Below, in pieces: positions 1 through 64,000 of a stretch of 64,000 nucleotides of DNA; positions within the stretch are counted from its first letter, which is position 1, and each line of letters begins with the position of its first letter. The DNA is from Candidatus Latescibacterota bacterium. Its GTDB lineage: Bacteria; Latescibacterota; UBA2968; GCA-2709665. The DNA lies in the NCBI GenBank assembly GCA_963662665.2, contig CAXXJS010000031.1:64001-128000 (forward strand), in the 5' to 3' direction. Position numbers and translations under genes: made by a program. A model generated the notes under the pieces. That model had not been told where the DNA came from. It was given only the letters and a program-made list of their open reading frames with translations, and ran no database searches.

Positions 1-1059
1 GTCGCACAATTCAACGCCATGACGAAACCGCGGCAGGCCGACGTCGTCTGGCGCACCCTCTTCGCGGGCGAAGGCAGCCCGCTATCGGAAGCGCAACTGG
101 GCGTGGTTACCGTTATGTCGGCGCTGGGTCTGAACCCCAGGGCGAATAACCTGGCAGAATTCCGCGCGTTCTTCTCCCGGACAGCCGCTGAAGACTACGT
201 CGACCTTATCTTCAGGAAGTCCGGTGTCGCGCGCGTTTTTATGACCAACGATCCCCTGGACGACCTGGAGGGTCCCGTCTGGAAGGCGGGATTCGAGAGG
301 GATCCCCGTTTTGAAGCGGCCCTCCGGCTGGACAGCGCCCTGGCTGGCTGGCCGGCTCCCGTCGCAAGATTGAAGGCACTGGGTTACCAGGTCGACACCG
401 GTCTTTGCGCGGGAACGATCGCGGAACTGCGACGTTATCTGGATGACTGGATCTCGCGGATGGATGCGCGTTACCTGGCCATCTCCCTCCCTCCCGACTT
501 CGCCTATCCGTCCGATTCCCCCGTCGCGACGCTGCTGCGGGCGGCGGTCTATCCCACCGCGCGGGAGCGCGGCATACCCGCTGCCCTGATGGTTGGCGTC
601 AGGCGTCGGGTAAACCCGCTGTTACAGGACGGGGGCGACGGTATGGGAAAATGGGACGTTACCGCGCTTGAAAACATCGCGCGGGACCGGCCCGACGTGA
701 ACTTCCTCGTGACGCTGCTCTCCCGAGAAAACCAGCACGAACTCTGCGTAGTCGCCAGGAAATTCCCCAATATTACGCCCTTCGGTTGCTGGTGGTTCCT
801 GAACAACCCCAGCATCATCCAAGAAGTTACTGCCGAACGCCTCGAACTGCTCGGGTCCGGCTTCGTGCCCCAACACTCCGACGCCCGGGTCCTGGATCAG
901 CTGCTCTACAAATGGACCCATTCCATCAGAGCAATCGCCCCGGTATTTATCCGGAAGTACGAGGCGCTGCGTATCGCCGGATGGCCGCTGACCGAACAGG
1001 ACATCCGGAACGACGTCGCCCGGATGTTCGGCGGCGGCCCCCTCAATTCGAGCCCTTGA
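1..1059 (+). CDS. Glucuronate/uronate isomerase (Bacillus halodurans BH0493-type amidohydrolase fold), 5' end outside the window
   Basis: Frame is open from base 1. Motifs MTNDP, FGCWWFLNNPSII and PQHSDARVLDQLLYKW are typical of this family. Confidence 0.85.
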   Translation, partial: VAQFNAMTKPRQADVVWRTLFAGEGSPLSEAQLGVVTVMSALGLNPRANNLAEFRAFFSRTAAEDYVDLIFRKSGVARVFMTNDPLDDLEGPVWKAGFERDPRFEAALRLDSALAGWPAPVARLKALGYQVDTGLCAGTIAELRRYLDDWISRMDARYLAISLPPDFAYPSDSPVATLLRAAVYPTARERGIPAALMVGVRRRVNPLLQDGGDGMGKWDVTALENIARDRPDVNFLVTLLSRENQHELCVVARKFPNITPFGCWWFLNNPSIIQEVTAERLELLGSGFVPQHSDARVLDQLLYKWTHSIRAIAPVFIRKYEALRIAGWPLTEQDIRNDVARMFGGGPLNSSP

Positions 1060-1061
1060 AG

Positions 1062-2249
1062 TCAGCGCAGCCACGACCATTGCGGGGGCACCGCGGCCTC
1101 GTCCCCGAATCTTTCCATCAACATCGCTTTTTCGGCAGGCGGAGCCGAGAGCATCCCCACCAGCCGGTCGCACGTCAGTTCCACCTCTTCGTCCGTCATC
1201 TCCATCGCATCCACGGTGAAATATCCCTCGTCCGTATGGTGCGCGCGAAGACGGATGGACGGATCTCCATTCATCATCGCGAGGTTGATCACGGCGGCGC
1301 TCAATCCCGTTTTCTCCGCATCCACGGATACCCGGGCGCGGCTGAACGGGTTCCCGTTGGGATCGGCATCCACGCTGAGACCGATGCCGTCGATGCCGTC
1401 CAGGCGTGACGCCACCCGGTCCATCTTCCGGTTCTGTTCCGCCTCCCAGCCCGCCACGTCCAGACGCATCCGGTACTCCAGCGCCGCCATCGCGCCGACG
1501 ATTCCCTCCTTGCCCACCTTCATCGGCCTCCCGATCCCGCGGTTCTGCAGGTTCACCGCCCGCACCAGATCTTCACGGCCGCAGACCACGCCTGCCGTGG
1601 TGCCGGAAAGATACTTGTGGCCGCTGCAGATCACCAGGTCCGCCCCCGCGCCCAGGATCTCTCTGATTACGAACGATTGCGCCGCCCCGTCGACGATGAC
1701 GGGTAGGCCGTACTCGTGCGCGATTTCTACAACGCGAGTCAGGGGCAGGGCGCCGTACCGGACGGTGTGGTGCGACACCACAAATACCACCGCCGCCGTC
1801 CGGTCTCCAATGGCGTGCCGGAGTTGCTCCTCGGTGGAACGGTGCACCGTCCCGATCTCCACGGCGACGGCGCCGGCCAGCCGGATCATCTGCGTCACCG
1901 GGGCGCCGAAATTCACCGCGTGGCCCTTCTGGATGACGACCTCGTTGGCCATCCCGGCGGTGTCAGGAAGTTGCCAGACCCTGCCGAGGTCGTTGCCGGT
2001 CATCGCCGCAGCCACCCCCAGCGATATGCCCGCAGCCGTACATGCCGTCACGCACCCCCACTGGGCGCCCGTGGCGCGTACGATCACCTCTCCCGCACGC
2101 TCCTGGAGTTCGTCCAGATCGTAGAAGCAGCCCATCGCATGCGTTACCTCTTCAGCCACTTCCGGCAATACGATCGCCCCCGCCAGATGCGTCATTTTTC
2201 CGCACGCGTTGATGACGCGAGTCAGCCTGTACTTCTCGTGCAAGTCCAT
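1062..2249 (-). CDS. SelA-like PLP-dependent enzyme (DgaE / D-glucosaminate-6-phosphate ammonia-lyase-like family)
   Basis: VINACGKMTHLAG, VIVDGAA, CSGHK (PLP lysine) and GIGRPMKVGKE; RBS GAGGAGG upstream. Confidence 0.8.
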   Translation of the reverse strand: MDLHEKYRLTRVINACGKMTHLAGAIVLPEVAEEVTHAMGCFYDLDELQERAGEVIVRATGAQWGCVTACTAAGISLGVAAAMTGNDLGRVWQLPDTAGMANEVVIQKGHAVNFGAPVTQMIRLAGAVAVEIGTVHRSTEEQLRHAIGDRTAAVVFVVSHHTVRYGALPLTRVVEIAHEYGLPVIVDGAAQSFVIREILGAGADLVICSGHKYLSGTTAGVVCGREDLVRAVNLQNRGIGRPMKVGKEGIVGAMAALEYRMRLDVAGWEAEQNRKMDRVASRLDGIDGIGLSVDADPNGNPFSRARVSVDAEKTGLSAAVINLAMMNGDPSIRLRAHHTDEGYFTVDAMEMTDEEVELTCDRLVGMLSAPPAEKAMLMERFGDEAAVPPQWSWLR

Positions 2250-2330
2250 CGATATTCCTCCTCGGAAGGCAGAAGGCGAGCGACGTTCCCCGCCGCCCGC
2301 CTTTTCTGTTCCCGTATGGGCATCAGACGG

Positions 2331-3701
2331 TCAACGCCCCACGGCCTCATCCACCGACTCGCTCAGCACCGCCAACCCGTCGACCACGGCGTCTGCTGTA
2401 ATGGTCAGTGGCGGCGAGACCTTTACCGTCTGCCCCCAGGATCCCACGGGCGCGAAAAACAGCAACCCCTTGTGAAAGCAGCGTTCAACCACGTCGAATG
2501 CCAAATCCGGGTCGGGTTCCTTAAGGCCCGGCTTGACCATTTGCAGCCCCGCCACAAGCCCCTTTCCCGTGCAATTGCCGATCACGAGCGGATGGCGGGA
2601 CTGAATTGCGCGAAGACCGTCCATCATCACCGCCTCCAGCCGGGCCGCATTGCCCGTCAGGTCGTCCTCTACGATCTTCCTCAGACTGGCCAGCGCCGCC
2701 GCTGCACAGATCGGATTGCCCGTATGAGTGCTGGTCATGGAACCGGGAGGGTACTGGTCCATTACGTCCGTCCGCCCGATCACGCCCGACAGGGGCAGGG
2801 AACTGCTCACACCCTTTCCGAATGTAATCAGATCCGGTGTTACGCCGTAGTGCTCGAACCCCCACATGGTTCCGGTTCGTCCGAACCCCGCCTGGACCTC
2901 GTCGAAAATCAGCAGCGCCCCATGCGCCTTGCACCACTCGGCCAGGGCTCGAGCGTATTCCACAGGGAGAAAGTCCGGACCCACGCCCTGGTAGGTCTCC
3001 ACGATTACCCCCGCCACGTCGTCGGCCTTCATCCCCTTTTCGTTCAGGGTCGTGCAGAAGTGGTCGAAATCGGTTTTCTCGGTCCAGTACCCATCCGGAA
3101 AGGCCACCTGAACGATGGCGGGATCCTCGTTTACGATCCAGTCTTTCTGCCCGGGCATCCCACCGGCCTGCTGCGCTCCCAGCGTACGGCCGTGGAAGCC
3201 CCGCTCGAACCCAACGATCCCTACCTTATGGTTCCCGCCCTGCATTATACCCCAGGTTCGCGCCAGTTTGATTGCGTTCTCGGTGGCTTCGGAACCCGTT
3301 GTCAGCAGAAATACCTTTTCCAGTCCGTCCGGCGCCAGTCGAATCAAAAACTCCGACAGTTCCGCCCTCGCGGCGTTTGGGAACACGTAACTGTGCAGGA
3401 GTCCGCTATTGACCTGATCCAGAATTGCCTTCCGCACCTCCGGCATCCCGTGGCCCGCATTGGTCACCAGCACACCGGAACTCCAATCCAGCCACATATT
3501 CCCGTACCTGTCGTGAACCTGGACGTCCTCAGCCCGATCCCACACGACCGGCGGCTGTCCACGCATCGAAGTCGGTTCAAAGGTGCGAAGCGTCTCGAGC
3601 ACGGGTACCGACTCCGGATGCGGCAACTCGGAGACGATTCGCCGAAATTGGGTGTCCACACGGGGAACGGCCCGGGGCGTTATATCGAACTCCCTGCCCA
3701 T
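2331..3701 (-). CDS. Class III aminotransferase (4-aminobutyrate/acetylornithine aminotransferase-like)
   Basis: TTGSEATENAIK, GFHGRT, FDEVQAGFGRTG, TFGKG; RBS AGGAGG. Confidence 0.9.
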   Translation of the reverse strand: MGREFDITPRAVPRVDTQFRRIVSELPHPESVPVLETLRTFEPTSMRGQPPVVWDRAEDVQVHDRYGNMWLDWSSGVLVTNAGHGMPEVRKAILDQVNSGLLHSYVFPNAARAELSEFLIRLAPDGLEKVFLLTTGSEATENAIKLARTWGIMQGGNHKVGIVGFERGFHGRTLGAQQAGGMPGQKDWIVNEDPAIVQVAFPDGYWTEKTDFDHFCTTLNEKGMKADDVAGVIVETYQGVGPDFLPVEYARALAEWCKAHGALLIFDEVQAGFGRTGTMWGFEHYGVTPDLITFGKGVSSSLPLSGVIGRTDVMDQYPPGSMTSTHTGNPICAAAALASLRKIVEDDLTGNAARLEAVMMDGLRAIQSRHPLVIGNCTGKGLVAGLQMVKPGLKEPDPDLAFDVVERCFHKGLLFFAPVGSWGQTVKVSPPLTITADAVVDGLAVLSESVDEAVGR

Positions 3702-3788
3702 CGAATCCTCCTGAAATTGAAAAACGAGCCGCGAGGCGCCCGGCCGAGTGGGACGTAGCGGCGTCTCACGACCCGCTGTTCCCCTCCT

Positions 3789-5072
3789 TTATAAAGCCTT
3801 CCCGTAGATCTGCTGAAAGACCGCGTCCTTTCCCTCGTCGATCCGGTTGGGGTCGATTATGGTAATGCCGTCTTTCCCGAACCGGGCCGTCACGGGCGTC
3901 CCCTTGCCTTCCTGCAGATATTTGAAATTCAGATCCCGCACCCGCCTGGCGGCATCGACAATTGCAACCGTAATCCGCCCATCGGCCGCGGTCGGATAGA
4001 TCCCGTCCACGTCCTCGCGCGTCGCCCCCAGGAACTTGATCCGGCAGGCTGCAACCAGCCCCACCGTGATACTGTCCACACCGTATCCGATATATGCATC
4101 CGAGCCGTCCGGACGCCTGACGTCGCGTGTCATATGGTTGTTCACCGTGCGGCTGCCGCCTCCATTGTACCAGAAACGCAGACCCCGGTACTGCTGGTCA
4201 GACTCCACCTTTCCGTCGGTACCCACAATTTCATGGCCCTGATTCACGGGACCCTCGAAGTCTTCCGGCGTGATCCAGTTATTGTGAAAATAGACGCTCA
4301 TGCCGTTCTCGAATTCAACGCGTACCTGAACCGAGTCGTACGCATTGATGCCGTCGCGAACAAGCCGCTTCTTCTGTCCAACGGCGGACAGCGCGACCGG
4401 CTTGCTCCTGAAATAGTTGTAAATCAGGTCCGTCCAGTGCGGACCGACGTAACTGAACGGATCGCTTTGTTCCGCCCACTTGAACGTGCTCGTGGACACC
4501 TCCAGCGGCTCTTCAAGCACGGCCTGCCCGTAGAGCGGCTCTCCGATTCGCGTAGATAGATCGTGCTGAACGCGCAGATGATCCGGATCGTAACGCTTGT
4601 GCATATCCACGCAAACCACGAGCCCCTTCCTGTCGGCCAGTTCGATGATCTCGTCCGCCTCCTCAATGGACAGGCACATCGGTTTTTCCATCACCACGTG
4701 CGTCCCGTTCCGTAGCGCAGCCAGCGTCACCTCGGTATGAAGATGGTCCGGCGTAACAACCGCCATAACGTCCAGGTCGGGAAAATCGCGCAACACGTCT
4801 TCCCACGGCGTTTCTCCCCAATAGATTCCCGGTTCGCGACCCGTGGATGCCCTGTAGTTCTCCCGCGCCCGTTCCGCCGACGCGTGGGACCGCGTGGCCA
4901 CTGCCACCAGATCGAACTGAATATCGGCCATGTCCCGCGCCCACCGGTCCAGCCCGACCCGTCCGAGATTTCCACTGATTCCCATCCGCTGCAAATCGGC
5001 AAACGCCCTTGCATGAACGTCGCCTCCGAACATCCCCGCGCCGATCAGCGCGATCTTCATGGTGCGCTGCAT
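3789..5072 (-). CDS. Gfo/Idh/MocA family oxidoreductase
   Basis: IALIGAGMFG, VTPDHLH, EKP motif. Start trimmed to ATG 5072 (alternative 5060). Confidence 0.85.
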   Translation of the reverse strand: MQRTMKIALIGAGMFGGDVHARAFADLQRMGISGNLGRVGLDRWARDMADIQFDLVAVATRSHASAERARENYRASTGREPGIYWGETPWEDVLRDFPDLDVMAVVTPDHLHTEVTLAALRNGTHVVMEKPMCLSIEEADEIIELADRKGLVVCVDMHKRYDPDHLRVQHDLSTRIGEPLYGQAVLEEPLEVSTSTFKWAEQSDPFSYVGPHWTDLIYNYFRSKPVALSAVGQKKRLVRDGINAYDSVQVRVEFENGMSVYFHNNWITPEDFEGPVNQGHEIVGTDGKVESDQQYRGLRFWYNGGGSRTVNNHMTRDVRRPDGSDAYIGYGVDSITVGLVAACRIKFLGATREDVDGIYPTAADGRITVAIVDAARRVRDLNFKYLQEGKGTPVTARFGKDGITIIDPNRIDEGKDAVFQQIYGKAL

Positions 5073-5194
5073 TCCGTACCTCGCTTTCACGTTTTCCCGA
5101 TTTGTCCCACGGGACGCGCCGGAACCCTGTCTTCGCCTGGCCGATTCATTCGGTACCGGCGTGCGCGCTTTCGGATCCGAACGCCCTGTGTTCC

Positions 5195-5929
5195 TCATCT
5201 CGTAGAGACGGTACCCCTTACATAGTCGGCATCCTCCGATACCAGAAACGCCAGCACCTTCCCCACACCCTCCGGATTACCCAGACCCTGTCTCATCTCC
5301 TCCAGAGACCGGCCCTCAAGATCCGCCTGTTTCTCCAACACGCCCATCTTCAAAGGCGTATCAAGACTCCCGGGACACACCGCATGCACGCGGATTCCCC
5401 TGGAGGCCAGTTGCGGCGCGAGTACCAGAGAGAGCCCGTGCACCCCGCCCTTGCTCGATCCGTACGCCGCCGACGAACTGCCTCCCCGCACCCCGGCGCC
5501 GGAAGACACGAGCACAATCACCCCGCCGCACGAATGTTCCAGAACCGGCGCCGTGTATTTGCACATCAGAAAACTGCCCTTCAGATTCACGTCGACCACC
5601 CGGTCCCAGGTCTCTTCTGCGAACTGATCGACGGGGACAAGCGCGCCTTCCAGAATTCCCGCGGAGTGAATCAGACCGTCGATCCGTCCGAACGCGCCGA
5701 CCACGGCTTCCACCGTCGCCCTGACGTCGGCCTCCACGCTTACGTCCACCTCGAACCCCCGCGCGGCGCCCCCAGATCCCACGATCTCGCCAACCGTTGC
5801 CGCAACGCCGTCCCCGTCGCAATCCGCGACCCCCACGCGAGCGCCGGCCCGGGCGCAACAGATCGATGCGGCGCGGCCGATGCCCGACGCCCCACCCGTT
5901 ACCAGAATCACCTTCTTTTCCAACGGCAT
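5195..5929 (-). CDS. SDR family NAD(P)-dependent oxidoreductase
   Basis: TGGASGIG, YGSSK catalytic motif; RBS GAGGGG before ATG 5929. Confidence 0.9.
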   Translation of the reverse strand: MPLEKKVILVTGGASGIGRAASICCARAGARVGVADCDGDGVAATVGEIVGSGGAARGFEVDVSVEADVRATVEAVVGAFGRIDGLIHSAGILEGALVPVDQFAEETWDRVVDVNLKGSFLMCKYTAPVLEHSCGGVIVLVSSGAGVRGGSSSAAYGSSKGGVHGLSLVLAPQLASRGIRVHAVCPGSLDTPLKMGVLEKQADLEGRSLEEMRQGLGNPEGVGKVLAFLVSEDADYVRGTVSTR

Positions 5930-5960
5930 CTCACCCCTCGAGCCCGGCATTCCCGGCCAT

Positions 5961-7388
5961 CTATTCCTCTATTGCGAAAAGTACGTTGCGGGTACCGATG
6001 TAAAGCACCCCGTCCTTCGCGATAGGCGTGGTGTATACCGCGCTGCCCATATTGACTTCGTTGATCTTTTCAAGTTTCGCCGATGCCTTGAAAATCATCA
6101 CGTCACCGTCTTCGTCGCCAATGTAAACCTTTCCGTCGGCCACGAACGGCGACCCCCAGATGGCGGCGTAGGCGTCGTAGGTCCAGTGCGGCTTTCCTGT
6201 CTTCAGATCCAGACAATAGATGAATCCGCTCAGGTCCGCCACATACAGCAGACCGTCGTGGATGGCAACCGTAGACATCGTCCTGTTGAAATCCTTGTCT
6301 CCCAGATGCCAGACAGCGTGGGTGCCGGTGACGTCACCCATTCCGGTCGCGTCAATCGCCCAGAGATGCCCCACCCCTTCGCCGTGCTCGGGGTCCTGCC
6401 CAACACCGATGAAGACCTTGTTGTCGTAGATCACGGGCGTGGCGATGATCGCGTTTCGCGTGCCCCGTCCGCCAAGCTCCCATACGGAGTCCTTCGGATT
6501 GCAATCGAACTTCCAGATCAATTCGCCCGTCTTCGGCGACACCGCATAGACCCAGCCGTCCCCTCCGGGAAGAATGACCTGGGGTTCCCCGTTAATAGTT
6601 CCGTACGCCGGATTGGACCACTGCCCGTGCAGGATATTCGTGCCGGGATAGGCCTTCTCCCAGACGAGTTCCCCGGTTTTCAGGTTGAGCGCGAGAAAGC
6701 TGGGCGCAAACGGCGCAGGGATGGCCACGTGGCCCTCATCCACGCCATTGCTGGTGATCACGAACAGCAGACCGTCCGCTCCCACGGGAGAACACGTGGC
6801 CAGATTGTGCGGGAACACATCCAGCTCGTTCATCATATCGTATTCCCAGACAATATCCACGCCAATGGCGGCGGTCACCTCTTCGTCCCTGTAAGGCCCG
6901 TCGTTTTCGGAGTCCAGAAAACCCTCCGTATCGGCGCAGACCACCCGGCCCTGGTTCGAAACATAGTACAGGCGGTCGTCCTGGACAAAGGGCGTGGAGC
7001 AGACCCCCTGCAACGGCCAGTCGTTCACCCTTCCGGCGGGCAGCTTGGGGTGGGCCGACTGCCACAGGAATGCCCCATCCGATTCACGGAACGCCATCAC
7101 CACGCCGCGGTCGCCCTTGATTTCGGGATTCCGTTCGGCATGGTTGTTCGTCCCCATATACACCTTGCCGCCCAGCAGCACGGGCCCGGCGTAAGACTGC
7201 GAGCCGAGGGCCGCCTTCCATCTGATGTTCTCGCCGGTGGCCGTATTCCATTCGGTTGGCAGGTTCGTTTCGTCCGACACAAGGTTCCTTGAGGGCGTAA
7301 ATCCCCACATCGAGGTCTCCTCCGCGCCCGCGCCCGACGCCGACCAGGCCAGAATCACGGCGCACCTCATAATCCATTTTGTATTCAT
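5961..7388 (-). CDS. Secreted PQQ-binding-like beta-propeller protein (BamB-like repeats)
   Basis: Signal peptide ending AGA-EE; repeated D/N-xxTG-xxxW blades; SPFVADGKVYIG. Confidence 0.85.
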   Translation of the reverse strand: MNTKWIMRCAVILAWSASGAGAEETSMWGFTPSRNLVSDETNLPTEWNTATGENIRWKAALGSQSYAGPVLLGGKVYMGTNNHAERNPEIKGDRGVVMAFRESDGAFLWQSAHPKLPAGRVNDWPLQGVCSTPFVQDDRLYYVSNQGRVVCADTEGFLDSENDGPYRDEEVTAAIGVDIVWEYDMMNELDVFPHNLATCSPVGADGLLFVITSNGVDEGHVAIPAPFAPSFLALNLKTGELVWEKAYPGTNILHGQWSNPAYGTINGEPQVILPGGDGWVYAVSPKTGELIWKFDCNPKDSVWELGGRGTRNAIIATPVIYDNKVFIGVGQDPEHGEGVGHLWAIDATGMGDVTGTHAVWHLGDKDFNRTMSTVAIHDGLLYVADLSGFIYCLDLKTGKPHWTYDAYAAIWGSPFVADGKVYIGDEDGDVMIFKASAKLEKINEVNMGSAVYTTPIAKDGVLYIGTRNVLFAIEE

Positions 7389-7496
7389 CTTTGCCTTTCT
7401 CTGATTGCACCCGCGTCTATGTGTTGCGTTCTGTCGACGGTCAACCACGTAACCCGGCCGAATTCGAACAACGCCGCATCCGAATTTCCGGTCCGG

Positions 7497-9678
7497 TCAA
7501 TACACGCGCACATTGTCAAAATAGATGTTCGCCGGTGAATAGCCGTAAAGCCCGGGACTGCCCTCCCGTATGGGAAGCGGATCCGCCGCCTCGATCGTCC
7601 AGGCGTCGGGTTCCGTGTCGCCCCGCTTCCACACTTTACCCCGGACAACCCCCCGGCCGTCCTCGATGTCGACCCTCATCTTCATCGTATACCAGACATC
7701 GGAATCCCATTGGAAGGCGACGCGTTGCACCATCCGCAGATCCGAGGACCAGGACCGGACTTCCAGCCGCTGGTAGGCGCCCTGCAGGTCCAGAATGTAT
7801 CGATGGGCGATCAGGCCCATGTCCGGCAGCCAGCGCCTGCGCCTGCCCCCCATCAGATCGGCCCTGGACCGTGTATCCGTTCATATCAGGCGGCCCGATA
7901 TACAGACTGGACCGGTCCAGGCCGCGCGCCGCGGGCGGCTTCACCAGCACCTTGTTTCCATCCTTTTCTTCAACCCTGAACCCCCTGCCGCCCCATACCC
8001 AGTGGCGAGGATTCTTGCCGGCGGGGACGCCCTCGAAGTCCTCGGTCCATGGAGAATCGGGCACCACCCGCACCCATGCCCGTGCGGTCAGATCACCCGA
8101 GGTGGCAACCACCCACCCCGCCTGTCCGTGCTTTGCAGGCGTAAACCGTCCGTTTTCAAACCGCCCGGAGAGTCCTTCGAGGGACCACGCCACGTCGACC
8201 TCACCGATCAACTGTCCAAGGCCGTCGTACGCCCGGGCGCCCAGCGGCAGCGCCTCGTTCGTCCCCAGTGTCTTCTCGGCCGGGAAGACAAGAAGCGAGG
8301 CAGGATTCGCGTCTGACGGTGCGCGCGGGCGCCCGACGAACGGCGTGGACGCGGGCGTGAACGGCGCGTCCCTGTCGCCCAGGCAGAACAGCCCCGCTTC
8401 GGTCGCAAAGTAGACTCGACCGTATGCGAAGGCAACCGAACCGTAGATTTCCGCGAGCCTGCCATCGGGCATTGTAATCTTCTTCTCGTCCAGTACCTGC
8501 GCACCCGCGTCCCCCACCTTGAGAATCCGGAACCCACCGTTGACTTCCGTGACGTACAATTTGCCGTCGGCCCATGAGGGAGAGCCCTTTCCCACCGTGC
8601 CGATATTATGCTCCCAGTATTTCCGCCCGGACTCCGCGTCCAGACAGTGTACGTTCGCCGAATTGTCGATTACGTACAGGCGTCCCTCGTGAAGAGCCGG
8701 AGAAGCATAACCGGCCGCGATCCCGTCCTGGCGCCATATCTCTTTTCCGGTTCCCGCATCCAGGCATACCACCCCACCCATAGTCGTATTGTCCACGTTC
8801 TCTTCGCTGTGGGTCGCGTACACGCGATTGTTCCCCGCAACCGGGGAGGTGTTGATGCCCCGCTTGCTCAAGGGGAACCCCCAGACCACTTCACCCGTCC
8901 CGGCCCGGAAGGCGAAAATCCCTCCATTTCCGTTGCCGGCGATCAATAACCGCTGACCGTCGACGGTTGCCGCTATCGGCGTGGAATATACGGTCAGGTC
9001 TGCCTGCCCGCCCCCGCCCGGCCGCGCCATCCAAACGGTCTCTCCAGTCCGCTTGTCGAAGGCCATGTACCGGTGGGAGGGCGGGCGGTCCGCCCAGCCC
9101 CGGTTACCCATGCTGATGACAACCAGGTCTCCGTCCACCACGGGCGTATGCAACCTGCCTCCGTAGCCCGAGAACCTGTTGAATTCCTCGGTCAACGACC
9201 TGGTCCACAGGATCCGGCCGTCACGGTCGAAACACAACAGCAGACCGTTTACCAGGTGCGCGTACACGTTTCCGGTTTCCCCGTCGGCGCCCAGGTTCGC
9301 CCAGCCGAGGCGGTTGAAAGTGATGGTGGAATGCCATACATTGAACTTGCGTTGCCATACCAGCCGCCCGTTCTCCGCGTCGAAACAGGCGACGTGTTCC
9401 TGTCTGGTAATTCCTTCTCCGGTTCTTCCGATCACGTATACCCGCCCATTCAGAATCACGGGCGTGGACCGGCCGATAAACTCCGACCGCCAGACCAGGT
9501 TCTCTCCGCCCAGAGTCCAACTGGAGACCAGACCGGTCAGCGGAGAAGCGCCGGTCTGCATCGGTCCGCGCCAGTGTGTCCAGTCCGATCCGGCGGCAGA
9601 CAGTGTCCATACCGTCGTAAAACCTCCTGTCAGGCAGACCGCGAAAAAACGAATTACCAGCCACCTATTCATAAACAT
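7497..9678 (-). pseudogene. Secreted PQQ-like beta-propeller protein with C-terminal extension, interrupted by a +1 frameshift near 7863 (real or a sequencing indel)
   Basis: DWTHWRGP start and propeller blades. Removing one G from CAGGGCC joins ORF 7636-9678 to ORF 7497-7853 as YTVQADLMGGRRRRWLPDMGL. Confidence 0.8.
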
Positions 9679-9818
9679 AAATGCTCCCCGATGTCCTGTC
9701 CTGGAATGGTGTCAACATGCTTCCGAAGATTTTTCCCTTCGTGATCCGTTGTCTGCTCTGCATGAACTGCCCGCACAGAATTCGTTGAAATACCTCGATG
9801 GCGCGGCGCGGAACCCAC

Positions 9819-10280
9819 TTAACGGAAGGCGCCCTCCGCGATATCCGACTCCCCCACAAACTGCTTGAGATGCTCTATTGCCCTCCTCAGATCGCTCCTG
9901 ACCCAGGGGTCTCTTTCCGTACGGACCGCCAGTTCCAGAAAGGCAATGGCCTCCGGCTGCTCGATATGCATTATGGCCATTGCGGCCTGCTGGCGCAACC
10001 GGCGGTTTCTGTCCGTCAGGAAAGGCACCAGATCGGGCAGCGCTTCGCCGGCGCCCAGCATCCCCAGCGCCCAGATCGCCTTCGCGCGCACCTCCGGAAC
10101 CGTATCCCTCAGCGCCTGCCGCAGATAAGGAACCGCCCCGGTGACGCGACGCGCGCCAAGATAGGCCGCCGCATCCTCGCGCTCCCGCGGCGTACCGTAC
10201 TGTAACCGCGTAAAGTGATCGCCGCCGCCGCATCCCGGCAGGCCGAGCGACAATAGAACAATTACCCTCAGGCTGCGCAT
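9819..10280 (-). CDS. HEAT-repeat lipoprotein
   Basis: Lipobox-like LGLPGC; HEAT repeats [17 protein letters not shown] and [16 protein letters not shown]; overlaps the hemL stop by 13 nt. Confidence 0.75.
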
Positions 10281-11557
10281 GCTTTCAGGGCCCTGTATTG
10301 CGCTTCAACCGATCGTTCGATATCCGCATCGGTATGCGCCAGCGAAACAAACGTCGCTTCAAACTGGGACGGCGCGAGATACACGCCCTGTGCCAGCATC
10401 AGCCGAAAGTAACGCGCGAACGCCTCCTGGTCGCACGCCACCGCGGCTTCGTATCGTGTGACCGGTCGATCCGAAAAGAACAGGGTCAACATGGAACCGA
10501 CCCGGTTCAGACGAAACGGCAACCCCAGCGTCTTCAGATTTTCCCGGAAACCCGCTTCCAGCGCTGCCGCCTTTTCCTCCAGCGCCTCATAGGCGCCCGG
10601 TTCCCCCAGTTGCCTTAGCGTCTCGAAACCGGCCGTCATGGCAAGGGGATTTCCGGAAAGCGTCCCTGCCTGGGATACCCCCTTACCCAGCGGCGATATA
10701 TGCGACATGATCTCCCGCCTGCCCCCGAAAGCACCCACCGGCAGCCCTCCACCGATAATCTTCCCAAGCGTGGTCAGATCGGGCGTGATCCCGTACAACG
10801 CCTGGGCGCCCCCCGGATGGACCCGGAAACCGGTAATCACTTCGTCGAAAATCAACACGATGCCCGAACCGGCCGTGAGCTCGCGCAGCCCTTCCAGAAA
10901 TCCCGCGGCAGGTGGAATCACGCCCATATTGCCGGCCACCGGCTCGACGATAATGGCCGCGATTTCGTCCGGGTTCTCCGCCGCGATCCGCTGCACCGCC
11001 TCCAGATCGTTGTAGGGCGCGGTGACGGTACCCGCCGCAGTGCCTGCGGTCACGCCCGGGCTGCTGGGCACCCCCGTGGTGAGCGCCGACGATCCCGCCT
11101 GAATCAGAAAGCTGTCGGCGTGCCCGTGCCAGCACCCCACGAACTTGATGACCTTCTCCCGTCCGGTATACCCCCTCGCCAGGCGCACGGCGGACATGGT
11201 AGCCTCGGTGCCCGAGTTCACCATGCGCACCATTTCCACGCCTGGCACGAGGTCGGTGACCCGTTCGGCCATTTTGACTTCGATTTCCGTGGGCGCACCG
11301 AAACTGGTTCCCCGTTCGCAGATCCGCTTGACCGACTCAACCACGCCTGGCGGCGCATGACCCAGAATCAGCGGACCCCACGAGCAGACGTAGTCGATAT
11401 ATTCCTTGCCATCCGCGTCGTATACCTTCGACCCGTTTCCCCGCGTTATAAACAACGGCTGGCCGCCCACGGGGCCGTACGCCCGCGCCGGGCTGTTCAC
11501 CCCGCCCGGAATCACCCGTTGCGCCGCATCGAATAACGCAACCGAACGGTCGTTCAC
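10268..11557 (-). CDS. hemL: Glutamate-1-semialdehyde 2,1-aminomutase
   Basis: [59 protein letters not shown]; GTG start with RBS TAAGGGGG. Confidence 0.95.
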
Positions 11558-11614
11558 GAAAACCCCCTTATCGATCAGCGGAATTGCGTCTTCAGAGTGC
11601 AGGACGCCAGCCCT

Positions 11615-11797
11615 TGACAGCCGGTTGAAAAAGTCCATCCGGGCTGCGACCTGCCTCGCGGGCTTCAGCAGGCAATCCGGCTGTTGTGGCCGAATGACTG
11701 CACTGTGCCACCTCACCGAATCCCACAATCCGACTCGGTCACCCGCCCTGTCTTCGGTCACGATTGCCCGGGAGCAACATTCGCAACAGACTGTTAA
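11615..11797. mobile_element. MITE-like element, copy 1 (degenerate)
   Basis: Ends TGACAGCCGGTTGAAAAAGTCC and CAACAGACTGTTA; internal similarity to 30919-31249 and 52559-52657. Confidence 0.7.
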
Positions 11798-11824
11798 TCT
11801 TTGGATTTTGAACGCCATTGTCAA
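11796..11824 (-). promoter_or_regulatory. Possible sigma70 promoter for hemL
   Basis: TTGACA-17 nt-AAGATT on the minus strand; the -10 match is weak. Confidence 0.35.
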
Positions 11825-11840
11825 GTGGCGATTTTTGGCC

Positions 11841-11868
11841 TTGCAACAAAACCGCCGAAACGTATATT
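11841..11868 (+). promoter_or_regulatory. Sigma70-type promoter for the tRNA-like gene and possibly uvrA
   Basis: TTGCAA-16 nt-TATATT, 14 nt upstream of the tRNA-like element. Confidence 0.6.
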
Positions 11869-11882
11869 TGTCCAACGCCTTC

Positions 11883-11948
11883 GCGGCAGCAGCTCACATC
11901 CGGCTTCGGACCGGACGGTTGGGGGTTCGAGTCCTCTCTGCCGCACCA
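11883..11948 (+). tRNA. D-arm-less tRNA-Arg(UCG)-like gene (atypical tRNA or pseudo-tRNA), 66 nt
   Basis: Acceptor GCGGCAG/CTGCCGC plus ACCA; anticodon arm TCCGG-CTTCGGA-CCGGA; variable loop CGGTT; T-arm GGGGG-TTCGAGT-CCTCT; D region reduced to CAGCTCACA. Confidence 0.85.
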
Positions 11949-11950
11949 TC

Positions 11951-11980
11951 CAAAGCCCCGGTCACCCGATCGGGGCTTTG
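11951..11980 (+). terminator. Hairpin / weak intrinsic terminator after the tRNA-like gene
   Basis: CAAAGCCCCGGTC-ACCC-GATCGGGGCTTTG with only a short U tract. Confidence 0.65.
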
Positions 11981-11995
11981 CCTCCCCGATCCTCC

Positions 11996-14767
11996 ATGCC
12001 TCGTACCAACGACGCCATCCGAATCAGGGGCGCCCGTCAGCATAACCTGCGGGGTCTCGACCTCGATATACCTAAAAACCGGTTCGTGGTCATCACGGGG
12101 CCCTCCGGCTCAGGGAAATCCTCGCTCGCGTTCGATACCATTTACGCTGAAGGGCAGCGCAGGTACGTGGAAGCGATGTCCGCCCACGCGCGCCGTTTCC
12201 TGGAGGTAATGGAGAGGCCCGACGTGGAGAGTATCGATGGCCTTTCTCCCGCCGTGGCCATTCAACAGCGCCGCGCTTCCGGAAACTCCAGATCGACGGT
12301 TGGCACCCTTACGGAGATCCACGACCATCTCAGGATACTCTTCGCCCGCGCCGGTCTGCCGCATTGCCCGAACTGCGGCAACCCCATTGCCTGCCAGACC
12401 GTCGGTGAGATCGTCGACACCGTACTCGGCCTGCCGGACGGCGCGCGGCTGCGGATTCTCGCGCCCGGGATACGCAACCGGAAGGGCAGCCTCAACCAGG
12501 AACTGGAACGCCTGCGGCGCGACGGATACGTGCGCGTGCGAATCGACGGACGCGACCGCGCACTGGACGAAGAGATTCGCCTGGATCCAACGCGGACGCA
12601 CACCGTCGAGGCGGTTGTCGACCGTCTGGTCGTCCGCCCGAAAATCGAGCGCCGGCTGGCCGACTCGCTGGAAACCGCGCTGGCCCTTTCCGGCGGTATC
12701 GTCGTCCTGGATATCCTCGAAGACCGTGAATTGAGCTTTTCCACGCAATTCACCTGCAGAAACTGCAACATCGGTTTTGAGGAACTGACGCCTCGTATGT
12801 TCTCGTTCAACAGCCCGTACGGCGCTTGTCCGTCCTGCGACGGCATAGGCATGAAGGCCGATATCGACCCTGACGGGATCGTTCCGGACAAGAGCCGTTC
12901 AATCGCGGAGGGCGCCATCGCTCCATGGGGAGTCCCCAGAGGACGCGCGACGCTCGATTTGCTGCAACGCCTCGCGGACCGATACCGTTTCGATCTCGCC
13001 GCGCCATTCGGTTCTCTTTCACCCGGAGCGAGGGAGGCCATTCTGTGGGGCGATGAATCCCTCCGGTTCGACGGAGTAATCCCGCCCCTCAACAGGCGGA
13101 TTGCGGATGCCGCGTCGGACCATGGCGGATCCAGGCCGGATTCGTACGTCCGCAACGCAGCATGTAAAGACTGTGCCGGCGCCAGGTTGCGGACACAGGC
13201 CCTGGCAGTCAGAATCGCCGAAAAAAACATCGCACAGGTTGCGGCGATGTCCATCGATCAGGCCTTCGAATTCACGGAACGTCTGAAGGGAACGTTGGCG
13301 CCCCCGGAGGTCGTTGACCCGATTCTACTTGAAATCCGCAACCGGCTTGCCTTCCTGAGGGACGTGGGTGTGGGTTATCTTACCCTTGAACGAAACGCGG
13401 CATCGCTCTCGGGCGGCGAAACGCAGCGTATCCGCATGGCCACGCAGATCGGCGCGCGCCTGTCGGGGGTGCTCTACGTTCTGGACGAACCCAGCGTTGG
13501 ATTGCATCCAGGAGACAACCGCAAACTCATCCATACGTTGCAGACGCTGCGCGACCTCGGCAATACGGTTCTGGTTGTTGAGCACGATCGGGAAACCATG
13601 CTTGCCGCGGACCATCTGATCGACCTCGGTCCGGGAGCGGGTGAGAAGGGGGGCGAACTCATGGCTCAGGGTACCGCCCTGGAAATTATGGCGGACGGAA
13701 AATGCCTCACGGGCGCGTACCTCTCCGGCCGGAAGTCCATCCCCCCGCCTCCGGACAGACGGCAACCCTCCGGCCGGATCGTCTTGAAGGGCGCGCGGGG
13801 GCACAATCTCAAGTCCATCGACGTCGCCCTCCCTCTGGGCATTCTTGTGTGCGTGACCGGTGTCTCCGGATCCGGAAAGAGCACTCTGATAAACGGTACG
13901 CTCTATCCGGCACTGGCGAACAGGCTGCACAACGCCGCGGTCAAACCCCTTGAACACGACGGTGTCGAAGGCATGTCACAAATCGACAAGATCATCCGAA
14001 TCGACCAGGCGCCGATCGGCCGGACACCCAGGTCAAATCCTGCCACCTACACCGATCTCTTCACAGACATCCGCGAACTCTACGCGCAGCTTCCGGAATC
14101 CAGGGTTCGGGGCTATACGCCCGGGCGATTCAGCTTCAACCTGAAGGGCGGGCGTTGCGAGCCCTGCCAGGGCGACGGCCTGCGACGCGTTGAAATGCAC
14201 TTCCTTCCCGACGTCTACGTGACCTGCGACGCCTGCGGGGGAAGCCGGTACAACAGGGAGACCCTGGAAATTCGTTTCAAGGGCTGTTCGATCGCCGACG
14301 TACTGGACATGACGACGGAGAGGGCGCACACCTTCTTCAGAGATATTCCGGGCGCCCGGCGGAAACTGAAAACGCTATTGGAGGTGGGTCTGGGATATAT
14401 CCGGCTGGGACAATCGGCAACCGCGCTTTCCGGAGGTGAAGCGCAACGCATCAAACTGGCCTCCGAACTTTCCCGTGTGGCCACGGGAAAAACCATGTAT
14501 ATTCTGGACGAGCCGACCACCGGGCTGCACTTCGAGGACATCCGGTCGCTCATCGCCGTTCTGGACCGGTTGGTCGACAAGGGCAACTCCGTCGTTGTGA
14601 TCGAACACAACCTGGACGTGGTCAAACGGGCCGACTGGATTGTCGACCTCGGTCCCGGAGGGGGAGATTCCGGCGGCCGGGTCATCGCCGAGGGGGCCCC
14701 GGAGCGTGTTGCGGCGGCACCGGCCTCCCGGACCGGCCGCTTTCTAAAAGAGGTGATCGCACTATGA
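11996..14767 (+). CDS. uvrA: Excinuclease ABC subunit A
   Basis: IRIRGARQHNL, GPSGSGKSSLAFDTIYAEGQRRYVE, zinc fingers, two ABC signatures LSGGE, GRTPRSNPATYT. Confidence 0.97.
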   Translation: MPRTNDAIRIRGARQHNLRGLDLDIPKNRFVVITGPSGSGKSSLAFDTIYAEGQRRYVEAMSAHARRFLEVMERPDVESIDGLSPAVAIQQRRASGNSRSTVGTLTEIHDHLRILFARAGLPHCPNCGNPIACQTVGEIVDTVLGLPDGARLRILAPGIRNRKGSLNQELERLRRDGYVRVRIDGRDRALDEEIRLDPTRTHTVEAVVDRLVVRPKIERRLADSLETALALSGGIVVLDILEDRELSFSTQFTCRNCNIGFEELTPRMFSFNSPYGACPSCDGIGMKADIDPDGIVPDKSRSIAEGAIAPWGVPRGRATLDLLQRLADRYRFDLAAPFGSLSPGAREAILWGDESLRFDGVIPPLNRRIADAASDHGGSRPDSYVRNAACKDCAGARLRTQALAVRIAEKNIAQVAAMSIDQAFEFTERLKGTLAPPEVVDPILLEIRNRLAFLRDVGVGYLTLERNAASLSGGETQRIRMATQIGARLSGVLYVLDEPSVGLHPGDNRKLIHTLQTLRDLGNTVLVVEHDRETMLAADHLIDLGPGAGEKGGELMAQGTALEIMADGKCLTGAYLSGRKSIPPPPDRRQPSGRIVLKGARGHNLKSIDVALPLGILVCVTGVSGSGKSTLINGTLYPALANRLHNAAVKPLEHDGVEGMSQIDKIIRIDQAPIGRTPRSNPATYTDLFTDIRELYAQLPESRVRGYTPGRFSFNLKGGRCEPCQGDGLRRVEMHFLPDVYVTCDACGGSRYNRETLEIRFKGCSIADVLDMTTERAHTFFRDIPGARRKLKTLLEVGLGYIRLGQSATALSGGEAQRIKLASELSRVATGKTMYILDEPTTGLHFEDIRSLIAVLDRLVDKGNSVVVIEHNLDVVKRADWIVDLGPGGGDSGGRVIAEGAPERVAAAPASRTGRFLKEVIAL

Positions 14768-15405
14768 TCCGTATCGACTTCGGCACCCTGTACGAATTTG
14801 AACGGGAAGACAATAACCGGCGCCGGGAAAACCGAAAGAAAATCCAGGACTTTCTTAGCCTGTGCGAAACCCACGACGCAACAATCGTCGAACAGCGGGA
14901 CTGGAATACGCGAGACCTGATCCACTTTCTGGGTATCTCACCCAACCTCGTTTTCACCATTACAATTTCAGAAAAATATCTGGGTGTTCAGACCAGCCAG
15001 ATCCGGGAAAAATTCCAGACGTTCAAGGCCGAATACGTTTCCGTACCCGACCGGCACGCGGTGTCACTGGAACAGCCTCCCGCGGACAAACTGGGCATGC
15101 ACGACGTGGTGAACTGCTCGGCGTGCGGGAAAAGAACACCCTACGACGGCTACTTTCAGCACTGTGTGCGCTGCGGCGAAAAGTTGGATACGATGGTAAA
15201 ATCCTGCAAGACCTGCAGTAACGGCGTCCTGTACCATCCGTCGTACGCCTGTTGCCCGATATGTGGAACCGAACTCCAACCGGATTACGACAGCCCTCCT
15301 CTGAATGAACTGGACCCTCACGGCCTGATCTGGGGCATATCGAACAAAGAAGAAACCGCCGAAGAAGGGGAAGACCTCTTCGGCGGCGGTGGTCCGCTCG
15401 GGTAA
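14764..15405 (+). CDS. Hypothetical protein with C-terminal double zinc ribbon
   Basis: Four CxxC motifs (CSAC, CVRC, CKTC, CPIC); ATGA overlap with the uvrA stop. Confidence 0.75.
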   Translation: MIRIDFGTLYEFEREDNNRRRENRKKIQDFLSLCETHDATIVEQRDWNTRDLIHFLGISPNLVFTITISEKYLGVQTSQIREKFQTFKAEYVSVPDRHAVSLEQPPADKLGMHDVVNCSACGKRTPYDGYFQHCVRCGEKLDTMVKSCKTCSNGVLYHPSYACCPICGTELQPDYDSPPLNELDPHGLIWGISNKEETAEEGEDLFGGGGPLG

Positions 15406-15487
15406 TTCTTGTCCGGGTCCCGCACTCCCGCGTGCCTCACTCGCAGCCGCGTTACCTCCTGCCACTCACGTCGAACTCGCTTCCATT

Positions 15488-16060
15488 TCACGCGCCCGCG
15501 CCCGGATCGTAGACGAAGTTATTTTCGGCGTCGGTCAGCAGGGGGAGTTCGAGGTCCTTCCCTGATAGTATCGGATTGGAAACCGGCCAGTCGATGCCGA
15601 TGGCCGGATCGTCCCAGACAATGCCACGGTCGAGATCCGGCGCGAATTCGGCGGTGACCTTGTATACGAATTCGGCCTCGTCGCTCAACACGCAGAACCC
15701 GTGCGCAAAACCCTCGGGAACGTAGAACATCCTGTGATTCGCTTCAGACAGCACAACACCCTCCCACTGCCCGAAGGTGGGTGCGTTCTTCCGGATATCC
15801 ACGGCCACGTCGAACACCTCGCCCTTGACAACCCTCACCAGCTTGGCCTGCGCCCTCGGGTGCAATTGATAGTGTAACCCCCTCAGGACGTCCCCGACCG
15901 AATGGGAGTGGATATCCTGTACGAACCCGACGGAGATTCCGTTCGCCTCGAAATCGGATTTCCTGTAGGATTCCATCAGAAAGCCGCGGTTGTCTTCAAA
16001 AACCCGGGGCTCGACCAGAATGAGTCCGGGAATTTTCAAGCCTTCAAACCGGAATGGCAT
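15488..16060 (-). CDS. rfbC: dTDP-4-dehydrorhamnose 3,5-epimerase
   Basis: DNRGFLMES, VLRGLHYQ, QAKLVRV, GFAHGF, ILSGKD. Confidence 0.95.
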   Translation of the reverse strand: MPFRFEGLKIPGLILVEPRVFEDNRGFLMESYRKSDFEANGISVGFVQDIHSHSVGDVLRGLHYQLHPRAQAKLVRVVKGEVFDVAVDIRKNAPTFGQWEGVVLSEANHRMFYVPEGFAHGFCVLSDEAEFVYKVTAEFAPDLDRGIVWDDPAIGIDWPVSNPILSGKDLELPLLTDAENNFVYDPGAGA

Positions 16061-16103
16061 CCAACTTCCTTTCCCGGGGAAGTACGTACGACGCGGATCA
16101 CGA

Positions 16104-17132
16104 CTATCCGGACGACACCTGCTTCCAGCCTTCCTCGTCCACGTCCAGGCGTTTCAGCAGGGGTTCCCACCAGTTGCGATTGTCGGCGTACCAGCGTACG
16201 GTTTCCTCATACCCGTGTTCAAAAGAAATCTCGGGACGCCAGCCGAGTTCGGTACGTATCTTATTCGAATTCAGAAGGTATCTGCGGTCGTGTCCGGGGC
16301 GGTCGGGAACGTAGACCTTGTACGACCCGTCCATCGCCAGTACATTCAGAATTGTGTCCGCGATCGTCTCAACGTCCACCTCAACGCCGCTCCCGACGTT
16401 GTACGTTTCCCCGATCTTTCCATGTTTCAGGATCAGGTCGATCGCCCGGCAGTGGTCCTCCACGTGCAGCCACTCCCGTTTGTTCCGGCTGCTCCGGTAG
16501 AGCGTCATCTTCTTTCCGTTCAAGACCTGTGTGACGAACAGGGGAATTACCTTTTCCGGGAATTGATACGGCCCGTAGTTGTTCGCGCAATTGGAAATCG
16601 TAACCGGCAGCCCGAACGTGAGATGGTACGCCCGGACCGCCAGGTCGGCCGCCGCCTTGGATGCATTGTACGGCGTACGCGGCTGATAGGGGTCATCCTC
16701 GGAAAAGCTCGCTTCCGAATCCAGCGGCAGGTCCCCGTAGACCTCGCAGGTTGAGATATGGTGTACCCTGGGCACGCCGGCATCGTGCGCAGCCTGCAGG
16801 AGACGCTGAGTCCCAAGCACGTTGGTCTCGAAGAAGACGTCGGGATTGACCACCGCGCGGCTGTTGTGCGACTCGGCGGCGAAGTTCACGACATAATCCG
16901 GCCGGTGCCGTTCGAAGAGACCTCGAACCAACTCAAAGTCGCCGATATCACCTTGAACAAACTCGTACCTGCCGGCACAGGTTGCGACCACGTCGGCCAG
17001 GTTCTCCGGATTACCCGCATACGTGAGCAGATCGTAGTTGATTACGCTGTCGTCCGGGTATCTGGACAGCCAGTACCGGACAAAGTTCGATCCGATGAAC
17101 CCCGCTCCTCCCGTCACGAATATCCCGCCCAT
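16104..17132 (-). CDS. rfbB: dTDP-glucose 4,6-dehydratase
   Basis: TGGAGFIGSNF, LTYAGN, NFAAESH, YNASK, NNYGPYQFPEKVIP, DRPGHDRRY. Confidence 0.93.
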   Translation of the reverse strand: MGGIFVTGGAGFIGSNFVRYWLSRYPDDSVINYDLLTYAGNPENLADVVATCAGRYEFVQGDIGDFELVRGLFERHRPDYVVNFAAESHNSRAVVNPDVFFETNVLGTQRLLQAAHDAGVPRVHHISTCEVYGDLPLDSEASFSEDDPYQPRTPYNASKAAADLAVRAYHLTFGLPVTISNCANNYGPYQFPEKVIPLFVTQVLNGKKMTLYRSSRNKREWLHVEDHCRAIDLILKHGKIGETYNVGSGVEVDVETIADTILNVLAMDGSYKVYVPDRPGHDRRYLLNSNKIRTELGWRPEISFEHGYEETVRWYADNRNWWEPLLKRLDVDEEGWKQVSSG

Positions 17133-17141
17133 AGTGGTCCC

Positions 17142-18119
17142 CTATAAAAACAAAAACCCCGTTGACGCCAGGTAAGCTCCGTAAATCGCGAGCAGCACGA
17201 ATCCCTCGATCCGGGTCAGACGGTGGCCCGTGCGCATCATGAAAAGCATCGCAAAAACGATCACCAGCATCGCTGGAAATGAAAAGTGGATTACTTTTTG
17301 CGTCACCACGAGTGGATTGACCACGGCGGATGCACCGGCGATCCAGCAGATATTCAGGATATCGGCGCCCAGGATATTCCCGACCACGATCTCACCGTGT
17401 CCTCTCCTGGCGGCCGTCACCCCGGTTGCGATCTCCGGCAAGGACGTGCCGATGGCAATCACCGTAAGCGCAATCACCGCTTCGCTGACGTCCAATGCCT
17501 TGGCGATGACCACGGCGGATTCCACGATAAAATGACTGGATATCAGTACCCCGACCAGTCCAACGCAGAACCAGAGCATCAATGTCCCGAGAGCTCGTCC
17601 CTCAATGGAAGCCTCGATCTCCTTCAGTTCCTCCATCCGATTCCCCTCGGCCTCGGATGAACGACGGCGTGTCACGTAGGTAAAGACCGTGTATGCCACG
17701 AAGAGGAGGAGCAGTACGCCGCCCTCGATCCGATCCAGCGTGCCGTCGAACGCCATCGCGTAAGCCGCCAGATCCACGACAATCAGAAAGATCCCTGTCG
17801 TCCGCAGCAGGTATGGGTTGATGAGGATCGGGGTGCCCACCACAAGCACACCCAGCGCCAGAGCGACGCCGTCGTCCACAATCACCGACCCGATGGCATT
17901 GCCCAGCGCCATTTCCGGATGCCCTTCGAGAGCGGCCAGTACGGATACGGCCAGTTCCGGCGAGGTTGTCGCCAGGCTCACCAGTACGATACCGATCAGC
18001 ATTTTCGGCACGTTCAGGTATTCGGCAATCCCAACAGCACCGTCCACAAACCACGAAGCGCACTTCGCAAACACCACGAAACACAACGCCAGAACGCCTA
18101 CCGCAACCGGTATACCCAT
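17142..18119 (-). CDS. Calcium/sodium antiporter (CaCA, YrbG family)
   Basis: Two alpha repeats, ATTSPELAVS..ALGNAIGS and GTSLPEIA..VGNILGAD; about 10 hydrophobic segments. Confidence 0.9.
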   Translation of the reverse strand: MGIPVAVGVLALCFVVFAKCASWFVDGAVGIAEYLNVPKMLIGIVLVSLATTSPELAVSVLAALEGHPEMALGNAIGSVIVDDGVALALGVLVVGTPILINPYLLRTTGIFLIVVDLAAYAMAFDGTLDRIEGGVLLLLFVAYTVFTYVTRRRSSEAEGNRMEELKEIEASIEGRALGTLMLWFCVGLVGVLISSHFIVESAVVIAKALDVSEAVIALTVIAIGTSLPEIATGVTAARRGHGEIVVGNILGADILNICWIAGASAVVNPLVVTQKVIHFSFPAMLVIVFAMLFMMRTGHRLTRIEGFVLLAIYGAYLASTGFLFL

Positions 18120-18206
18120 AAACAACAAGCCTTTGTCAATTCACGTAGCAACTGGACAACGATCCCGTACGGCAGCGTGTCGGGCCTGACTTCCGAACCC
18201 CCCGGC

Positions 18207-20528
18207 TCATCGGCCGGCGACACGCGCCACCCAGATGCTGAATTCGTAGAGCAGCACCAGCGGCAGCGCCATCATCAGCTGGGAGATCGGATCGGGCGGC
18301 GTGAGCAGAGCCGCCAGAACAAAACCGATCACCACCGCATAACGCCGGCCCCACCGCATCCGGTCTGCGGTCAACAGACCGATCCGGCTCAGGAAAAAGG
18401 CAGCCACCGGAAGTTCGAAGACAACGCCGAAGGCCACCAGCAGTCTCAGAACAAAGCCGGTGTAGTAACCGATATCGAACTGGGGGTCTACGCCGGTCCC
18501 TTCGCCAATCAGGATGAGGAACCGAAACGACAGGGGCACCACGCTGAAATAAGCAAGGGCCCCGCCCAGGACAAAACAGACCGACGATGAAAAAACAATA
18601 AAAGATACGTACCGCCGCTCGGTTGTCAACAGACCCGGAGCGACGAAGATCCACAATTGATACAGGAGAAACGGCAACGCCAGGATCGCACCGCCTACCA
18701 GGGCAATCTGGAATTTGACGAGAAACATCCCCATCGGCTTCAGATAAATAAGCTTGACCGGCGGCTCAACGGGGGCTACGCCCAACAGCTTCAGGAAGGG
18801 GGTCGCTTCCCGCACCGGCAGGACGAGCCACCCCAGAATCGCGTCCGAAAAAATCCCGCAGATGATGGCTCCAACCGTGAGAGCCGCCAGACCCTTCAAT
18901 AAGCGCCAGCGGAGTTCCTCCAGGTGATCCAGAAAGGGCATCGCTTTGTCTTCGGCGCCCGAGGACGGTTCAGGCGCGTGTTCTGCAGACGTGCCGGAGT
19001 CGGGGGGCAGAATGGAATGGTCTGCATCCGCCGGGTGCCGGAGGAAGGCCATCGCCACCAGAATCGCGCCCGCAATCAGGCACAACTGTGAGAACAGATC
19101 CCCGTACCTGGTATAAAACGTCCTTGCGCTCCGTGGCGACACCCCCTTCGTCAACACGGCCGGATGGAATATTCCCGTTGTTCCCGACTTCCTTCCGTAT
19201 GGGTCGATGAACGTGGACACACCCGTATTCGCGCAGCGCACCACGGCACGCCGGTTCTCAATGGCGCGAAACACCGCCGACTCGGCATGCTGATAGGGTC
19301 CGGAAGTACGACCGAACCAGCCGTCATTGGTAATGACGACCAGAAACTCTGCGCCCCGGTCCACAAATGACCGGACAAATCCCGGAAAGACCGAATCGTA
19401 GCAGATCAGTGCGGAGAACCGGGCCTCGGGGCCGCTGAATACCGTCCGCGCCTCGCCGGAATCCCAGTTACCCCCCACGAACCCGCCGCCCGTGAACCTG
19501 ATCTTCCGCAGAAAAGGCAGCAACTCCGGGAAGGGCGCCCGTTCGCCGAACGGCACCAGGCGAGTTTTATCGTAGAATCCCGTGATCCCTTTCCGGGGCA
19601 CAAACAGAAACGAGGAGTTGTATACCTTTACCGGGTCGCCGGTAACAAGCCGGTACGCGCCCGTATAGAGGTAGATGTCCAGCGAGTCCACCATCGCCTG
19701 CACGCGTTCTCGATGGTGCCTGTACAATTCCCCTTTCATATAGCCGACCGCCGTCTCGGGCCACACCACAAGCTTCGCCCCCTGCATCGCGGCTTCAACG
19801 GTCATTGGCTTCAACTTACCGAAATTGTAATCGAATCCCCGGTATTCCTTGGCAACAGGCGGCATATCCGGCTGGACCACACCTACAGGCACGGCCCGGT
19901 CGTCCGGATCGTGTTTCAGCGTAAAATACCCGTTTGCCGCCGGTCCCGCAAAGAGGGCCGCCAGCCCGGCGGCCCATGTCCAGCGGCGCGCTTCGTACCG
20001 CCAAAGCATCAGTATGCTCAGATTGACCACCACAATCCAGAATGATACGCCATATACCCCCGTCACGTCCGCATACTGGATCAGCCACAGATAGCCCGTC
20101 TGCGAGTTTCCAAGAACCACCCACGGAAAACCCATATCTCCCAATGAATTGAAATACTCCAACCCGACCCACAGAAAGGGAGCGCTCCACATGCCCGCGG
20201 CGCCGAACCGCCCCACGACGCGGGAATACGTCCACAAGAACAGCCCGCGGAACAGGGACATGTAAAAAACCGCACCGGCCATGCCGGGCGGCGTGATCCA
20301 GCCGATCCAGTAAAGTGTCGTTCCGTAGAAGAATAACCCCTGAATGAATCCCGCGCCAAAGGCCGCACGGCCGCGAAGGCGTTCCGCCGAAATCAGCAGC
20401 GGGATCAGCGCAATGTAAGACAGGAATCCCAGGGGCAGGGGTGGAAATGCGGCGCCCAGGACAAGGCCCGAAACCGCCGGAAACACAACCATCCATTTCC
20501 AGTCTGTGCCCTGCCGTAACTCCGTCAT
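18207..20528 (-). CDS. Fusion of apolipoprotein N-acyltransferase Lnt (N-terminal, about 500 aa) and twin-arginine translocase TatC (C-terminal, about 245 aa)
   Basis: Lnt triad motifs WPETA, YDKTRLVPFGE, ICYDS plus TNDGWFG and RAIENRR. TatC motifs MPFLDHLEELRWRL, YQLWIFVAPGL, FGVVFELP, LTPPDPISQ. RBS GGAGG. Confidence 0.9.
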   Translation of the reverse strand: MTELRQGTDWKWMVVFPAVSGLVLGAAFPPLPLGFLSYIALIPLLISAERLRGRAAFGAGFIQGLFFYGTTLYWIGWITPPGMAGAVFYMSLFRGLFLWTYSRVVGRFGAAGMWSAPFLWVGLEYFNSLGDMGFPWVVLGNSQTGYLWLIQYADVTGVYGVSFWIVVVNLSILMLWRYEARRWTWAAGLAALFAGPAANGYFTLKHDPDDRAVPVGVVQPDMPPVAKEYRGFDYNFGKLKPMTVEAAMQGAKLVVWPETAVGYMKGELYRHHRERVQAMVDSLDIYLYTGAYRLVTGDPVKVYNSSFLFVPRKGITGFYDKTRLVPFGERAPFPELLPFLRKIRFTGGGFVGGNWDSGEARTVFSGPEARFSALICYDSVFPGFVRSFVDRGAEFLVVITNDGWFGRTSGPYQHAESAVFRAIENRRAVVRCANTGVSTFIDPYGRKSGTTGIFHPAVLTKGVSPRSARTFYTRYGDLFSQLCLIAGAILVAMAFLRHPADADHSILPPDSGTSAEHAPEPSSGAEDKAMPFLDHLEELRWRLLKGLAALTVGAIICGIFSDAILGWLVLPVREATPFLKLLGVAPVEPPVKLIYLKPMGMFLVKFQIALVGGAILALPFLLYQLWIFVAPGLLTTERRYVSFIVFSSSVCFVLGGALAYFSVVPLSFRFLILIGEGTGVDPQFDIGYYTGFVLRLLVAFGVVFELPVAAFFLSRIGLLTADRMRWGRRYAVVIGFVLAALLTPPDPISQLMMALPLVLLYEFSIWVARVAGR

Positions 20529-20599
20529 TATTCAGGCACCTCCAAACCCCTCTGCAGGATCCTGTCCGGCCGCGCCGCTGCGCTTCAGCGTGGGGACAG

Positions 20600-20640
20600 A
20601 AAAACCGGTTGGGCGCAAGCAGTGAGTCCCGCCAACCGGT
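20600..20640 (-). terminator. Intrinsic terminator-like hairpin inside the lnt-tatC 5' leader
   Basis: Minus strand ACCGGTTGG..CCAACCGGT followed by TTTT. Confidence 0.55.
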
Positions 20641-20672
20641 CTGGTTGAACCCCACCCCGGAAACCGGCTTAG

Positions 20673-20700
20673 AATATAAAAGAATGAACCTTTTTGTCAA
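20673..20700 (-). promoter_or_regulatory. Sigma70 promoter towards lnt-tatC
   Basis: TTGACA-16 nt-TATATT on the minus strand. Confidence 0.65.
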
Positions 20701-20725
20701 ACCGGTACCACTCCGCCTCACGCGC

Positions 20726-20754
20726 TTGACAAGCCATCTGGAATACGATAATTT
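20726..20754 (+). promoter_or_regulatory. Sigma70 promoter for bioF
   Basis: TTGACA-17 nt-TAATTT (alternative GATAAT), divergent from the lnt promoter. Confidence 0.6.
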
Positions 20755-20805
20755 TCGTCCACCCTTCGCCTTACCTCAACCGCAATCACTCATAGTATCC
20801 TGACA

Positions 20806-21969
20806 ATGCTTCCCCAACTCGCCACGGAACTGGACAATCTGAAATCACGCGGACTGTACCGCAGCCTCCATCTGCTGGAGGGCGCGCAGGGCCCCAGAGT
20901 CCGCATTAACGGAAGAGAGCGTCTACTCTTCTGCTCCAACAACTATCTCGGGCTTGCAAGCCACCCCGATCTTAAAGAAGAAGCCGGCTCCGCGCTACGC
21001 ACATACGGCCTCAGCGCGGCGGCCTCGAGGCTGATTTCAGGCAACATGGAAACGCATCGGAGGCTTGAACACCGGATGGCCGGCTTCCTGGGAACCGAGG
21101 CGGCTCTGTGTTTTCCCACGGGCTACATGGCGAACCTGGGCGCGGTAAGCGCACTTGTGGGCGAAGCCGATGCGATTTTCAGCGACCATCTGAACCATCG
21201 CAGCATCATCGACGCCTGCCGGCTTTCCCGTGCAAAGACCTTTGTCTATCGCCATAGGGACGTCGACCATCTGGAAAACCTGCTCAGGGCCCAGGTCGAC
21301 TTCCGGCGACGCCTGATCGTCACCGACGGGTTGTTCAGCATGGACGGCGACCTTGCCCCCCTGTCCGACCTCGCGGACGCCGCAAACCGGTACAACGCCA
21401 TACTGATGGTTGACGATGCGCACGGGACCGCAGTCCTCGGCGATTCCGGGCGGGGCACCCACGAACACTTCGGCGTTACGAAGGGCATCGACGTTCTGAC
21501 AACCTCCGGCAGCAAGGGGATGGGCGCCTTCGGCGGGTTTGTTGCCGGAACAACGGAACTCGTTGACCTGCTGATCAATCGAGCCGCTGCCTTTATTTAC
21601 ACCTCGGCACTGCCACCCGATGCCTGCGCGGCAGCCACGGCCGCTTTGCGTCTCATCCAAACCCGGCCGGGTCTGCGAGACAACCTGTGGCGAAACGTCC
21701 ATACCGTTCAAACCGCCCTGAAAGACCTTGACTTCGATCTGATGGGCTCCCAATCCCAGATCATTCCCGTCCTGATCGGCGACGCAAAGCGCACGATGGC
21801 GATTTCGGACCATCTGTTCGATGAAGGGATCTACCTGAGCGGCATCCGGCCGCCAACCGTACCGGAAGGCCGGAGCCGCCTGCGCCTCACGCTCATGGCC
21901 AACCACAGCGACGAGGATATCACTCGTCTCATTCAAGCGATGGCAGATGTCCGCACGGCATTCTTTTAA
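20806..21969 (+). CDS. bioF: 8-amino-7-oxononanoate synthase (alpha-oxoamine synthase family)
   Basis: CSNNYLGLA, TGYMAN, NHRSIID, FSMDGD, VDDAH, IRPPTVPEG. Confidence 0.85.
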   Translation: MLPQLATELDNLKSRGLYRSLHLLEGAQGPRVRINGRERLLFCSNNYLGLASHPDLKEEAGSALRTYGLSAAASRLISGNMETHRRLEHRMAGFLGTEAALCFPTGYMANLGAVSALVGEADAIFSDHLNHRSIIDACRLSRAKTFVYRHRDVDHLENLLRAQVDFRRRLIVTDGLFSMDGDLAPLSDLADAANRYNAILMVDDAHGTAVLGDSGRGTHEHFGVTKGIDVLTTSGSKGMGAFGGFVAGTTELVDLLINRAAAFIYTSALPPDACAAATAALRLIQTRPGLRDNLWRNVHTVQTALKDLDFDLMGSQSQIIPVLIGDAKRTMAISDHLFDEGIYLSGIRPPTVPEGRSRLRLTLMANHSDEDITRLIQAMADVRTAFF

Positions 21970-23161
21970 AATTATCGCCGGTTTTTTCGCGCTGCACGTC
22001 TTTCAGGCGCCCGTGCACACGGCGACCCTGAACGGCACGGTAAGGGACAGCGCGACCCGCGCGCCGTTACCTTTCGCCACGGTCATTCTGCCGGAACTCA
22101 GGCGCGGGGACCTGACGGACCTCTATGGCCGCTTCACGGTTTCCGACCTTCCCGCGGCCCCCATCCGCGTCCAGGTATCATACGTCGGCTATCGGACGGC
22201 ACTGCGGAAGATTGTCGTTCCCAACGTCGCAATACACCCGCCGGACATCCTGCTTTCCCCGTCTCCAATGACCCTGAAGTCCCACGTGGACCTGCCGCGT
22301 CCCACCCTCACGGTTCTGATTGGAAAAATCGGTCGGAAACGCCGCGAAAACGTGTTCCACACGCGATACTCAAACCTCCGGACGCACGGATTCGCATTGG
22401 TAGGCACTCAGACCCTTTACGCCGGCGCCCACGCCGGTGCTCGCATCCTGGCACGGATCGACTACGACGGCCGGGGATATTACAGGAACCCGGGGGAGGT
22501 CGCCCAGATCATAACGGCGTACCGGTCCCGCAACGCGCCGGCGCAGCAATTCGGCATGCATCCAGGCGTCATCGTAAATATCCGCAGCGGCCGCCTCAAC
22601 GGCCGCGATTTCGACGTGGGTCCTCTGCCGCTGGAGGGGGACGCCAGTAGGGATTACCGCTATCGTCTGGTCAGTACCGTACAGATGGGGGACGTGGCCG
22701 TACACAAGATTCACGTCGAACCAGGAAAAAAGAGACGCCCCGGACTTGAGGGCGCCATCTGGATTTCCGCAACCGACTTCTCGCTCGTGGGCTACGACCT
22801 CGTATTGAACAGGAAGGGCCGAGAGTCACTCGGCATCAAGGAACTCCGCACCTACCAGGAAAACGCCCTGTATTACGACCGCTACTGGCTGCCGGTTTTG
22901 CAAACCGTGCGCATTACGACCGACTCCGGCGCCCTGGCCGAACAGACCACGCGTATCGGCGGATATACGCTGAACCCCGCGCTTCACGACTCCCTGTTCA
23001 GCGCGGGCCCGTTTTCCATGCAACCGGATGCGACCCGGCTCGGCGCCGCCTATTGGAAAGCACGCGACGACAGCCTGCAGACCGCGAGGCGAAGTGCAGT
23101 GCTGAAGCTGCTCGAAACCAACGCCGTTCCGCACGGGTGGAAACGGCTCTTGAATCAGTAG
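21947..23161 (+). CDS. Secreted protein with carboxypeptidase-regulatory-like N-domain (DUF5686-like)
   Basis: Signal peptide; GTVRDSATRAPLPFATV..SYVGY; YRYRL..GAIWISATDFSL..YWLP. Confidence 0.65.
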   Translation: MSARHSFKIIAGFFALHVFQAPVHTATLNGTVRDSATRAPLPFATVILPELRRGDLTDLYGRFTVSDLPAAPIRVQVSYVGYRTALRKIVVPNVAIHPPDILLSPSPMTLKSHVDLPRPTLTVLIGKIGRKRRENVFHTRYSNLRTHGFALVGTQTLYAGAHAGARILARIDYDGRGYYRNPGEVAQIITAYRSRNAPAQQFGMHPGVIVNIRSGRLNGRDFDVGPLPLEGDASRDYRYRLVSTVQMGDVAVHKIHVEPGKKRRPGLEGAIWISATDFSLVGYDLVLNRKGRESLGIKELRTYQENALYYDRYWLPVLQTVRITTDSGALAEQTTRIGGYTLNPALHDSLFSAGPFSMQPDATRLGAAYWKARDDSLQTARRSAVLKLLETNAVPHGWKRLLNQ

Positions 23162-23292
23162 GGGAGTCTGCCGGATCAACAGCGCGCGCCAGGAATGCCC
23201 GGCATGCACGTTGACTCAATCCCGGTCAGAACACTCGAAGCAAGGGGCATGCCGGCCCGAGAAAGGTGAGATGTTCGAACAAGGAGAACCCG

Positions 23293-24054
23293 ATGCACCC
23301 ACAAACGGCTGTCCCTGAAACGCTCAATCGCATTCGCATTGTACTGGCGGGCACAAAAGAGCCCGGGAACATCGGCTCGGTGGCGCGCGCCATGAAGAAT
23401 ATGGGCCTCTCACGTCTCTACCTTGTGGACCCTCCGGACCATACGTGCGGCGACGCAAGAAAAATGGCGCACGGATCGGGAGAAGTGCTCTACGGCGCGA
23501 CGGTATGCGAATCGCTTGAAGAAGCCCTGGCCGGCACGGTCCTTTCGATCGGGACGACCCACCGGACGCGGGAGCATCTGGACATCATGTACGGACCGCG
23601 CCACGTGGCGGAAAAGCTGGTTTCCCTGCCCGAAGACAACGAAGCCGCCCTGGTATTCGGCCGGGAAGAAAACGGCCTCACCAACGATGAAATGCGGCTC
23701 TGCAGCCTGATCGCCAATATCCCCACGGCCCACAGGTATCCCTCGCTGAACCTTTCCCAGGCCGTCCTCATCTTTGGCTATGAGCTCTTCCGCGCGGCAG
23801 CCACGCCTCGCGAAGTGCCGGAGCTCGACCTGGCGACTTTTGAAGAGATGGAGTCCCTCTACGCCCACGTCGGATCCGCGCTGGACAAGCTGGGCTTTCC
23901 CGCCGACTATATGCCCAAGGCCTTCCCGCGGTCCATCCGGCGCCTCTTCGGGCGCCTGTCCATGGATCGCCGAGACGTTGCCACCATGCACAGGATCTTC
24001 CGTCAGATCGACAAATTCGTCGCCGTACATAAATCAGACGCGGAATCAGGCTGA
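23293..24054 (+). CDS. SPOUT RNA methyltransferase, TrmJ/LasT family
   Basis: PGNIGSVARAMKNMG, VFGREENGLTN, YPSLNLSQAV; RBS AAGGAG. Confidence 0.9.
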   Translation: MHPQTAVPETLNRIRIVLAGTKEPGNIGSVARAMKNMGLSRLYLVDPPDHTCGDARKMAHGSGEVLYGATVCESLEEALAGTVLSIGTTHRTREHLDIMYGPRHVAEKLVSLPEDNEAALVFGREENGLTNDEMRLCSLIANIPTAHRYPSLNLSQAVLIFGYELFRAAATPREVPELDLATFEEMESLYAHVGSALDKLGFPADYMPKAFPRSIRRLFGRLSMDRRDVATMHRIFRQIDKFVAVHKSDAESG

Positions 24055-24084
24055 TCCCGCGCCCCATACGCGCACCGCGCGTGC

Positions 24085-24206
24085 TTCATGTCCCAGTCAG
24101 GGTCTTCCGTGTCGAACGACGCGTGTCCCGTGGCGATGCCATCCTCGAGAATCCGGCGCACCGTCTCCCAGTTATCCGGTGTCATCGGCGTGACGATCGG
24201 ATTCAT
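24085..24206 (-). pseudogene. N-terminal fragment of a phosphinothricin-type GNAT acetyltransferase
   Basis: MTPDNWETVRRILEDGIATGHASFDTEDPDW resembles the YncA/Pat N-terminus; similarity ends after about 40 aa. Confidence 0.65.
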
Positions 24207-24231
24207 CGGCGTGCTTCCTGTCACGTGAGAA

Positions 24232-25107
24232 TCAAAGGCGGTCGGGGAAGTATCTGAAGAGATGCGTCTGCCATTGCGACAGGGGGCTCCGGCCGGTCCG
24301 TTCGTATAACGCCAGGGAGTCCCGCGCATTCATGGCCTGAGAGCGTCGTAACGGATTGCAGAATTCGAATTCCAGGCCGCCCCTGGATTCTTCTCTTGCG
24401 TACACCTTCAAACAGTTCAGAAGGTCGGGTCGCCGGAGATCGAATGGGACGCACGCGCTTCTCGCCAGGATTCCCTCGTGGAAGAACCCGGGGACGTCGC
24501 GCTCCAGCCCTGCAATCCTCCGTCTGCCGTACTGATACGAAATGCTCAGGAAGACCCGGCCGCCGTCGCGAAGATACTTCCTGGCGCCGCGAAGCACAGC
24601 CCGCCGGTATCCGAATCCGTCATCGTCTTCGCTCGCGTCCGGGTTGGCGATGAGGAAATCCGCACGCCCGCTGAGCGACTCGAACGAACGCATGTCGCCA
24701 TCCGCGAACGGTGTGTATGAGTCCGACTGCATGAACGCTACTTTTTCTTCGACGCCGTTCAACCTGGCGTTACGCCGGGCTACGGATACGTTTGTTTCGT
24801 CGATTTCCAACCCGACAACCCGGTCAACACCGGGTGCGCGCGCGGCCATGACGGACAGGCAGCCTCCGCCGCTTCCCCAGTCAATGCCGATTCCCTCGAG
24901 CAGGTGTTTGTGGCCGCCGATCGCTTCAATGGAGATCATGCTGGCCGGTGTGATTGGCGTGGTACCCGGTGGATGCAGGAGCCGGATTTCGCCAAGTCCG
25001 TGTGTCAGGTCATCTCCCAGCGTCGTCTCATTGCCTTCTTGTAGTGAAACGTCGCCAATACTGGAAGCAGTTCGTTCTTCTCTCCTGCGATCCGCCATCG
25101 CCTTCAT
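24232..25107 (-). CDS. Class I SAM-dependent methyltransferase
   Basis: IDWGSGGGCLS, VVGLEID, LIANP. Confidence 0.8.
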   Translation of the reverse strand: MKAMADRRREERTASSIGDVSLQEGNETTLGDDLTHGLGEIRLLHPPGTTPITPASMISIEAIGGHKHLLEGIGIDWGSGGGCLSVMAARAPGVDRVVGLEIDETNVSVARRNARLNGVEEKVAFMQSDSYTPFADGDMRSFESLSGRADFLIANPDASEDDDGFGYRRAVLRGARKYLRDGGRVFLSISYQYGRRRIAGLERDVPGFFHEGILARSACVPFDLRRPDLLNCLKVYAREESRGGLEFEFCNPLRRSQAMNARDSLALYERTGRSPLSQWQTHLFRYFPDRL

Positions 25108-25145
25108 CCCCGTTCGTATTGTGTGGGTGTTTATACGCGTGATAT

Positions 25146-25529
25146 CTATCCGCAGGTACCGTCGTTTCTGCGGTGGATGCAGAGCAGGTTACCCCATGGA
25201 TCCTTGATCCAGGCCATCCGGCAGCTTCCGCTATCGGCCGGCTCCATCACGATTTCAACGTCCATACGGCGGAGTTCGTTCACCGCCTCGTCCACGTCGT
25301 CCACCGCGAACGCGATCCCCGGTCGTCCCGCTTCCTCGTCCCACCGGACCAGCGCCAGGCTGACGGGACGGGTATCGAACTCCGTCCACGTGTCCCGGCT
25401 TCCGTCGCCCTTGATCCCTCCGTCGTCGATGAAGTCCTGATCGAGCCCCAGCACATTCCGGTAGAAATGAACCGCCTCCCTCGTATCGGTCACGTGGGAA
25501 ATCACGAAGTCGATCGCTTTCACTTTCAC
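25146..25529 (-). CDS. VOC/glyoxalase family protein
   Basis: AVHFYRNVLGL, IAFAVDDVD, IKDPWGNLL; RBS GGAGG. Confidence 0.88.
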   Translation of the reverse strand: MKVKAIDFVISHVTDTREAVHFYRNVLGLDQDFIDDGGIKGDGSRDTWTEFDTRPVSLALVRWDEEAGRPGIAFAVDDVDEAVNELRRMDVEIVMEPADSGSCRMAWIKDPWGNLLCIHRRNDGTCG

Positions 25530-25580
25530 GCGTCATACCCTCCTCCCGAAACGTCGCGTCTGGCGGCGGTCCGGCATTCC

Positions 25581-26063
25581 TCAATCCTTCAGTTGCTTCT
25601 CCATCACGATCACATCACGCACGAGTCCGCACGGAAGCCTCTCCGGCGGCCGGTCTACTTGTGTATATCCGTTGGCGCGGTAGAAGCGGGGCGCCGCGAC
25701 GTTGTATTCCGTATAACACAACCGTGCGGTGTGATGTCCCGCGAGCTGAATCTCCTCCTCGGCCACCTTCAATAGCAGGCTTCCGATTCCCCGCCTCTGG
25801 AAGGACGGATGGACCCAGAGATCGGCGACTTCGTGACCGTCGGTGCTTGTTAGTCCAAGGATTCGTGACTGGATTGTTGCCACCGTGACCTTCGGCCAGA
25901 TTTCCGGGAATCGCTTGCTCTCGGAATCCGCTTCCATCCAATCCCGCACAACCTCCATCGGCGCCAGTTCGCAGTTTCCCGAAAGCCAGGACCGCTGCGC
26001 CAGGTCGGCGAGCGCCGGTACATCCGCCTCAACCGCGCGGCGGGTCTTGAATTCGAGTTTCAT
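25581..26063 (-). CDS. GNAT N-acetyltransferase
   Basis: LWVHPSFQRRGIGSLL, NVAAPRFYRANGY. Confidence 0.88.
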   Translation of the reverse strand: MKLEFKTRRAVEADVPALADLAQRSWLSGNCELAPMEVVRDWMEADSESKRFPEIWPKVTVATIQSRILGLTSTDGHEVADLWVHPSFQRRGIGSLLLKVAEEEIQLAGHHTARLCYTEYNVAAPRFYRANGYTQVDRPPERLPCGLVRDVIVMEKQLKD

Positions 26064-26785
26064 TGACTTCTCTCCACGGGTGCCAATGGCTTCATCAGAA
26101 CCGTCCACGTACCTGGCAAGCCGAGAGCATTGGCGCTCTCCGGACAGACCTTCATCGGCCGTAAATCGAGAATCTCGAAAAATCCCGCGAGTATTTCTCT
26201 AAGCCTATTCTCGGTATAACCGATGCCCGGAGGCATCTGTCCACGTTCGTATATTTCCCAGTCTTCGACGGGTTGACCGCCGGTCGTGTCGAAACAGGTC
26301 ATGCCGAAGAATCCGTTCGGGTTTATAGCCTGTCGAACCAATTCGAGATAGTATGGCCTTCGATGCGGCGGAAGATGATGGAACAGACCGGCGTCGTACG
26401 CAACGTCGTAATGGTTCTCACGCAATGTTACGTCAAAGACCGACCCGACGATGAAATTGGCGCGAACCCCCTCTTCCTCCGCAATCAAACGCCCTCTCGC
26501 GATCGCGACCCGCGACAGATCGATGGCGTCAACCCTGAAACCTGCCTTCGCCAGATAAATCGCGTTCCGACCGATCCCGCATCCCAGATCAATGGCGTTA
26601 CCCGACCTGAGGCGCCCCTGATTAATGTAACCGACCAGATTCTCATCCGGGACGTTCCTCAGAAAAGGCGGCGTCCGCTTTCCCTCCGTGTAGAAGGACT
26701 CCCATTCTACCAATTCAGACGGGGCGGGGTCGAACAATGCCGAGTCTTCTTCAGTTAGAATCGGTTTTCGTGGGATGTCAGCCAT
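26060..26785 (-). CDS. Class I SAM-dependent methyltransferase
   Basis: PDENL, IDLGCGIGRN, YDAGLFHH; start trimmed to ATG 26785. Confidence 0.85.
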   Translation of the reverse strand: MADIPRKPILTEEDSALFDPAPSELVEWESFYTEGKRTPPFLRNVPDENLVGYINQGRLRSGNAIDLGCGIGRNAIYLAKAGFRVDAIDLSRVAIARGRLIAEEEGVRANFIVGSVFDVTLRENHYDVAYDAGLFHHLPPHRRPYYLELVRQAINPNGFFGMTCFDTTGGQPVEDWEIYERGQMPPGIGYTENRLREILAGFFEILDLRPMKVCPESANALGLPGTWTVLMKPLAPVERSQ

Positions 26786-26873
26786 CTGAGGCGCTTCGAA
26801 TCTGTCGGTCGCACCGGCTCGTGGTAGGCGTCCGGAGACGACGTCGTCAATTTGGACGTTAGACAATCTTCGT

Positions 26874-27260
26874 TTATCCGATCTTCAAGACGTGATCGAT
26901 CAGCCTTTCTGTCAGTTCCTGCCTCGACACTTGTCCCGAAGCAACACCCAGGATAACGGTCTTTTGCTCATCCACTTTCGCCCTGATTTCATGTCCGTTC
27001 AGAGCAAGAAACACTTCCATCGCTGCGTGTCCCGATCTCTCATTCCCGTCGACAAAGGGAAGATTTCGAGTCAGAACGAAACAGAGGACGGCGGCTTTCT
27101 CGATCAGCGTTGGATAGAGATCCCGCCCGGCAAAAGACATTCGGGGGTGCGCGATGGCAGATTCCAATCTGCCCATGTCACGCAACCCCGGTGCTCCGCC
27201 TGACTGATCAACAATACAACCGTGAAGGTCGATCAGTTCGGCCAGAGTAAGAAATCTCAT
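26874..27260 (-). CDS. Fic/Doc (death-on-curing) family toxin with a degenerate active site
   Basis: GLRDMGRLESAIAHP, LYPTLIEKAA; the Fic motif reads LPFVDGNER instead of HPFxDGNKR. Confidence 0.85.
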   Translation of the reverse strand: MRFLTLAELIDLHGCIVDQSGGAPGLRDMGRLESAIAHPRMSFAGRDLYPTLIEKAAVLCFVLTRNLPFVDGNERSGHAAMEVFLALNGHEIRAKVDEQKTVILGVASGQVSRQELTERLIDHVLKIG

Positions 27261-27455
27261 TAAGTCAGCCTTCTATATAATTTCTCATTCTTATTCAATA
27301 CAGGCGTTACTGAAGCATCGAACTCTGCCCGGGGCCTGTCGAGCAGTTCGTCTTACGCTGCCTTCGCAAGTTCCTCCCGGGGGGATACCCAGTCGTTTTT
27401 CGGTTGCATCCAACTCTTGGTTCTGCGATTCCGTAAGATCAAACGAGAGCTTCAT
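27260..27455 (-). pseudogene. Decayed antitoxin of the Doc module
   Basis: MKLSFDLT..RLGIP, then a +1 frameshift at CCCCCCGGG, then EELAKAA*DELL..VLNKNEKLYRRLT; TAATG overlap with doc. Confidence 0.75.
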
Positions 27456-27610
27456 TGGATTACCCTCTTGTTTTTGCATATTGTCGACTTCCGAAATAAA
27501 AACGTACACTTGCGTGGTATCCGCTGTACATCCGAGCCGGAAAGAGCAAGTGCAGAATGCAAGGATCATCCGTGCGACTTCGTAATCTGAGGTTCGTCGC
27601 ATCGATGATG

Positions 27611-27940
27611 CTACCTGGCGGGGAAGACACGCACCACCTGACCAGGTCGAATTTTCGAAAGCATTCGTTCGAGTTCCGGCACGACCTCAATCAGGTCGCC
27701 AAGTGCCTCGCTGGATGAACGCAAGACCGCCACGGCCAGGTCGAAATGTCGAACGGGCTGTTGATAAGGCAGATTGTTGTCCATCGTAACCAGAACATCG
27801 AAATGTCGTTGAGCAAAACGAAGCAATTCGCCGTTTTTCAGTCCCTTCCAGCCCCGGTACTCCACGGTTTCGACCTCGACTTCCGAACGAAAGTAGAGCC
27901 TTAAGCCTACCGGAATATCCTCATCGAGAAGCACCCGCAT
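27611..27940 (-). CDS. DUF5615 PIN-like toxin
   Basis: MRVLLDED, GWKGLKNGELL, FDVLVTMDNNL. Confidence 0.85.
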   Translation of the reverse strand: MRVLLDEDIPVGLRLYFRSEVEVETVEYRGWKGLKNGELLRFAQRHFDVLVTMDNNLPYQQPVRHFDLAVAVLRSSSEALGDLIEVVPELERMLSKIRPGQVVRVFPAR

Positions 27941-28181
27941 TCTGCATCCTCAAGTAATCCAATCCCTCAGTCGAGAGTTCGAGATATGATTCGATCTGCC
28001 ATCGCTGTACTGAAGGAAATTCCTTGAGATACCCCTCGATCGAATACCCCCCCTTAAGATAACACACAAGGCTGTCTACAGGGACCCTCGTACCTGCGAA
28101 AACGAGGTCTCCACTGTGGATTTCAGGATCACGTGAAACAACCTTTTCCAGATCTATCGTGTTTCGCTCTCGATGCGCCAT
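27921..28181 (-). CDS. DUF433 family antitoxin
   Basis: SRDPEIHSGDLVFAGTRVPV..FPSV; overlaps the DUF5615 gene. Confidence 0.88.
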   Translation of the reverse strand: MAHRERNTIDLEKVVSRDPEIHSGDLVFAGTRVPVDSLVCYLKGGYSIEGYLKEFPSVQRWQIESYLELSTEGLDYLRMQNAGASR

Positions 28182-28517
28182 CACGAAATCTCCGGTTTTA
28201 GCCACAATCCGAAAAAAACAGCAACACGGCGACGCGACGAAACCCCCTGAAACGGGGCGTAACGGGCGTCAAAAAGGACGTTTTTTCAGTTCACGTCCAG
28301 TGACCTGGTGTATCCTGGTAATCAGAAGTTAAATCACCTTTATCTACTTGCATTTATTCGGTTTTACTTTCCCGAAGAATTACGAATCAAGGTTTGTCAT
28401 CTCAATCGTGAGTCACGTCTGAATTGCCTTGGAAATATACGGTCCGTGGAATCAAGATACAAGGCCCGAGGACATTTATTCCAAGTGAATTCGGTTCCTC
28501 ACTCGAAACACGCGGCA

Positions 28518-29237
28518 CTACCAGTGCGAATCCCCAAGATGCCCCTTCAATTCCAGCCCGAGCGCGCCAGCGATTCTTTCTGCGAAGGCGCGTACGCCGG
28601 GCAACTCGGTATAGTTGTGCGAAAACACGAGGACGTTCACCTTTCGGTGTTTCCCGTACACCAGCAGATAGAGATTCGTCTCCCCCGTGACGTACAGATC
28701 GATATCGTATTGCAACGCGTCCCGTAAAAGTGTGGTATAGATACCCGCACCCGTTACCGTGCCTACCCTGCGCACGGGACGGTTCGCGTCATGCTCTCTA
28801 CAGGGCTCCTCTTATAGCAATGCGGTCAGTCTCTCGCGCACCGCGGTCAGTGGTACGGATTCGGGGAGTTCGCCCACCCTTCCCTCCGCATGCTTCAAAA
28901 CTGCCACCGGTACACAGCCGATCTCCGACAGCAGTGTTGCAGAGGTCCCGAATTCTGCCAGGTCCAGCGGGAGGTGCGCCCACACGTGCGTGAGTCCGTT
29001 TTCCTTCAAGAGAGATTGGACCTGCTCCCGCTGCTCGAACATGAAATCCCAGGCATCATGATGAGTGACAATAAGGTCCACGCCTCGATCGGTTGCCGTA
29101 CGTATCACATCCGGCGTTATTGTGGTCGAGTACCCCGCCGCCGTCGGATGGTCGCAATAGCCGGCAATCCCCCACTCATCCGGGTGTGCGTCCAGCAATT
29201 CCCTGGTAAACAGACCGTCCATTATTTCCCGAATCAT
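28518..29237 (-). pseudogene. NIF3-like dinuclear metal-centre protein with an in-frame TAA at 28812-28814
   Basis: DLIVTHH, HLPLD, then in the same frame after the stop VGTVTGAG, DLYVTGE, HNYTE. Confidence 0.8.
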
Positions 29238-29351
29238 GGTTCTGCCCCTCACCGTTCCGGTCTATACAGAAAGGCGTGCCGTCATCGCCAATGGGTCCAT
29301 GGCGGGAAAATCCACACACTTGTGTGTGTGGATTGTGCCAGGCCCCGTACA

Positions 29352-30239
29352 TCACAGGACCATCCACACGCCCCCCACACAGAGTACCACGCCCCCCACC
29401 AGCCGCAGCGTCAGCTTCTCCTTCAGAAAAACGACCGCCATCAACAGACCCATAACCGGTGAGACTGACGCAAGGGTGGCCATCTTGGCGGGTCCGATCC
29501 GGCTGATCGCCATCAAGTACAGCATGGAACCCGCGCCAACGCCGACGATGCCGCTGGCGCCCACGACAATCAGCGCCCGCCGGTCGATATCCCGGATACG
29601 CATAACCGGACCCGTCCACGCCCTGGCCAGGAAGAGTACCGCGGCGGTGAGCGGCACGCGGACGCTGTTGGCCTGTATGGACGTCAGATTCGCAATCGCC
29701 GGTTTGAGCATAACCGTACTCAAACCCCAAAGCAGGCAGGCGAACAGCGCCAGGAACATGCCTAGCGCGAGCCTATCGGGACGCTCACCGGAGGGCTGCC
29801 GGGCCCGGCTCGAAAGAAAGACCACCCCCACCGTAACCAGACAGATCCCGAGAAAGAACTTCCGGCTGAATGGATTGTCCAGCAGGGCCCACTCGAAGAA
29901 AAACGTGGACAGGGGAAACGTCCCCGACAGCGCCATCGCGCGCGACACGCCGATTTCTTTGATCGCCGCCAGGTACATCGTTTCGCCCATGGCCATTCCG
30001 ATCAGCAGCCCGCCCACCAGGAGCGCCCACTCCGTTCCGGTTACGTGCTCGTAACTGGAAAGGGGCGGTCCGAAGGGGAGCAGCGCCCAGAAAAAGACCG
30101 TGGCCACGGCGCACCGGATGCCGTTCATCATCGCCGGCGGGATCGCCTGCGACTGCGTGCGGACCATCAGGCTGTTCAGCGCCCAGACGAACGAGCACGA
30201 CAGTCCGAAAACCTCGCCGGCAGAGATCGAGAACTCCAA
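29352..30239 (-). CDS. DMT/EamA family transporter
   Basis: Two EamA repeats, about 10 TM segments, AVVFLKEKL. Confidence 0.88.
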   Translation of the reverse strand: MEFSISAGEVFGLSCSFVWALNSLMVRTQSQAIPPAMMNGIRCAVATVFFWALLPFGPPLSSYEHVTGTEWALLVGGLLIGMAMGETMYLAAIKEIGVSRAMALSGTFPLSTFFFEWALLDNPFSRKFFLGICLVTVGVVFLSSRARQPSGERPDRLALGMFLALFACLLWGLSTVMLKPAIANLTSIQANSVRVPLTAAVLFLARAWTGPVMRIRDIDRRALIVVGASGIVGVGAGSMLYLMAISRIGPAKMATLASVSPVMGLLMAVVFLKEKLTLRLVGGVVLCVGGVWMVL

Positions 30240-30441
30240 TATGAAGCCCCACGCGCGTTCTGAGGGTCAATACACGATTATTCGGGGGAGGTGATTTCGA
30301 GATTCGATGGCCGGTGACAGCCGTTCGGATGGTATGGTGCAAACGCCTGTCTGGGCCTCCGGTTGACAGGTGGAACCCGCGGTGAAGCGGCGTTCGCGTC
30401 TCTTCACAACATCGGCCGGCCGGTGCGCCTGGCTGCAGCGA

Positions 30442-30849
30442 TCAGACTTCGTACTTTCGGCTGACAATGGGTACGCCGGGCTCGTTGGCGATAACGTAGA
30501 AGACCAGGTCGTCGGTGTCGCTGGCGTTCCGGATCCGGTGCCGGGTGCCGGCCGGCTGCATGAAACAGTCTCCGGCGACGGCTTCGGTGGACTCCCCTTC
30601 GCGATCCACCACGGCCCGGCCGGATACGACAATGAAGAACTCCCACATCCGGTCGTGCGAATGCACGGGACACGGACGCGCGCCCGGGGGAAGACGGGTC
30701 AGTTCCACGTCGAATGGATGCGGCGTTTCCGGGGTGTTTCCCATGGCAACGGAGACATGGCGGCGAAATCGTTCGTAGTTTCCAGTACTCCACGTCCACT
30801 TCTGATGTTCTTCAGGCACGTCGTCCAGATTGATTTTCCATGGGGTCAT
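30442..30849 (-). CDS. Cupin domain protein
   Basis: PVHSH..EFFIVVSG, GDCFMQPAGTRH. Confidence 0.85.
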   Translation of the reverse strand: MTPWKINLDDVPEEHQKWTWSTGNYERFRRHVSVAMGNTPETPHPFDVELTRLPPGARPCPVHSHDRMWEFFIVVSGRAVVDREGESTEAVAGDCFMQPAGTRHRIRNASDTDDLVFYVIANEPGVPIVSRKYEV

Positions 30850-30918
30850 GAGTCGCTTGCCTCCTGCTGTGGTTTATTGTTTTCAATCGGACTGCTCCGA
30901 AAACGTGGATCACCGAGC

Positions 30919-31249
30919 TTAGCAGTCCGTTGAAAAAGTCGCTCTGCAGGCGAGGCATGGTGTCCCGTCCCGGAAATATGTCACCATTCATCCGCCGATT
31001 CATCCCGTCTGGCGGCGTTGCCTTCGCTCGGTGACCCTGGGCAGGTCGCCTGGCTCAGGCGCCTTGCCAGCCGGGCGACTCGGCAGTCGAATTTCGGCAA
31101 TCTATTTCCGCGACAGAACACTGCCATTGTGGTCGAAGACAAGGCGCGCGACCGCGTCGAATCGCGGGATTCGGCAAGGGAGCGCAACGCAGTAATTCGG
31201 CCACAAGGGCCGGACGTAGTCCGGATGGACTTTTTCAACGGGCTGTTAG
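30919..31249. mobile_element. MITE-like element, copy 2 (longest, 331 bp, inverted relative to copies 1 and 3)
   Basis: Imperfect TIRs of about 20 bp, TAGCAGTCCGTTGAAAAAGTC and GACTTTTTCAACGGGCTGTTA; no transposase ORF. Confidence 0.8.
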
Positions 31250-31461
31250 GGCTGGCGTCGGAAGTTTAAGGAAGACAGCGCTTCAATATCGTCATTCCGT
31301 AATGCCTGGGTTGTTCCTCGACGGCGCGTGAGAAATCTCCCTCGGGGATGGTGTTTATGACGTTGTCTGCTGCGGAGGGTGGGCCGGTAGCAGATATCTG
31401 TCGGACGTATCTACCCGTGGCGACGAGGTAGTGGCATTGCCGATAATATTGAGCCTACTAT

Positions 31462-31641
31462 CTATTCTGGCTGACCAACGTATTCGACTCGCTTTGGCGG
31501 GAGGGTAGTAAACTCCCTCCCGCTGGTTTTTTCTCGCTCCTTAATGTCTCTATATATGGCAGGCAGATCATAGTTGAACTTCCTGGCATTCGCTTCCCGT
31601 ATCTTCCTTACTTCCTCCAGAACCGAATCTCGCCTCATCAC
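31462..31641 (-). CDS. Small hypothetical protein (antitoxin-like, orphan here)
   Basis: DSVLEEVRKIREANARKFNYDLPAIYRDI; RBS AGGAGG. Confidence 0.7.
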   Translation of the reverse strand: MMRRDSVLEEVRKIREANARKFNYDLPAIYRDIKEREKTSGREFTTLPPKRVEYVGQPE

Positions 31642-31847
31642 GTCATTCCTCCTGTGGTGCCTGGCCACGGATCTCTGCTGCCCTGTTAGCCGCTGATGAG
31701 TGAACTCAGGATCGAAACATTATCCGGGGCTGTACTCATCGGTCTACAATGTCAATATGCCTGATTCCTCTGCGGAGTTTAGTCAGTAGTCTCTTCGCAA
31801 ACCGATTGGACCAACTATCCTGGTGTCAGCCAACTCTTCGGCAGACT

Positions 31848-32270
31848 CTAAGAATCCTCCAACCGCTTCAGGAAATCATCTGGCGTGAGAATCTCAATCC
31901 CACGAAAGGGACTCAACGCCAGCAAATCGGCATCACCACTGATGATATGATCTGCTGATCCACTTACAGCCAGTTCGAGGAACTTATCATCTTTTGGATC
32001 TCGGCAGATCCTGATTTGGGCGCCAGGTTCGATGAATCTTGCACGCCCGACTAACGCTTGAAGGAATTCGTCCCGATCCTTCTCGGTCACATATCGCAGA
32101 AATTTCTCCCGACTCATCACCGCGGCTATTTCCTCTAATGCCGACAGGGATAGCAACACCTGACCGTTTTGAAGCGCATTCCGAAACGCTTGACCCGGCT
32201 TCGAATGCTCAAGAATGAGCGCACTGACAAGCACATTAGTGTCGAAAACATAGCGTGCATTACTGTTCAT
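31848..32270 (-). CDS. PIN-family toxin component (TIGR00305-like)
   Basis: VFDTNVLVSA, CRDPKDDKFLELA, IISGDADLL. Confidence 0.9.
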   Translation of the reverse strand: MNSNARYVFDTNVLVSALILEHSKPGQAFRNALQNGQVLLSLSALEEIAAVMSREKFLRYVTEKDRDEFLQALVGRARFIEPGAQIRICRDPKDDKFLELAVSGSADHIISGDADLLALSPFRGIEILTPDDFLKRLEDS

Positions 32271-32487
32271 TCAGGATGGACTCCAGAATCTCTGGTGTCA
32301 TTCCTCGTTCTCGTGCCTTGCGGCTGATCTCGCTCATAACCACTTCAAGAGGCTTTTCCGCCCGTCCCACGTCGCTAAGCTTGAGGCTGAGCAGGGCATT
32401 CAACTTGCGTTGTTCTACTTCGTTCGCAGTCTCGTAAGCTTGAGCCGCTTCAGTGCTGACACGAATTCGAATAACTCTTGTTTCCAT
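32260..32487 (-). CDS. Putative antitoxin
   Basis: 75 aa ending ISRKARERGMTPEILESIL; overlaps the PIN gene start. Confidence 0.75.
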   Translation of the reverse strand: METRVIRIRVSTEAAQAYETANEVEQRKLNALLSLKLSDVGRAEKPLEVVMSEISRKARERGMTPEILESILNEQ

Positions 32488-32719
32488 ATCGTTCTCCATT
32501 TCAATTTTCAACCAGTCGGATCTCAAAATACACAGTTCAAATTTACCCTTACGCTCACCGATCAACAAGGCAAATTCCGAGTCAACGAATTTTTCCGGTC
32601 CATCCAGCGCCGACTGCAAGAGTCCGGGCAAAGGGCGCGTTTGCACAGACTCACTCAACGTTTTGGGAAATTCGGATTCAAGAAAACAAGGTGACGTGCC
32701 GCAACCAGGTACGTAGGTG

Positions 32720-33475
32720 TCAGCCGGATTTCCCGTCCTTCCGCATCAGGAAGCCCGCGTCCCGCCGATCACGGCGATAGGTTGAACTGTACAGGATCCT
32801 GAAACCCGCCGCGGTCAGTTCCTCTCGATAGCCCTTCAGGCTGCGCGGGCGCCCCATCAGAAATACGCTCTTGCCTGGTACGTTCTGCCAACCGGTTCCC
32901 TGTCGCTTTTGAAGAGGAACGCCGGCAGTGTTGGCGCCCGTTTTCCTGGAGAATTCAGCGAACGAATCCACACGACCTTCAAAGGCCTCGGGGTCGTGAG
33001 ACCCGAACAGGATGAAATATCCTCCGCCCCGCATGATCCCCATTACGTTTCTGAGATAGCGCTTCCGGTGAGCGTCGACAACCAGCATATGGAAGCAATA
33101 GCAGTCGACTACGACGTCGAAGCCCCCGTCGGGCAACGTATCCGGATCCAATGCATCCGCGACCCGGAATCCCGCATCTGCGCCAACTTCGGCAGACCGC
33201 TGTCTCGCGCGTTCAACGGCGGCCTCCGAGACGTCGACACCCAGGTACCGATATCCCATCCCGGCCAGGAAGATCCCGACCGTGCCGTCTCCGCATCCCA
33301 GATCCAGTATCCCGGTTTCCGCTGCCGAATGCGGGATTCTGCGAAGCATTCCCTCAAGAGGCTTGAGATCGCCCTTCTGAGATGCGCCTTCGCCAAGGTA
33401 CGTGAATCCTTCCTCATAGGCGACACGATAGTTGTGATCGTACGCCCTATAGTACGACCTGTCGTCAAACTTCAA
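32720..33475 (-). CDS. Class I SAM-dependent methyltransferase
   Basis: ILDLGCGDG, GVDVSEAAV, FDVVVDCYCFH; TTG start inferred. Confidence 0.82.
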   Translation of the reverse strand: MKFDDRSYYRAYDHNYRVAYEEGFTYLGEGASQKGDLKPLEGMLRRIPHSAAETGILDLGCGDGTVGIFLAGMGYRYLGVDVSEAAVERARQRSAEVGADAGFRVADALDPDTLPDGGFDVVVDCYCFHMLVVDAHRKRYLRNVMGIMRGGGYFILFGSHDPEAFEGRVDSFAEFSRKTGANTAGVPLQKRQGTGWQNVPGKSVFLMGRPRSLKGYREELTAAGFRILYSSTYRRDRRDAGFLMRKDGKSG

Positions 33476-33489
33476 TTCAACGCTCCCAT

Positions 33490-33753
33490 CTAATGCGAAT
33501 ACGACGTGGACACGCTCCTGTTCCCTATGATCGCAGACAGGATTCCGAGGAACAATGCCAGCTTCAGGGATGCGAACCATGAAATCTCACCCGCGACGAG
33601 TCCCTGTTCAACGGCGCCGGGGAAGAGATCGGGAATCGTCCACGCCCAGAGGATCTTGATGAGGAACAGCGCGGCGAAGATGACCCCTGCCGCCACGAAG
33701 AGAAATCCCTGTAACGCCGCTGCCACGCCTGCCGCAATCCAACCCTTTTTCAT
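33490..33753 (-). CDS. Small membrane protein
   Basis: Hydrophobic segments around WAWTIPDLFPGAVEQGLVA; RBS GGAG. Confidence 0.7.
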   Translation of the reverse strand: MKKGWIAAGVAAALQGFLFVAAGVIFAALFLIKILWAWTIPDLFPGAVEQGLVAGEISWFASLKLALFLGILSAIIGNRSVSTSYSH

Positions 33754-34066
33754 ATTCGTCTCCGTTTTAATTGGCATACGCCGATAATGGTTGACGAATC
33801 CCTTTTCGAAACCGCCCATCCCATCTTCGCGCAACTTCGGCACGAATCAACCGTTGGCAGGTCGATCCTGCCATCTGTTCATTCCTTTCAACGTTTGCTC
33901 GTCGGTGTCCGCTGATTCCTGCTCTTGTATTATACACAAAAACGACCTCGATCGAGGCCGCTTTTTTCTTTCATTATATGTTGGATCCGACTGTGGCGAT
34001 GGGGCCCGACGGCGCGTCATGTTACTCCGCTGACGGAGTCGGTTCCCGCCGCCTAGCGTTACGATC

Positions 34067-37000
34067 CTACGGCTTGACGGGTTTCAGAGCGTGGGTTCGG
34101 GTATCAAATTCGCTGCCGGTGAGCAGCCGGGAAAGTGTGTTGGTCATCCGGACGACAATTCGGTTCCTCGCGGGTTTGAGCCATTCGGTTCGACCCGTCC
34201 ACTTGTATGGCGCCCAGGCTCTTGTCCCGAGGGAGCGGCCGTTTATGGCGACCTCTACAATATCCGAGACGTCTTTGAGTTCCTCCTCGAGCGAGAATAC
34301 AAACTGTTCGGTCTCCGGGGGGTCGCTGAACGTCGTATCTTTTGTATACACAACCGTACCCGCATAATAGGGCATTTTCTGCTCGTCGAGTTCGCCCGGA
34401 AAACCACGGTCGACCGGAACGACCATTCGGAGATAGTGGTTGAGCCAGCGCCTGACCCCGAATTTCCCGAAAAGGTAAAAGGAGTCGACCAGGCCCTGAT
34501 TGAGATCGTCGAGTTCCACGCGGATGGCCAGGACGTTTCTGCCTGTGGTAACGCGACGCACAACCGCGCAAGTGACGTTGTTATGGTCGTATCGGAACGT
34601 GGGCCGGAAGGCTTTTCCGGGCAGACGGACTCCGTTCAGGTAGATCTGGTAATTGCCCAGAATGGCGCTGCGGTCCATCACAAGGGAGAGCTTTGAAGGC
34701 ACCACGTCGGCGGAGAATGCGGTTCTGAACCAGCAGACCAGGGGAAATTCGATGCCCGGGCCGGCGGTCTGACCCGGCCCGCCGCTATTGAACGTGAACG
34801 GCAGGTTGGAAAGCGTCGGCAGATTCCCGATCTGTTCCACCATCGGTTTGGGGGTGACGGAAGTCCAGCGGTTGTCCCGGTAACCCGGTCTGTGCCAGCC
34901 CTGCTCGATTCCCTTGTCCTGAGGATCGAGTTGCATCTGGAACCTGTCCATGCGCAGGCAGTTGTCCTCTTCGGGATCGACCTTCCACCCGCCGTCCGAA
35001 TCGGGGCGCAAAACCGCCGCCGTTTCCACTTCGGTCCGGGGCTGGGGTTTGTCTTCCGAAGCAACAATAAGGTGGGATTGCAACCGTTCAAAGTCGAGGT
35101 CCAGCGTGACCCTATCACCTTCCCGGTCCGACATTAATGAGGTCCGCCTGCCGGTTTCCAGGTCCCAACGTTCCATTTTCCGGCGTTTTGACGGTACCCT
35201 GATTGTGATCCGGGAAGCAAAGGCGTTTCGATCGGTATTCGTAAAAAAGAACAGATCTTCCTTTGGCGTTTCTCTCCGCTGCGCCAGGATCGCCGAACCG
35301 TTCTCTTTGTCGGTTTCGACAATCACGTCAGGAGGAAGGATGCGGCGGAGCAAATCGCCGAGCATACGGGCGCCGCGGTTTTTTTCGACGGACCCACCCG
35401 TTCGAATGAAGTAGAGGTCTCCCCTCTGAATGAGATGGACGCCCAGTTCGTGGCCGATATAGTCGCGCCTCATTCTGCCTGGCTCCATATCGGTAAGCCG
35501 GGAAAACGCCTCGACGACCGACGGGCCTTCCTGAATGTCTTCAATTGGCAGCAGGCCGAGACAGATCACTCTGCCGCCGGCGTTAATAAACTGCCGGATG
35601 CGTTCAAACGCGTCTCGCTCAAGGTTTGTGACGGGCGGCAGGATGAGCACGTCGTAGCTGGCGACGTCTGTCTGCAGCCGGTCACCGGCAATTCGCGCCG
35701 TCGCCAACGTTTCCGGGTCCAGGGAGTCGAAATCCCGCTGCATCCGGCAAAGGGATTCTATCAGGTACGCCCAATCCGAGGCGAGCCTCTGGGTCAGCTT
35801 GGCCTCGTCCTCGTCGTAGCCGATATATTCCCATCCGAGGCCGGGGCTGCCCAGGTGCGCCCAGAGACTCGTCACAGGATCGAGAAGGGCAATATTCGCC
35901 CGTCGACGTCCCTGGCTGAGGACGTATGAAAGGCGTCCGGCGTAGTCCGCTAGAAGCCGGAAATGTTTCCAATAGGGATTCTGATGGAAAATCGAAGGCG
36001 GATTGTGATGTTTGCGCAACCCGTCCAGCGTGTAGGACAATCCCCGTGCGTGAAACAGGTTTGCGCCGAGAGCGCCCATCCGGTCGATCGTCCATTTCAT
36101 ATCCTGAAGCGTGAGAGACCAGCCGGTGTCCTGGAAACAGGTGTTGAAGGCCCGGCCTCCGTCGTGGACGGACACGGAGAACCTGGGGTTGCGGCGAAAA
36201 GCGGCGGCCTGTGCGTCCCCGTCTCTGAAACCTCCCACCTTTTCGCCTCCGCCGCTCGTACCCGGTATGTGCACGTTGCGCCTGTGGGCGTTCCTGAAAA
36301 CAGTGACGTCGGCCGCGTGCAGCACGTTGTGTTTCGCGCACCACTTCTCCAGGACTTTATGGAAGTTGTCTCTAAGCGTCTCACTCAGGGTCTGGAAGTA
36401 GTCGTATCGAATCCGTGCCGTATTCGGGCCAAAATAGGTCATCAGTGCGGGGAGGCAGTTGAGCAGGTCGTACCGGTTGCGCTCCTGAAATACCCGGGGC
36501 AACGTGGGAGACCAGGGCCATCTGCCCGGAATGGAAGACGCCTCGGTGGTTAAAATGCCCTGGATCACGCCGCCAAACCTGTCCGGCAACCCACTGGCGT
36601 ACCGTTCGTGCGTGGTTTCGAGAAAACTGGCGACGGCTTCCGCGTTAAATGGATCGAAATGGATTCCATGAGACTCCGCCGCATCGCTCTCCCGCTGTAT
36701 GAAGACGAGTACTCTCCAGCGTCCGGGCGGCGCCTTCCAGAACAGCCGATGCGTGACGTGCCGGGCGAGGAATCGCTTATTGTGGTATGCCGCGGCGTCC
36801 GTGTGCTCTCTGTAAATCTCGTGACGCTGATTTGCGCCGATATGGTCCCCTATATCGGCCACACTCTCCCAGAGGCAACGGTCCCGTTTGAGCGGAACTG
36901 CGAGCGCGCGCAATACAGTGCCCCACGGCAATTCCATGTCCACCTGCTGCCCGCCCTGAACGGTGATTTCATCAAAGGTGAGGTGCTGAGCCCGATACTG

Positions 37001-37306
37001 CGGGTAACCCAACGAAACCTGGCCGCCGCTGATGCTGTGGGGATGGGGGTATTCGCCCTGCAGCCAGACCTGGAGGCCGCACTCCCGGGCGGTTTCCACC
37101 GCCAGTCGAACACGATCGAACCAGACTTTGGAGAGGTATGGAATGCGCAGCCCCGGCCCCGCGGAGAGACAGAATCCGCCCAGACCCTTCTCGCTCATTT
37201 CCCGGATCTGGCGCAGGATCTCACTTTCCTCGATGGTGCTGTTCCAGTTCCAGGAAGGCAGAATTCGATACGGCGCCGGTGGATTGAGGAATGTGCTGGT
37301 GTCCAT
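34067..37306 (-). CDS. Large glycoside hydrolase-like protein (GH106 / alpha-L-rhamnosidase-like architecture)
   Basis: FLNPPAPYR, RQIREMSEKGLGGF, GLRIPYLS, RIRYDY, GLRKHHNPPS, YYAGTV, C-terminal beta-sandwich with AWAPY and TNTL. Confidence 0.75.
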   Translation of the reverse strand: MDTSTFLNPPAPYRILPSWNWNSTIEESEILRQIREMSEKGLGGFCLSAGPGLRIPYLSKVWFDRVRLAVETARECGLQVWLQGEYPHPHSISGGQVSLGYPQYRAQHLTFDEITVQGGQQVDMELPWGTVLRALAVPLKRDRCLWESVADIGDHIGANQRHEIYREHTDAAAYHNKRFLARHVTHRLFWKAPPGRWRVLVFIQRESDAAESHGIHFDPFNAEAVASFLETTHERYASGLPDRFGGVIQGILTTEASSIPGRWPWSPTLPRVFQERNRYDLLNCLPALMTYFGPNTARIRYDYFQTLSETLRDNFHKVLEKWCAKHNVLHAADVTVFRNAHRRNVHIPGTSGGGEKVGGFRDGDAQAAAFRRNPRFSVSVHDGGRAFNTCFQDTGWSLTLQDMKWTIDRMGALGANLFHARGLSYTLDGLRKHHNPPSIFHQNPYWKHFRLLADYAGRLSYVLSQGRRRANIALLDPVTSLWAHLGSPGLGWEYIGYDEDEAKLTQRLASDWAYLIESLCRMQRDFDSLDPETLATARIAGDRLQTDVASYDVLILPPVTNLERDAFERIRQFINAGGRVICLGLLPIEDIQEGPSVVEAFSRLTDMEPGRMRRDYIGHELGVHLIQRGDLYFIRTGGSVEKNRGARMLGDLLRRILPPDVIVETDKENGSAILAQRRETPKEDLFFFTNTDRNAFASRITIRVPSKRRKMERWDLETGRRTSLMSDREGDRVTLDLDFERLQSHLIVASEDKPQPRTEVETAAVLRPDSDGGWKVDPEEDNCLRMDRFQMQLDPQDKGIEQGWHRPGYRDNRWTSVTPKPMVEQIGNLPTLSNLPFTFNSGGPGQTAGPGIEFPLVCWFRTAFSADVVPSKLSLVMDRSAILGNYQIYLNGVRLPGKAFRPTFRYDHNNVTCAVVRRVTTGRNVLAIRVELDDLNQGLVDSFYLFGKFGVRRWLNHYLRMVVPVDRGFPGELDEQKMPYYAGTVVYTKDTTFSDPPETEQFVFSLEEELKDVSDIVEVAINGRSLGTRAWAPYKWTGRTEWLKPARNRIVVRMTNTLSRLLTGSEFDTRTHALKPVKP

Positions 37307-37377
37307 TATACGGCTGGCCTGTTGCAAATAGGCGCGGCGGATAAAGGCAAGTCGTGCACGCGTGTCGTCACTGGTTG

Positions 37378-37623
37378 CTAAACCTGCGCCGCGCAAGTCT
37401 CACAGAGATACGTTACCGTTCGGTAACGTTCCGCGAGGCGTGTGAATTTGATCCGGCCCTCTCTTTGCCCGCAACGCTCGCAGGGGCGCTCGAGGGGAGG
37501 TGTCGATCCGGCAGCGGGCAACGCTTCGCAGACCTCACATCGGTAGGCGGTCTGTTTCTCGCCATTCAATACCCGGGTGGAGACCCGTGTGGCGGGACGC
37601 TTTTCACACGTTTCACAGAGCAC
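37378..37623 (-). CDS. Small Cys-rich protein, tandem McsA-N-like zinc fingers
   Basis: CETC..RPAT..CEVC and CERC..LCETCA (four CxxC motifs). Confidence 0.65.
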   Translation of the reverse strand: MLCETCEKRPATRVSTRVLNGEKQTAYRCEVCEALPAAGSTPPLERPCERCGQREGRIKFTRLAERYRTVTYLCETCAAQV

Positions 37624-37972
37624 CTGAAATAACTTCTCCGAAAGCTGAGGATGCGCGGAATTCGACCCCCTCAATATTTCAAAAGGATGTAATGTACTAT
37701 TTAATAAGGAAAAGTCAAGACAAAGCGTAAATTAACAAACATAACTATATGTTATTTATTTTTTTATGGGATATTGTACGCAAAATGAAAATCGTCCGCA
37801 CAACAGTTCTTTACGGTGCGGGACCCAGGTCGGTCTTCGCGAGAAACGATTGGAAATGTGACCAATAAGTATTTGTTTTTAAACGCAGAGCAGCCAGCTG
37901 CACCCGTGTTGTCCGGTCGCCGGTCGGAATTTGTGGTCTCACTCGATTTTTTTTATTATACTTGATATCCAA

Positions 37973-38569
37973 ATGAAAAAACGCATTTGCGCGCTTGTGC
38001 CGGCTGCCGGTATGTCCACGCGCATGGGGTCTCCCAAACAACTGCTGCCGTTCGGCCGGAAGACGGTGCTTCAAAGCGTGGTAGATACGCTGCTTGAAGC
38101 CAATCTGGACGGTATCCTGGTGGTCCTCGGCCACGAGGCGGATACCGTGCGCGAGAGCCTGGTGGAGCGGCCGCTGATGTTTCGCGTGAATTCCGATTAC
38201 CGCGAAGGGATGTTTTCAAGTATCCTGTGCGGGTTTTCCGCGATGGCAGGGTCGTACGACGCCGCGCTGATCGCCCTCGGCGATCAGCCGCACATCCGCT
38301 CGAACGTGGTCAGGAGAGTGGCGTCGGCGTATCAAAATGACAACAAGGGAATTGTCGTTCCTGTCTACCGGGGCAAACGAGGGCATCCGGCGCTGGTGGA
38401 TCTCGGTCGGTATTTTTCAGAAATCCAATCCCTTACAGGAGAACAAGGGCTGAAACCCATAATGCGAGGTCATCCGGACGACACGCTCGAAATCGACGTC
38501 GGCGATGAAGGGGTGTTGCGGGATATTGATACGCCGGAGGAATATCAGGCGGAATTGGCAAAGCGCTAG
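37973..38569 (+). CDS. MocA/MobA-like nucleotidyltransferase (molybdenum cofactor cytidylyltransferase-like)
   Basis: AAGMSTRMGSPKQLL, GMFSSI, LGDQP, GHP, DIDTPEEY. Confidence 0.88.
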   Translation: MKKRICALVPAAGMSTRMGSPKQLLPFGRKTVLQSVVDTLLEANLDGILVVLGHEADTVRESLVERPLMFRVNSDYREGMFSSILCGFSAMAGSYDAALIALGDQPHIRSNVVRRVASAYQNDNKGIVVPVYRGKRGHPALVDLGRYFSEIQSLTGEQGLKPIMRGHPDDTLEIDVGDEGVLRDIDTPEEYQAELAKR

Positions 38570-38600
38570 GGGAGCGGCCTTTTTCCTGTCCGGTAGCCGT

Positions 38601-39428
38601 TTACGCCGGTGTAAGCTGGGCTCCCCCGTCGACGCGGAGTATCTGGCCGCTCACGAAGCTTGCCAGGGGCGAAACGAAAAACTGTACGGCCCGCGCGATC
38701 TCGTCCGGATACGCGTATCGGATCAGCGTGGGCCGGTTCATTGCGTTCATAAGTTCCGGGTCGGCCTGTCCCGTGGCAACAAAACGACCGCTGGGCGAGT
38801 CTCCCGGCGCAACCATGTTCACGGTAATGTTGTGTTCCCTGACTTGAGCGGCCAGGCAGCGGGTATAATGGGTCTGGGCGGCTTTGGCCGTGGCGTAAAC
38901 GGGACCTCCTCCTGGTTCACCGGTGAAGCTGTCCACGGAGCCGACGTTTACGATTCTGCCTCCCCCGCGTTGAATCATGCCCGGAACGACCGCGCGGCAG
39001 CAATGCAGGGTTGTTGCAAAGTTCCTCTTGAACACGGCTTCGATGTCTTCCAGCGGGATTCCCAGCGTATCGTTGGGCTTCGGTTTACCTCCCGCGGCGG
39101 CAATATCTCCGCCTGCGTTGTTGACCAGAATGTCGATGGGTCCGAGTTCGTTTTCGATCCTTTCAACCGCGGTTTCGACCAGGGCGGGGTCCGAAACGTC
39201 CGCAAAAACAGTGATAACGTCGTTGCCAGTTTTCGCGATTTCCCGGCCCACGTGAGTCGTGGACGGTGCTTCGTTGAATTCCGCCGCCGTCCGGTCGGAA
39301 CGTCCGTGCACAACCACCGAAGCGCCGCAACGGGCCAGACGGTTCGCAATCGCCCGGCCCAGGCCACGTGCGGAAGCCGTGACCCACGCGACTTTTCCGG
39401 CCAGAAGTTCGGGCTGTACGTATTCCAT
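38601..39428 (-). CDS. SDR family oxidoreductase
   Basis: TASARGLG, ILVNNAG, YATAK, VDGG. Confidence 0.9.
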   Translation of the reverse strand: MEYVQPELLAGKVAWVTASARGLGRAIANRLARCGASVVVHGRSDRTAAEFNEAPSTTHVGREIAKTGNDVITVFADVSDPALVETAVERIENELGPIDILVNNAGGDIAAAGGKPKPNDTLGIPLEDIEAVFKRNFATTLHCCRAVVPGMIQRGGGRIVNVGSVDSFTGEPGGGPVYATAKAAQTHYTRCLAAQVREHNITVNMVAPGDSPSGRFVATGQADPELMNAMNRPTLIRYAYPDEIARAVQFFVSPLASFVSGQILRVDGGAQLTPA

Positions 39429-39655
39429 ACGGTCTTGACCTCCATTCGTAATGCCGGTTGTCACAACGCGAATTCAGGATTTTGAACGCACACGAAGCGC
39501 CCGTGCGACCCGGGTCGGAGGGCCCCGGAAAGATACGCCGTCCAGCGGCCACCTGCAAGCCTGGAAGCATCGGCGGCGGCGTATCGCCGTGGAGCCGATG
39601 CCTTCGCCGCGGGAATATCACAACAGTTGAACGTTTAGCCCGGGAGGATTCGTTT

Positions 39656-40699
39656 ATGGGTAATCGGACCATCGGTTTCGCAATGATCGGGTGCGGCGTG
39701 GTGGCGGATTATCATATTGGTGCGGTGCAGGAAACAGAAGACGCCGAGCTTGTCGCGGTATACAGTCGCAGCGAAACGCGCGCCAGAACCACGGGCGAGG
39801 CGCACGGCGTGGCCTGGTTTACGGATCACGAAGCGATTCTTTGCCGACCGGACGTGGACGTGGTCTGCATCTGCACCCCCAGCGGCGTACGCATTCCTAT
39901 CGTAACGGATGCTGCGGCGGCTGGCAAGCATCTGATCGTGGAAAAACCTCTTGACGTATCCATCGGGAATATGGATCGCATTATCCAGGCGGCCGAAGAC
40001 GCGGGGGTGAAGCTGATGGGCGTCTTCCAGTTGCGGTACGGGGAGGCGGTCAACAGGGCGCGCAACGCGGTTCAATCCGGCGCTCTCGGCAGGATGGTGC
40101 TGGGCGACGCCTATATCAAGTGGTTCCGGCCCCAGGCCTACTACGACGCGGACGATTGGCGCGGCAACTGGAAAATGGAGGGCGGTGGGGCGCTGATGAC
40201 CCAGGGCAGCCACACGGTGGATCTGCTCCAGTGGATTATGGGACCGGTAAAGCGCGTCTACGCCAGGATGGGCACGTTGATCCACGATATCGAAGTGGAG
40301 GATACACTCGTTGCCACACTGGAATTCGAGAACGGGGCGCTCGGGGTGGTTGAAGCGTCTTCCGCCGCGTATCCCGGTTTGCCGGCACGGATGGAATTTT
40401 CCGGAGACCGGGGCACTGTGGTAGTGGAAGCTGACCGGATTACCAGGTGGGACGTCGAGGGAGAAAGCGCGCAGGAGACGGCGGCGGACACAACCGACGT
40501 GGCCAGGGCGGCATCAGATTCCAGGACCTTCGGCACAGAAGGACACAAGGCGCAAATTGCGGAAATGGCTCACATTCTGAATGAAGGGGGAGAGCCGAAT
40601 ATCGATGGTCCCGAGTCGAAGCGGGCAATTGAAGTCATCCTGGCGATTTACGAATCGGCGAGGACGGACAACCCCGTGGCGCTGCCGTTAAACGGTTGA
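39656..40699 (+). CDS. Gfo/Idh/MocA family oxidoreductase
   Basis: IGCGVVA, EKP, GGGALMTQGSHTVD, EVED; RBS GGAGG. Confidence 0.9.
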   Translation: MGNRTIGFAMIGCGVVADYHIGAVQETEDAELVAVYSRSETRARTTGEAHGVAWFTDHEAILCRPDVDVVCICTPSGVRIPIVTDAAAAGKHLIVEKPLDVSIGNMDRIIQAAEDAGVKLMGVFQLRYGEAVNRARNAVQSGALGRMVLGDAYIKWFRPQAYYDADDWRGNWKMEGGGALMTQGSHTVDLLQWIMGPVKRVYARMGTLIHDIEVEDTLVATLEFENGALGVVEASSAAYPGLPARMEFSGDRGTVVVEADRITRWDVEGESAQETAADTTDVARAASDSRTFGTEGHKAQIAEMAHILNEGGEPNIDGPESKRAIEVILAIYESARTDNPVALPLNG

Positions 40700-40729
40700 A
40701 TCGGAAATCTTCTTTTTATGGAGTGCTCT

Positions 40730-41719
40730 ATGGAGCCGATCAAGATCGTTGTGACTGACTATATCGAGCCCGACCTGAAGTGGGAAGAGGAGGAATTAGG
40801 GAAATATGGGCATGTCACGTTTGAATATCATCAACTCAAGTTCATGCCGGAGGCGGAACTGGTCGAAAAGATCGGCGACGCCGATATGATTCTGGTCAAT
40901 ATGGTGAAGATGACCGCCGGCGTAATCGATCAACTGGATGGGTGCAAGCTGATTCTCAGGCACGGTGTCGGATACGACAACGTGGATGTGACGGCGGCCA
41001 CGGCAAAGGGTATCAGGGTTGCCTACGAGCCCGACTATTGTTCGGACGAGGTGGCGGAACACGCCATTGCATTGATGTTGGCCGGCTGGCGCAAGCTGAA
41101 TGTGGGGCGAAGGATTCTGGAGGCGTCGAGTCGAAACGGGATCTGGGACTTCAACGAGGTATACCCGGTATACTCCATCAAGGGCAAGACAGTGGGCATT
41201 GTCGGTTGCGGCCGAATCGGGAGCCTGACGCTGCGGAAACTGGCCGGATTCGAAGTGAACGTCCTCGTCTGCGATCCGTATCTTTCCAACGAACGTCAGA
41301 AAGAACTGGGCGTGCAGGCGGTTGACCTGGACACGGTTCTGAAAGAAGCGGATATGATCACCATTCACGCGTCGCTCGACGAGGAGTCGTATCATCTCAT
41401 CGGAGAAAGGGAACTTCGGGCGATGAAATCGCACGCCTACCTGGTGAACACCGCGCGGGGCGGGCTGGTTGACGCAAACGCGCTGGCCAGGGCGCTGAGG
41501 GGCGGGTGGATCGCCGGCGCAGCCATCGACGTGTACGAGCAGGAGCCACCCGATCCGGACATGGATTTGTTCAATCTGGAAAACGCCCTCCTGGCGCCCC
41601 ATCTGGCGTGGTATTCCGAAGAGGCGAACTGGAGTATGCGCGAGAAGGTAATGGAGGACTTCGTACGGTTCATAGAAGGGAGACCGCCGCGGTTCCTGAT
41701 CAACAAGGAACTGGCGTAG
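40730..41719 (+). CDS. D-2-hydroxyacid dehydrogenase family (CtBP-like)
   Basis: GVGYDNVD, GCGRIG, VNTARGGLVD, DVYEQEP, PHLAWYS. Confidence 0.9.
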   Translation: MEPIKIVVTDYIEPDLKWEEEELGKYGHVTFEYHQLKFMPEAELVEKIGDADMILVNMVKMTAGVIDQLDGCKLILRHGVGYDNVDVTAATAKGIRVAYEPDYCSDEVAEHAIALMLAGWRKLNVGRRILEASSRNGIWDFNEVYPVYSIKGKTVGIVGCGRIGSLTLRKLAGFEVNVLVCDPYLSNERQKELGVQAVDLDTVLKEADMITIHASLDEESYHLIGERELRAMKSHAYLVNTARGGLVDANALARALRGGWIAGAAIDVYEQEPPDPDMDLFNLENALLAPHLAWYSEEANWSMREKVMEDFVRFIEGRPPRFLINKELA

Positions 41720-41754
41720 ACAGTTGAGCAGGTTAACCCGTCAGGAGATCTCGT

Positions 41755-43092
41755 ATGGCGCAGGTGGCGAACGCAATCACGTTGGAAAAGCGGAAGATTC
41801 CGGGACCCGGATCCATTGCGTTGCTGGACGTATCCAGGCAATACGAGCCGCCGTGCATGGCCGATCAGGTGCCGGTGGTGTGGGACCACGGCGAGGGAGT
41901 CTGGGTTTGGGACGTGGACGGCAACCGGTTTCTGGATTTCACCTCCGGAGTGCTGGTGACAAACCTGGGCCACTCCCACCCACGCCACGTCGAGAGCATC
42001 CGGAAACAGGCCGGTCGCCTGATGAACTGTTATTCGTTCCCAACGCCCGAGCGGGTGACGCTTTCGAAACGCCTGACTGACCTTCTGCCTGAAAACATCG
42101 ATCAGACTTTCCTGCTGACAACGGGGGCCGAGGCGACCGAGGCGGCGATCCGCATTGCCAAGCGGTTCACGGGCAAACACGAGGTCCTGTCATTTTACGG
42201 AGGATTTCATGGGCGCACGTACGGACCGATGAGCGTAGCCGGAAATATGAAGACGAAACGTGCGTTCGGGCCCCAGTTGCCAGGCGGAATTCTCGCGCCG
42301 TTCCCCTACTTCTACCGGGATTTCTACAATAGCGAAACGGAAGAGGAATGCGCGCATCGGTGCCTGGAAAACCTGGACCGGATTATCGACTCCACGTCCA
42401 CGGGCGACGTGGGCGCCGTGATCACCGAGCCCTACCAGGGAGGGGCGGGTTTTATTTTTCCGCCCGCCGGCTGGTTGAAGGGGCTTGAAAGGTGGGCGCG
42501 GGACCGGGGAATGGTCTTCATTCTGGACGAGGTGCAATCCTCCTTCGGACGTACCGGAAAGTTGTTTGCGATGGAGTGGGAGGACCTGCATCCGAATATG
42601 GTCTGCCTTGGCAAGGGCATCGGCAGCGGGATGCCCGCTTCCGCGCTGGCCGGCGAGAGCCGCATATTCGAGTGCATGGGGGTCGGCGAGATGTCCAGCA
42701 CCTGCGGGGGCAATCCGCTGGCCAGCGCCGCGTCGCACGCGGTATTGGACGTGATGGAAGACGAGGGACTGCCGGACAACGCCCAACGCGTGGGCGATTA
42801 TATGTTGGCGCGGCTTCGGGTGCTACAGGCGAAACACGATGTCCTGGGCGACGTGCGAGGGCAGGGGCTGGTGATCGGGCTGGAGTTCGTACTGGACCGC
42901 GACGACAAGACACCCGCGCCGGAACTCACCTCCGATCTCCTTCTGAGGGCGGGGGAGTACGGTCTTCTACTCGGCAAGGTAGGGCTGTACGGAAATGTCG
43001 TCCGGATCGCGCCTCCGCTTGTAATAACCGAAGAGGAAGCGGGGATGGGCATAGACATCCTTGCCCGTGTTTTGGAAGAACTCGGAGGATGA
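41755..43092 (+). CDS. Class III aminotransferase
   Basis: TTGAEATE, GFHGRT, LDEVQSSFGRTG, LGKG. Confidence 0.9.
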   Translation: MAQVANAITLEKRKIPGPGSIALLDVSRQYEPPCMADQVPVVWDHGEGVWVWDVDGNRFLDFTSGVLVTNLGHSHPRHVESIRKQAGRLMNCYSFPTPERVTLSKRLTDLLPENIDQTFLLTTGAEATEAAIRIAKRFTGKHEVLSFYGGFHGRTYGPMSVAGNMKTKRAFGPQLPGGILAPFPYFYRDFYNSETEEECAHRCLENLDRIIDSTSTGDVGAVITEPYQGGAGFIFPPAGWLKGLERWARDRGMVFILDEVQSSFGRTGKLFAMEWEDLHPNMVCLGKGIGSGMPASALAGESRIFECMGVGEMSSTCGGNPLASAASHAVLDVMEDEGLPDNAQRVGDYMLARLRVLQAKHDVLGDVRGQGLVIGLEFVLDRDDKTPAPELTSDLLLRAGEYGLLLGKVGLYGNVVRIAPPLVITEEEAGMGIDILARVLEELGG

Positions 43093-43193
43093 CCGGGCGA
43101 TTGTCAATCCGGAACCGGTGCGCCGTCAGGCCCCACCGGAAACAGCGGATCCGGTAAGAGCAGACCCAATCATCGGATCCGGGGAGTACACAC

Positions 43194-44429
43194 TTGGACA
43201 ACAGGCAATTGAAGGCGGCAATCGAGACACACAAGGAAGATGCGGTCAGGCTGCTCTGCGACCTGATCCGCATCCCGTCGGTGCGCGGGAACGAAGGAGA
43301 GGCGATGCGCCTGCTGCACGCACGTATGGCGGGAGTCGTGGACGACCGGGAACTGGTGCCGGTTGCGGAAACGATTCAGGAGGACGCCGACTATTCGTTC
43401 AAGCTGCCGGATCTCAGCTACGCCGATCGGCCGAATCTAAGGGTGGCAAGAAAGGGTAGCGGAGGCGGACGGTCGCTGATAGTGAATACCCACCTGGACG
43501 TCGTACCGGCCTCATCGGACCAGGACCGGCCGTTTGAGGGCCGCGTGGAAGACGGTATCGTTTTCGGCCGGGGCGCGTGCGACTGCAAGGGTCAGGCGGC
43601 CATGTTTTACCTCGCGCTTGCCGCCCTCAGAGACACGGAAATCCAACTCAAAGGGGACCTGATCGGGCACCTGGTAATTGAAGAGGAATGCGGCGGCAAC
43701 GGAACGCTGGCGTTCGTGCGCGGCGACGACCGGGCCGACGCGGCCCTGGTGCTGGAGCCCTCCGAAATGAAGATCCTGCCGTCGATCCGCGGCGCCGTAT
43801 GGTTTACGGTAAACGTGTACGGGCGGGCGGGCCACAGCGGGCAGGCGGGGCGCACGGTAAGCGCACTGAAGGAGGCGATGCGGGCAATTGAGATTCTGGA
43901 GGGATATCACGGGAGGTTGTTGGCGGAATCCAAAGGACACCCGCTATACGATGCGTATGAAAACCCGATGCCCATCACGTTCGGTACTCTGGAGGCCGGG
44001 GACTGGCCGGCGATGGCGCCGAGAAAGGCGACGTTCAAGGGCGTTCTCGGATTCCTGCCGAACCGGAACAAGGAAGAAGTGATGCGCGAGATGGAGGGAG
44101 CGCTGAAAGCCGAGGGAGGAGACTGGCTCCAGGACCATTTTGATATGGACTTCATGTACCGTCACGACTGCAACGAGGTGCCCACGGATAATCCCATCGT
44201 GACGACTTTGCAACGGGCTTGCCTTGCAAGCGGACAGGCCGCGGAGGTGGCGGCGATGCCCGCGTCGTGCGATGCGTGGTTCTATTCGAACCTGATCGGC
44301 GTCCCCGCCGTGGTAATCGGCGCGGGAACGCTGGGCGTGGCGCACTCCAGCAGGGAACAGATCGCGGTGCGGGACCTTGCCGCGGGGGCGGAGGTACTCG
44401 CGCGGGCAATTGTGGATTGGTGTGGGTAA
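43194..44429 (+). CDS. M20 family metallohydrolase (ArgE/DapE-like deacylase)
   Basis: NTHLDVVP, GRGACDCKG, IEEE, LEP, AHSSREQ. Confidence 0.9.
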   Translation: MDNRQLKAAIETHKEDAVRLLCDLIRIPSVRGNEGEAMRLLHARMAGVVDDRELVPVAETIQEDADYSFKLPDLSYADRPNLRVARKGSGGGRSLIVNTHLDVVPASSDQDRPFEGRVEDGIVFGRGACDCKGQAAMFYLALAALRDTEIQLKGDLIGHLVIEEECGGNGTLAFVRGDDRADAALVLEPSEMKILPSIRGAVWFTVNVYGRAGHSGQAGRTVSALKEAMRAIEILEGYHGRLLAESKGHPLYDAYENPMPITFGTLEAGDWPAMAPRKATFKGVLGFLPNRNKEEVMREMEGALKAEGGDWLQDHFDMDFMYRHDCNEVPTDNPIVTTLQRACLASGQAAEVAAMPASCDAWFYSNLIGVPAVVIGAGTLGVAHSSREQIAVRDLAAGAEVLARAIVDWCG

Positions 44430-44492
44430 ACGCACATCGCCAGAAAGCGCGGGCAGGAAGGCGCAGCCGGCCGAAACGGAGAATGCGATTCG

Positions 44493-45566
44493 ATGAAAAG
44501 CCTAGGGGTTGGGATAATCGGGTTCCACCACCTTCATTCCGTGGATTATCTTCCACACTTCAAAGCCATCGTCCGGACGGAGGTGAGGGCAGTCGCCGAG
44601 GCGGATCCGGTCTGTCTGAAGCAGGTCTGCGGACAGACCGGGCTTGATGGATACGAGGATTACAACGCGCTTTTGGCGCGAGAGGACATCGGCCTGGTCG
44701 TGATCCTGCTCCCGCATTCGGAGTGCCCGGAGGCGGTGGAACGGGCGGCGGCAGCCAATAAGCACGTAATTGTCGAGAAACCGATGGCGGATACGTCCGA
44801 GGGCATCCGGCGCATGATCGCGGCGACGGAAGCGGCGGGCGTGGCGCTGTCTTCACCCTACTGCTGGCGCGCGCATCCGGCCTCAAGAAAGATCAAGGAA
44901 CTCGTCGATCGCGGAATGCTGGGGCAGATTGTCGCGCTCGAGGGACGGTGCGCGGCGGGCTCACCGCAGCGGTACCTGGAAAACGGGATTTCGCCCTGGC
45001 TGAATTCGAGGTCGGTTGCCGGCGGCGGACCGATGCACAATCTGGGTACGCACTGGATCGATATGTTTCGGTGGTTCCTGCAGGACGAGGTTCAGCAGGT
45101 GACCGGCATGGTGAGCCACCTTCAACACCGACTGGATATCGAAGACAACAGCTTCGGCATCGTAAAATTCGGGAACGGTGCAATCGCGACACTGGATATC
45201 AGCTACTCCGCACCGAAATCCTATCCGGCCGGCAGAGATCTCTTCATTGCCCTTCGAGGTACGCTGGGTACCGCGTCGTGGAGTCCGGCCTGGGGAGGAA
45301 CCGCGGACGAAGTCTTTGTGGTGAGCGACCATCCCGATTTCGCGTGCGGACCGCAAACGACGCTGCGGATCGATTCCCAGCCGGCGGACGGGTACGGCGG
45401 CGTTTCCGGACGGGTGTATTTGAGCGAGACGGTGGAGGCCATCCTGGCCGGAAAATCTCCCGGCATCACCGGAGCGGACGGGCTGAAGGCCGTAGAGGTG
45501 GTGGAAGCGATCTATTCCTCCTCGGAAACGGGAAAGGTCAAGACGGTGGGAGGCTGCGGCGCTTGA
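44493..45566 (+). CDS. Gfo/Idh/MocA family oxidoreductase
   Basis: VEKPMA, GGGPMHNLGTHWID, IEDNS. Confidence 0.88.
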   Translation: MKSLGVGIIGFHHLHSVDYLPHFKAIVRTEVRAVAEADPVCLKQVCGQTGLDGYEDYNALLAREDIGLVVILLPHSECPEAVERAAAANKHVIVEKPMADTSEGIRRMIAATEAAGVALSSPYCWRAHPASRKIKELVDRGMLGQIVALEGRCAAGSPQRYLENGISPWLNSRSVAGGGPMHNLGTHWIDMFRWFLQDEVQQVTGMVSHLQHRLDIEDNSFGIVKFGNGAIATLDISYSAPKSYPAGRDLFIALRGTLGTASWSPAWGGTADEVFVVSDHPDFACGPQTTLRIDSQPADGYGGVSGRVYLSETVEAILAGKSPGITGADGLKAVEVVEAIYSSSETGKVKTVGGCGA

Positions 45567-45587
45567 ACGCGCCGGACATCAGTCAGG

Positions 45588-45634
45588 CAAAAAGAACAGC
45601 CGGTTTCTGGTCTTACAACCGGCTGTTCTTTTTG
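45588..45634. terminator. Bidirectional intrinsic terminator between convergent operons
   Basis: CAAAAAGAACAGCCGGTT ... AACCGGCTGTTCTTTTTG, perfect 18-bp inverted repeat. Confidence 0.85.
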
Positions 45635-45693
45635 TTGCTCGACTGACGATTTCCCCGCCAGGTCCGATGCCTTCGCGCCGCGACCCCCGGCGT

Positions 45694-46752
45694 CTACCAT
45701 ACGTCCATCATAATCTCCCGTCCGGTCCGGGCGGATTCGTAAATGGCCAGGATCAGGTCCACGGACTTCCGGGCGGACTCGCCGGGGATGTAGGGGTCCC
45801 GGTCTTCCAAGACGGCGCGGGTGATGTCGTTCACGAGCCATCCGTGGCCCGGCGCGACGGCGCTGGCGGCGCCGACGTTACCGGCGGCAGCGATCTGCCG
45901 CGGGGGAAATGCGTCGACGGCGCGGCCGTCTTCCTCGGTGGTGGTGGCCCAGCGGGTGATTTCGGTGCCGCTCATGGTGATGGTTCCGGATTCGCCGTGA
46001 AGTTCCATCCGGGACGCCTCGCCGGGGTTGCAGGACGTGGTGCCGATGAGCGTTCCGAAAGCACCGCTCTTGTATTTGATAGTAGCGACGGCGGTGTCTT
46101 CCACCTCGATGTCGCGCACCTTGTGTTCGGCGCGTGCGAACACGGATTCGACGTCGTCGTCTATCAGCCACAGCAGAAGGTCCACCCCGTGCACCCCCTG
46201 ATTCATAAGCGCGCCCCCGCCGTCGTCTTTCCACGTGCCGCGCCAGCCGGCGCTGTTATAGTACGCCTGAGATCGGTAGTTCTTCATCAGCGCGTCGGCC
46301 AGCACCAGTTTCCCCAACTCGCCATTCTTGATGGCGTTCCGTACTCTGTTGGCATTATCGCTGGTTCGACTCTGGAAAATACACCCGAGTTTGACGCCGG
46401 CGTTGCGGCAGGCATCGATCATCCGGTTCATTTTCTCACGTGTGACGTCGAGCGGTTTTTCGCACAGGGAATGTACGCCGGCGTTTGCGGCCGCAATCAC
46501 GTTGTCCGCGTGCATGCCGGAAGGGGTGCAGATACCGGCAACGTGCACGTCCGGATCCGCGACCAGGTCCTGATAGTTCCGGTAGAATCTGATGCCGCCG
46601 GACTCGGCCGCGAATTGCCTTCCCTTTTCTTCGTTGTAATTGCAGACGGCAACCAGTTCCGCGTCCGGGCAGGCTTCGATGCCGGACCGGAAGTGACCTG
46701 CGATCATGCCGGCGCCAATGATGCCCCAGCCGAGTTTGCTGTTTTCAGCCAT
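45694..46752 (-). CDS. Gfo/Idh/MocA family oxidoreductase (tandem paralog A)
   Basis: IIGAGMIA, CEKPL, GGGALMNQGVHGVD. Confidence 0.9.
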   Translation of the reverse strand: MAENSKLGWGIIGAGMIAGHFRSGIEACPDAELVAVCNYNEEKGRQFAAESGGIRFYRNYQDLVADPDVHVAGICTPSGMHADNVIAAANAGVHSLCEKPLDVTREKMNRMIDACRNAGVKLGCIFQSRTSDNANRVRNAIKNGELGKLVLADALMKNYRSQAYYNSAGWRGTWKDDGGGALMNQGVHGVDLLLWLIDDDVESVFARAEHKVRDIEVEDTAVATIKYKSGAFGTLIGTTSCNPGEASRMELHGESGTITMSGTEITRWATTTEEDGRAVDAFPPRQIAAAGNVGAASAVAPGHGWLVNDITRAVLEDRDPYIPGESARKSVDLILAIYESARTGREIMMDVW

Positions 46753-46812
46753 TTTGTAAATCGTTCCTTTTCGAGGTTGGAGTTCGGCATAAAGCGCCGG
46801 CCCCGGACGCGG

Positions 46813-47886
46813 TCAGTCCCCCTGCCGAACCTCGATTTCACTGCCGGTTCGGGCGGACTCGTAAATCGCCAGAATGAGGTCTATGGCGTCTCGGGCGGAT
46901 TCGCCGGTCACGTAAGGGTCGCGTTCTTCCCGGATAGCCCGGATCAGGTCATTAACGAGGAAGACGTGTCCGGCGGAGCCGATATCCCCGGGATCGGCCA
47001 CCGCGCCCTGGATTTCGATTTCTCTCGGCGGCTCATTGTCTTCGGCGCGGCCGTCTTCTTCGGGGGTGTTCGCCCAGCGTGAGATCGAACTGCCTCTGAC
47101 CGTGATGGTACCGCGGTCTCCGTGTAACTCGATGCGGCGGGCTTCGCCGGGGTTGCACGAGGTGGTGCCGATGAGCGCCCCGAACGCGCCGTTCTTGAAT
47201 TTCAGATTGGCCACGGCGGTGTCTTCCACTTCGATATCGCGTACTTTATTCTCAGCGCGCGCGAAAACGGATTCGACGGGGCTGCCCATAAGCCAGAGGA
47301 GAAGGTCCACGCCGTGAACACCCTGGTTCATCAGTGCGCCGCCGCCGTCCAGCGCCCATGTGCCCCGCCAGCCCGCGCTCCGGTAATAGGCCTGCGAACG
47401 GTAGTCTTTGAGATAGGCGTCGGCCAGTACCATCTCGCCTAGCAGGCCGTCCTGAATGGCTTTGCGGGCCCGGATCATGTCCGGACTGGTGCGGCTCTGG
47501 AAAACACAGCCGAGTTTCACCCCCGCCTCGCGACATGCCTTCGTCATTTCGGTCATGCGGAGGGCGTCGATCTCAAGGGGCTTCTCGCAAAGCGCGTGCT
47601 TTCCGGCCCGCGCGGCCGCGGTGACGCCTTCGTAGTGCAGGCCGGAGGGCGTGCAGACGCTGACGATGTCGACCTGTGGATCCTCAACAAGCGCTCTGTA
47701 GTCTGAATACGTGCGAACGTCGGCAGCGCCGCCTTCCATGCCGTCGAGGAACGACCGGATCTGACCTTCCTCCGTGTCGCAGACCGCCACCAGTTCGGCA
47801 TCGTCGCACGCGTCAATCGCCAGGCGATGGGTCGGCGCGATTACACCGCAGCCAATGATGCCGAAACCGAATTTCCCGTCTGTCAT
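46813..47886 (-). CDS. Gfo/Idh/MocA family oxidoreductase (tandem paralog B)
   Basis: IIGCGVIA, CEKPL, GGGALMNQGVHGVD. Confidence 0.9.
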   Translation of the reverse strand: MTDGKFGFGIIGCGVIAPTHRLAIDACDDAELVAVCDTEEGQIRSFLDGMEGGAADVRTYSDYRALVEDPQVDIVSVCTPSGLHYEGVTAAARAGKHALCEKPLEIDALRMTEMTKACREAGVKLGCVFQSRTSPDMIRARKAIQDGLLGEMVLADAYLKDYRSQAYYRSAGWRGTWALDGGGALMNQGVHGVDLLLWLMGSPVESVFARAENKVRDIEVEDTAVANLKFKNGAFGALIGTTSCNPGEARRIELHGDRGTITVRGSSISRWANTPEEDGRAEDNEPPREIEIQGAVADPGDIGSAGHVFLVNDLIRAIREERDPYVTGESARDAIDLILAIYESARTGSEIEVRQGD

Positions 47887-48086
47887 TCGCTGCCTCCGTA
47901 TGCGGGGAAACCCGGCGGACGCAACGGGAAGTTGCTACACCGAGCCGCGCCGGGAAGATTTCAAGCAGGATGAAATGTAGGATATGGCCGTCAGGTTGTC
48001 AATTGGCAATTTACGCTTTTCCGAAGTCCAGGGGTGCATATATTAGGTTAGCGTTCGGCGAAACATCCACCATCGGGGGTGCGGAC

Positions 48087-49601
48087 ATGGAAATAGGGGT
48101 ACCATCCGGGACGAGAATGCAGAAGATCGGACTGATCGGGGGACCCGTTCTCGCGATCCTGCTGCTTTTGTTCTTCGATCTGGATCCGGGGCGGCCGGCT
48201 GTGACCAGGATGGCTGCCGTGGCCCTGCTGATGGCCGTCTGGTGGATGACGGAAGCGGTTCCGCTTGCCGCTACGGCGCTGCTCCCCGTGGTCTTGTTTC
48301 CCGTGCTTGGGATCATGGACGGCAGGAAGGTCGCGCCCATCTACTTCAACCACGTCATTCTTCTGTTCATCGGTGGCTTTATGGTTGCTCTGGCCATGCA
48401 GCGCTGGAATCTGCATCGCCGAATCGCGTTGGGAGTGCTCCTGTGGTGCGGTGTTCGCCCGCGGCGGATACTGCTGGGATTCATGATTTCCACGGCGTTC
48501 TTGTCGATGTGGATCTCAAATACGGCCACCACAATGATGATGGTGCCGATCGTGCTGGCGGTGGTGATGAAGCTGGAGGAAAGAAACGCGCGGGGACGTC
48601 TTGCAACGGGTCTGTTTCTCGGTGTGGCTTACGGTGCGTCCATCGGTGGCGTGGCAACGCTGGTGGGCACGCCGCCGAACCTCTCGTTCGCCCGGATTCT
48701 GAATATTCATTTCCCCGATGCGCCGGAGATTTCGTTTTCAGGCTGGTTTCTCTTCGCATTTCCGATTTCCGTGCTGTTCCTGATTGTGGCGTGGCTGTTG
48801 CTGAGTTACTTGTATGCCGGCGGCAGGCAGGCGAAGACCTTCGATCAGAGTGTCCTGCGGGATCAGTACAAAGCGCTGGGGCCGCTCTCGTACGAGGAAG
48901 CGGTGGTTCTGGCCGATTTCGTGCTGCTGGCGTTCCTCTGGCTGTTCAGGAACGAGATCCGGATCGGCGACGCGGTGATCCCGGGGTGGTCGGGGCTGTT
49001 CCCGGACGGCGGGTTTCTTAACGACGGAACGGTCGCTATGGGAATGGCGCTTCTGCTTTTTCTGGTCCCCTCGCGGAGCCCTGCTGCGGATAAACTTCTG
49101 GACCGGGAGACGGTTTCGAAGCTGCCGTGGCACATCGTCCTGCTCTTCGGAGGGGGCTTCGCCCTGGCTACCGGGTTCAAGGATTCAGGGTTGTCAATGT
49201 GGTTCGGGCACGGCCTGGCGTGGCTCGGTGCGCTCCATCCCATGTTGCTTGTGGCTATCCTGTGCCTGACGATTACATTTTTGACCGAGTTGACGTCGAA
49301 TACCGCCACGGCGGAGATGTTCCTCCCCATTCTGGCGGCGCTGGGTGTCGCGATACAGGTGGACCCGCTTCTGTTGATGATTCCGGCCACACTCTCCTGT
49401 TCGTTCGCGTTCATGCTGCCGGTGGCCACGCCGCCGAACGCGATCGTGTTTGGAACAGACCGCGTCCGGATGACGGACATGGTCCGTGTGGGGCTGATAT
49501 TGAATCTGACGGGGGTCGCGATCATTGCCGGCGCGATCTATACACTGGGTGAGTCCGCTTTGGGTATCGAGTTTGCCCGGTTACCGGTCTGGGCCAGGTA
49601 A
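48087..49601 (+). CDS. SLC13/DASS family sodium:dicarboxylate/sulfate symporter
   Basis: WISNTATT, VGTPPN, TSNTAT, MLPVATPPNAI. Confidence 0.92.
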   Translation: MEIGVPSGTRMQKIGLIGGPVLAILLLLFFDLDPGRPAVTRMAAVALLMAVWWMTEAVPLAATALLPVVLFPVLGIMDGRKVAPIYFNHVILLFIGGFMVALAMQRWNLHRRIALGVLLWCGVRPRRILLGFMISTAFLSMWISNTATTMMMVPIVLAVVMKLEERNARGRLATGLFLGVAYGASIGGVATLVGTPPNLSFARILNIHFPDAPEISFSGWFLFAFPISVLFLIVAWLLLSYLYAGGRQAKTFDQSVLRDQYKALGPLSYEEAVVLADFVLLAFLWLFRNEIRIGDAVIPGWSGLFPDGGFLNDGTVAMGMALLLFLVPSRSPAADKLLDRETVSKLPWHIVLLFGGGFALATGFKDSGLSMWFGHGLAWLGALHPMLLVAILCLTITFLTELTSNTATAEMFLPILAALGVAIQVDPLLLMIPATLSCSFAFMLPVATPPNAIVFGTDRVRMTDMVRVGLILNLTGVAIIAGAIYTLGESALGIEFARLPVWAR

Positions 49602-49617
49602 ACCGACGAGGAATGCC

Positions 49618-50616
49618 ATGTTCGAAACCATTGGAACGATCAGACTCAAGTCGGGCGAATCGGTGGATGCTGGGGTTGTGAGAGGGCCGGATCCGGTCTG
49701 GGCGGAACGGATTGAGACGCTGCTGGAACACAAGGCCGAGATCTGGCGCTGGGGAAACAGTATGGTCCTGCGGAAGCCATTGGACGTCGAGGCGTACTTT
49801 TATATTCTCCTTCGCGACGGGGTTCCGATTGCCAATATGTCCACGGTCGAAGTGATGGGGGTCGGAATATTCGGACATGTGTATACAAGACCGGAGGAGA
49901 GGAGGAAGCGGGCGGCGATGGAGCTGATGCGCCTGATGATGGATCATTTCAGAGGAAGGGGCGGCAGGGCTCTTTATCTCGGGACCGGTTATGACTCGCA
50001 TCCGTTTCACATCTATCGGGCGCACGGATTTGAAGCGTTGGAGCCGAAAAGTGGCTATATGGATTACTACAAGACTTCAAAGGAAGTGTTCGAGACGGAT
50101 TATTTCTCGAAGGGACCCACGGACGTGGCGGAGCTGGACTGGCGGGACTGGCCTGCGTCTACGCCCCTTTTTTCGGGAGATTTTCCGGGTGTAATGCGCT
50201 GTGCGGGCATGCGGATTTTCGGACGTCAGTCTACCGAGAGCCCTCTGTTGCCATTCATTCGAGACGCGGTGGCGCGACGGGCGGATGCCAGGCCGGCGTG
50301 TGTGAAGGTGCTGCGGCGGCGGGGTACGACGGCCGTAGCGGGCCTGGCGATGTGGTCGTTCGACCGTCTCTGGCCCGCAAGCTGCGTGGTGGATCTATAC
50401 TGCCATCCGGATTTCTGGGACCGCTCGTGCGACCTGCTGGGCGCATTGCCGCTACCCGAAGCGGAACGGTACCTGGCCTATTGCGACGCGGGATTCGAAC
50501 CGAAGGAAATGGCGCTTTCGCAAGCTGGATTCCACCCAACCGCCACGTACAGGCAGCGCGTCTCCGTAGACAGAGCGGGAACGGCACACGTCGACGTGAC
50601 GGTCTGGGAAAAGTGA
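49618..50616 (+). CDS. GNAT-domain protein
   Basis: GHVYTRPEERRKRAA..YRAHGF. Confidence 0.75.
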   Translation: MFETIGTIRLKSGESVDAGVVRGPDPVWAERIETLLEHKAEIWRWGNSMVLRKPLDVEAYFYILLRDGVPIANMSTVEVMGVGIFGHVYTRPEERRKRAAMELMRLMMDHFRGRGGRALYLGTGYDSHPFHIYRAHGFEALEPKSGYMDYYKTSKEVFETDYFSKGPTDVAELDWRDWPASTPLFSGDFPGVMRCAGMRIFGRQSTESPLLPFIRDAVARRADARPACVKVLRRRGTTAVAGLAMWSFDRLWPASCVVDLYCHPDFWDRSCDLLGALPLPEAERYLAYCDAGFEPKEMALSQAGFHPTATYRQRVSVDRAGTAHVDVTVWEK

Positions 50617-50710
50617 GTGCGAACCCCTGGGTCAGCGGCGACCGGAGTCAGGTTGCAGGCGAGGTGCCGTTGCCAAAACACGGGCCGATCCGATGGATCG
50701 GCCCGTGTTT

Positions 50711-52474
50711 TCAATCGGCGGCGTTTTCCCTGGCCTGGGGTATACGCCACCCATGGGAGATCTCCTGGGTACGTACCATTCGCGCATAGAGACCACCCTG
50801 GTCCATCAGTTTCGCGTGGGCGCCGGATTCGACAATACGACCGCCGCTGCACACGAGAATCTTGTCCGCGTTGCGCACGGTGGAAAGCCGGTGGGCGATC
50901 ACAATCGTGGTACGATGGCGCGTAAGGCGGGCAATGGCTTCCTGGATGAGGATTTCGGTCTCGGCGTCCACCGATGAGGTGGCTTCGTCCAGGATCAGGA
51001 CGGGGGCGTCTTTCAGCACGGCGCGGGCGATGGAGAGCCGCTGCTTCTGACCGCCGGAGAGCCGGACGCCCCGCTCCCCGACGATCGTGTCGTACCCTTC
51101 CGGCAGACCCAGGATGAAGTCTTCCGCGTTGGCCGCGCGGGCCGCTTCCCTGACCTGTCGGTCCGTGGCGTGGGCACGGCCGAAGAGCAGGTTCTCGCGT
51201 ACCGTGGCGTGGAAGAGGAAAACATCCTGGAACACGGTAGCGATCTGTGAACGAAGATAGGCCAACGGAAGGGTGCGGACGTCGTGCCCGCCAATGTATA
51301 CGCCGCCTCGCTGCGGATCGTAAAAGCGGGGAATCAGATTTGCAACGGTGGTTTTTCCTGCGCCCGTAGGGCCGACAAGGGCGATAATCTCGCCGGCGTC
51401 GGCATTGAAGTCAACCCCGTGAAGCACGGGATTTTCGCGGTCGTATCCGAAGGTGACATTCTGAAAGCGGATGTTCCAGGTCATGGATGGAGGCGTCCGG
51501 GCTTCGCGGGCGTCATTGATGTCCGATTCTACGGCAAGGATCCCGAAAACACGGTCGGTGCTGGCAGCGGCTTTCTGCAGAACGTCGTTAATCGAGGCGA
51601 GTTGGAGAAAAGGCTGGTAGATGTGCCCCATGTAGACAATAAAGACAAAGAGGTCCGCAACGGAGATCACACCTTCCAGCGCCATTTTGCCGCCGCTCCA
51701 AATCACCAGAACGATGCCGATTCCCCCCGCGGCCTCGATGATGCCGGCCGGTAGAATGGAGATGCGGTTGGCTGTTACGCTGCTGTCTCTGAATTTCAGG
51801 CTCTGGGCTTCGACAAGGCGGGCGCGTCGGTGTTCCTGGGCGAAGGACTTGATAACCGGGATGCCGGAGAAGCTGTCCTGGACAAGCGCGACCAGATCCG
51901 CCAGGTGTGAGCGCACGGCGGACCAGAGGGCGCGGACTTTGGAGACGTAGCGGTAGACCAGCAGGGCCGTCAGCGGAATGGGGATCAGGGTGATGAGCGC
52001 GAGTTCGGGGTTCAGGCTGAACAGCACGGCGATCATTGAAACGGGTATGATCGCAGCCAGGGCGGTCTCAGGGATGCCGTGAGCGACAAAGTCTTCAAGG
52101 GCTTCGACGTCGTTGATTGAACGTGCGATAAGGTTGCCGGTCCGCTGCTTGTTGAAAAAGCGATGGGGCAGGTTCTGAAGGTGTCGATATATCTTCACCA
52201 TCAGGTCGTGCATCAGGCGATAGGCGGCAATATGAGAAAAGAACCCGTAACCGTATCTGGCCGCGCCCCGAAAGAGGTAGACCCCTATAAGAAGCAGGCT
52301 GGTCCGAGCCAGATCGGCGGAGTCGGCGCCTTCCGTCAGCCAGCGTATGAGTTCCCTTATGAGCAACGGGGGTAAAAGGTTGGCGGCGGCAAAAAGGAGC
52401 CCGCAGGCGACGGTGAGGGCGACGAGAAGGCGTTTACCCTCCAGGATTCGGTAGAATTGGGCGACAAAACTCAT
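50711..52474 (-). CDS. ABC exporter, fused permease and ATPase (MdlB/MsbA-like)
   Basis: TM domain followed by GPTGAGKT, LSGGQKQR, LILDEATS. Confidence 0.93.
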   Translation of the reverse strand: MSFVAQFYRILEGKRLLVALTVACGLLFAAANLLPPLLIRELIRWLTEGADSADLARTSLLLIGVYLFRGAARYGYGFFSHIAAYRLMHDLMVKIYRHLQNLPHRFFNKQRTGNLIARSINDVEALEDFVAHGIPETALAAIIPVSMIAVLFSLNPELALITLIPIPLTALLVYRYVSKVRALWSAVRSHLADLVALVQDSFSGIPVIKSFAQEHRRARLVEAQSLKFRDSSVTANRISILPAGIIEAAGGIGIVLVIWSGGKMALEGVISVADLFVFIVYMGHIYQPFLQLASINDVLQKAAASTDRVFGILAVESDINDAREARTPPSMTWNIRFQNVTFGYDRENPVLHGVDFNADAGEIIALVGPTGAGKTTVANLIPRFYDPQRGGVYIGGHDVRTLPLAYLRSQIATVFQDVFLFHATVRENLLFGRAHATDRQVREAARAANAEDFILGLPEGYDTIVGERGVRLSGGQKQRLSIARAVLKDAPVLILDEATSSVDAETEILIQEAIARLTRHRTTIVIAHRLSTVRNADKILVCSGGRIVESGAHAKLMDQGGLYARMVRTQEISHGWRIPQARENAAD

Positions 52475-52558
52475 GGTTGTATCTGAAGTCCCGCGGAAAA
52501 TGCGTTGCAGGGTTCATCCCGGGCCACGGTCGGGTGGTCCGGGTACGCGGCAATTGAC

Positions 52559-52657
52559 CTGACAGCCCGTTGAAAATGTACATCCGGGCTTCGTCCGGCC
52601 CTTGTGGCCGAATGACTCGGCCTCACCGGCAAAGCGACTTTATCAACAGACTGTTAA
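52559..52657. mobile_element. MITE-like element, copy 3 (minimal, about 99 bp)
   Basis: TGACAGCCCGTTGAAAATGT ... GACTTTATCAACAGACTGTTA; shares TCCGGCCCTTGTGGCCGAAT with copy 2. Confidence 0.75.
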
Positions 52658-52987
52658 ACGTAGGTGTCAGCGGGAGCAATGTCAACTGTTTTGGCTCGCA
52701 CAGGTATGCGCACTCGAATTTTCGGTTGTGTAAGAAGGACTTACCGTCTATATTGTAGTCCAGTGTGCCGAAATTTAGCTAACTTAATATTAGAATACAT
52801 TAAATTAAAATATCCGCTTATGTATTTCCTGTCGCGGAATTAATGGATTTCGCAGTGCGGGAACGGGTATTGCGGCTCCCGTCGGCCAGCTGCCTGGCGG
52901 CAGAAACCCGCGATCGCGGCGGCGGCCAATCTATAGGTGTGCCGGTTTGCGCGTGGGTGTCCGCACAGTGATGGAGCGCTGAACAAG

Positions 52988-54013
52988 ATGCCGAAGTTTA
53001 CCATTGATCCTATCCGGAACGAAACCGCGCTGGTCGATCGGATGACCGAACCGGTTCCCGAGGTCGTGGATGCGGTCTCCGGAATTGACGGCGACGTGTT
53101 GATACTGGGCATCGCCGGCAAAATGGGACTGACACTGGGCGAACTCCTGGTGCGTTCGGGGGCCGGCGGGGTCATCGGAGTCTCCCGGTTTTCCAATCCA
53201 GGTGACCGGAATTACCTTGAATCCAGGGGAATACGAACCGTACGGTGCGACCTGATCGACGACGATTCGTTGCGCAGTCTGCCGGACGTGGACCACATTA
53301 TCCTGCTTGCCGGCCATAAATTCGGTTCAACCGGGAATGAGCCCCTGACCTGGGCAATGAACGCGCTGCTTCCCGGTAAGGTGATGCAGCGGTTTCCGGA
53401 TTCCCGAATCGTCTATGTTTCATCGGGAAACGTCTACCGGTTTGTCTCTCCGGATTCGGGCGGATCCGTAGAATCGTCGCCGCTGGAACCGATCGGGGAA
53501 TACGCGCAGTCGCGCCTGGGGGGAGAGCGCCTGGCGGCATACTACGCACAAAGGAACGGAACGCCGCTTGCGATTATCCGATTGTTCTACGCAACGGAAT
53601 TACGCTACGGTGTGTTTCTGGATATCGCCCAGCGGATCTGGAGCGGGCAACCGATCGATCTGACCATGGGATATGTGAACCAGATCTGGCAGGGCGATGC
53701 GAACGCCTATCTTGCGCGTTGCTTTCCGCATTGTGACAGCCCGGCAAGGGTGTTCAATCTTACCGGTAGCGAACTGCTGGAGATCCGGGACGTTGCACTG
53801 AAACTCGGCACGCTGATGGGTCGGGAGCCGGTTTTCGAGGGCGAGGAGAGTCCAACGGCCCTGTTGGGCAATGCAGGGGCGTTATTCGACGTCATGGGGC
53901 GCCCCCGGGTTTCGTCCGGGGAAATGATGGAGTGGGTGGCCGCGTGGGTGATGCACGGGGGCCCCACCCTGGGCAAGCCGACAAAGTACGAAGCGCGGAA
54001 CGGACAGTTTTAG
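52988..54013 (+). CDS. NAD-dependent epimerase/dehydratase family protein
   Basis: ILGIAGKMG, SSGNVY, YAQSRLG, NQIWQGDAN. Confidence 0.85.
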   Translation: MPKFTIDPIRNETALVDRMTEPVPEVVDAVSGIDGDVLILGIAGKMGLTLGELLVRSGAGGVIGVSRFSNPGDRNYLESRGIRTVRCDLIDDDSLRSLPDVDHIILLAGHKFGSTGNEPLTWAMNALLPGKVMQRFPDSRIVYVSSGNVYRFVSPDSGGSVESSPLEPIGEYAQSRLGGERLAAYYAQRNGTPLAIIRLFYATELRYGVFLDIAQRIWSGQPIDLTMGYVNQIWQGDANAYLARCFPHCDSPARVFNLTGSELLEIRDVALKLGTLMGREPVFEGEESPTALLGNAGALFDVMGRPRVSSGEMMEWVAAWVMHGGPTLGKPTKYEARNGQF

Positions 54014-54073
54014 ATTCATAAAAAGGGACCGCTGCTGGATGGGCGTTCTACATCATCGGGTTGGGAGATTCCG

Positions 54074-55393
54074 GTGACGGGCGAATTGAAGGCCGGCGTT
54101 GCCGAGGTCAATATTACACCGCCAATCGGCGTTTCGCTGTGCGGATTCGGCAACCGGGCGGGGCCGGCCGAAACGGTATACGACGATTTGTTCGTGCGCG
54201 CTTTGGTACTTGACGACGGTCGGACGCGGCTGGCAATCGTCACGTCGGATCTTATTTCATTTGCGCCCGACCTCGTGACGCGGATACGGGACCTGGTGGA
54301 AAGCGCGGCGGGTATACCGGGTGGGTGCCTTCTGTTGAACGGATCCCACTCGCATTCCGGTCCCACGGTGATGTCGTTTCGTAGCATGGGCCGGCGAGAC
54401 CAGGCCTATGAGGACGTGCTTTGCCGGCAGGTCGCAGGCGCCGTTCGCATGGCGGTGGACCGGCTGGACGCCGTTTCTATCCATGGCGGCCGCGCTCCGG
54501 TCAGGATCGCCCATAACAGGCGCGCGCGTCGTGACGGGCACATGACGATCGGACACAACCCGCAGGGCCCCGAAGCCCCCTGGGTGGACGTGCTCCGCAT
54601 CGACAACCGTGCGGGTTCCGCGCTCGGTCTTCTATATACGACGGCGGCCCACCCCGTCAACCTGCGCGGCCTGGCGTTCAGCGCAGAATTTCCGGGATAT
54701 GCAGCACGCTTTATCCGGCGCGAATTGGACGGTGGGCTTCCGATGTTTGCGCAGGGATGTTGCGGCGACATCAACTGTACGCCGATGGACGGCACGTTGC
54801 GTACAACGATGCAGCAGGGTGAATTGCTGGGAGCCGCTGCCGTCGCCGCCGCCAGGCGCGCGGAACCACTAAGTTCGAATCGCCTGGGGTCGGAACGACA
54901 GGTAATACATCTCCCCACAAGAATACCTTCGGTGGATGAGGCGCAACGTGCGCTCAACGAGCAGAAAGACCGTGTGAGGCACGCCGAAAACGACTCCGAG
55001 GCGTCCGACTATCTGACGCTTCAGTACAGGGGACAGATCGCCTGGGCAAAGGACTATCTGGCGGCCGCACAGAACCGTCAGCCCCGGCCTGAAGCCTTCG
55101 AGATTCAGGTCTTGCGGATCGGCGAGACGGCGGTGGTAGCCTACCCGGGCGAGATGTTCGTGGATTACCAACTGGAAATGGATCGGTCGTCCCCTTTCGA
55201 GAAGACGATCACGCTCGGGTTCAGCAACGGATGCATCGGATACGTGCCGACGGCGGTGGCATTTCCGGAAGGCGGTTACGAGGTTGACCACGCGTTCCGA
55301 TACTACGGTACGTTGATGATTACGTCGGCCTGTGAACGAATGATCAAATCCGCAACGCTCGAGTTGCTTGACCGGTTGAAACGCAACGGCTGA
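54074..55393 (+). CDS. Neutral/alkaline ceramidase N-terminal domain-like protein
   Basis: VNITPP, SHSHSGP, QGCCGDIN, PGEMF, GYVPT..GGYE. Confidence 0.8.
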   Translation: MTGELKAGVAEVNITPPIGVSLCGFGNRAGPAETVYDDLFVRALVLDDGRTRLAIVTSDLISFAPDLVTRIRDLVESAAGIPGGCLLLNGSHSHSGPTVMSFRSMGRRDQAYEDVLCRQVAGAVRMAVDRLDAVSIHGGRAPVRIAHNRRARRDGHMTIGHNPQGPEAPWVDVLRIDNRAGSALGLLYTTAAHPVNLRGLAFSAEFPGYAARFIRRELDGGLPMFAQGCCGDINCTPMDGTLRTTMQQGELLGAAAVAAARRAEPLSSNRLGSERQVIHLPTRIPSVDEAQRALNEQKDRVRHAENDSEASDYLTLQYRGQIAWAKDYLAAAQNRQPRPEAFEIQVLRIGETAVVAYPGEMFVDYQLEMDRSSPFEKTITLGFSNGCIGYVPTAVAFPEGGYEVDHAFRYYGTLMITSACERMIKSATLELLDRLKRNG

Positions 55394-55408
55394 AACGAGG
55401 AGGCGTAC

Positions 55409-56374
55409 GTGCGTTCTTTGCTGTTGTGCGGTTTGTTGTGTATCGCGGCCACGCCATCAACGGGCGGCGAAATAAAGAAAGAGTCGTTCGCCGAAGGGAC
55501 GAATTCGGCGGCGGAGGCATTTGCGCGGTATCGGCCGAAGCGGATAGGGCTCATCGTGTTGGCGTCGGACCGGGACCCGGCTCTCGGGCTCCGGTACGCA
55601 GGGCGGGTCCTGCTAGGTTTCAGCCGCCAGCTTGAAGGGGACCCGTTCCGGATGCCTGGCAGGTACGAACTCCGGCTCTACGAAGCGATCCGCTCGGCGC
55701 TTCACGCCAGGGGATACGATGTACGACATCAGGGCGGCTGGAACGGATCGCGCCTTGGTGAGGTGATTGACCGGGCTCAGGACGTGGACGCGGTGTGTGT
55801 GGCGCACTACTATATCAAACGCAGCCACAGAATAGGTAATTTCGACGGCTTCAACTGGTCGTCTCCGTTCGAGGGTATGCATCTGAATCTTCGGGCGGCG
55901 TTCTTCCACGTAGAGAGCAAGGAATCGCTCTACAGGCTTGAAGCGACCACGCTGGGCACAGAGGAACTCTACGCCAGACTGGGAGAAATGGTGGCCGAGG
56001 AACCACTTTATCCGGACGGTTACGACGAGCATGGAAGTCCCAATGCCTACAAGATTGCAGTGTACGAAACGTCACTTCGAGACTTGAAACTGGCCGAGCA
56101 TCCGGTCCCGATAATTCGCACGGCCAAGGGATCACTCGATATCACGTACGACGGCGGATGGATCCGCAAGGGAAGGGTAAGATTAAAGAACGTGATGGGA
56201 CGGCTCAATATTCCCATCCCTGAGGAAGTTGCCAAACAGAACAGCGTATTGGCGCGGATGCTCGAATACGTTCCCTTTCGCCCCAGAGACGACGATCGAG
56301 AGTATTTCGATCTGCTTGGAGTTGCACAAATCGCCCGTTTGGTTCGACAGAGAATTCCCGCGCAAGGCCCGTAG
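55409..56374 (+). CDS. Hypothetical secreted protein
   Basis: Strong RBS GAGGAGG, GTG start, signal peptide; no recognisable domain. Confidence 0.7.
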   Translation: MRSLLLCGLLCIAATPSTGGEIKKESFAEGTNSAAEAFARYRPKRIGLIVLASDRDPALGLRYAGRVLLGFSRQLEGDPFRMPGRYELRLYEAIRSALHARGYDVRHQGGWNGSRLGEVIDRAQDVDAVCVAHYYIKRSHRIGNFDGFNWSSPFEGMHLNLRAAFFHVESKESLYRLEATTLGTEELYARLGEMVAEEPLYPDGYDEHGSPNAYKIAVYETSLRDLKLAEHPVPIIRTAKGSLDITYDGGWIRKGRVRLKNVMGRLNIPIPEEVAKQNSVLARMLEYVPFRPRDDDREYFDLLGVAQIARLVRQRIPAQGP

Positions 56375-56479
56375 GAGGATTCGTGGAACGGTACTGCCAC
56401 GGGACGCGTCTGCTAAGAGCGTTTGCGGGAAAAACGTCCGGCCGTTCGGTCCCAATTCAGAAGAAATGGATACGAATAC

Positions 56480-57475
56480 ATGAATAAATTCAAGCAGGCA
56501 GAGGTGAAGCTGACGCCGGACATCTCGGGAATAAAGCTGGAAACCGAATTTTTCTCGCTCGTTGTCGCGCCCGAACTGGGCGGGAAGATAACGTCTCTCG
56601 TCAATAAGACGACCGGCCGCGAATTTCTTTCGCGAACCAATATTCCTTACAGAAGCCGGACGTACGCGGACCGCTTCGAGAATTACGAACGCGACGGGGC
56701 GGACGAGTGTTTTCCAACCGTCGAAGCCTGTCCGTATCCTGTTTTTCCCTGGGATGGTGTGTCGGTACCGGACCATGGAGAGGTCTGGACGCTTCCATGG
56801 CAGTACGAAGTCAAACAGGGGCGCCTTCAGATGTGGGTCAGGGGCGTGCGGTTTCCGTACGTGTTTAAACGTGACATCCGCTTCGACACATTGGCGCGCG
56901 GCGCGAAACCCTATATTCGCCTTTCCTACACTGTCGAGAATGAGAGCCCGTTTGAAATGCCGTTCGTCTATGCTTTCCATCCACTTTTCAAAGCGGAAAC
57001 CCGCGCGCGCATCCTGGTGCCTTCCGGCACGGACGTGGTTTCATACATGAGTACGGAAGACCGCCTGGGGCCGCCAATGACACGGCATGTCTGGCCTAAG
57101 GTAACGGATCTGACCCTGGACAAGGAATATAACCGATCGTCCATCCGATCCAGCCGTACCAAAGAGGCCGAGAAGCTCTTTTCCACACGTATGGAGCAGG
57201 GCCGCTGCGCGTTGGTCTATCCGAACGGAGAGTTTATCGGTTTTCTGTTTCCGGCCAAAAAGCTCCCGCATCTGGGCTTATGGATAAATGAGGGCGGCTG
57301 GAACAACCTCCACCACGTGGCTCTGGAACCCTCTACGTCGCAGGTCGACCGCCTGGATACAGCGTGGGGGCTGAGGGCCTGCGGGGTCGTGCCGGCAAAC
57401 GGCCAATCCGAATGGGATATCAGCCTGATTCTGGGCGAAGGCGACGAACGTCAGGAATTGCTCGGGGAGTTCTGA
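56480..57475 (+). CDS. Galactose mutarotase-like / DUF5107-like protein
   Basis: PELGGKITSL, DECFPTV, PDHGEVW, YAFHP, ALEP. Confidence 0.78.
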   Translation: MNKFKQAEVKLTPDISGIKLETEFFSLVVAPELGGKITSLVNKTTGREFLSRTNIPYRSRTYADRFENYERDGADECFPTVEACPYPVFPWDGVSVPDHGEVWTLPWQYEVKQGRLQMWVRGVRFPYVFKRDIRFDTLARGAKPYIRLSYTVENESPFEMPFVYAFHPLFKAETRARILVPSGTDVVSYMSTEDRLGPPMTRHVWPKVTDLTLDKEYNRSSIRSSRTKEAEKLFSTRMEQGRCALVYPNGEFIGFLFPAKKLPHLGLWINEGGWNNLHHVALEPSTSQVDRLDTAWGLRACGVVPANGQSEWDISLILGEGDERQELLGEF

Positions 57476-57476
57476 T

Positions 57477-58853
57477 GTGAGACTGCTCGCCATAGTGCTT
57501 CTTGTCGGATTCATTCCTGCAGTGACTCACGCTCAGTCGCGGCTGGAAGAAATGGTTTTGGTGCAGAGCGGGCTGGAACGGTTTTACATGAGCCGGCACG
57601 AGGTGACCGTCGAACAGATGAAGGCATTCGATGCGGAATATCACCCGGCATACACCTATTTCGATGATGCAAAAATGCCTGCCACCGCGATCACGTTCAC
57701 ACAGGCGAAAGCATACTGCGAAGCACAGGGTAAACGGCTCCCCACTTCCGACGAATGGGTCGTGGCATGCGGGGGTCTGGAGGCAACGGCTTACGCGTAC
57801 GGGAACAACTACGACCCCAACCACGCGCGGGTGGGCCGGAGGAACTGGACCGACGGCCCCAAGGCGGTGATGAGCTTCGACAAAAACAGGGCAGGGTTGT
57901 ACGACATGTCCGGGAACGTGTGGGAATGGGTGGACGACGGAGGCGACGAGGGCGGGATGCAGAAAGTATACGGCGGATCCTGGACGGATGGTCCCAGCAT
58001 GACCCGGTGCGGTTCCGCGAGACGGGCGAAAGTCGATCTGAAATCGTTGAATTACGGATTCCGGTGCGCCCGCTCGCTGACGGACGCCGACCGGACCCGC
58101 CTGGCCGAGGCCGAGGCGGAGGCGCGTCGCAGAATTCAGGCGCGCGTCCGCAGGGAAGCCGCCCGCCGCAAGGCCGCAATCAAGGCCGCTGAGACGGCCC
58201 GTATTGCCAAAATTGAAGCAAAAGCCAAAACTGCCCGCGCGGCCGAATTAGCCGAAGAACAGGCCCGCGCGGCCGAGAAGGAGCGGAAAGCGGCGGCTTT
58301 TGCGAAGAGAGTCGAGGGCATGCTGAAGGTCGAGACCTCTGCTTACCAGACTTTCTATATTGATCCCCACGAAGTCAACGTCGAGGCGTTTCAGGCGTTC
58401 GACGCATCTTACAGGCCGGATGAATTCTCGGACGCTCCACGGATGCCGGCCACCGGAATCACGCACGAACAGGCGCAGGCCTACTGCGGCTCGCTCGGCA
58501 AGAGGCTGCCCACGGCGGAAGAATGGGTGGCGGCCTGTGTAGGGGAGGCGGGAAACATCTATTCCTATGGCAAGCGTTACGATCCCGGCAGCGGCCGGAC
58601 CGGCCTGGCGTGGGACGCGGGGGCTGCGGAAGTGGCAAAAGGAGCCCCCAACGTTTACGGCGTCAGGGATATGGTGGGCAACGTGTGGGAGTGGGTGGAT
58701 GGATGGTATGGAAAAAACAGAGAACTACGCGCCATATACGGCGGGTCATGGCTTGACAACGAAAAACGGGCGAAATGTACCGGCGCGGGTTGGGCAGAAC
58801 CCCATGAAAGACGGTCCGACGTCGGATTTCGCTGTGCGGTGGGAGTTGAATAG
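57477..58853 (+). CDS. Secreted protein with two FGE-sulfatase (SUMF1, CLec-fold) domains and an Ala-rich helical linker
   Basis: Each of these occurs twice: HEV, GKRLPT..EW, DMxGNVWEWV, GGSW, GFRCA. Confidence 0.88.
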   Translation: MRLLAIVLLVGFIPAVTHAQSRLEEMVLVQSGLERFYMSRHEVTVEQMKAFDAEYHPAYTYFDDAKMPATAITFTQAKAYCEAQGKRLPTSDEWVVACGGLEATAYAYGNNYDPNHARVGRRNWTDGPKAVMSFDKNRAGLYDMSGNVWEWVDDGGDEGGMQKVYGGSWTDGPSMTRCGSARRAKVDLKSLNYGFRCARSLTDADRTRLAEAEAEARRRIQARVRREAARRKAAIKAAETARIAKIEAKAKTARAAELAEEQARAAEKERKAAAFAKRVEGMLKVETSAYQTFYIDPHEVNVEAFQAFDASYRPDEFSDAPRMPATGITHEQAQAYCGSLGKRLPTAEEWVAACVGEAGNIYSYGKRYDPGSGRTGLAWDAGAAEVAKGAPNVYGVRDMVGNVWEWVDGWYGKNRELRAIYGGSWLDNEKRAKCTGAGWAEPHERRSDVGFRCAVGVE

Positions 58854-58855
58854 GG

Positions 58856-60337
58856 ATGTGTAAATCCATTTGCGGGCGCCCGCGCCCGGTTACTCGATCT
58901 GTCTGGATAATTCTGTTCTGTATTGCGGCGTGGAGTTGCGGCGTCAGTCATCAGGAAGTGGAACTGGCCGAAAAAGACGCGTTGACCACCGTGTTCGGCC
59001 TTGTTCACAGCGGCAAACTGGACGGCGCCCTGGTTGCGGAGGCCGTAACGGTACTGAGCGGGCTGGAAAGCGCGGATGCGAATTCCGCATTTCTAACATT
59101 GCTGGGCCATCCCGATGAAATCGTAGTTCTGCGGGCAGTCGAAGCACTTGGAAAACAGAATGGTCCGGGTGCTGTCAACGCACTTGAGGGACTGTTCGAA
59201 GAAACGGATAACGCTTTAGTGAAAGTGGAAGTTGCGGCGGCGCTTGATCGTCTGAACCCGGAGTCGATGAGTCCATGGCTGGCGGAAACACTCGGGGACG
59301 GCCAAATGAGCATGGTCCGGTCCAAAGCCGCCGCCGCGCTCGGTCAACTGGGAAACGCGGCAACCGTTCCGGCTCTCCGACGAGCCTTTGGGGAAGATCC
59401 GGATCCGGTTGTCCGATCCGCCGCAGCATTGGCGCTTGCCCGGGTGGGGGATCTGCAGAGTTTGTCCGCGGTTGCCGATACCCTGTTAAAAACAAAACAG
59501 CTTTCCACCTCGCTCGTCATGGTGGAGGCTCTTGAGCAATTCGGCACAGGCGAAGCGATCAACCACCTCGAGACGGTGGCGAAACAGAAAACGTGGCAAC
59601 AGTCCCTGCGAATCCGCTGTTTCGAAGCGCTGGGGGGAATGTCGGCAACGTCGATTGGCGCCTATCTCAAGGAGCGTTTGATGGAGGAGGGAGACGCTTC
59701 GGACCGGGTACTGGCCGCTGAGGGATTGGGGTGGATTCAGGATTCAACGGCCGTGGATCTCCTGCGATCCGCGTTCTTCAGCCCCGGGAATCAGCCGATC
59801 CGGCTCAGCGCGGCGTGGTCCCTGTCAAGACTCGGACACGGAGCCGAGATTTCAGAGGAACTGGAAGACGACTTGAAAAGTGTACACGCCGGGTTCCGGC
59901 GTCGGTCGGCGGAAATTCTGGGGATCATCGGTGATGCAGGACGGATCCCGGCCCTGAAGAATGCGTTCTCGCAAAGCAGGCAGTTTTCCGTCCATCGGGC
60001 GATTGTACAGGCTCTGGGTAATATCGCCGATGCCGAGGCCGTCGCGGTTCTGATGTGGGCATTTCATCAGGATGTGTCGCTGGAAATCAGAGAAACCATT
60101 GTAGAAGCGCTTGGACAGATGACGCTGGGCGTGGCGCACAGGGCGCTGGCGGAGATCCTCGAACAAAGCGAAGAAGTGATCCTTCAGGCAGCGGCTCTGA
60201 GAGGATTGGCACAGTCGCGCGACCTGAAACAGTTGCGGACGCTGCGGTCGTACCTCAATAACCCGGAACCGGGCCTTCGCCTGGAAGCAGCAAGGGGAAT
60301 CTTTGAACTGGCCCGCGCCGGAAATCAACCCGGCTGA
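58856..60337 (+). CDS. HEAT-repeat lipoprotein
   Basis: Lipobox-like AAWSC; many repeats of the type VRSxAAxALG. Confidence 0.82.
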   Translation: MCKSICGRPRPVTRSVWIILFCIAAWSCGVSHQEVELAEKDALTTVFGLVHSGKLDGALVAEAVTVLSGLESADANSAFLTLLGHPDEIVVLRAVEALGKQNGPGAVNALEGLFEETDNALVKVEVAAALDRLNPESMSPWLAETLGDGQMSMVRSKAAAALGQLGNAATVPALRRAFGEDPDPVVRSAAALALARVGDLQSLSAVADTLLKTKQLSTSLVMVEALEQFGTGEAINHLETVAKQKTWQQSLRIRCFEALGGMSATSIGAYLKERLMEEGDASDRVLAAEGLGWIQDSTAVDLLRSAFFSPGNQPIRLSAAWSLSRLGHGAEISEELEDDLKSVHAGFRRRSAEILGIIGDAGRIPALKNAFSQSRQFSVHRAIVQALGNIADAEAVAVLMWAFHQDVSLEIRETIVEALGQMTLGVAHRALAEILEQSEEVILQAAALRGLAQSRDLKQLRTLRSYLNNPEPGLRLEAARGIFELARAGNQPG

Positions 60338-60384
60338 CTCCGGTGTCAATTATCCACGCATCGTAATGAGAGATTGAACGACAG

Positions 60385-61575
60385 ATGAGTATCCGCCGCA
60401 AAATCCCGGTCTGGATGTTTTCGGTCGGTATCCTGGTATCGAGCGCATTGTCACAGACCACCAACGACATCGATTTCGACGATAACGATGTGATCGATTT
60501 CGGGGATTTTGTACTCCTGGCGCGGGCATTCGGCACAGGGGATACGCGGTATGACCTCAACGGTGACGGCTCAGTCGACCTGCAGGATTTCCTGATCTTC
60601 GCACGCCTTTATGACAAAGCCCAACATACGGTAATGCACTCTCATGTAGATGAGGAAGTCGCTGTAGGGACCGTGGATTTCTATGCGGTGCCGAGGCTGG
60701 GAAGCCAGCCGCACGACGTCGTGGTGGACGTACTGGGCCGCGTCTGGTTCACGCAAACGGGTGCAAACCAGATCGGTCGCCTCGACCCGTCAACCGAATC
60801 ATTTGCTGAATACCCGTTGCCGACCCCCGGAGGACGGCCGGACCGGCTTGCCGTTGACGGTCGCGGGGTCGTCTGGTTCACGGACATCGTTGCGAACGCG
60901 ATCGGCAGTCTGGATCCTATTTCCGGCGAGATCCGGGTATATAGCGTACCCACGCCGGGCAGCCGACCGAGGGGTCTCGTATTCGACCGCAAGGGGTACC
61001 TCTGGTTCACGCAGGAATCAGGCAATCAGATCGGCCGATTCGATCCCGACCGCGGCACGTTCGATGAGTATCCTGTTTTCACGTCTTCCGCAGGTCTGGA
61101 CCAGATTCTGATCGATAGTGACGGCGTGCTGGTATTTGTGGAACGCACCGCCGGGAAATTCGGCCGGATGAATCCGGAGACGAAAGAGATCGTGGAGATC
61201 GGGATACCCGTCCAGGATTTGACCATCAGGCAGTTCGTACTGGATGCCGGAGGACAGATCTGGTTTTCCGCGAATTCCTATCAGTTGCACACGTGGGACC
61301 TTCTGGGGACCGGAAATTTCGCGAGCTATATCCTGCCTGAAGACGGGCCCGATCCAACCTCCCTGGCCGTGGACCTGAATGGGCGTATCTGGTATGCAGG
61401 TGATGAATCGCGATACGTCGCGCGATTCGATCCCGAGTCGTCCAGCGTTCGGATTCTTGAGTTGCCGTCTTCGGTCTCGGGCGTCGGACGGCTGACGGTT
61501 GATCGGCTCGGCGGGATCTGGTTTTCCGACCCGTCCGGAAACAGGATCGGAAAGGTCGAGGATATCGGGCCGTGA
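60385..61575 (+). CDS. Secreted dockerin/EF-hand domain protein with a Vgb (virginiamycin B lyase)-like beta-propeller
   Basis: DFDDNDVIDFGDF and DLNGDGSVDLQDF calcium loops; repeats G-x-VWFT..NQIGRLDP. Confidence 0.82.
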   Translation: MSIRRKIPVWMFSVGILVSSALSQTTNDIDFDDNDVIDFGDFVLLARAFGTGDTRYDLNGDGSVDLQDFLIFARLYDKAQHTVMHSHVDEEVAVGTVDFYAVPRLGSQPHDVVVDVLGRVWFTQTGANQIGRLDPSTESFAEYPLPTPGGRPDRLAVDGRGVVWFTDIVANAIGSLDPISGEIRVYSVPTPGSRPRGLVFDRKGYLWFTQESGNQIGRFDPDRGTFDEYPVFTSSAGLDQILIDSDGVLVFVERTAGKFGRMNPETKEIVEIGIPVQDLTIRQFVLDAGGQIWFSANSYQLHTWDLLGTGNFASYILPEDGPDPTSLAVDLNGRIWYAGDESRYVARFDPESSSVRILELPSSVSGVGRLTVDRLGGIWFSDPSGNRIGKVEDIGP

Positions 61576-61601
61576 ACCGTCTGTTTCATCGCTTGCCACA
61601 C

Positions 61602-61633
61602 GCGTCTCAGTCTTGTGGACTGAGACGCTTTTG
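61602..61633 (+). terminator. Intrinsic terminator
   Basis: GCGTCTCAGTC-TTGTG-GACTGAGACGC followed by TTTT. Confidence 0.75.
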
Positions 61634-61666
61634 TTATGTGCAATGCCGGAAGACAATAAAAAGAAA

Positions 61667-61695
61667 TTGACAGGGATGGGGGTCTTCGGTACCAT
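61667..61695 (+). promoter_or_regulatory. Sigma70 promoter for the ABC transporter operon
   Basis: TTGACA-17 nt-TACCAT. Confidence 0.65.
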
Positions 61696-61752
61696 TTCGA
61701 CCGGGTTTGCGGGAAGGAAACAGGCACCTCAATCGAAGCCGGTGGGCCAGCC

Positions 61753-63315
61753 GTGAAGTTTCGAATTCTACCGTTGATTTGCTTCTTTACGCTCAATCCC
61801 GTCACTCCTTTCGCGATGGATCGGCTGGTATTGATTTCGCCGCATCCGGACGGCGTTCAGAACGAATTCGAGACGGCGTTCAAATCTCACTACGCCAGGC
61901 TGACCGGCCGGCAGATCGTCCTGGAATGGCTCGACGTGGGCGGCGGCACCAGTTCCATTCTGAGATATATCAAATCGGAGTACAGGCGTGCGCCGGGTGG
62001 AATCGGTATTGATATTTTCTTCGGCGGAGGCATGGATCCGTTTATGGAAATTGCCGATATGGGCCTTTGCTCGACCCATCGCCTTCCGGTCGATCTACTG
62101 AATCGTCTGCCGCGGAAGATCGGCGGCGTGCCGCTCTACGATCCCGACTACCGCTGGTACGGCGCCACCCTGGCGGGCTTCGGAATTGTGTACAACCGGG
62201 CAGTACTCGAGCTCGTGAAACTGCCGATACCGCGAACCTGGGCCGATCTGGGAGATGCGAGGTTGTTTTCGTGGGTGGGGTCGGGAGATCCCAGAAGCAG
62301 TGGCAGCGTACACATGGCCTATGAGTTGATGCTGCAGGCATACGGCTGGGAGCGGGGTTGGGAGGTCATCACGACGCTGGGCGCGAATGTCCGCAACTTC
62401 ACGTCCGGGGGCTCTCAGGCGCCCAAGGATGTTGCCGTTGGCGAAGTGGCCTACGGTCTGTCCATCGACTTCTATGCCTGGGCCCAGGTAAGCCAGGCAG
62501 GAGAAGAATACATCGGATTCACGATGCCCGACAATCTGACCATTGTCAATCCCGACGGCGTGGCCATCCTTAAAGGCGCACCGAACCGCCCGGCGGCGCG
62601 GCGATTTGTTGAGTTTGTCATGTCGGATGCGGGCCAGAAACTCTGGTTTCTGAAAAAAGGAGTTTCGGGCGGCCCCGTGGAAACGGCATTGAACCGGTTT
62701 ACGGTATTGCCCGACCTCTATCGGCGGTACAGCGATGAAGCCGCCGTTTCGTTGAACCCGTTCGAGTGGACGTCGGACCTCGTCTATGACTCAGACAAGG
62801 CGTCCGCCCGGTGGCGCGTGTTAAACGATCTGATCGGCGTTATGGTGATCGATTCCCATGAACAGCTGCAGAACGCCTGGAAAAAGGCGATTGAAGAAGG
62901 AACTGCACTCGAGAGTATCGGCCGGCTCTCTGCTGTACCCGTCAGCGAGGAAGCATGCGGTAGGCTGGGCGCCCGCTGGCGGGACCCGGAACTGCGCAAC
63001 AAGACCCTGGCGGCCTGGACCGAATTCGCCCGTAAAAAATACGGCGGCGGCGACCCTCCGATTCAGACGCGTCTTTTGAACTGGCTGACACTCCTGTTTC
63101 CCGTGGGCCTTGCGGGGGCCATGGTATTCTACCTTGGAAAGATTTCGCCCCGATCGGTTCGACGATACATCGTACCCGCGGTATTCGGCGTTGCTATTCT
63201 GCTGAGTGCCCTTGAAATCTCTATTGTTCCAACACCGATTCTGGTGCTGTTGATCATTTCGTGCGCATCAGTCATGTTTTGGCGGACGTTCCGTCGCGGA
63301 TGCACCGGTTCCTGA
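61753..63315 (+). CDS. ABC transporter substrate-binding protein (Fe3+/thiamine-like family) with C-terminal TM helices
   Basis: LVLISPH, DIFFGGG, GIVYN, PRTWADL, DPRSSGS, AILKGAPN; hydrophobic C-terminal tail. Confidence 0.82.
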   Translation: MKFRILPLICFFTLNPVTPFAMDRLVLISPHPDGVQNEFETAFKSHYARLTGRQIVLEWLDVGGGTSSILRYIKSEYRRAPGGIGIDIFFGGGMDPFMEIADMGLCSTHRLPVDLLNRLPRKIGGVPLYDPDYRWYGATLAGFGIVYNRAVLELVKLPIPRTWADLGDARLFSWVGSGDPRSSGSVHMAYELMLQAYGWERGWEVITTLGANVRNFTSGGSQAPKDVAVGEVAYGLSIDFYAWAQVSQAGEEYIGFTMPDNLTIVNPDGVAILKGAPNRPAARRFVEFVMSDAGQKLWFLKKGVSGGPVETALNRFTVLPDLYRRYSDEAAVSLNPFEWTSDLVYDSDKASARWRVLNDLIGVMVIDSHEQLQNAWKKAIEEGTALESIGRLSAVPVSEEACGRLGARWRDPELRNKTLAAWTEFARKKYGGGDPPIQTRLLNWLTLLFPVGLAGAMVFYLGKISPRSVRRYIVPAVFGVAILLSALEISIVPTPILVLLIISCASVMFWRTFRRGCTGS

Positions 63316-63395
63316 GGATGATGGGTCTGGCCCCCCCCGGCGGCGACCGTACTCCAGTGGAATGCCCCGGTAAATTCCAGACTTGAGGACAGTCA

Positions 63396-64000
63396 ATGGT
63401 TCGTGTTCGCCTGAAGGGTGTCTCCAAACGATTCGGCAGTGTTTTCGCCGTAGAACGCGTCGATCTGGAAATCAAAAAAGGGGAGTTTTTCTTTCTGCTG
63501 GGACCTTCGGGATGCGGTAAAACCACGCTGTTGAGACTGATCGCCGGATTCTACAGACCGGAACGCGGCCGGGTGTTTTTTGACGAACGGGACATCACCG
63601 ACGTACCGCCCGAAAAGCGGAACACGGGACTGGTCTTCCAGAACTATGCGCTTTGGCCGCACATGACGGTCTGGCAAAACGTGGAATACGGACTTTCCAT
63701 GCGCAACATTGCGCCCCGGGAACGCACTGAACGGATCCGGTCTGCTTTGGATATGGTGCGAATGGAATCCTACAGGGACAGATCGCCCAACCAGCTGTCG
63801 GGCGGACAGCAGCAGCGCGTGGCGCTGGCGCGTGCACTGGTAATCGAACCCGACGTGGTATTGCTGGACGAGCCGCTCTCCAATCTCGATGCCCGCTTGC
63901 GGCTGGAGATGCGGGAACAGATTCAGGCGCTCCATCGAAACCTCGGCGTCACCATGATTTATGTGACCCACGATCAGAAGGAGGCGCTTGCGATGGCCAG
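63396..64000 (+). CDS. ABC transporter ATP-binding protein (PotA/FbpC-like), 3' end outside the window
   Basis: Absent from the ORF track because it has no stop in the window. [58 protein letters not shown]. Confidence 0.93.

What the first reader, a model, noticed from the sequence alone, without database searches (positions are those of the whole stretch)
11841..11998. D-arm-less tRNA-Arg(UCG)-like RNA with its own promoter, directly upstream of uvrA
Seen: 11883-11948 folds as a perfect 7-bp acceptor stem (GCGGCAG/CTGCCGC) with A-CCA, a perfect anticodon arm (TCCGG/CCGGA, loop CT-TCG-GA), a 5-nt variable loop and a T-arm with TTCGAGT. Only CAGCTCACA lies between the acceptor and anticodon stems, so about 11 nt (D-loop and 3' D-strand) are missing and position 8 is C. 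It has a TTGCAA-16-TATATT promoter and a weak terminator hairpin, and uvrA starts 15 nt later with no Shine-Dalgarno sequence. Known: D-arm-less tRNAs are typical of animal mitochondria, not bacteria; D-loop A20 is a major ArgRS identity element; U8 pairs with A14; CGA is usually read by tRNA-Arg(ICG), so a UCG isoacceptor can be dispensable. Inference: either a recent pseudo-tRNA, or a repurposed tRNA mimic (decoy, RNase P/Z processing signal for the uvrA mRNA, non-ribosomal role). The intact stems together with the U8 change fit selection on a truncated fold.
Basis: partly seen in the sequence, partly recalled or inferred. Interest (0 to 1): 0.85.

Follow-up and report, generated by a model that had tools for sequence, protein, structure and literature searches.

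The report
Disabled arginine tRNA gene heading uvrA
An arginine tRNA gene that has lost one arm of its cloverleaf sits between a promoter and the DNA-repair gene uvrA; it can hardly decode any more, yet a dozen related uncultured bacteria have kept it, partly conserved, probably because it is part of the uvrA transcript.

Summary
Window 11883-11948 (+) is a 66-nt tRNA-Arg(UCG)-like sequence with intact acceptor, anticodon and T arms. It lacks 11 nt of the D-arm. A promoter-like site lies upstream; a hairpin and uvrA (ATG 11996) lie downstream. Contigs from runs of two studies reproduce it exactly, though one may be the source.

It is the remnant of a real gene. At the same site, 2 of the 15 species of the genus hold a full 77-nt tRNA-Arg(UCG). 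One has that tRNA split by a 163-nt repeat element. Twelve carry 66-68-nt D-arm-less versions. The deletion removed A20, the main ArgRS determinant. The genome has tRNA-Arg(ACG) and TadA, so the isoacceptor is probably redundant.

The relic is not decaying freely. Outside the D remnant it changed about a third to a half as fast as silent sites. But there is no covariation support, and 7 of 12 alleles score below Rfam's tRNA threshold.

Three genera have the tRNA 47-78 nt from uvrA, leaving little room for another promoter.

Best reading (0.5): a dead tRNA kept in the uvrA leader, its acceptor/T-arm/CCA part possibly still a processing signal. A working D-armless tRNA is unlikely. This genome's allele does not fit the species tree, which is unexplained.

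The parts
11819..11840 (+). Conserved A/T-containing block directly upstream of the -35 hexamer (UP-element-like)
   Evidence: 1 parsimony step in 22 sites over the 11 species of the truncated clade, against 1.3-1.9 steps per site in neutral comparators. Similar sequence precedes the tRNA in two other genera. Its function is inferred.
11841..11868 (+). Promoter-like site TTGCAA-16-TATATT
   Evidence: The only sigma-70-like site in 11600-12100; shuffles give a mean of 0.2. The -10 hexamer is invariant and the -35 hexamer has one variable column in the 12 truncated-allele species. No transcription start was mapped.
11883..11948 (+). D-arm-less relic of tRNA-Arg(UCG), 66 nt. Acceptor 11883-11889 / 11938-11944; D remnant 11890-11898; anticodon arm 11899-11915 (anticodon 11906-11908); variable loop 11916-11920; T arm 11921-11937; ACCA 11945-11948
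   Evidence: Rfam RF00005 at 38.7 bits. ARAGORN -mt calls a D-loop tRNA-Arg(tcg). The orthologous full 77-nt tRNA lies at the same site in L006 and L008.
11952..11979 (+). G+C-rich hairpin with a short U run, resembling a terminator or attenuator, between the tRNA relic and uvrA
   Evidence: 13-pair stem in the fold. 95.2% of cells are paired across 15 species, but this is no better than shuffles. Evolves at 0.66 steps per site.
11980..11995 (+). 16-nt C-rich leader before the uvrA start, with no Shine-Dalgarno-like motif
   Evidence: Read from the sequence. Evolves at 0.56 steps per site.
11996..14767 (+). uvrA (923 aa)
   Evidence: Pfam UvrA_inter 2.4e-33, UvrA_DNA-bind 1.8e-18 and ABC_tran.

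Best explanation
This is the remnant of the tRNA-Arg(UCG) gene that heads a compact promoter-tRNA-hairpin-uvrA unit.

A deletion of 9-11 nt removed the D-loop and the 3' strand of the D-stem. That took out G18, G19 and A20. The RNA therefore probably can no longer form the tRNA elbow or be charged by ArgRS, so it is a dead tRNA rather than a working D-armless one. The loss is tolerable because tRNA-Arg(ACG) together with TadA can read CGA.

The relic persists because it lies in the leader of uvrA. There is very little room for a separate uvrA promoter.

Its acceptor stem, T-loop, 3' CCA and trailer are kept below the neutral rate. I infer that this acceptor/T-arm half still acts in cis as a tRNA-type processing site. 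RNase P would cut at its 5' end, and an endonucleolytic cut behind the CCA would release the uvrA mRNA with the hairpin at its 5' end. In some species this role is itself being lost.

Shown: the origin from a tRNA gene, the deletion, the probable redundancy, the conserved architecture and the reduced substitution rate. Inferred: co-transcription, processing, and any benefit to uvrA expression.
For: Origin. The same site in L006 and L008 holds a 77-nt tRNA-Arg(tcg) that scores 68.1 bits in Rfam. L012 holds it split by a repeat element. The other 12 of 15 species hold 66-68-nt versions.

Lost determinants. Passages of the review PMC9976931 name A20 as the main determinant for bacterial ArgRS. 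A20 lies inside the deleted segment.

Redundancy. The own genome has Arg tRNAs acg, ccg, tct and cct and none with tcg. It encodes TadA at 168.7 bits against a cut-off of 150.

Not a decoder across the clade. The anticodon loop is changed in L007 and L009 and the T-loop in L003 and L013.

Architecture. The tRNA 3' end lies 47 nt (this genus), 57 nt and about 78 nt from the uvrA start in three genera. A hairpin fills most of that gap, and a similar promoter lies upstream.

Transcription. Contigs from RNA libraries of two studies (X15 record 4, X17 record 6) run from the D-loop of a full-length relative through the hairpin into uvrA. This is a weak hint of co-transcription.

Constraint. The 57 sites outside the D remnant take 0.79 parsimony steps per site. 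Fourfold uvrA sites take 1.32 (190 sites) and nearby spacers take 1.58 (43 sites). Only 0.00025 of resamples reach the body value. Each truncated allele differs from the full tRNA at 4-9 of 57 sites, where 16-23 changes are expected from third-position path lengths. The CCA and the 3 nt after it never change. The acceptor 5' strand (0.43 steps per site) is an island inside a fast-evolving 5' segment (about 2 steps per site).

Not coding. Body lengths of 66, 67, 68 and 77 nt are not multiples of 3 apart.
Against: There is no covariation support. 90.7% of cells are paired against 90.4% in shuffles (208 of 500 shuffles do as well). 19 cells are unpaired, against 2 with changes on both sides.

7 of 12 truncated alleles fall below Rfam's gathering score, and 5 of those have no match at E <= 1.

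L013 has 3 mismatches in its 7-pair acceptor stem, yet its uvrA frame is open over the 485 codons read. So the element is dispensable at least there.

The three-arm fold is -23.5 kcal/mol against a minimum free energy of -28.8, and the anticodon and T helices have pair probability <= 0.04.

The rate argument assumes one old deletion at the base of the truncated clade. If losses were several and recent, the apparent conservation would be left over from a working tRNA. The lineages also share branches and are not independent.

The RNA-library contigs come from relatives with the full-length tRNA and may be DNA carry-over.

No cleavage site, transcription start or stable RNA was observed.
Confidence: 0.5

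Rival explanations
1. It is a plain tRNA pseudogene with no remaining role. It is transcribed or not as chance has it, and survives only because it sits between an indispensable promoter and uvrA, where large deletions would be harmful. The reduced rate would then reflect younger or repeated deletions, or gene flow between species, rather than selection on the RNA.
For: There is no covariation. 7 of 12 alleles are below the Rfam threshold. The acceptor stem is broken in L013 while its uvrA frame is open over the part read.

The D remnant and the 5' strand of the anticodon stem evolve at or above the neutral rate, at 2.18 and 2.0 steps per site. Homoplasy in the body (15 of 35 variable columns) is like that of fourfold sites (51 of 138).

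The tRNA has been inactivated in at least three ways in this genus: by deletion, by a repeat-element insertion in G007, and by the out-of-place allele here. That fits a dispensable gene.
Against: Under one old deletion, 4-9 observed changes against 16-23 expected in every lineage is hard to obtain neutrally. All 12 alleles keep 66-68 nt, the CCA and the trailer. None of the 12 has lost the body altogether.
Confidence: 0.32
2. It is a stable trans-acting tRNA-like RNA, released from the transcript and used outside translation, for example as a decoy or regulator. Alternatively, it is a truly functional D-armless tRNA-Arg.
For: ARAGORN's mitochondrial model accepts it as a D-loop tRNA-Arg(tcg). 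The anticodon loop CTTCGGA is kept in 9 of 12 alleles and the RCCA end in 12 of 12. A non-translating pseudo-tRNA with a cellular role is on record in Bacillus cereus (PMC3399842; only the search listing and the start of its abstract were seen).
Against: A20, G18 and G19 are gone. The anticodon is changed in 2 of 12 alleles and the T-loop in 2 of 12. The genus shows graded decay. The three-arm fold is not favoured thermodynamically. D-armless tRNAs are described in the passages read only for metazoan mitochondria, where partner proteins are adapted to them (PMC7609411 passages; abstracts in the listing). No such partner was looked for here.
Confidence: 0.07
3. It is an assembly or binning artefact, such as a chimera of two co-occurring species inside a conserved tRNA.
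For: The genome is a draft of 66 contigs with 5.4% estimated contamination. The allele is discordant with the species tree.
Against: Contigs of 13.4 and 28.7 kb from runs of two studies carry the identical 701 nt, though one may be the source. The stretch shared between a full-length allele of this clade and a truncated allele of the other clade at the 5' junction is only about 10 nt.
Confidence: 0.01

Closest known systems
t-elements of plant mitochondria: tRNA-like, non-canonical cloverleaves in mRNA leaders and trailers that direct RNase P/RNase Z cuts (PMC1920247; abstract and passages read)
   Same: A tRNA-derived structure with a well-kept T arm and acceptor stem sits in the leader of a protein-coding gene. 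The proposed role is to define mRNA ends through tRNA-processing enzymes.
   Different: This case is bacterial. Its descent from a named, still-extant tRNA gene at the same site is traceable within one genus. No RNA ends have been mapped. The CCA is encoded here, which may change which 3' nuclease acts (recalled, not tested).
Mixed tRNA-mRNA transcription units of E. coli, such as secG-leuU, processed by RNase P after removal of the terminator (PMC2241853, abstract read). The tufB operon example is recalled from memory.
   Same: A tRNA and an mRNA lie on one transcript with a Rho-independent-type hairpin nearby, and tRNA processing separates them.
   Different: Here the tRNA lies upstream of the mRNA and is disabled in 13 of 15 species, so only the cis role could remain.
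Bacterial pseudo-tRNAs, such as tRNA-Other of Bacillus cereus (PMC3399842; search listing and start of abstract only)
   Same: A tRNA-shaped gene that does not serve in translation.
   Different: tRNA-Other is reported to act in trans and flanks a genomic island. This relic lies in a gene leader, lacks a whole arm, and has no shown activity.
D-armless tRNAs of metazoan mitochondria (PMC7609411 passages; PMC4013460 listing)
   Same: The secondary-structure shape is the same: acceptor, anticodon and T arms with a short connector in place of the D arm. ARAGORN -mt accepts it.
   Different: Those tRNAs are charged and decode with adapted partner proteins. Here the orthologues vary in anticodon and T-loop and decay in part, and the bacterial Arg identity element A20 is deleted.
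mascRNA/menRNA tRNA-like 3' modules (Rfam RF01684)
   Same: A tRNA-like module embedded in a longer transcript and recognised by tRNA-processing enzymes (function recalled from memory).
   Different: The match is only 20 bits against a gathering score of 42.5, so this is not a member. That family is vertebrate and nuclear.

Membership tests
Canonical bacterial tRNA (tRNA-Arg) | Four-armed cloverleaf with a D-arm (G18 G19, U8-A14) | tested here: not met
   11 nt of the D-arm are absent and position 8 is C. ARAGORN in bacterial mode finds nothing.
Canonical bacterial tRNA (tRNA-Arg) | Score above Rfam RF00005 gathering threshold | tested here: met
   38.7 bits against 29. Only 5 of the 12 truncated orthologues pass.
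Canonical bacterial tRNA (tRNA-Arg) | Arginine identity set: A20, C35, U/G36, A/G73 | tested here: not met
   C35, G36 and A73 are present. A20, the main determinant (PMC9976931 passages), lies in the deleted segment.
Canonical bacterial tRNA (tRNA-Arg) | Aminoacylation and decoding | not testable with these tools
   Needs an ArgRS assay or tRNA sequencing.
tRNA pseudogene | Descent from a functional tRNA gene by a disabling lesion | tested here: met
   The full 77-nt orthologue lies at the same site in L006 and L008 and in outgroup genera.
tRNA pseudogene | Neutral decay after inactivation | tested here: inconclusive
   The rate is about 0.3-0.6 of neutral outside the D remnant. But there is no covariation, 7 of 12 alleles are below the Rfam threshold, and the age of the deletion is assumed.
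tRNA-like cis processing element (t-element type) | Lies within the transcript of the neighbouring gene | tested here: inconclusive
   Only 47 nt, mostly hairpin, separate it from uvrA. RNA-library contigs of two studies bridge tRNA, hairpin and uvrA, but in full-length relatives, and DNA carry-over is not excluded.
tRNA-like cis processing element (t-element type) | Acceptor stem, T arm and 3' RCCA retained | tested here: met
   In this genome all pairs are intact. Across the 12 alleles the acceptor is 94% paired, the T stem 90% paired and RCCA is kept in 12 of 12. L013 is an exception for the acceptor stem.
tRNA-like cis processing element (t-element type) | Cleavage by RNase P and/or a 3' endonuclease at its borders | not testable with these tools
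   The runs laid were contigs and cannot show RNA ends.
D-armless (D-replacement-loop) tRNA | Three-arm shape accepted by a D-loop tRNA model | tested here: met
   ARAGORN -mt calls a D-loop mtRNA-Arg(tcg), 66 bases, at 11883-11948.
D-armless (D-replacement-loop) tRNA | Conserved anticodon and function in translation with adapted partners | tested here: not met
   The anticodon is altered in L007 and L009 and the T-loop in L003 and L013. Adapted partner proteins were not searched for.

The most novel reading that the evidence does not exclude
This would be a bacterial counterpart of the plant-mitochondrial t-element. A tRNA-Arg(UCG) gene lost its D-arm and its decoding role but has been kept by selection across a genus as a tRNA-shaped module at the head of the uvrA transcript. 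There it would set the 5' end, stability or level of the repair mRNA, or be released as a stable tRNA-like RNA.

The allele in this genome matches the consensus of the truncated clade exactly, although its sister species keep the full tRNA. That would then be either a transfer of a favoured allele between species, or parallel evolution towards the same truncated form.
Probability: 0.3. Interest if true: 0.65.

Novelty: new variant of a known kind. Interest (0 to 1): 0.45.

Why it matters
This locus catches a tRNA gene at several stages within a single genus: intact, split by a repeat element, and truncated with graded decay. That makes it a natural series for asking what remains selectable in a tRNA once decoding is lost.

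It also points to an order-wide linkage of tRNA-Arg(UCG) with uvrA in an uncultured lineage. In three genera the spacing suggests that the repair gene depends on a tRNA promoter. If the relic is a processing module, it would extend the t-element principle from organelles to free bacteria.

If it is only a pseudogene, the finding is still useful as a caution. A good Rfam tRNA score here (38.7 bits) does not mean a working tRNA.

Tried and rejected
More alleles from metagenomes. One scan of metagenome contigs with a 19-nt conserved pattern gave 4 loci. Three were unrelated and one (L057) had the same leader and relic as L011 over the stretch printed, so nothing new came of it.

Covariation. Neither the three-arm structure nor the hairpin does better than shuffles.

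Thermodynamics. The relic alone has z = -1.73, and 9 of 200 shuffles fold as well. The three-arm fold is not the predicted fold.

ARAGORN at a relaxed threshold (-ps80) gave only an odd antisense call.

RNA evidence for the truncated allele. None of the RNA-library contigs laid carried it; they came from relatives with a full D-loop. Absence of cover says nothing either way.

A second copy of the gene. No other strong match to the relic exists in the own genome or in any of the 14 other species of the genus; the next hits are 29-nt T-arm matches to other tRNAs. A dissimilar tRNA-Arg(UCG) in the complete relatives was not searched for separately.

A coding extension of uvrA over the relic (the open frame from 11801). 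Rejected because body lengths differ by 1, 2 and 11 nt between species.

A second promoter inside the relic. The scan found none.

Excess homoplasy as a sign of recombination within the truncated clade. It is no higher than at fourfold sites.

Deletions as scars of imprecise loss of the repeat element. The 5' edge coincides with the G007 insertion point, and L009 and L011 carry 8 nt resembling the element's end. This was not tested further and is left open.

Earlier findings of this scan: three look-ups returned nothing.

Literature: the searches listed no paper on a D-arm-less tRNA relic or a tRNA-uvrA unit in bacteria. Only titles and abstract starts were screened, and supplements were not seen.
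Full report
WHAT IS THERE

Window 11883-11948 (+) reads as a tRNA with a perfect 7-pair acceptor stem, A73-CCA, a 5-pair anticodon stem with the loop CTTCGGA (anticodon TCG), a 5-nt variable loop and a T arm with TTCGAGT. Only 9 nt lie where positions 8-26 should be. Rfam's tRNA model matches it end to end at 38.7 bits (gathering score 29). This is the only family match in the 64-kb window, and 13 D-arm positions are replaced by 4 nt.

ARAGORN in bacterial mode finds no tRNA in the window. In its metazoan-mitochondrial mode it calls exactly this stretch a 66-base 'D-loop' tRNA-Arg(tcg).

Upstream lies the only sigma-70-like site of the region, TTGCAA-16-TATATT at 11841-11868. Downstream lies a 13-pair hairpin at 11952-11979. 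After 16 C-rich bases with no Shine-Dalgarno-like motif comes uvrA, with its ATG at 11996 (923 aa; UvrA domains). On the other side, on the minus strand, lies a class-III aminotransferase gene.

Contigs of 13.4 and 28.7 kb from runs of two studies carry the 701 nt around the site without a single difference, though one of them may be the source of this assembly.

WHERE IT COMES FROM

All 15 species genomes held for this genus carry the same promoter-tRNA(-like)-hairpin-uvrA locus. They are metagenome-assembled genomes whose records are labelled Candidatus Latescibacterota or Gemmatimonadota.

- Two species (L006, L008) have a normal 77-nt tRNA-Arg(tcg), at 68.1 bits in Rfam.
- One species (L012) has that tRNA split in the D-loop by a 163-nt element. 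The element has 15-nt inverted ends and a 3-nt duplication, and occurs 15-48 times in each of the five genomes searched.
- Twelve species, including this one, have 66-68-nt versions that lack 9-11 nt, always starting after A14.

Genera outside this one have the full tRNA.

A uvrA protein tree rooted with four outgroups puts the three full-length holders and this genome in one clade. The other eleven truncated genomes fall in its sister clade, with support 0.96. The simplest history is one old deletion at the base of that sister clade.

WHY IT IS NOT A WORKING tRNA

The deleted segment holds G18, G19 and A20. A20 is the main determinant for bacterial ArgRS (PMC9976931, passages read).

Among the 12 truncated alleles:
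- The anticodon loop is altered in L007, L005 and L009, and the anticodon itself in L007 and L009.
- The T-loop is altered in L003 and L013.
- The acceptor stem has three mismatches in L013.
- Only 5 of 12 reach Rfam's threshold, 2 are below it, and 5 give no match at E <= 1.

The own genome has Arg tRNAs with anticodons acg, ccg, tct and cct and none with tcg; it is a draft estimated 92% complete. It encodes TadA at 168.7 bits against a cut-off of 150. So CGA can probably be read through inosine. CGA makes up about 11% of Arg codons by a crude count over 955 long open frames.

WHY IT IS NOT SIMPLY ROTTING EITHER

I counted parsimony steps per site on the species tree of the eleven vertically related truncated genomes.

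| Region | Sites | Steps per site |
|---|---|---|
| Body outside the D remnant | 57 | 0.79 |
| Fourfold sites of uvrA | 190 | 1.32 |
| Three nearby spacers | 43 | 1.58 |
| D remnant | 11 | 2.18 |
| 5' strand of the anticodon stem | 5 | 2.0 |
| Acceptor 5' strand | 7 | 0.43 |
| T-loop | 7 | 0.43 |
| Anticodon loop | 7 | 0.57 |
| Anticodon stem 3' strand | 5 | 0.40 |

Only 0.00025 of resamples of fourfold sites reach the body's value. The CCA and the three bases after it never change.

Measured against third-position path lengths from the clade's ancestor, each allele shows 4-9 differences from the full tRNA where 16-23 would be expected. Those lineages share branches, and the test assumes the deletion is as old as the clade. 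All twelve alleles keep 66-68 nt.

Against a structural reading, three results stand:
- Pairing is no better than column shuffles: 90.7% against 90.4%, with 208 of 500 shuffles as high. 19 cells are unpaired against 2 changed on both sides.
- The three-arm fold is 5.3 kcal/mol worse than the predicted fold.
- Homoplasy in the body matches that of fourfold sites.

THE SETTING POINTS TO THE uvrA TRANSCRIPT

In 4 of the 5 outgroup genomes tested, tRNA-Arg(UCG) lies directly upstream of uvrA. This includes a genome of another family. In two other genera of the same family the gap is only 57 and about 78 nt, and is filled by a hairpin. A similar promoter and upstream block precede the tRNA there. 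In a fourth genus and in the other family the gap is longer and holds a proper terminator.

In this genus the gap is 47 nt. The promoter's -10 hexamer is invariant, and the 22-nt block before the -35 hexamer changes once in eleven species.

Two short contigs from RNA libraries of different studies run from the D-loop of a full-length relative through the hairpin into uvrA. This is a weak hint of co-transcription. DNA carry-over cannot be excluded, and neither contig carries the truncated allele.

MOST LIKELY MECHANISM

One promoter drives tRNA-Arg(UCG) and uvrA. The D-arm deletion ended decoding. The body remained because it is the uvrA leader.

I infer that its acceptor/T-arm half with RCCA still draws RNase P-type processing, and that a cut behind the CCA leaves the hairpin at the mRNA's 5' end. 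I give this reading 0.5.

The closest known parallel is the t-element of plant mitochondria (PMC1920247, abstract and passages read). The nearest bacterial precedents are mixed tRNA-mRNA operons such as secG-leuU (PMC2241853, abstract read).

The main rival is a pseudogene with no role, whose apparent conservation reflects younger or repeated losses. I give it 0.32. A trans-acting or decoding D-armless RNA gets 0.07, and an artefact 0.01.

AN UNEXPLAINED POINT

This genome sits inside the full-length clade, as sister of L008 with support 0.91. It shares both flanks with its sisters: 28 nt on the 5' side and 43 nt on the 3' side are identical to L006.

Yet its tRNA body differs from theirs only by the 11-nt loss, T8C, T29C and A41G. 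That is exactly the consensus of the truncated clade.

Two explanations remain open. Either a short patch was imported from an unsampled donor, or the same changes arose again. In both cases an undecayed truncated allele has been maintained somewhere, which is the best argument for selection on it.

A second open point concerns the repeat element. Every deletion starts at the spot where the element sits in L012. L009 and L011 also carry 8 nt there that resemble the element's end. The deletions may be scars of its imprecise loss.

VERDICT

This is a new variant of known kinds (tRNA pseudogene, tRNA-like leader element) and is of moderate interest.

Noticed in passing
L012 (G007) 1324-1489; other copies include L029-L037; own genome G000:C38:13813-13977 and C10:152124-152287: A 163-nt miniature inverted-repeat element with 15-nt inverted ends and mostly TNA-type 3-nt duplications. 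It gives 15-48 matches per genome in the five genomes searched. In G007 it splits the D-loop of tRNA-Arg(UCG) exactly where the D-arm deletions of the other species begin.
   Followed up: partly
window about 11612-11795: A second repeat-like insertion with inverted ends lies between the aminotransferase gene and the tRNA promoter. It is present in this genome and in L007, L010, L012, L013 and L017, but absent from their sister species L002, L016, L006 and L008. The site therefore gains or loses it repeatedly.
   Followed up: no
L011 (G006), uvrA about nt 365 from the start: A 19-nt gap relative to L013 breaks the uvrA frame (7 stops in the first 486 codons). A metagenome contig with the same leader (L057) has the 19 nt and an open frame. 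This is either a strain-specific lesion or an assembly error.
   Followed up: partly
G016, G017, G015, G021, G022 (L062-L065): Besides the canonical uvrA, these genomes encode open frames of about 1900-1950 aa that hold two UvrA-like halves in tandem, at 42-47% identity to the query.
   Followed up: no
L061 (G022), tRNA 3' end: In the other family the orthologous tRNA-Arg(UCG) does not encode CCA. The genera of this family do.
   Followed up: no
own genome, ARAGORN list: The draft encodes a tRNA-SeC(tca) and a tmRNA with tag ADDTYAMAA. Several standard tRNAs (for example Trp and Tyr) were not found, as expected for a genome estimated 92% complete.
   Followed up: no
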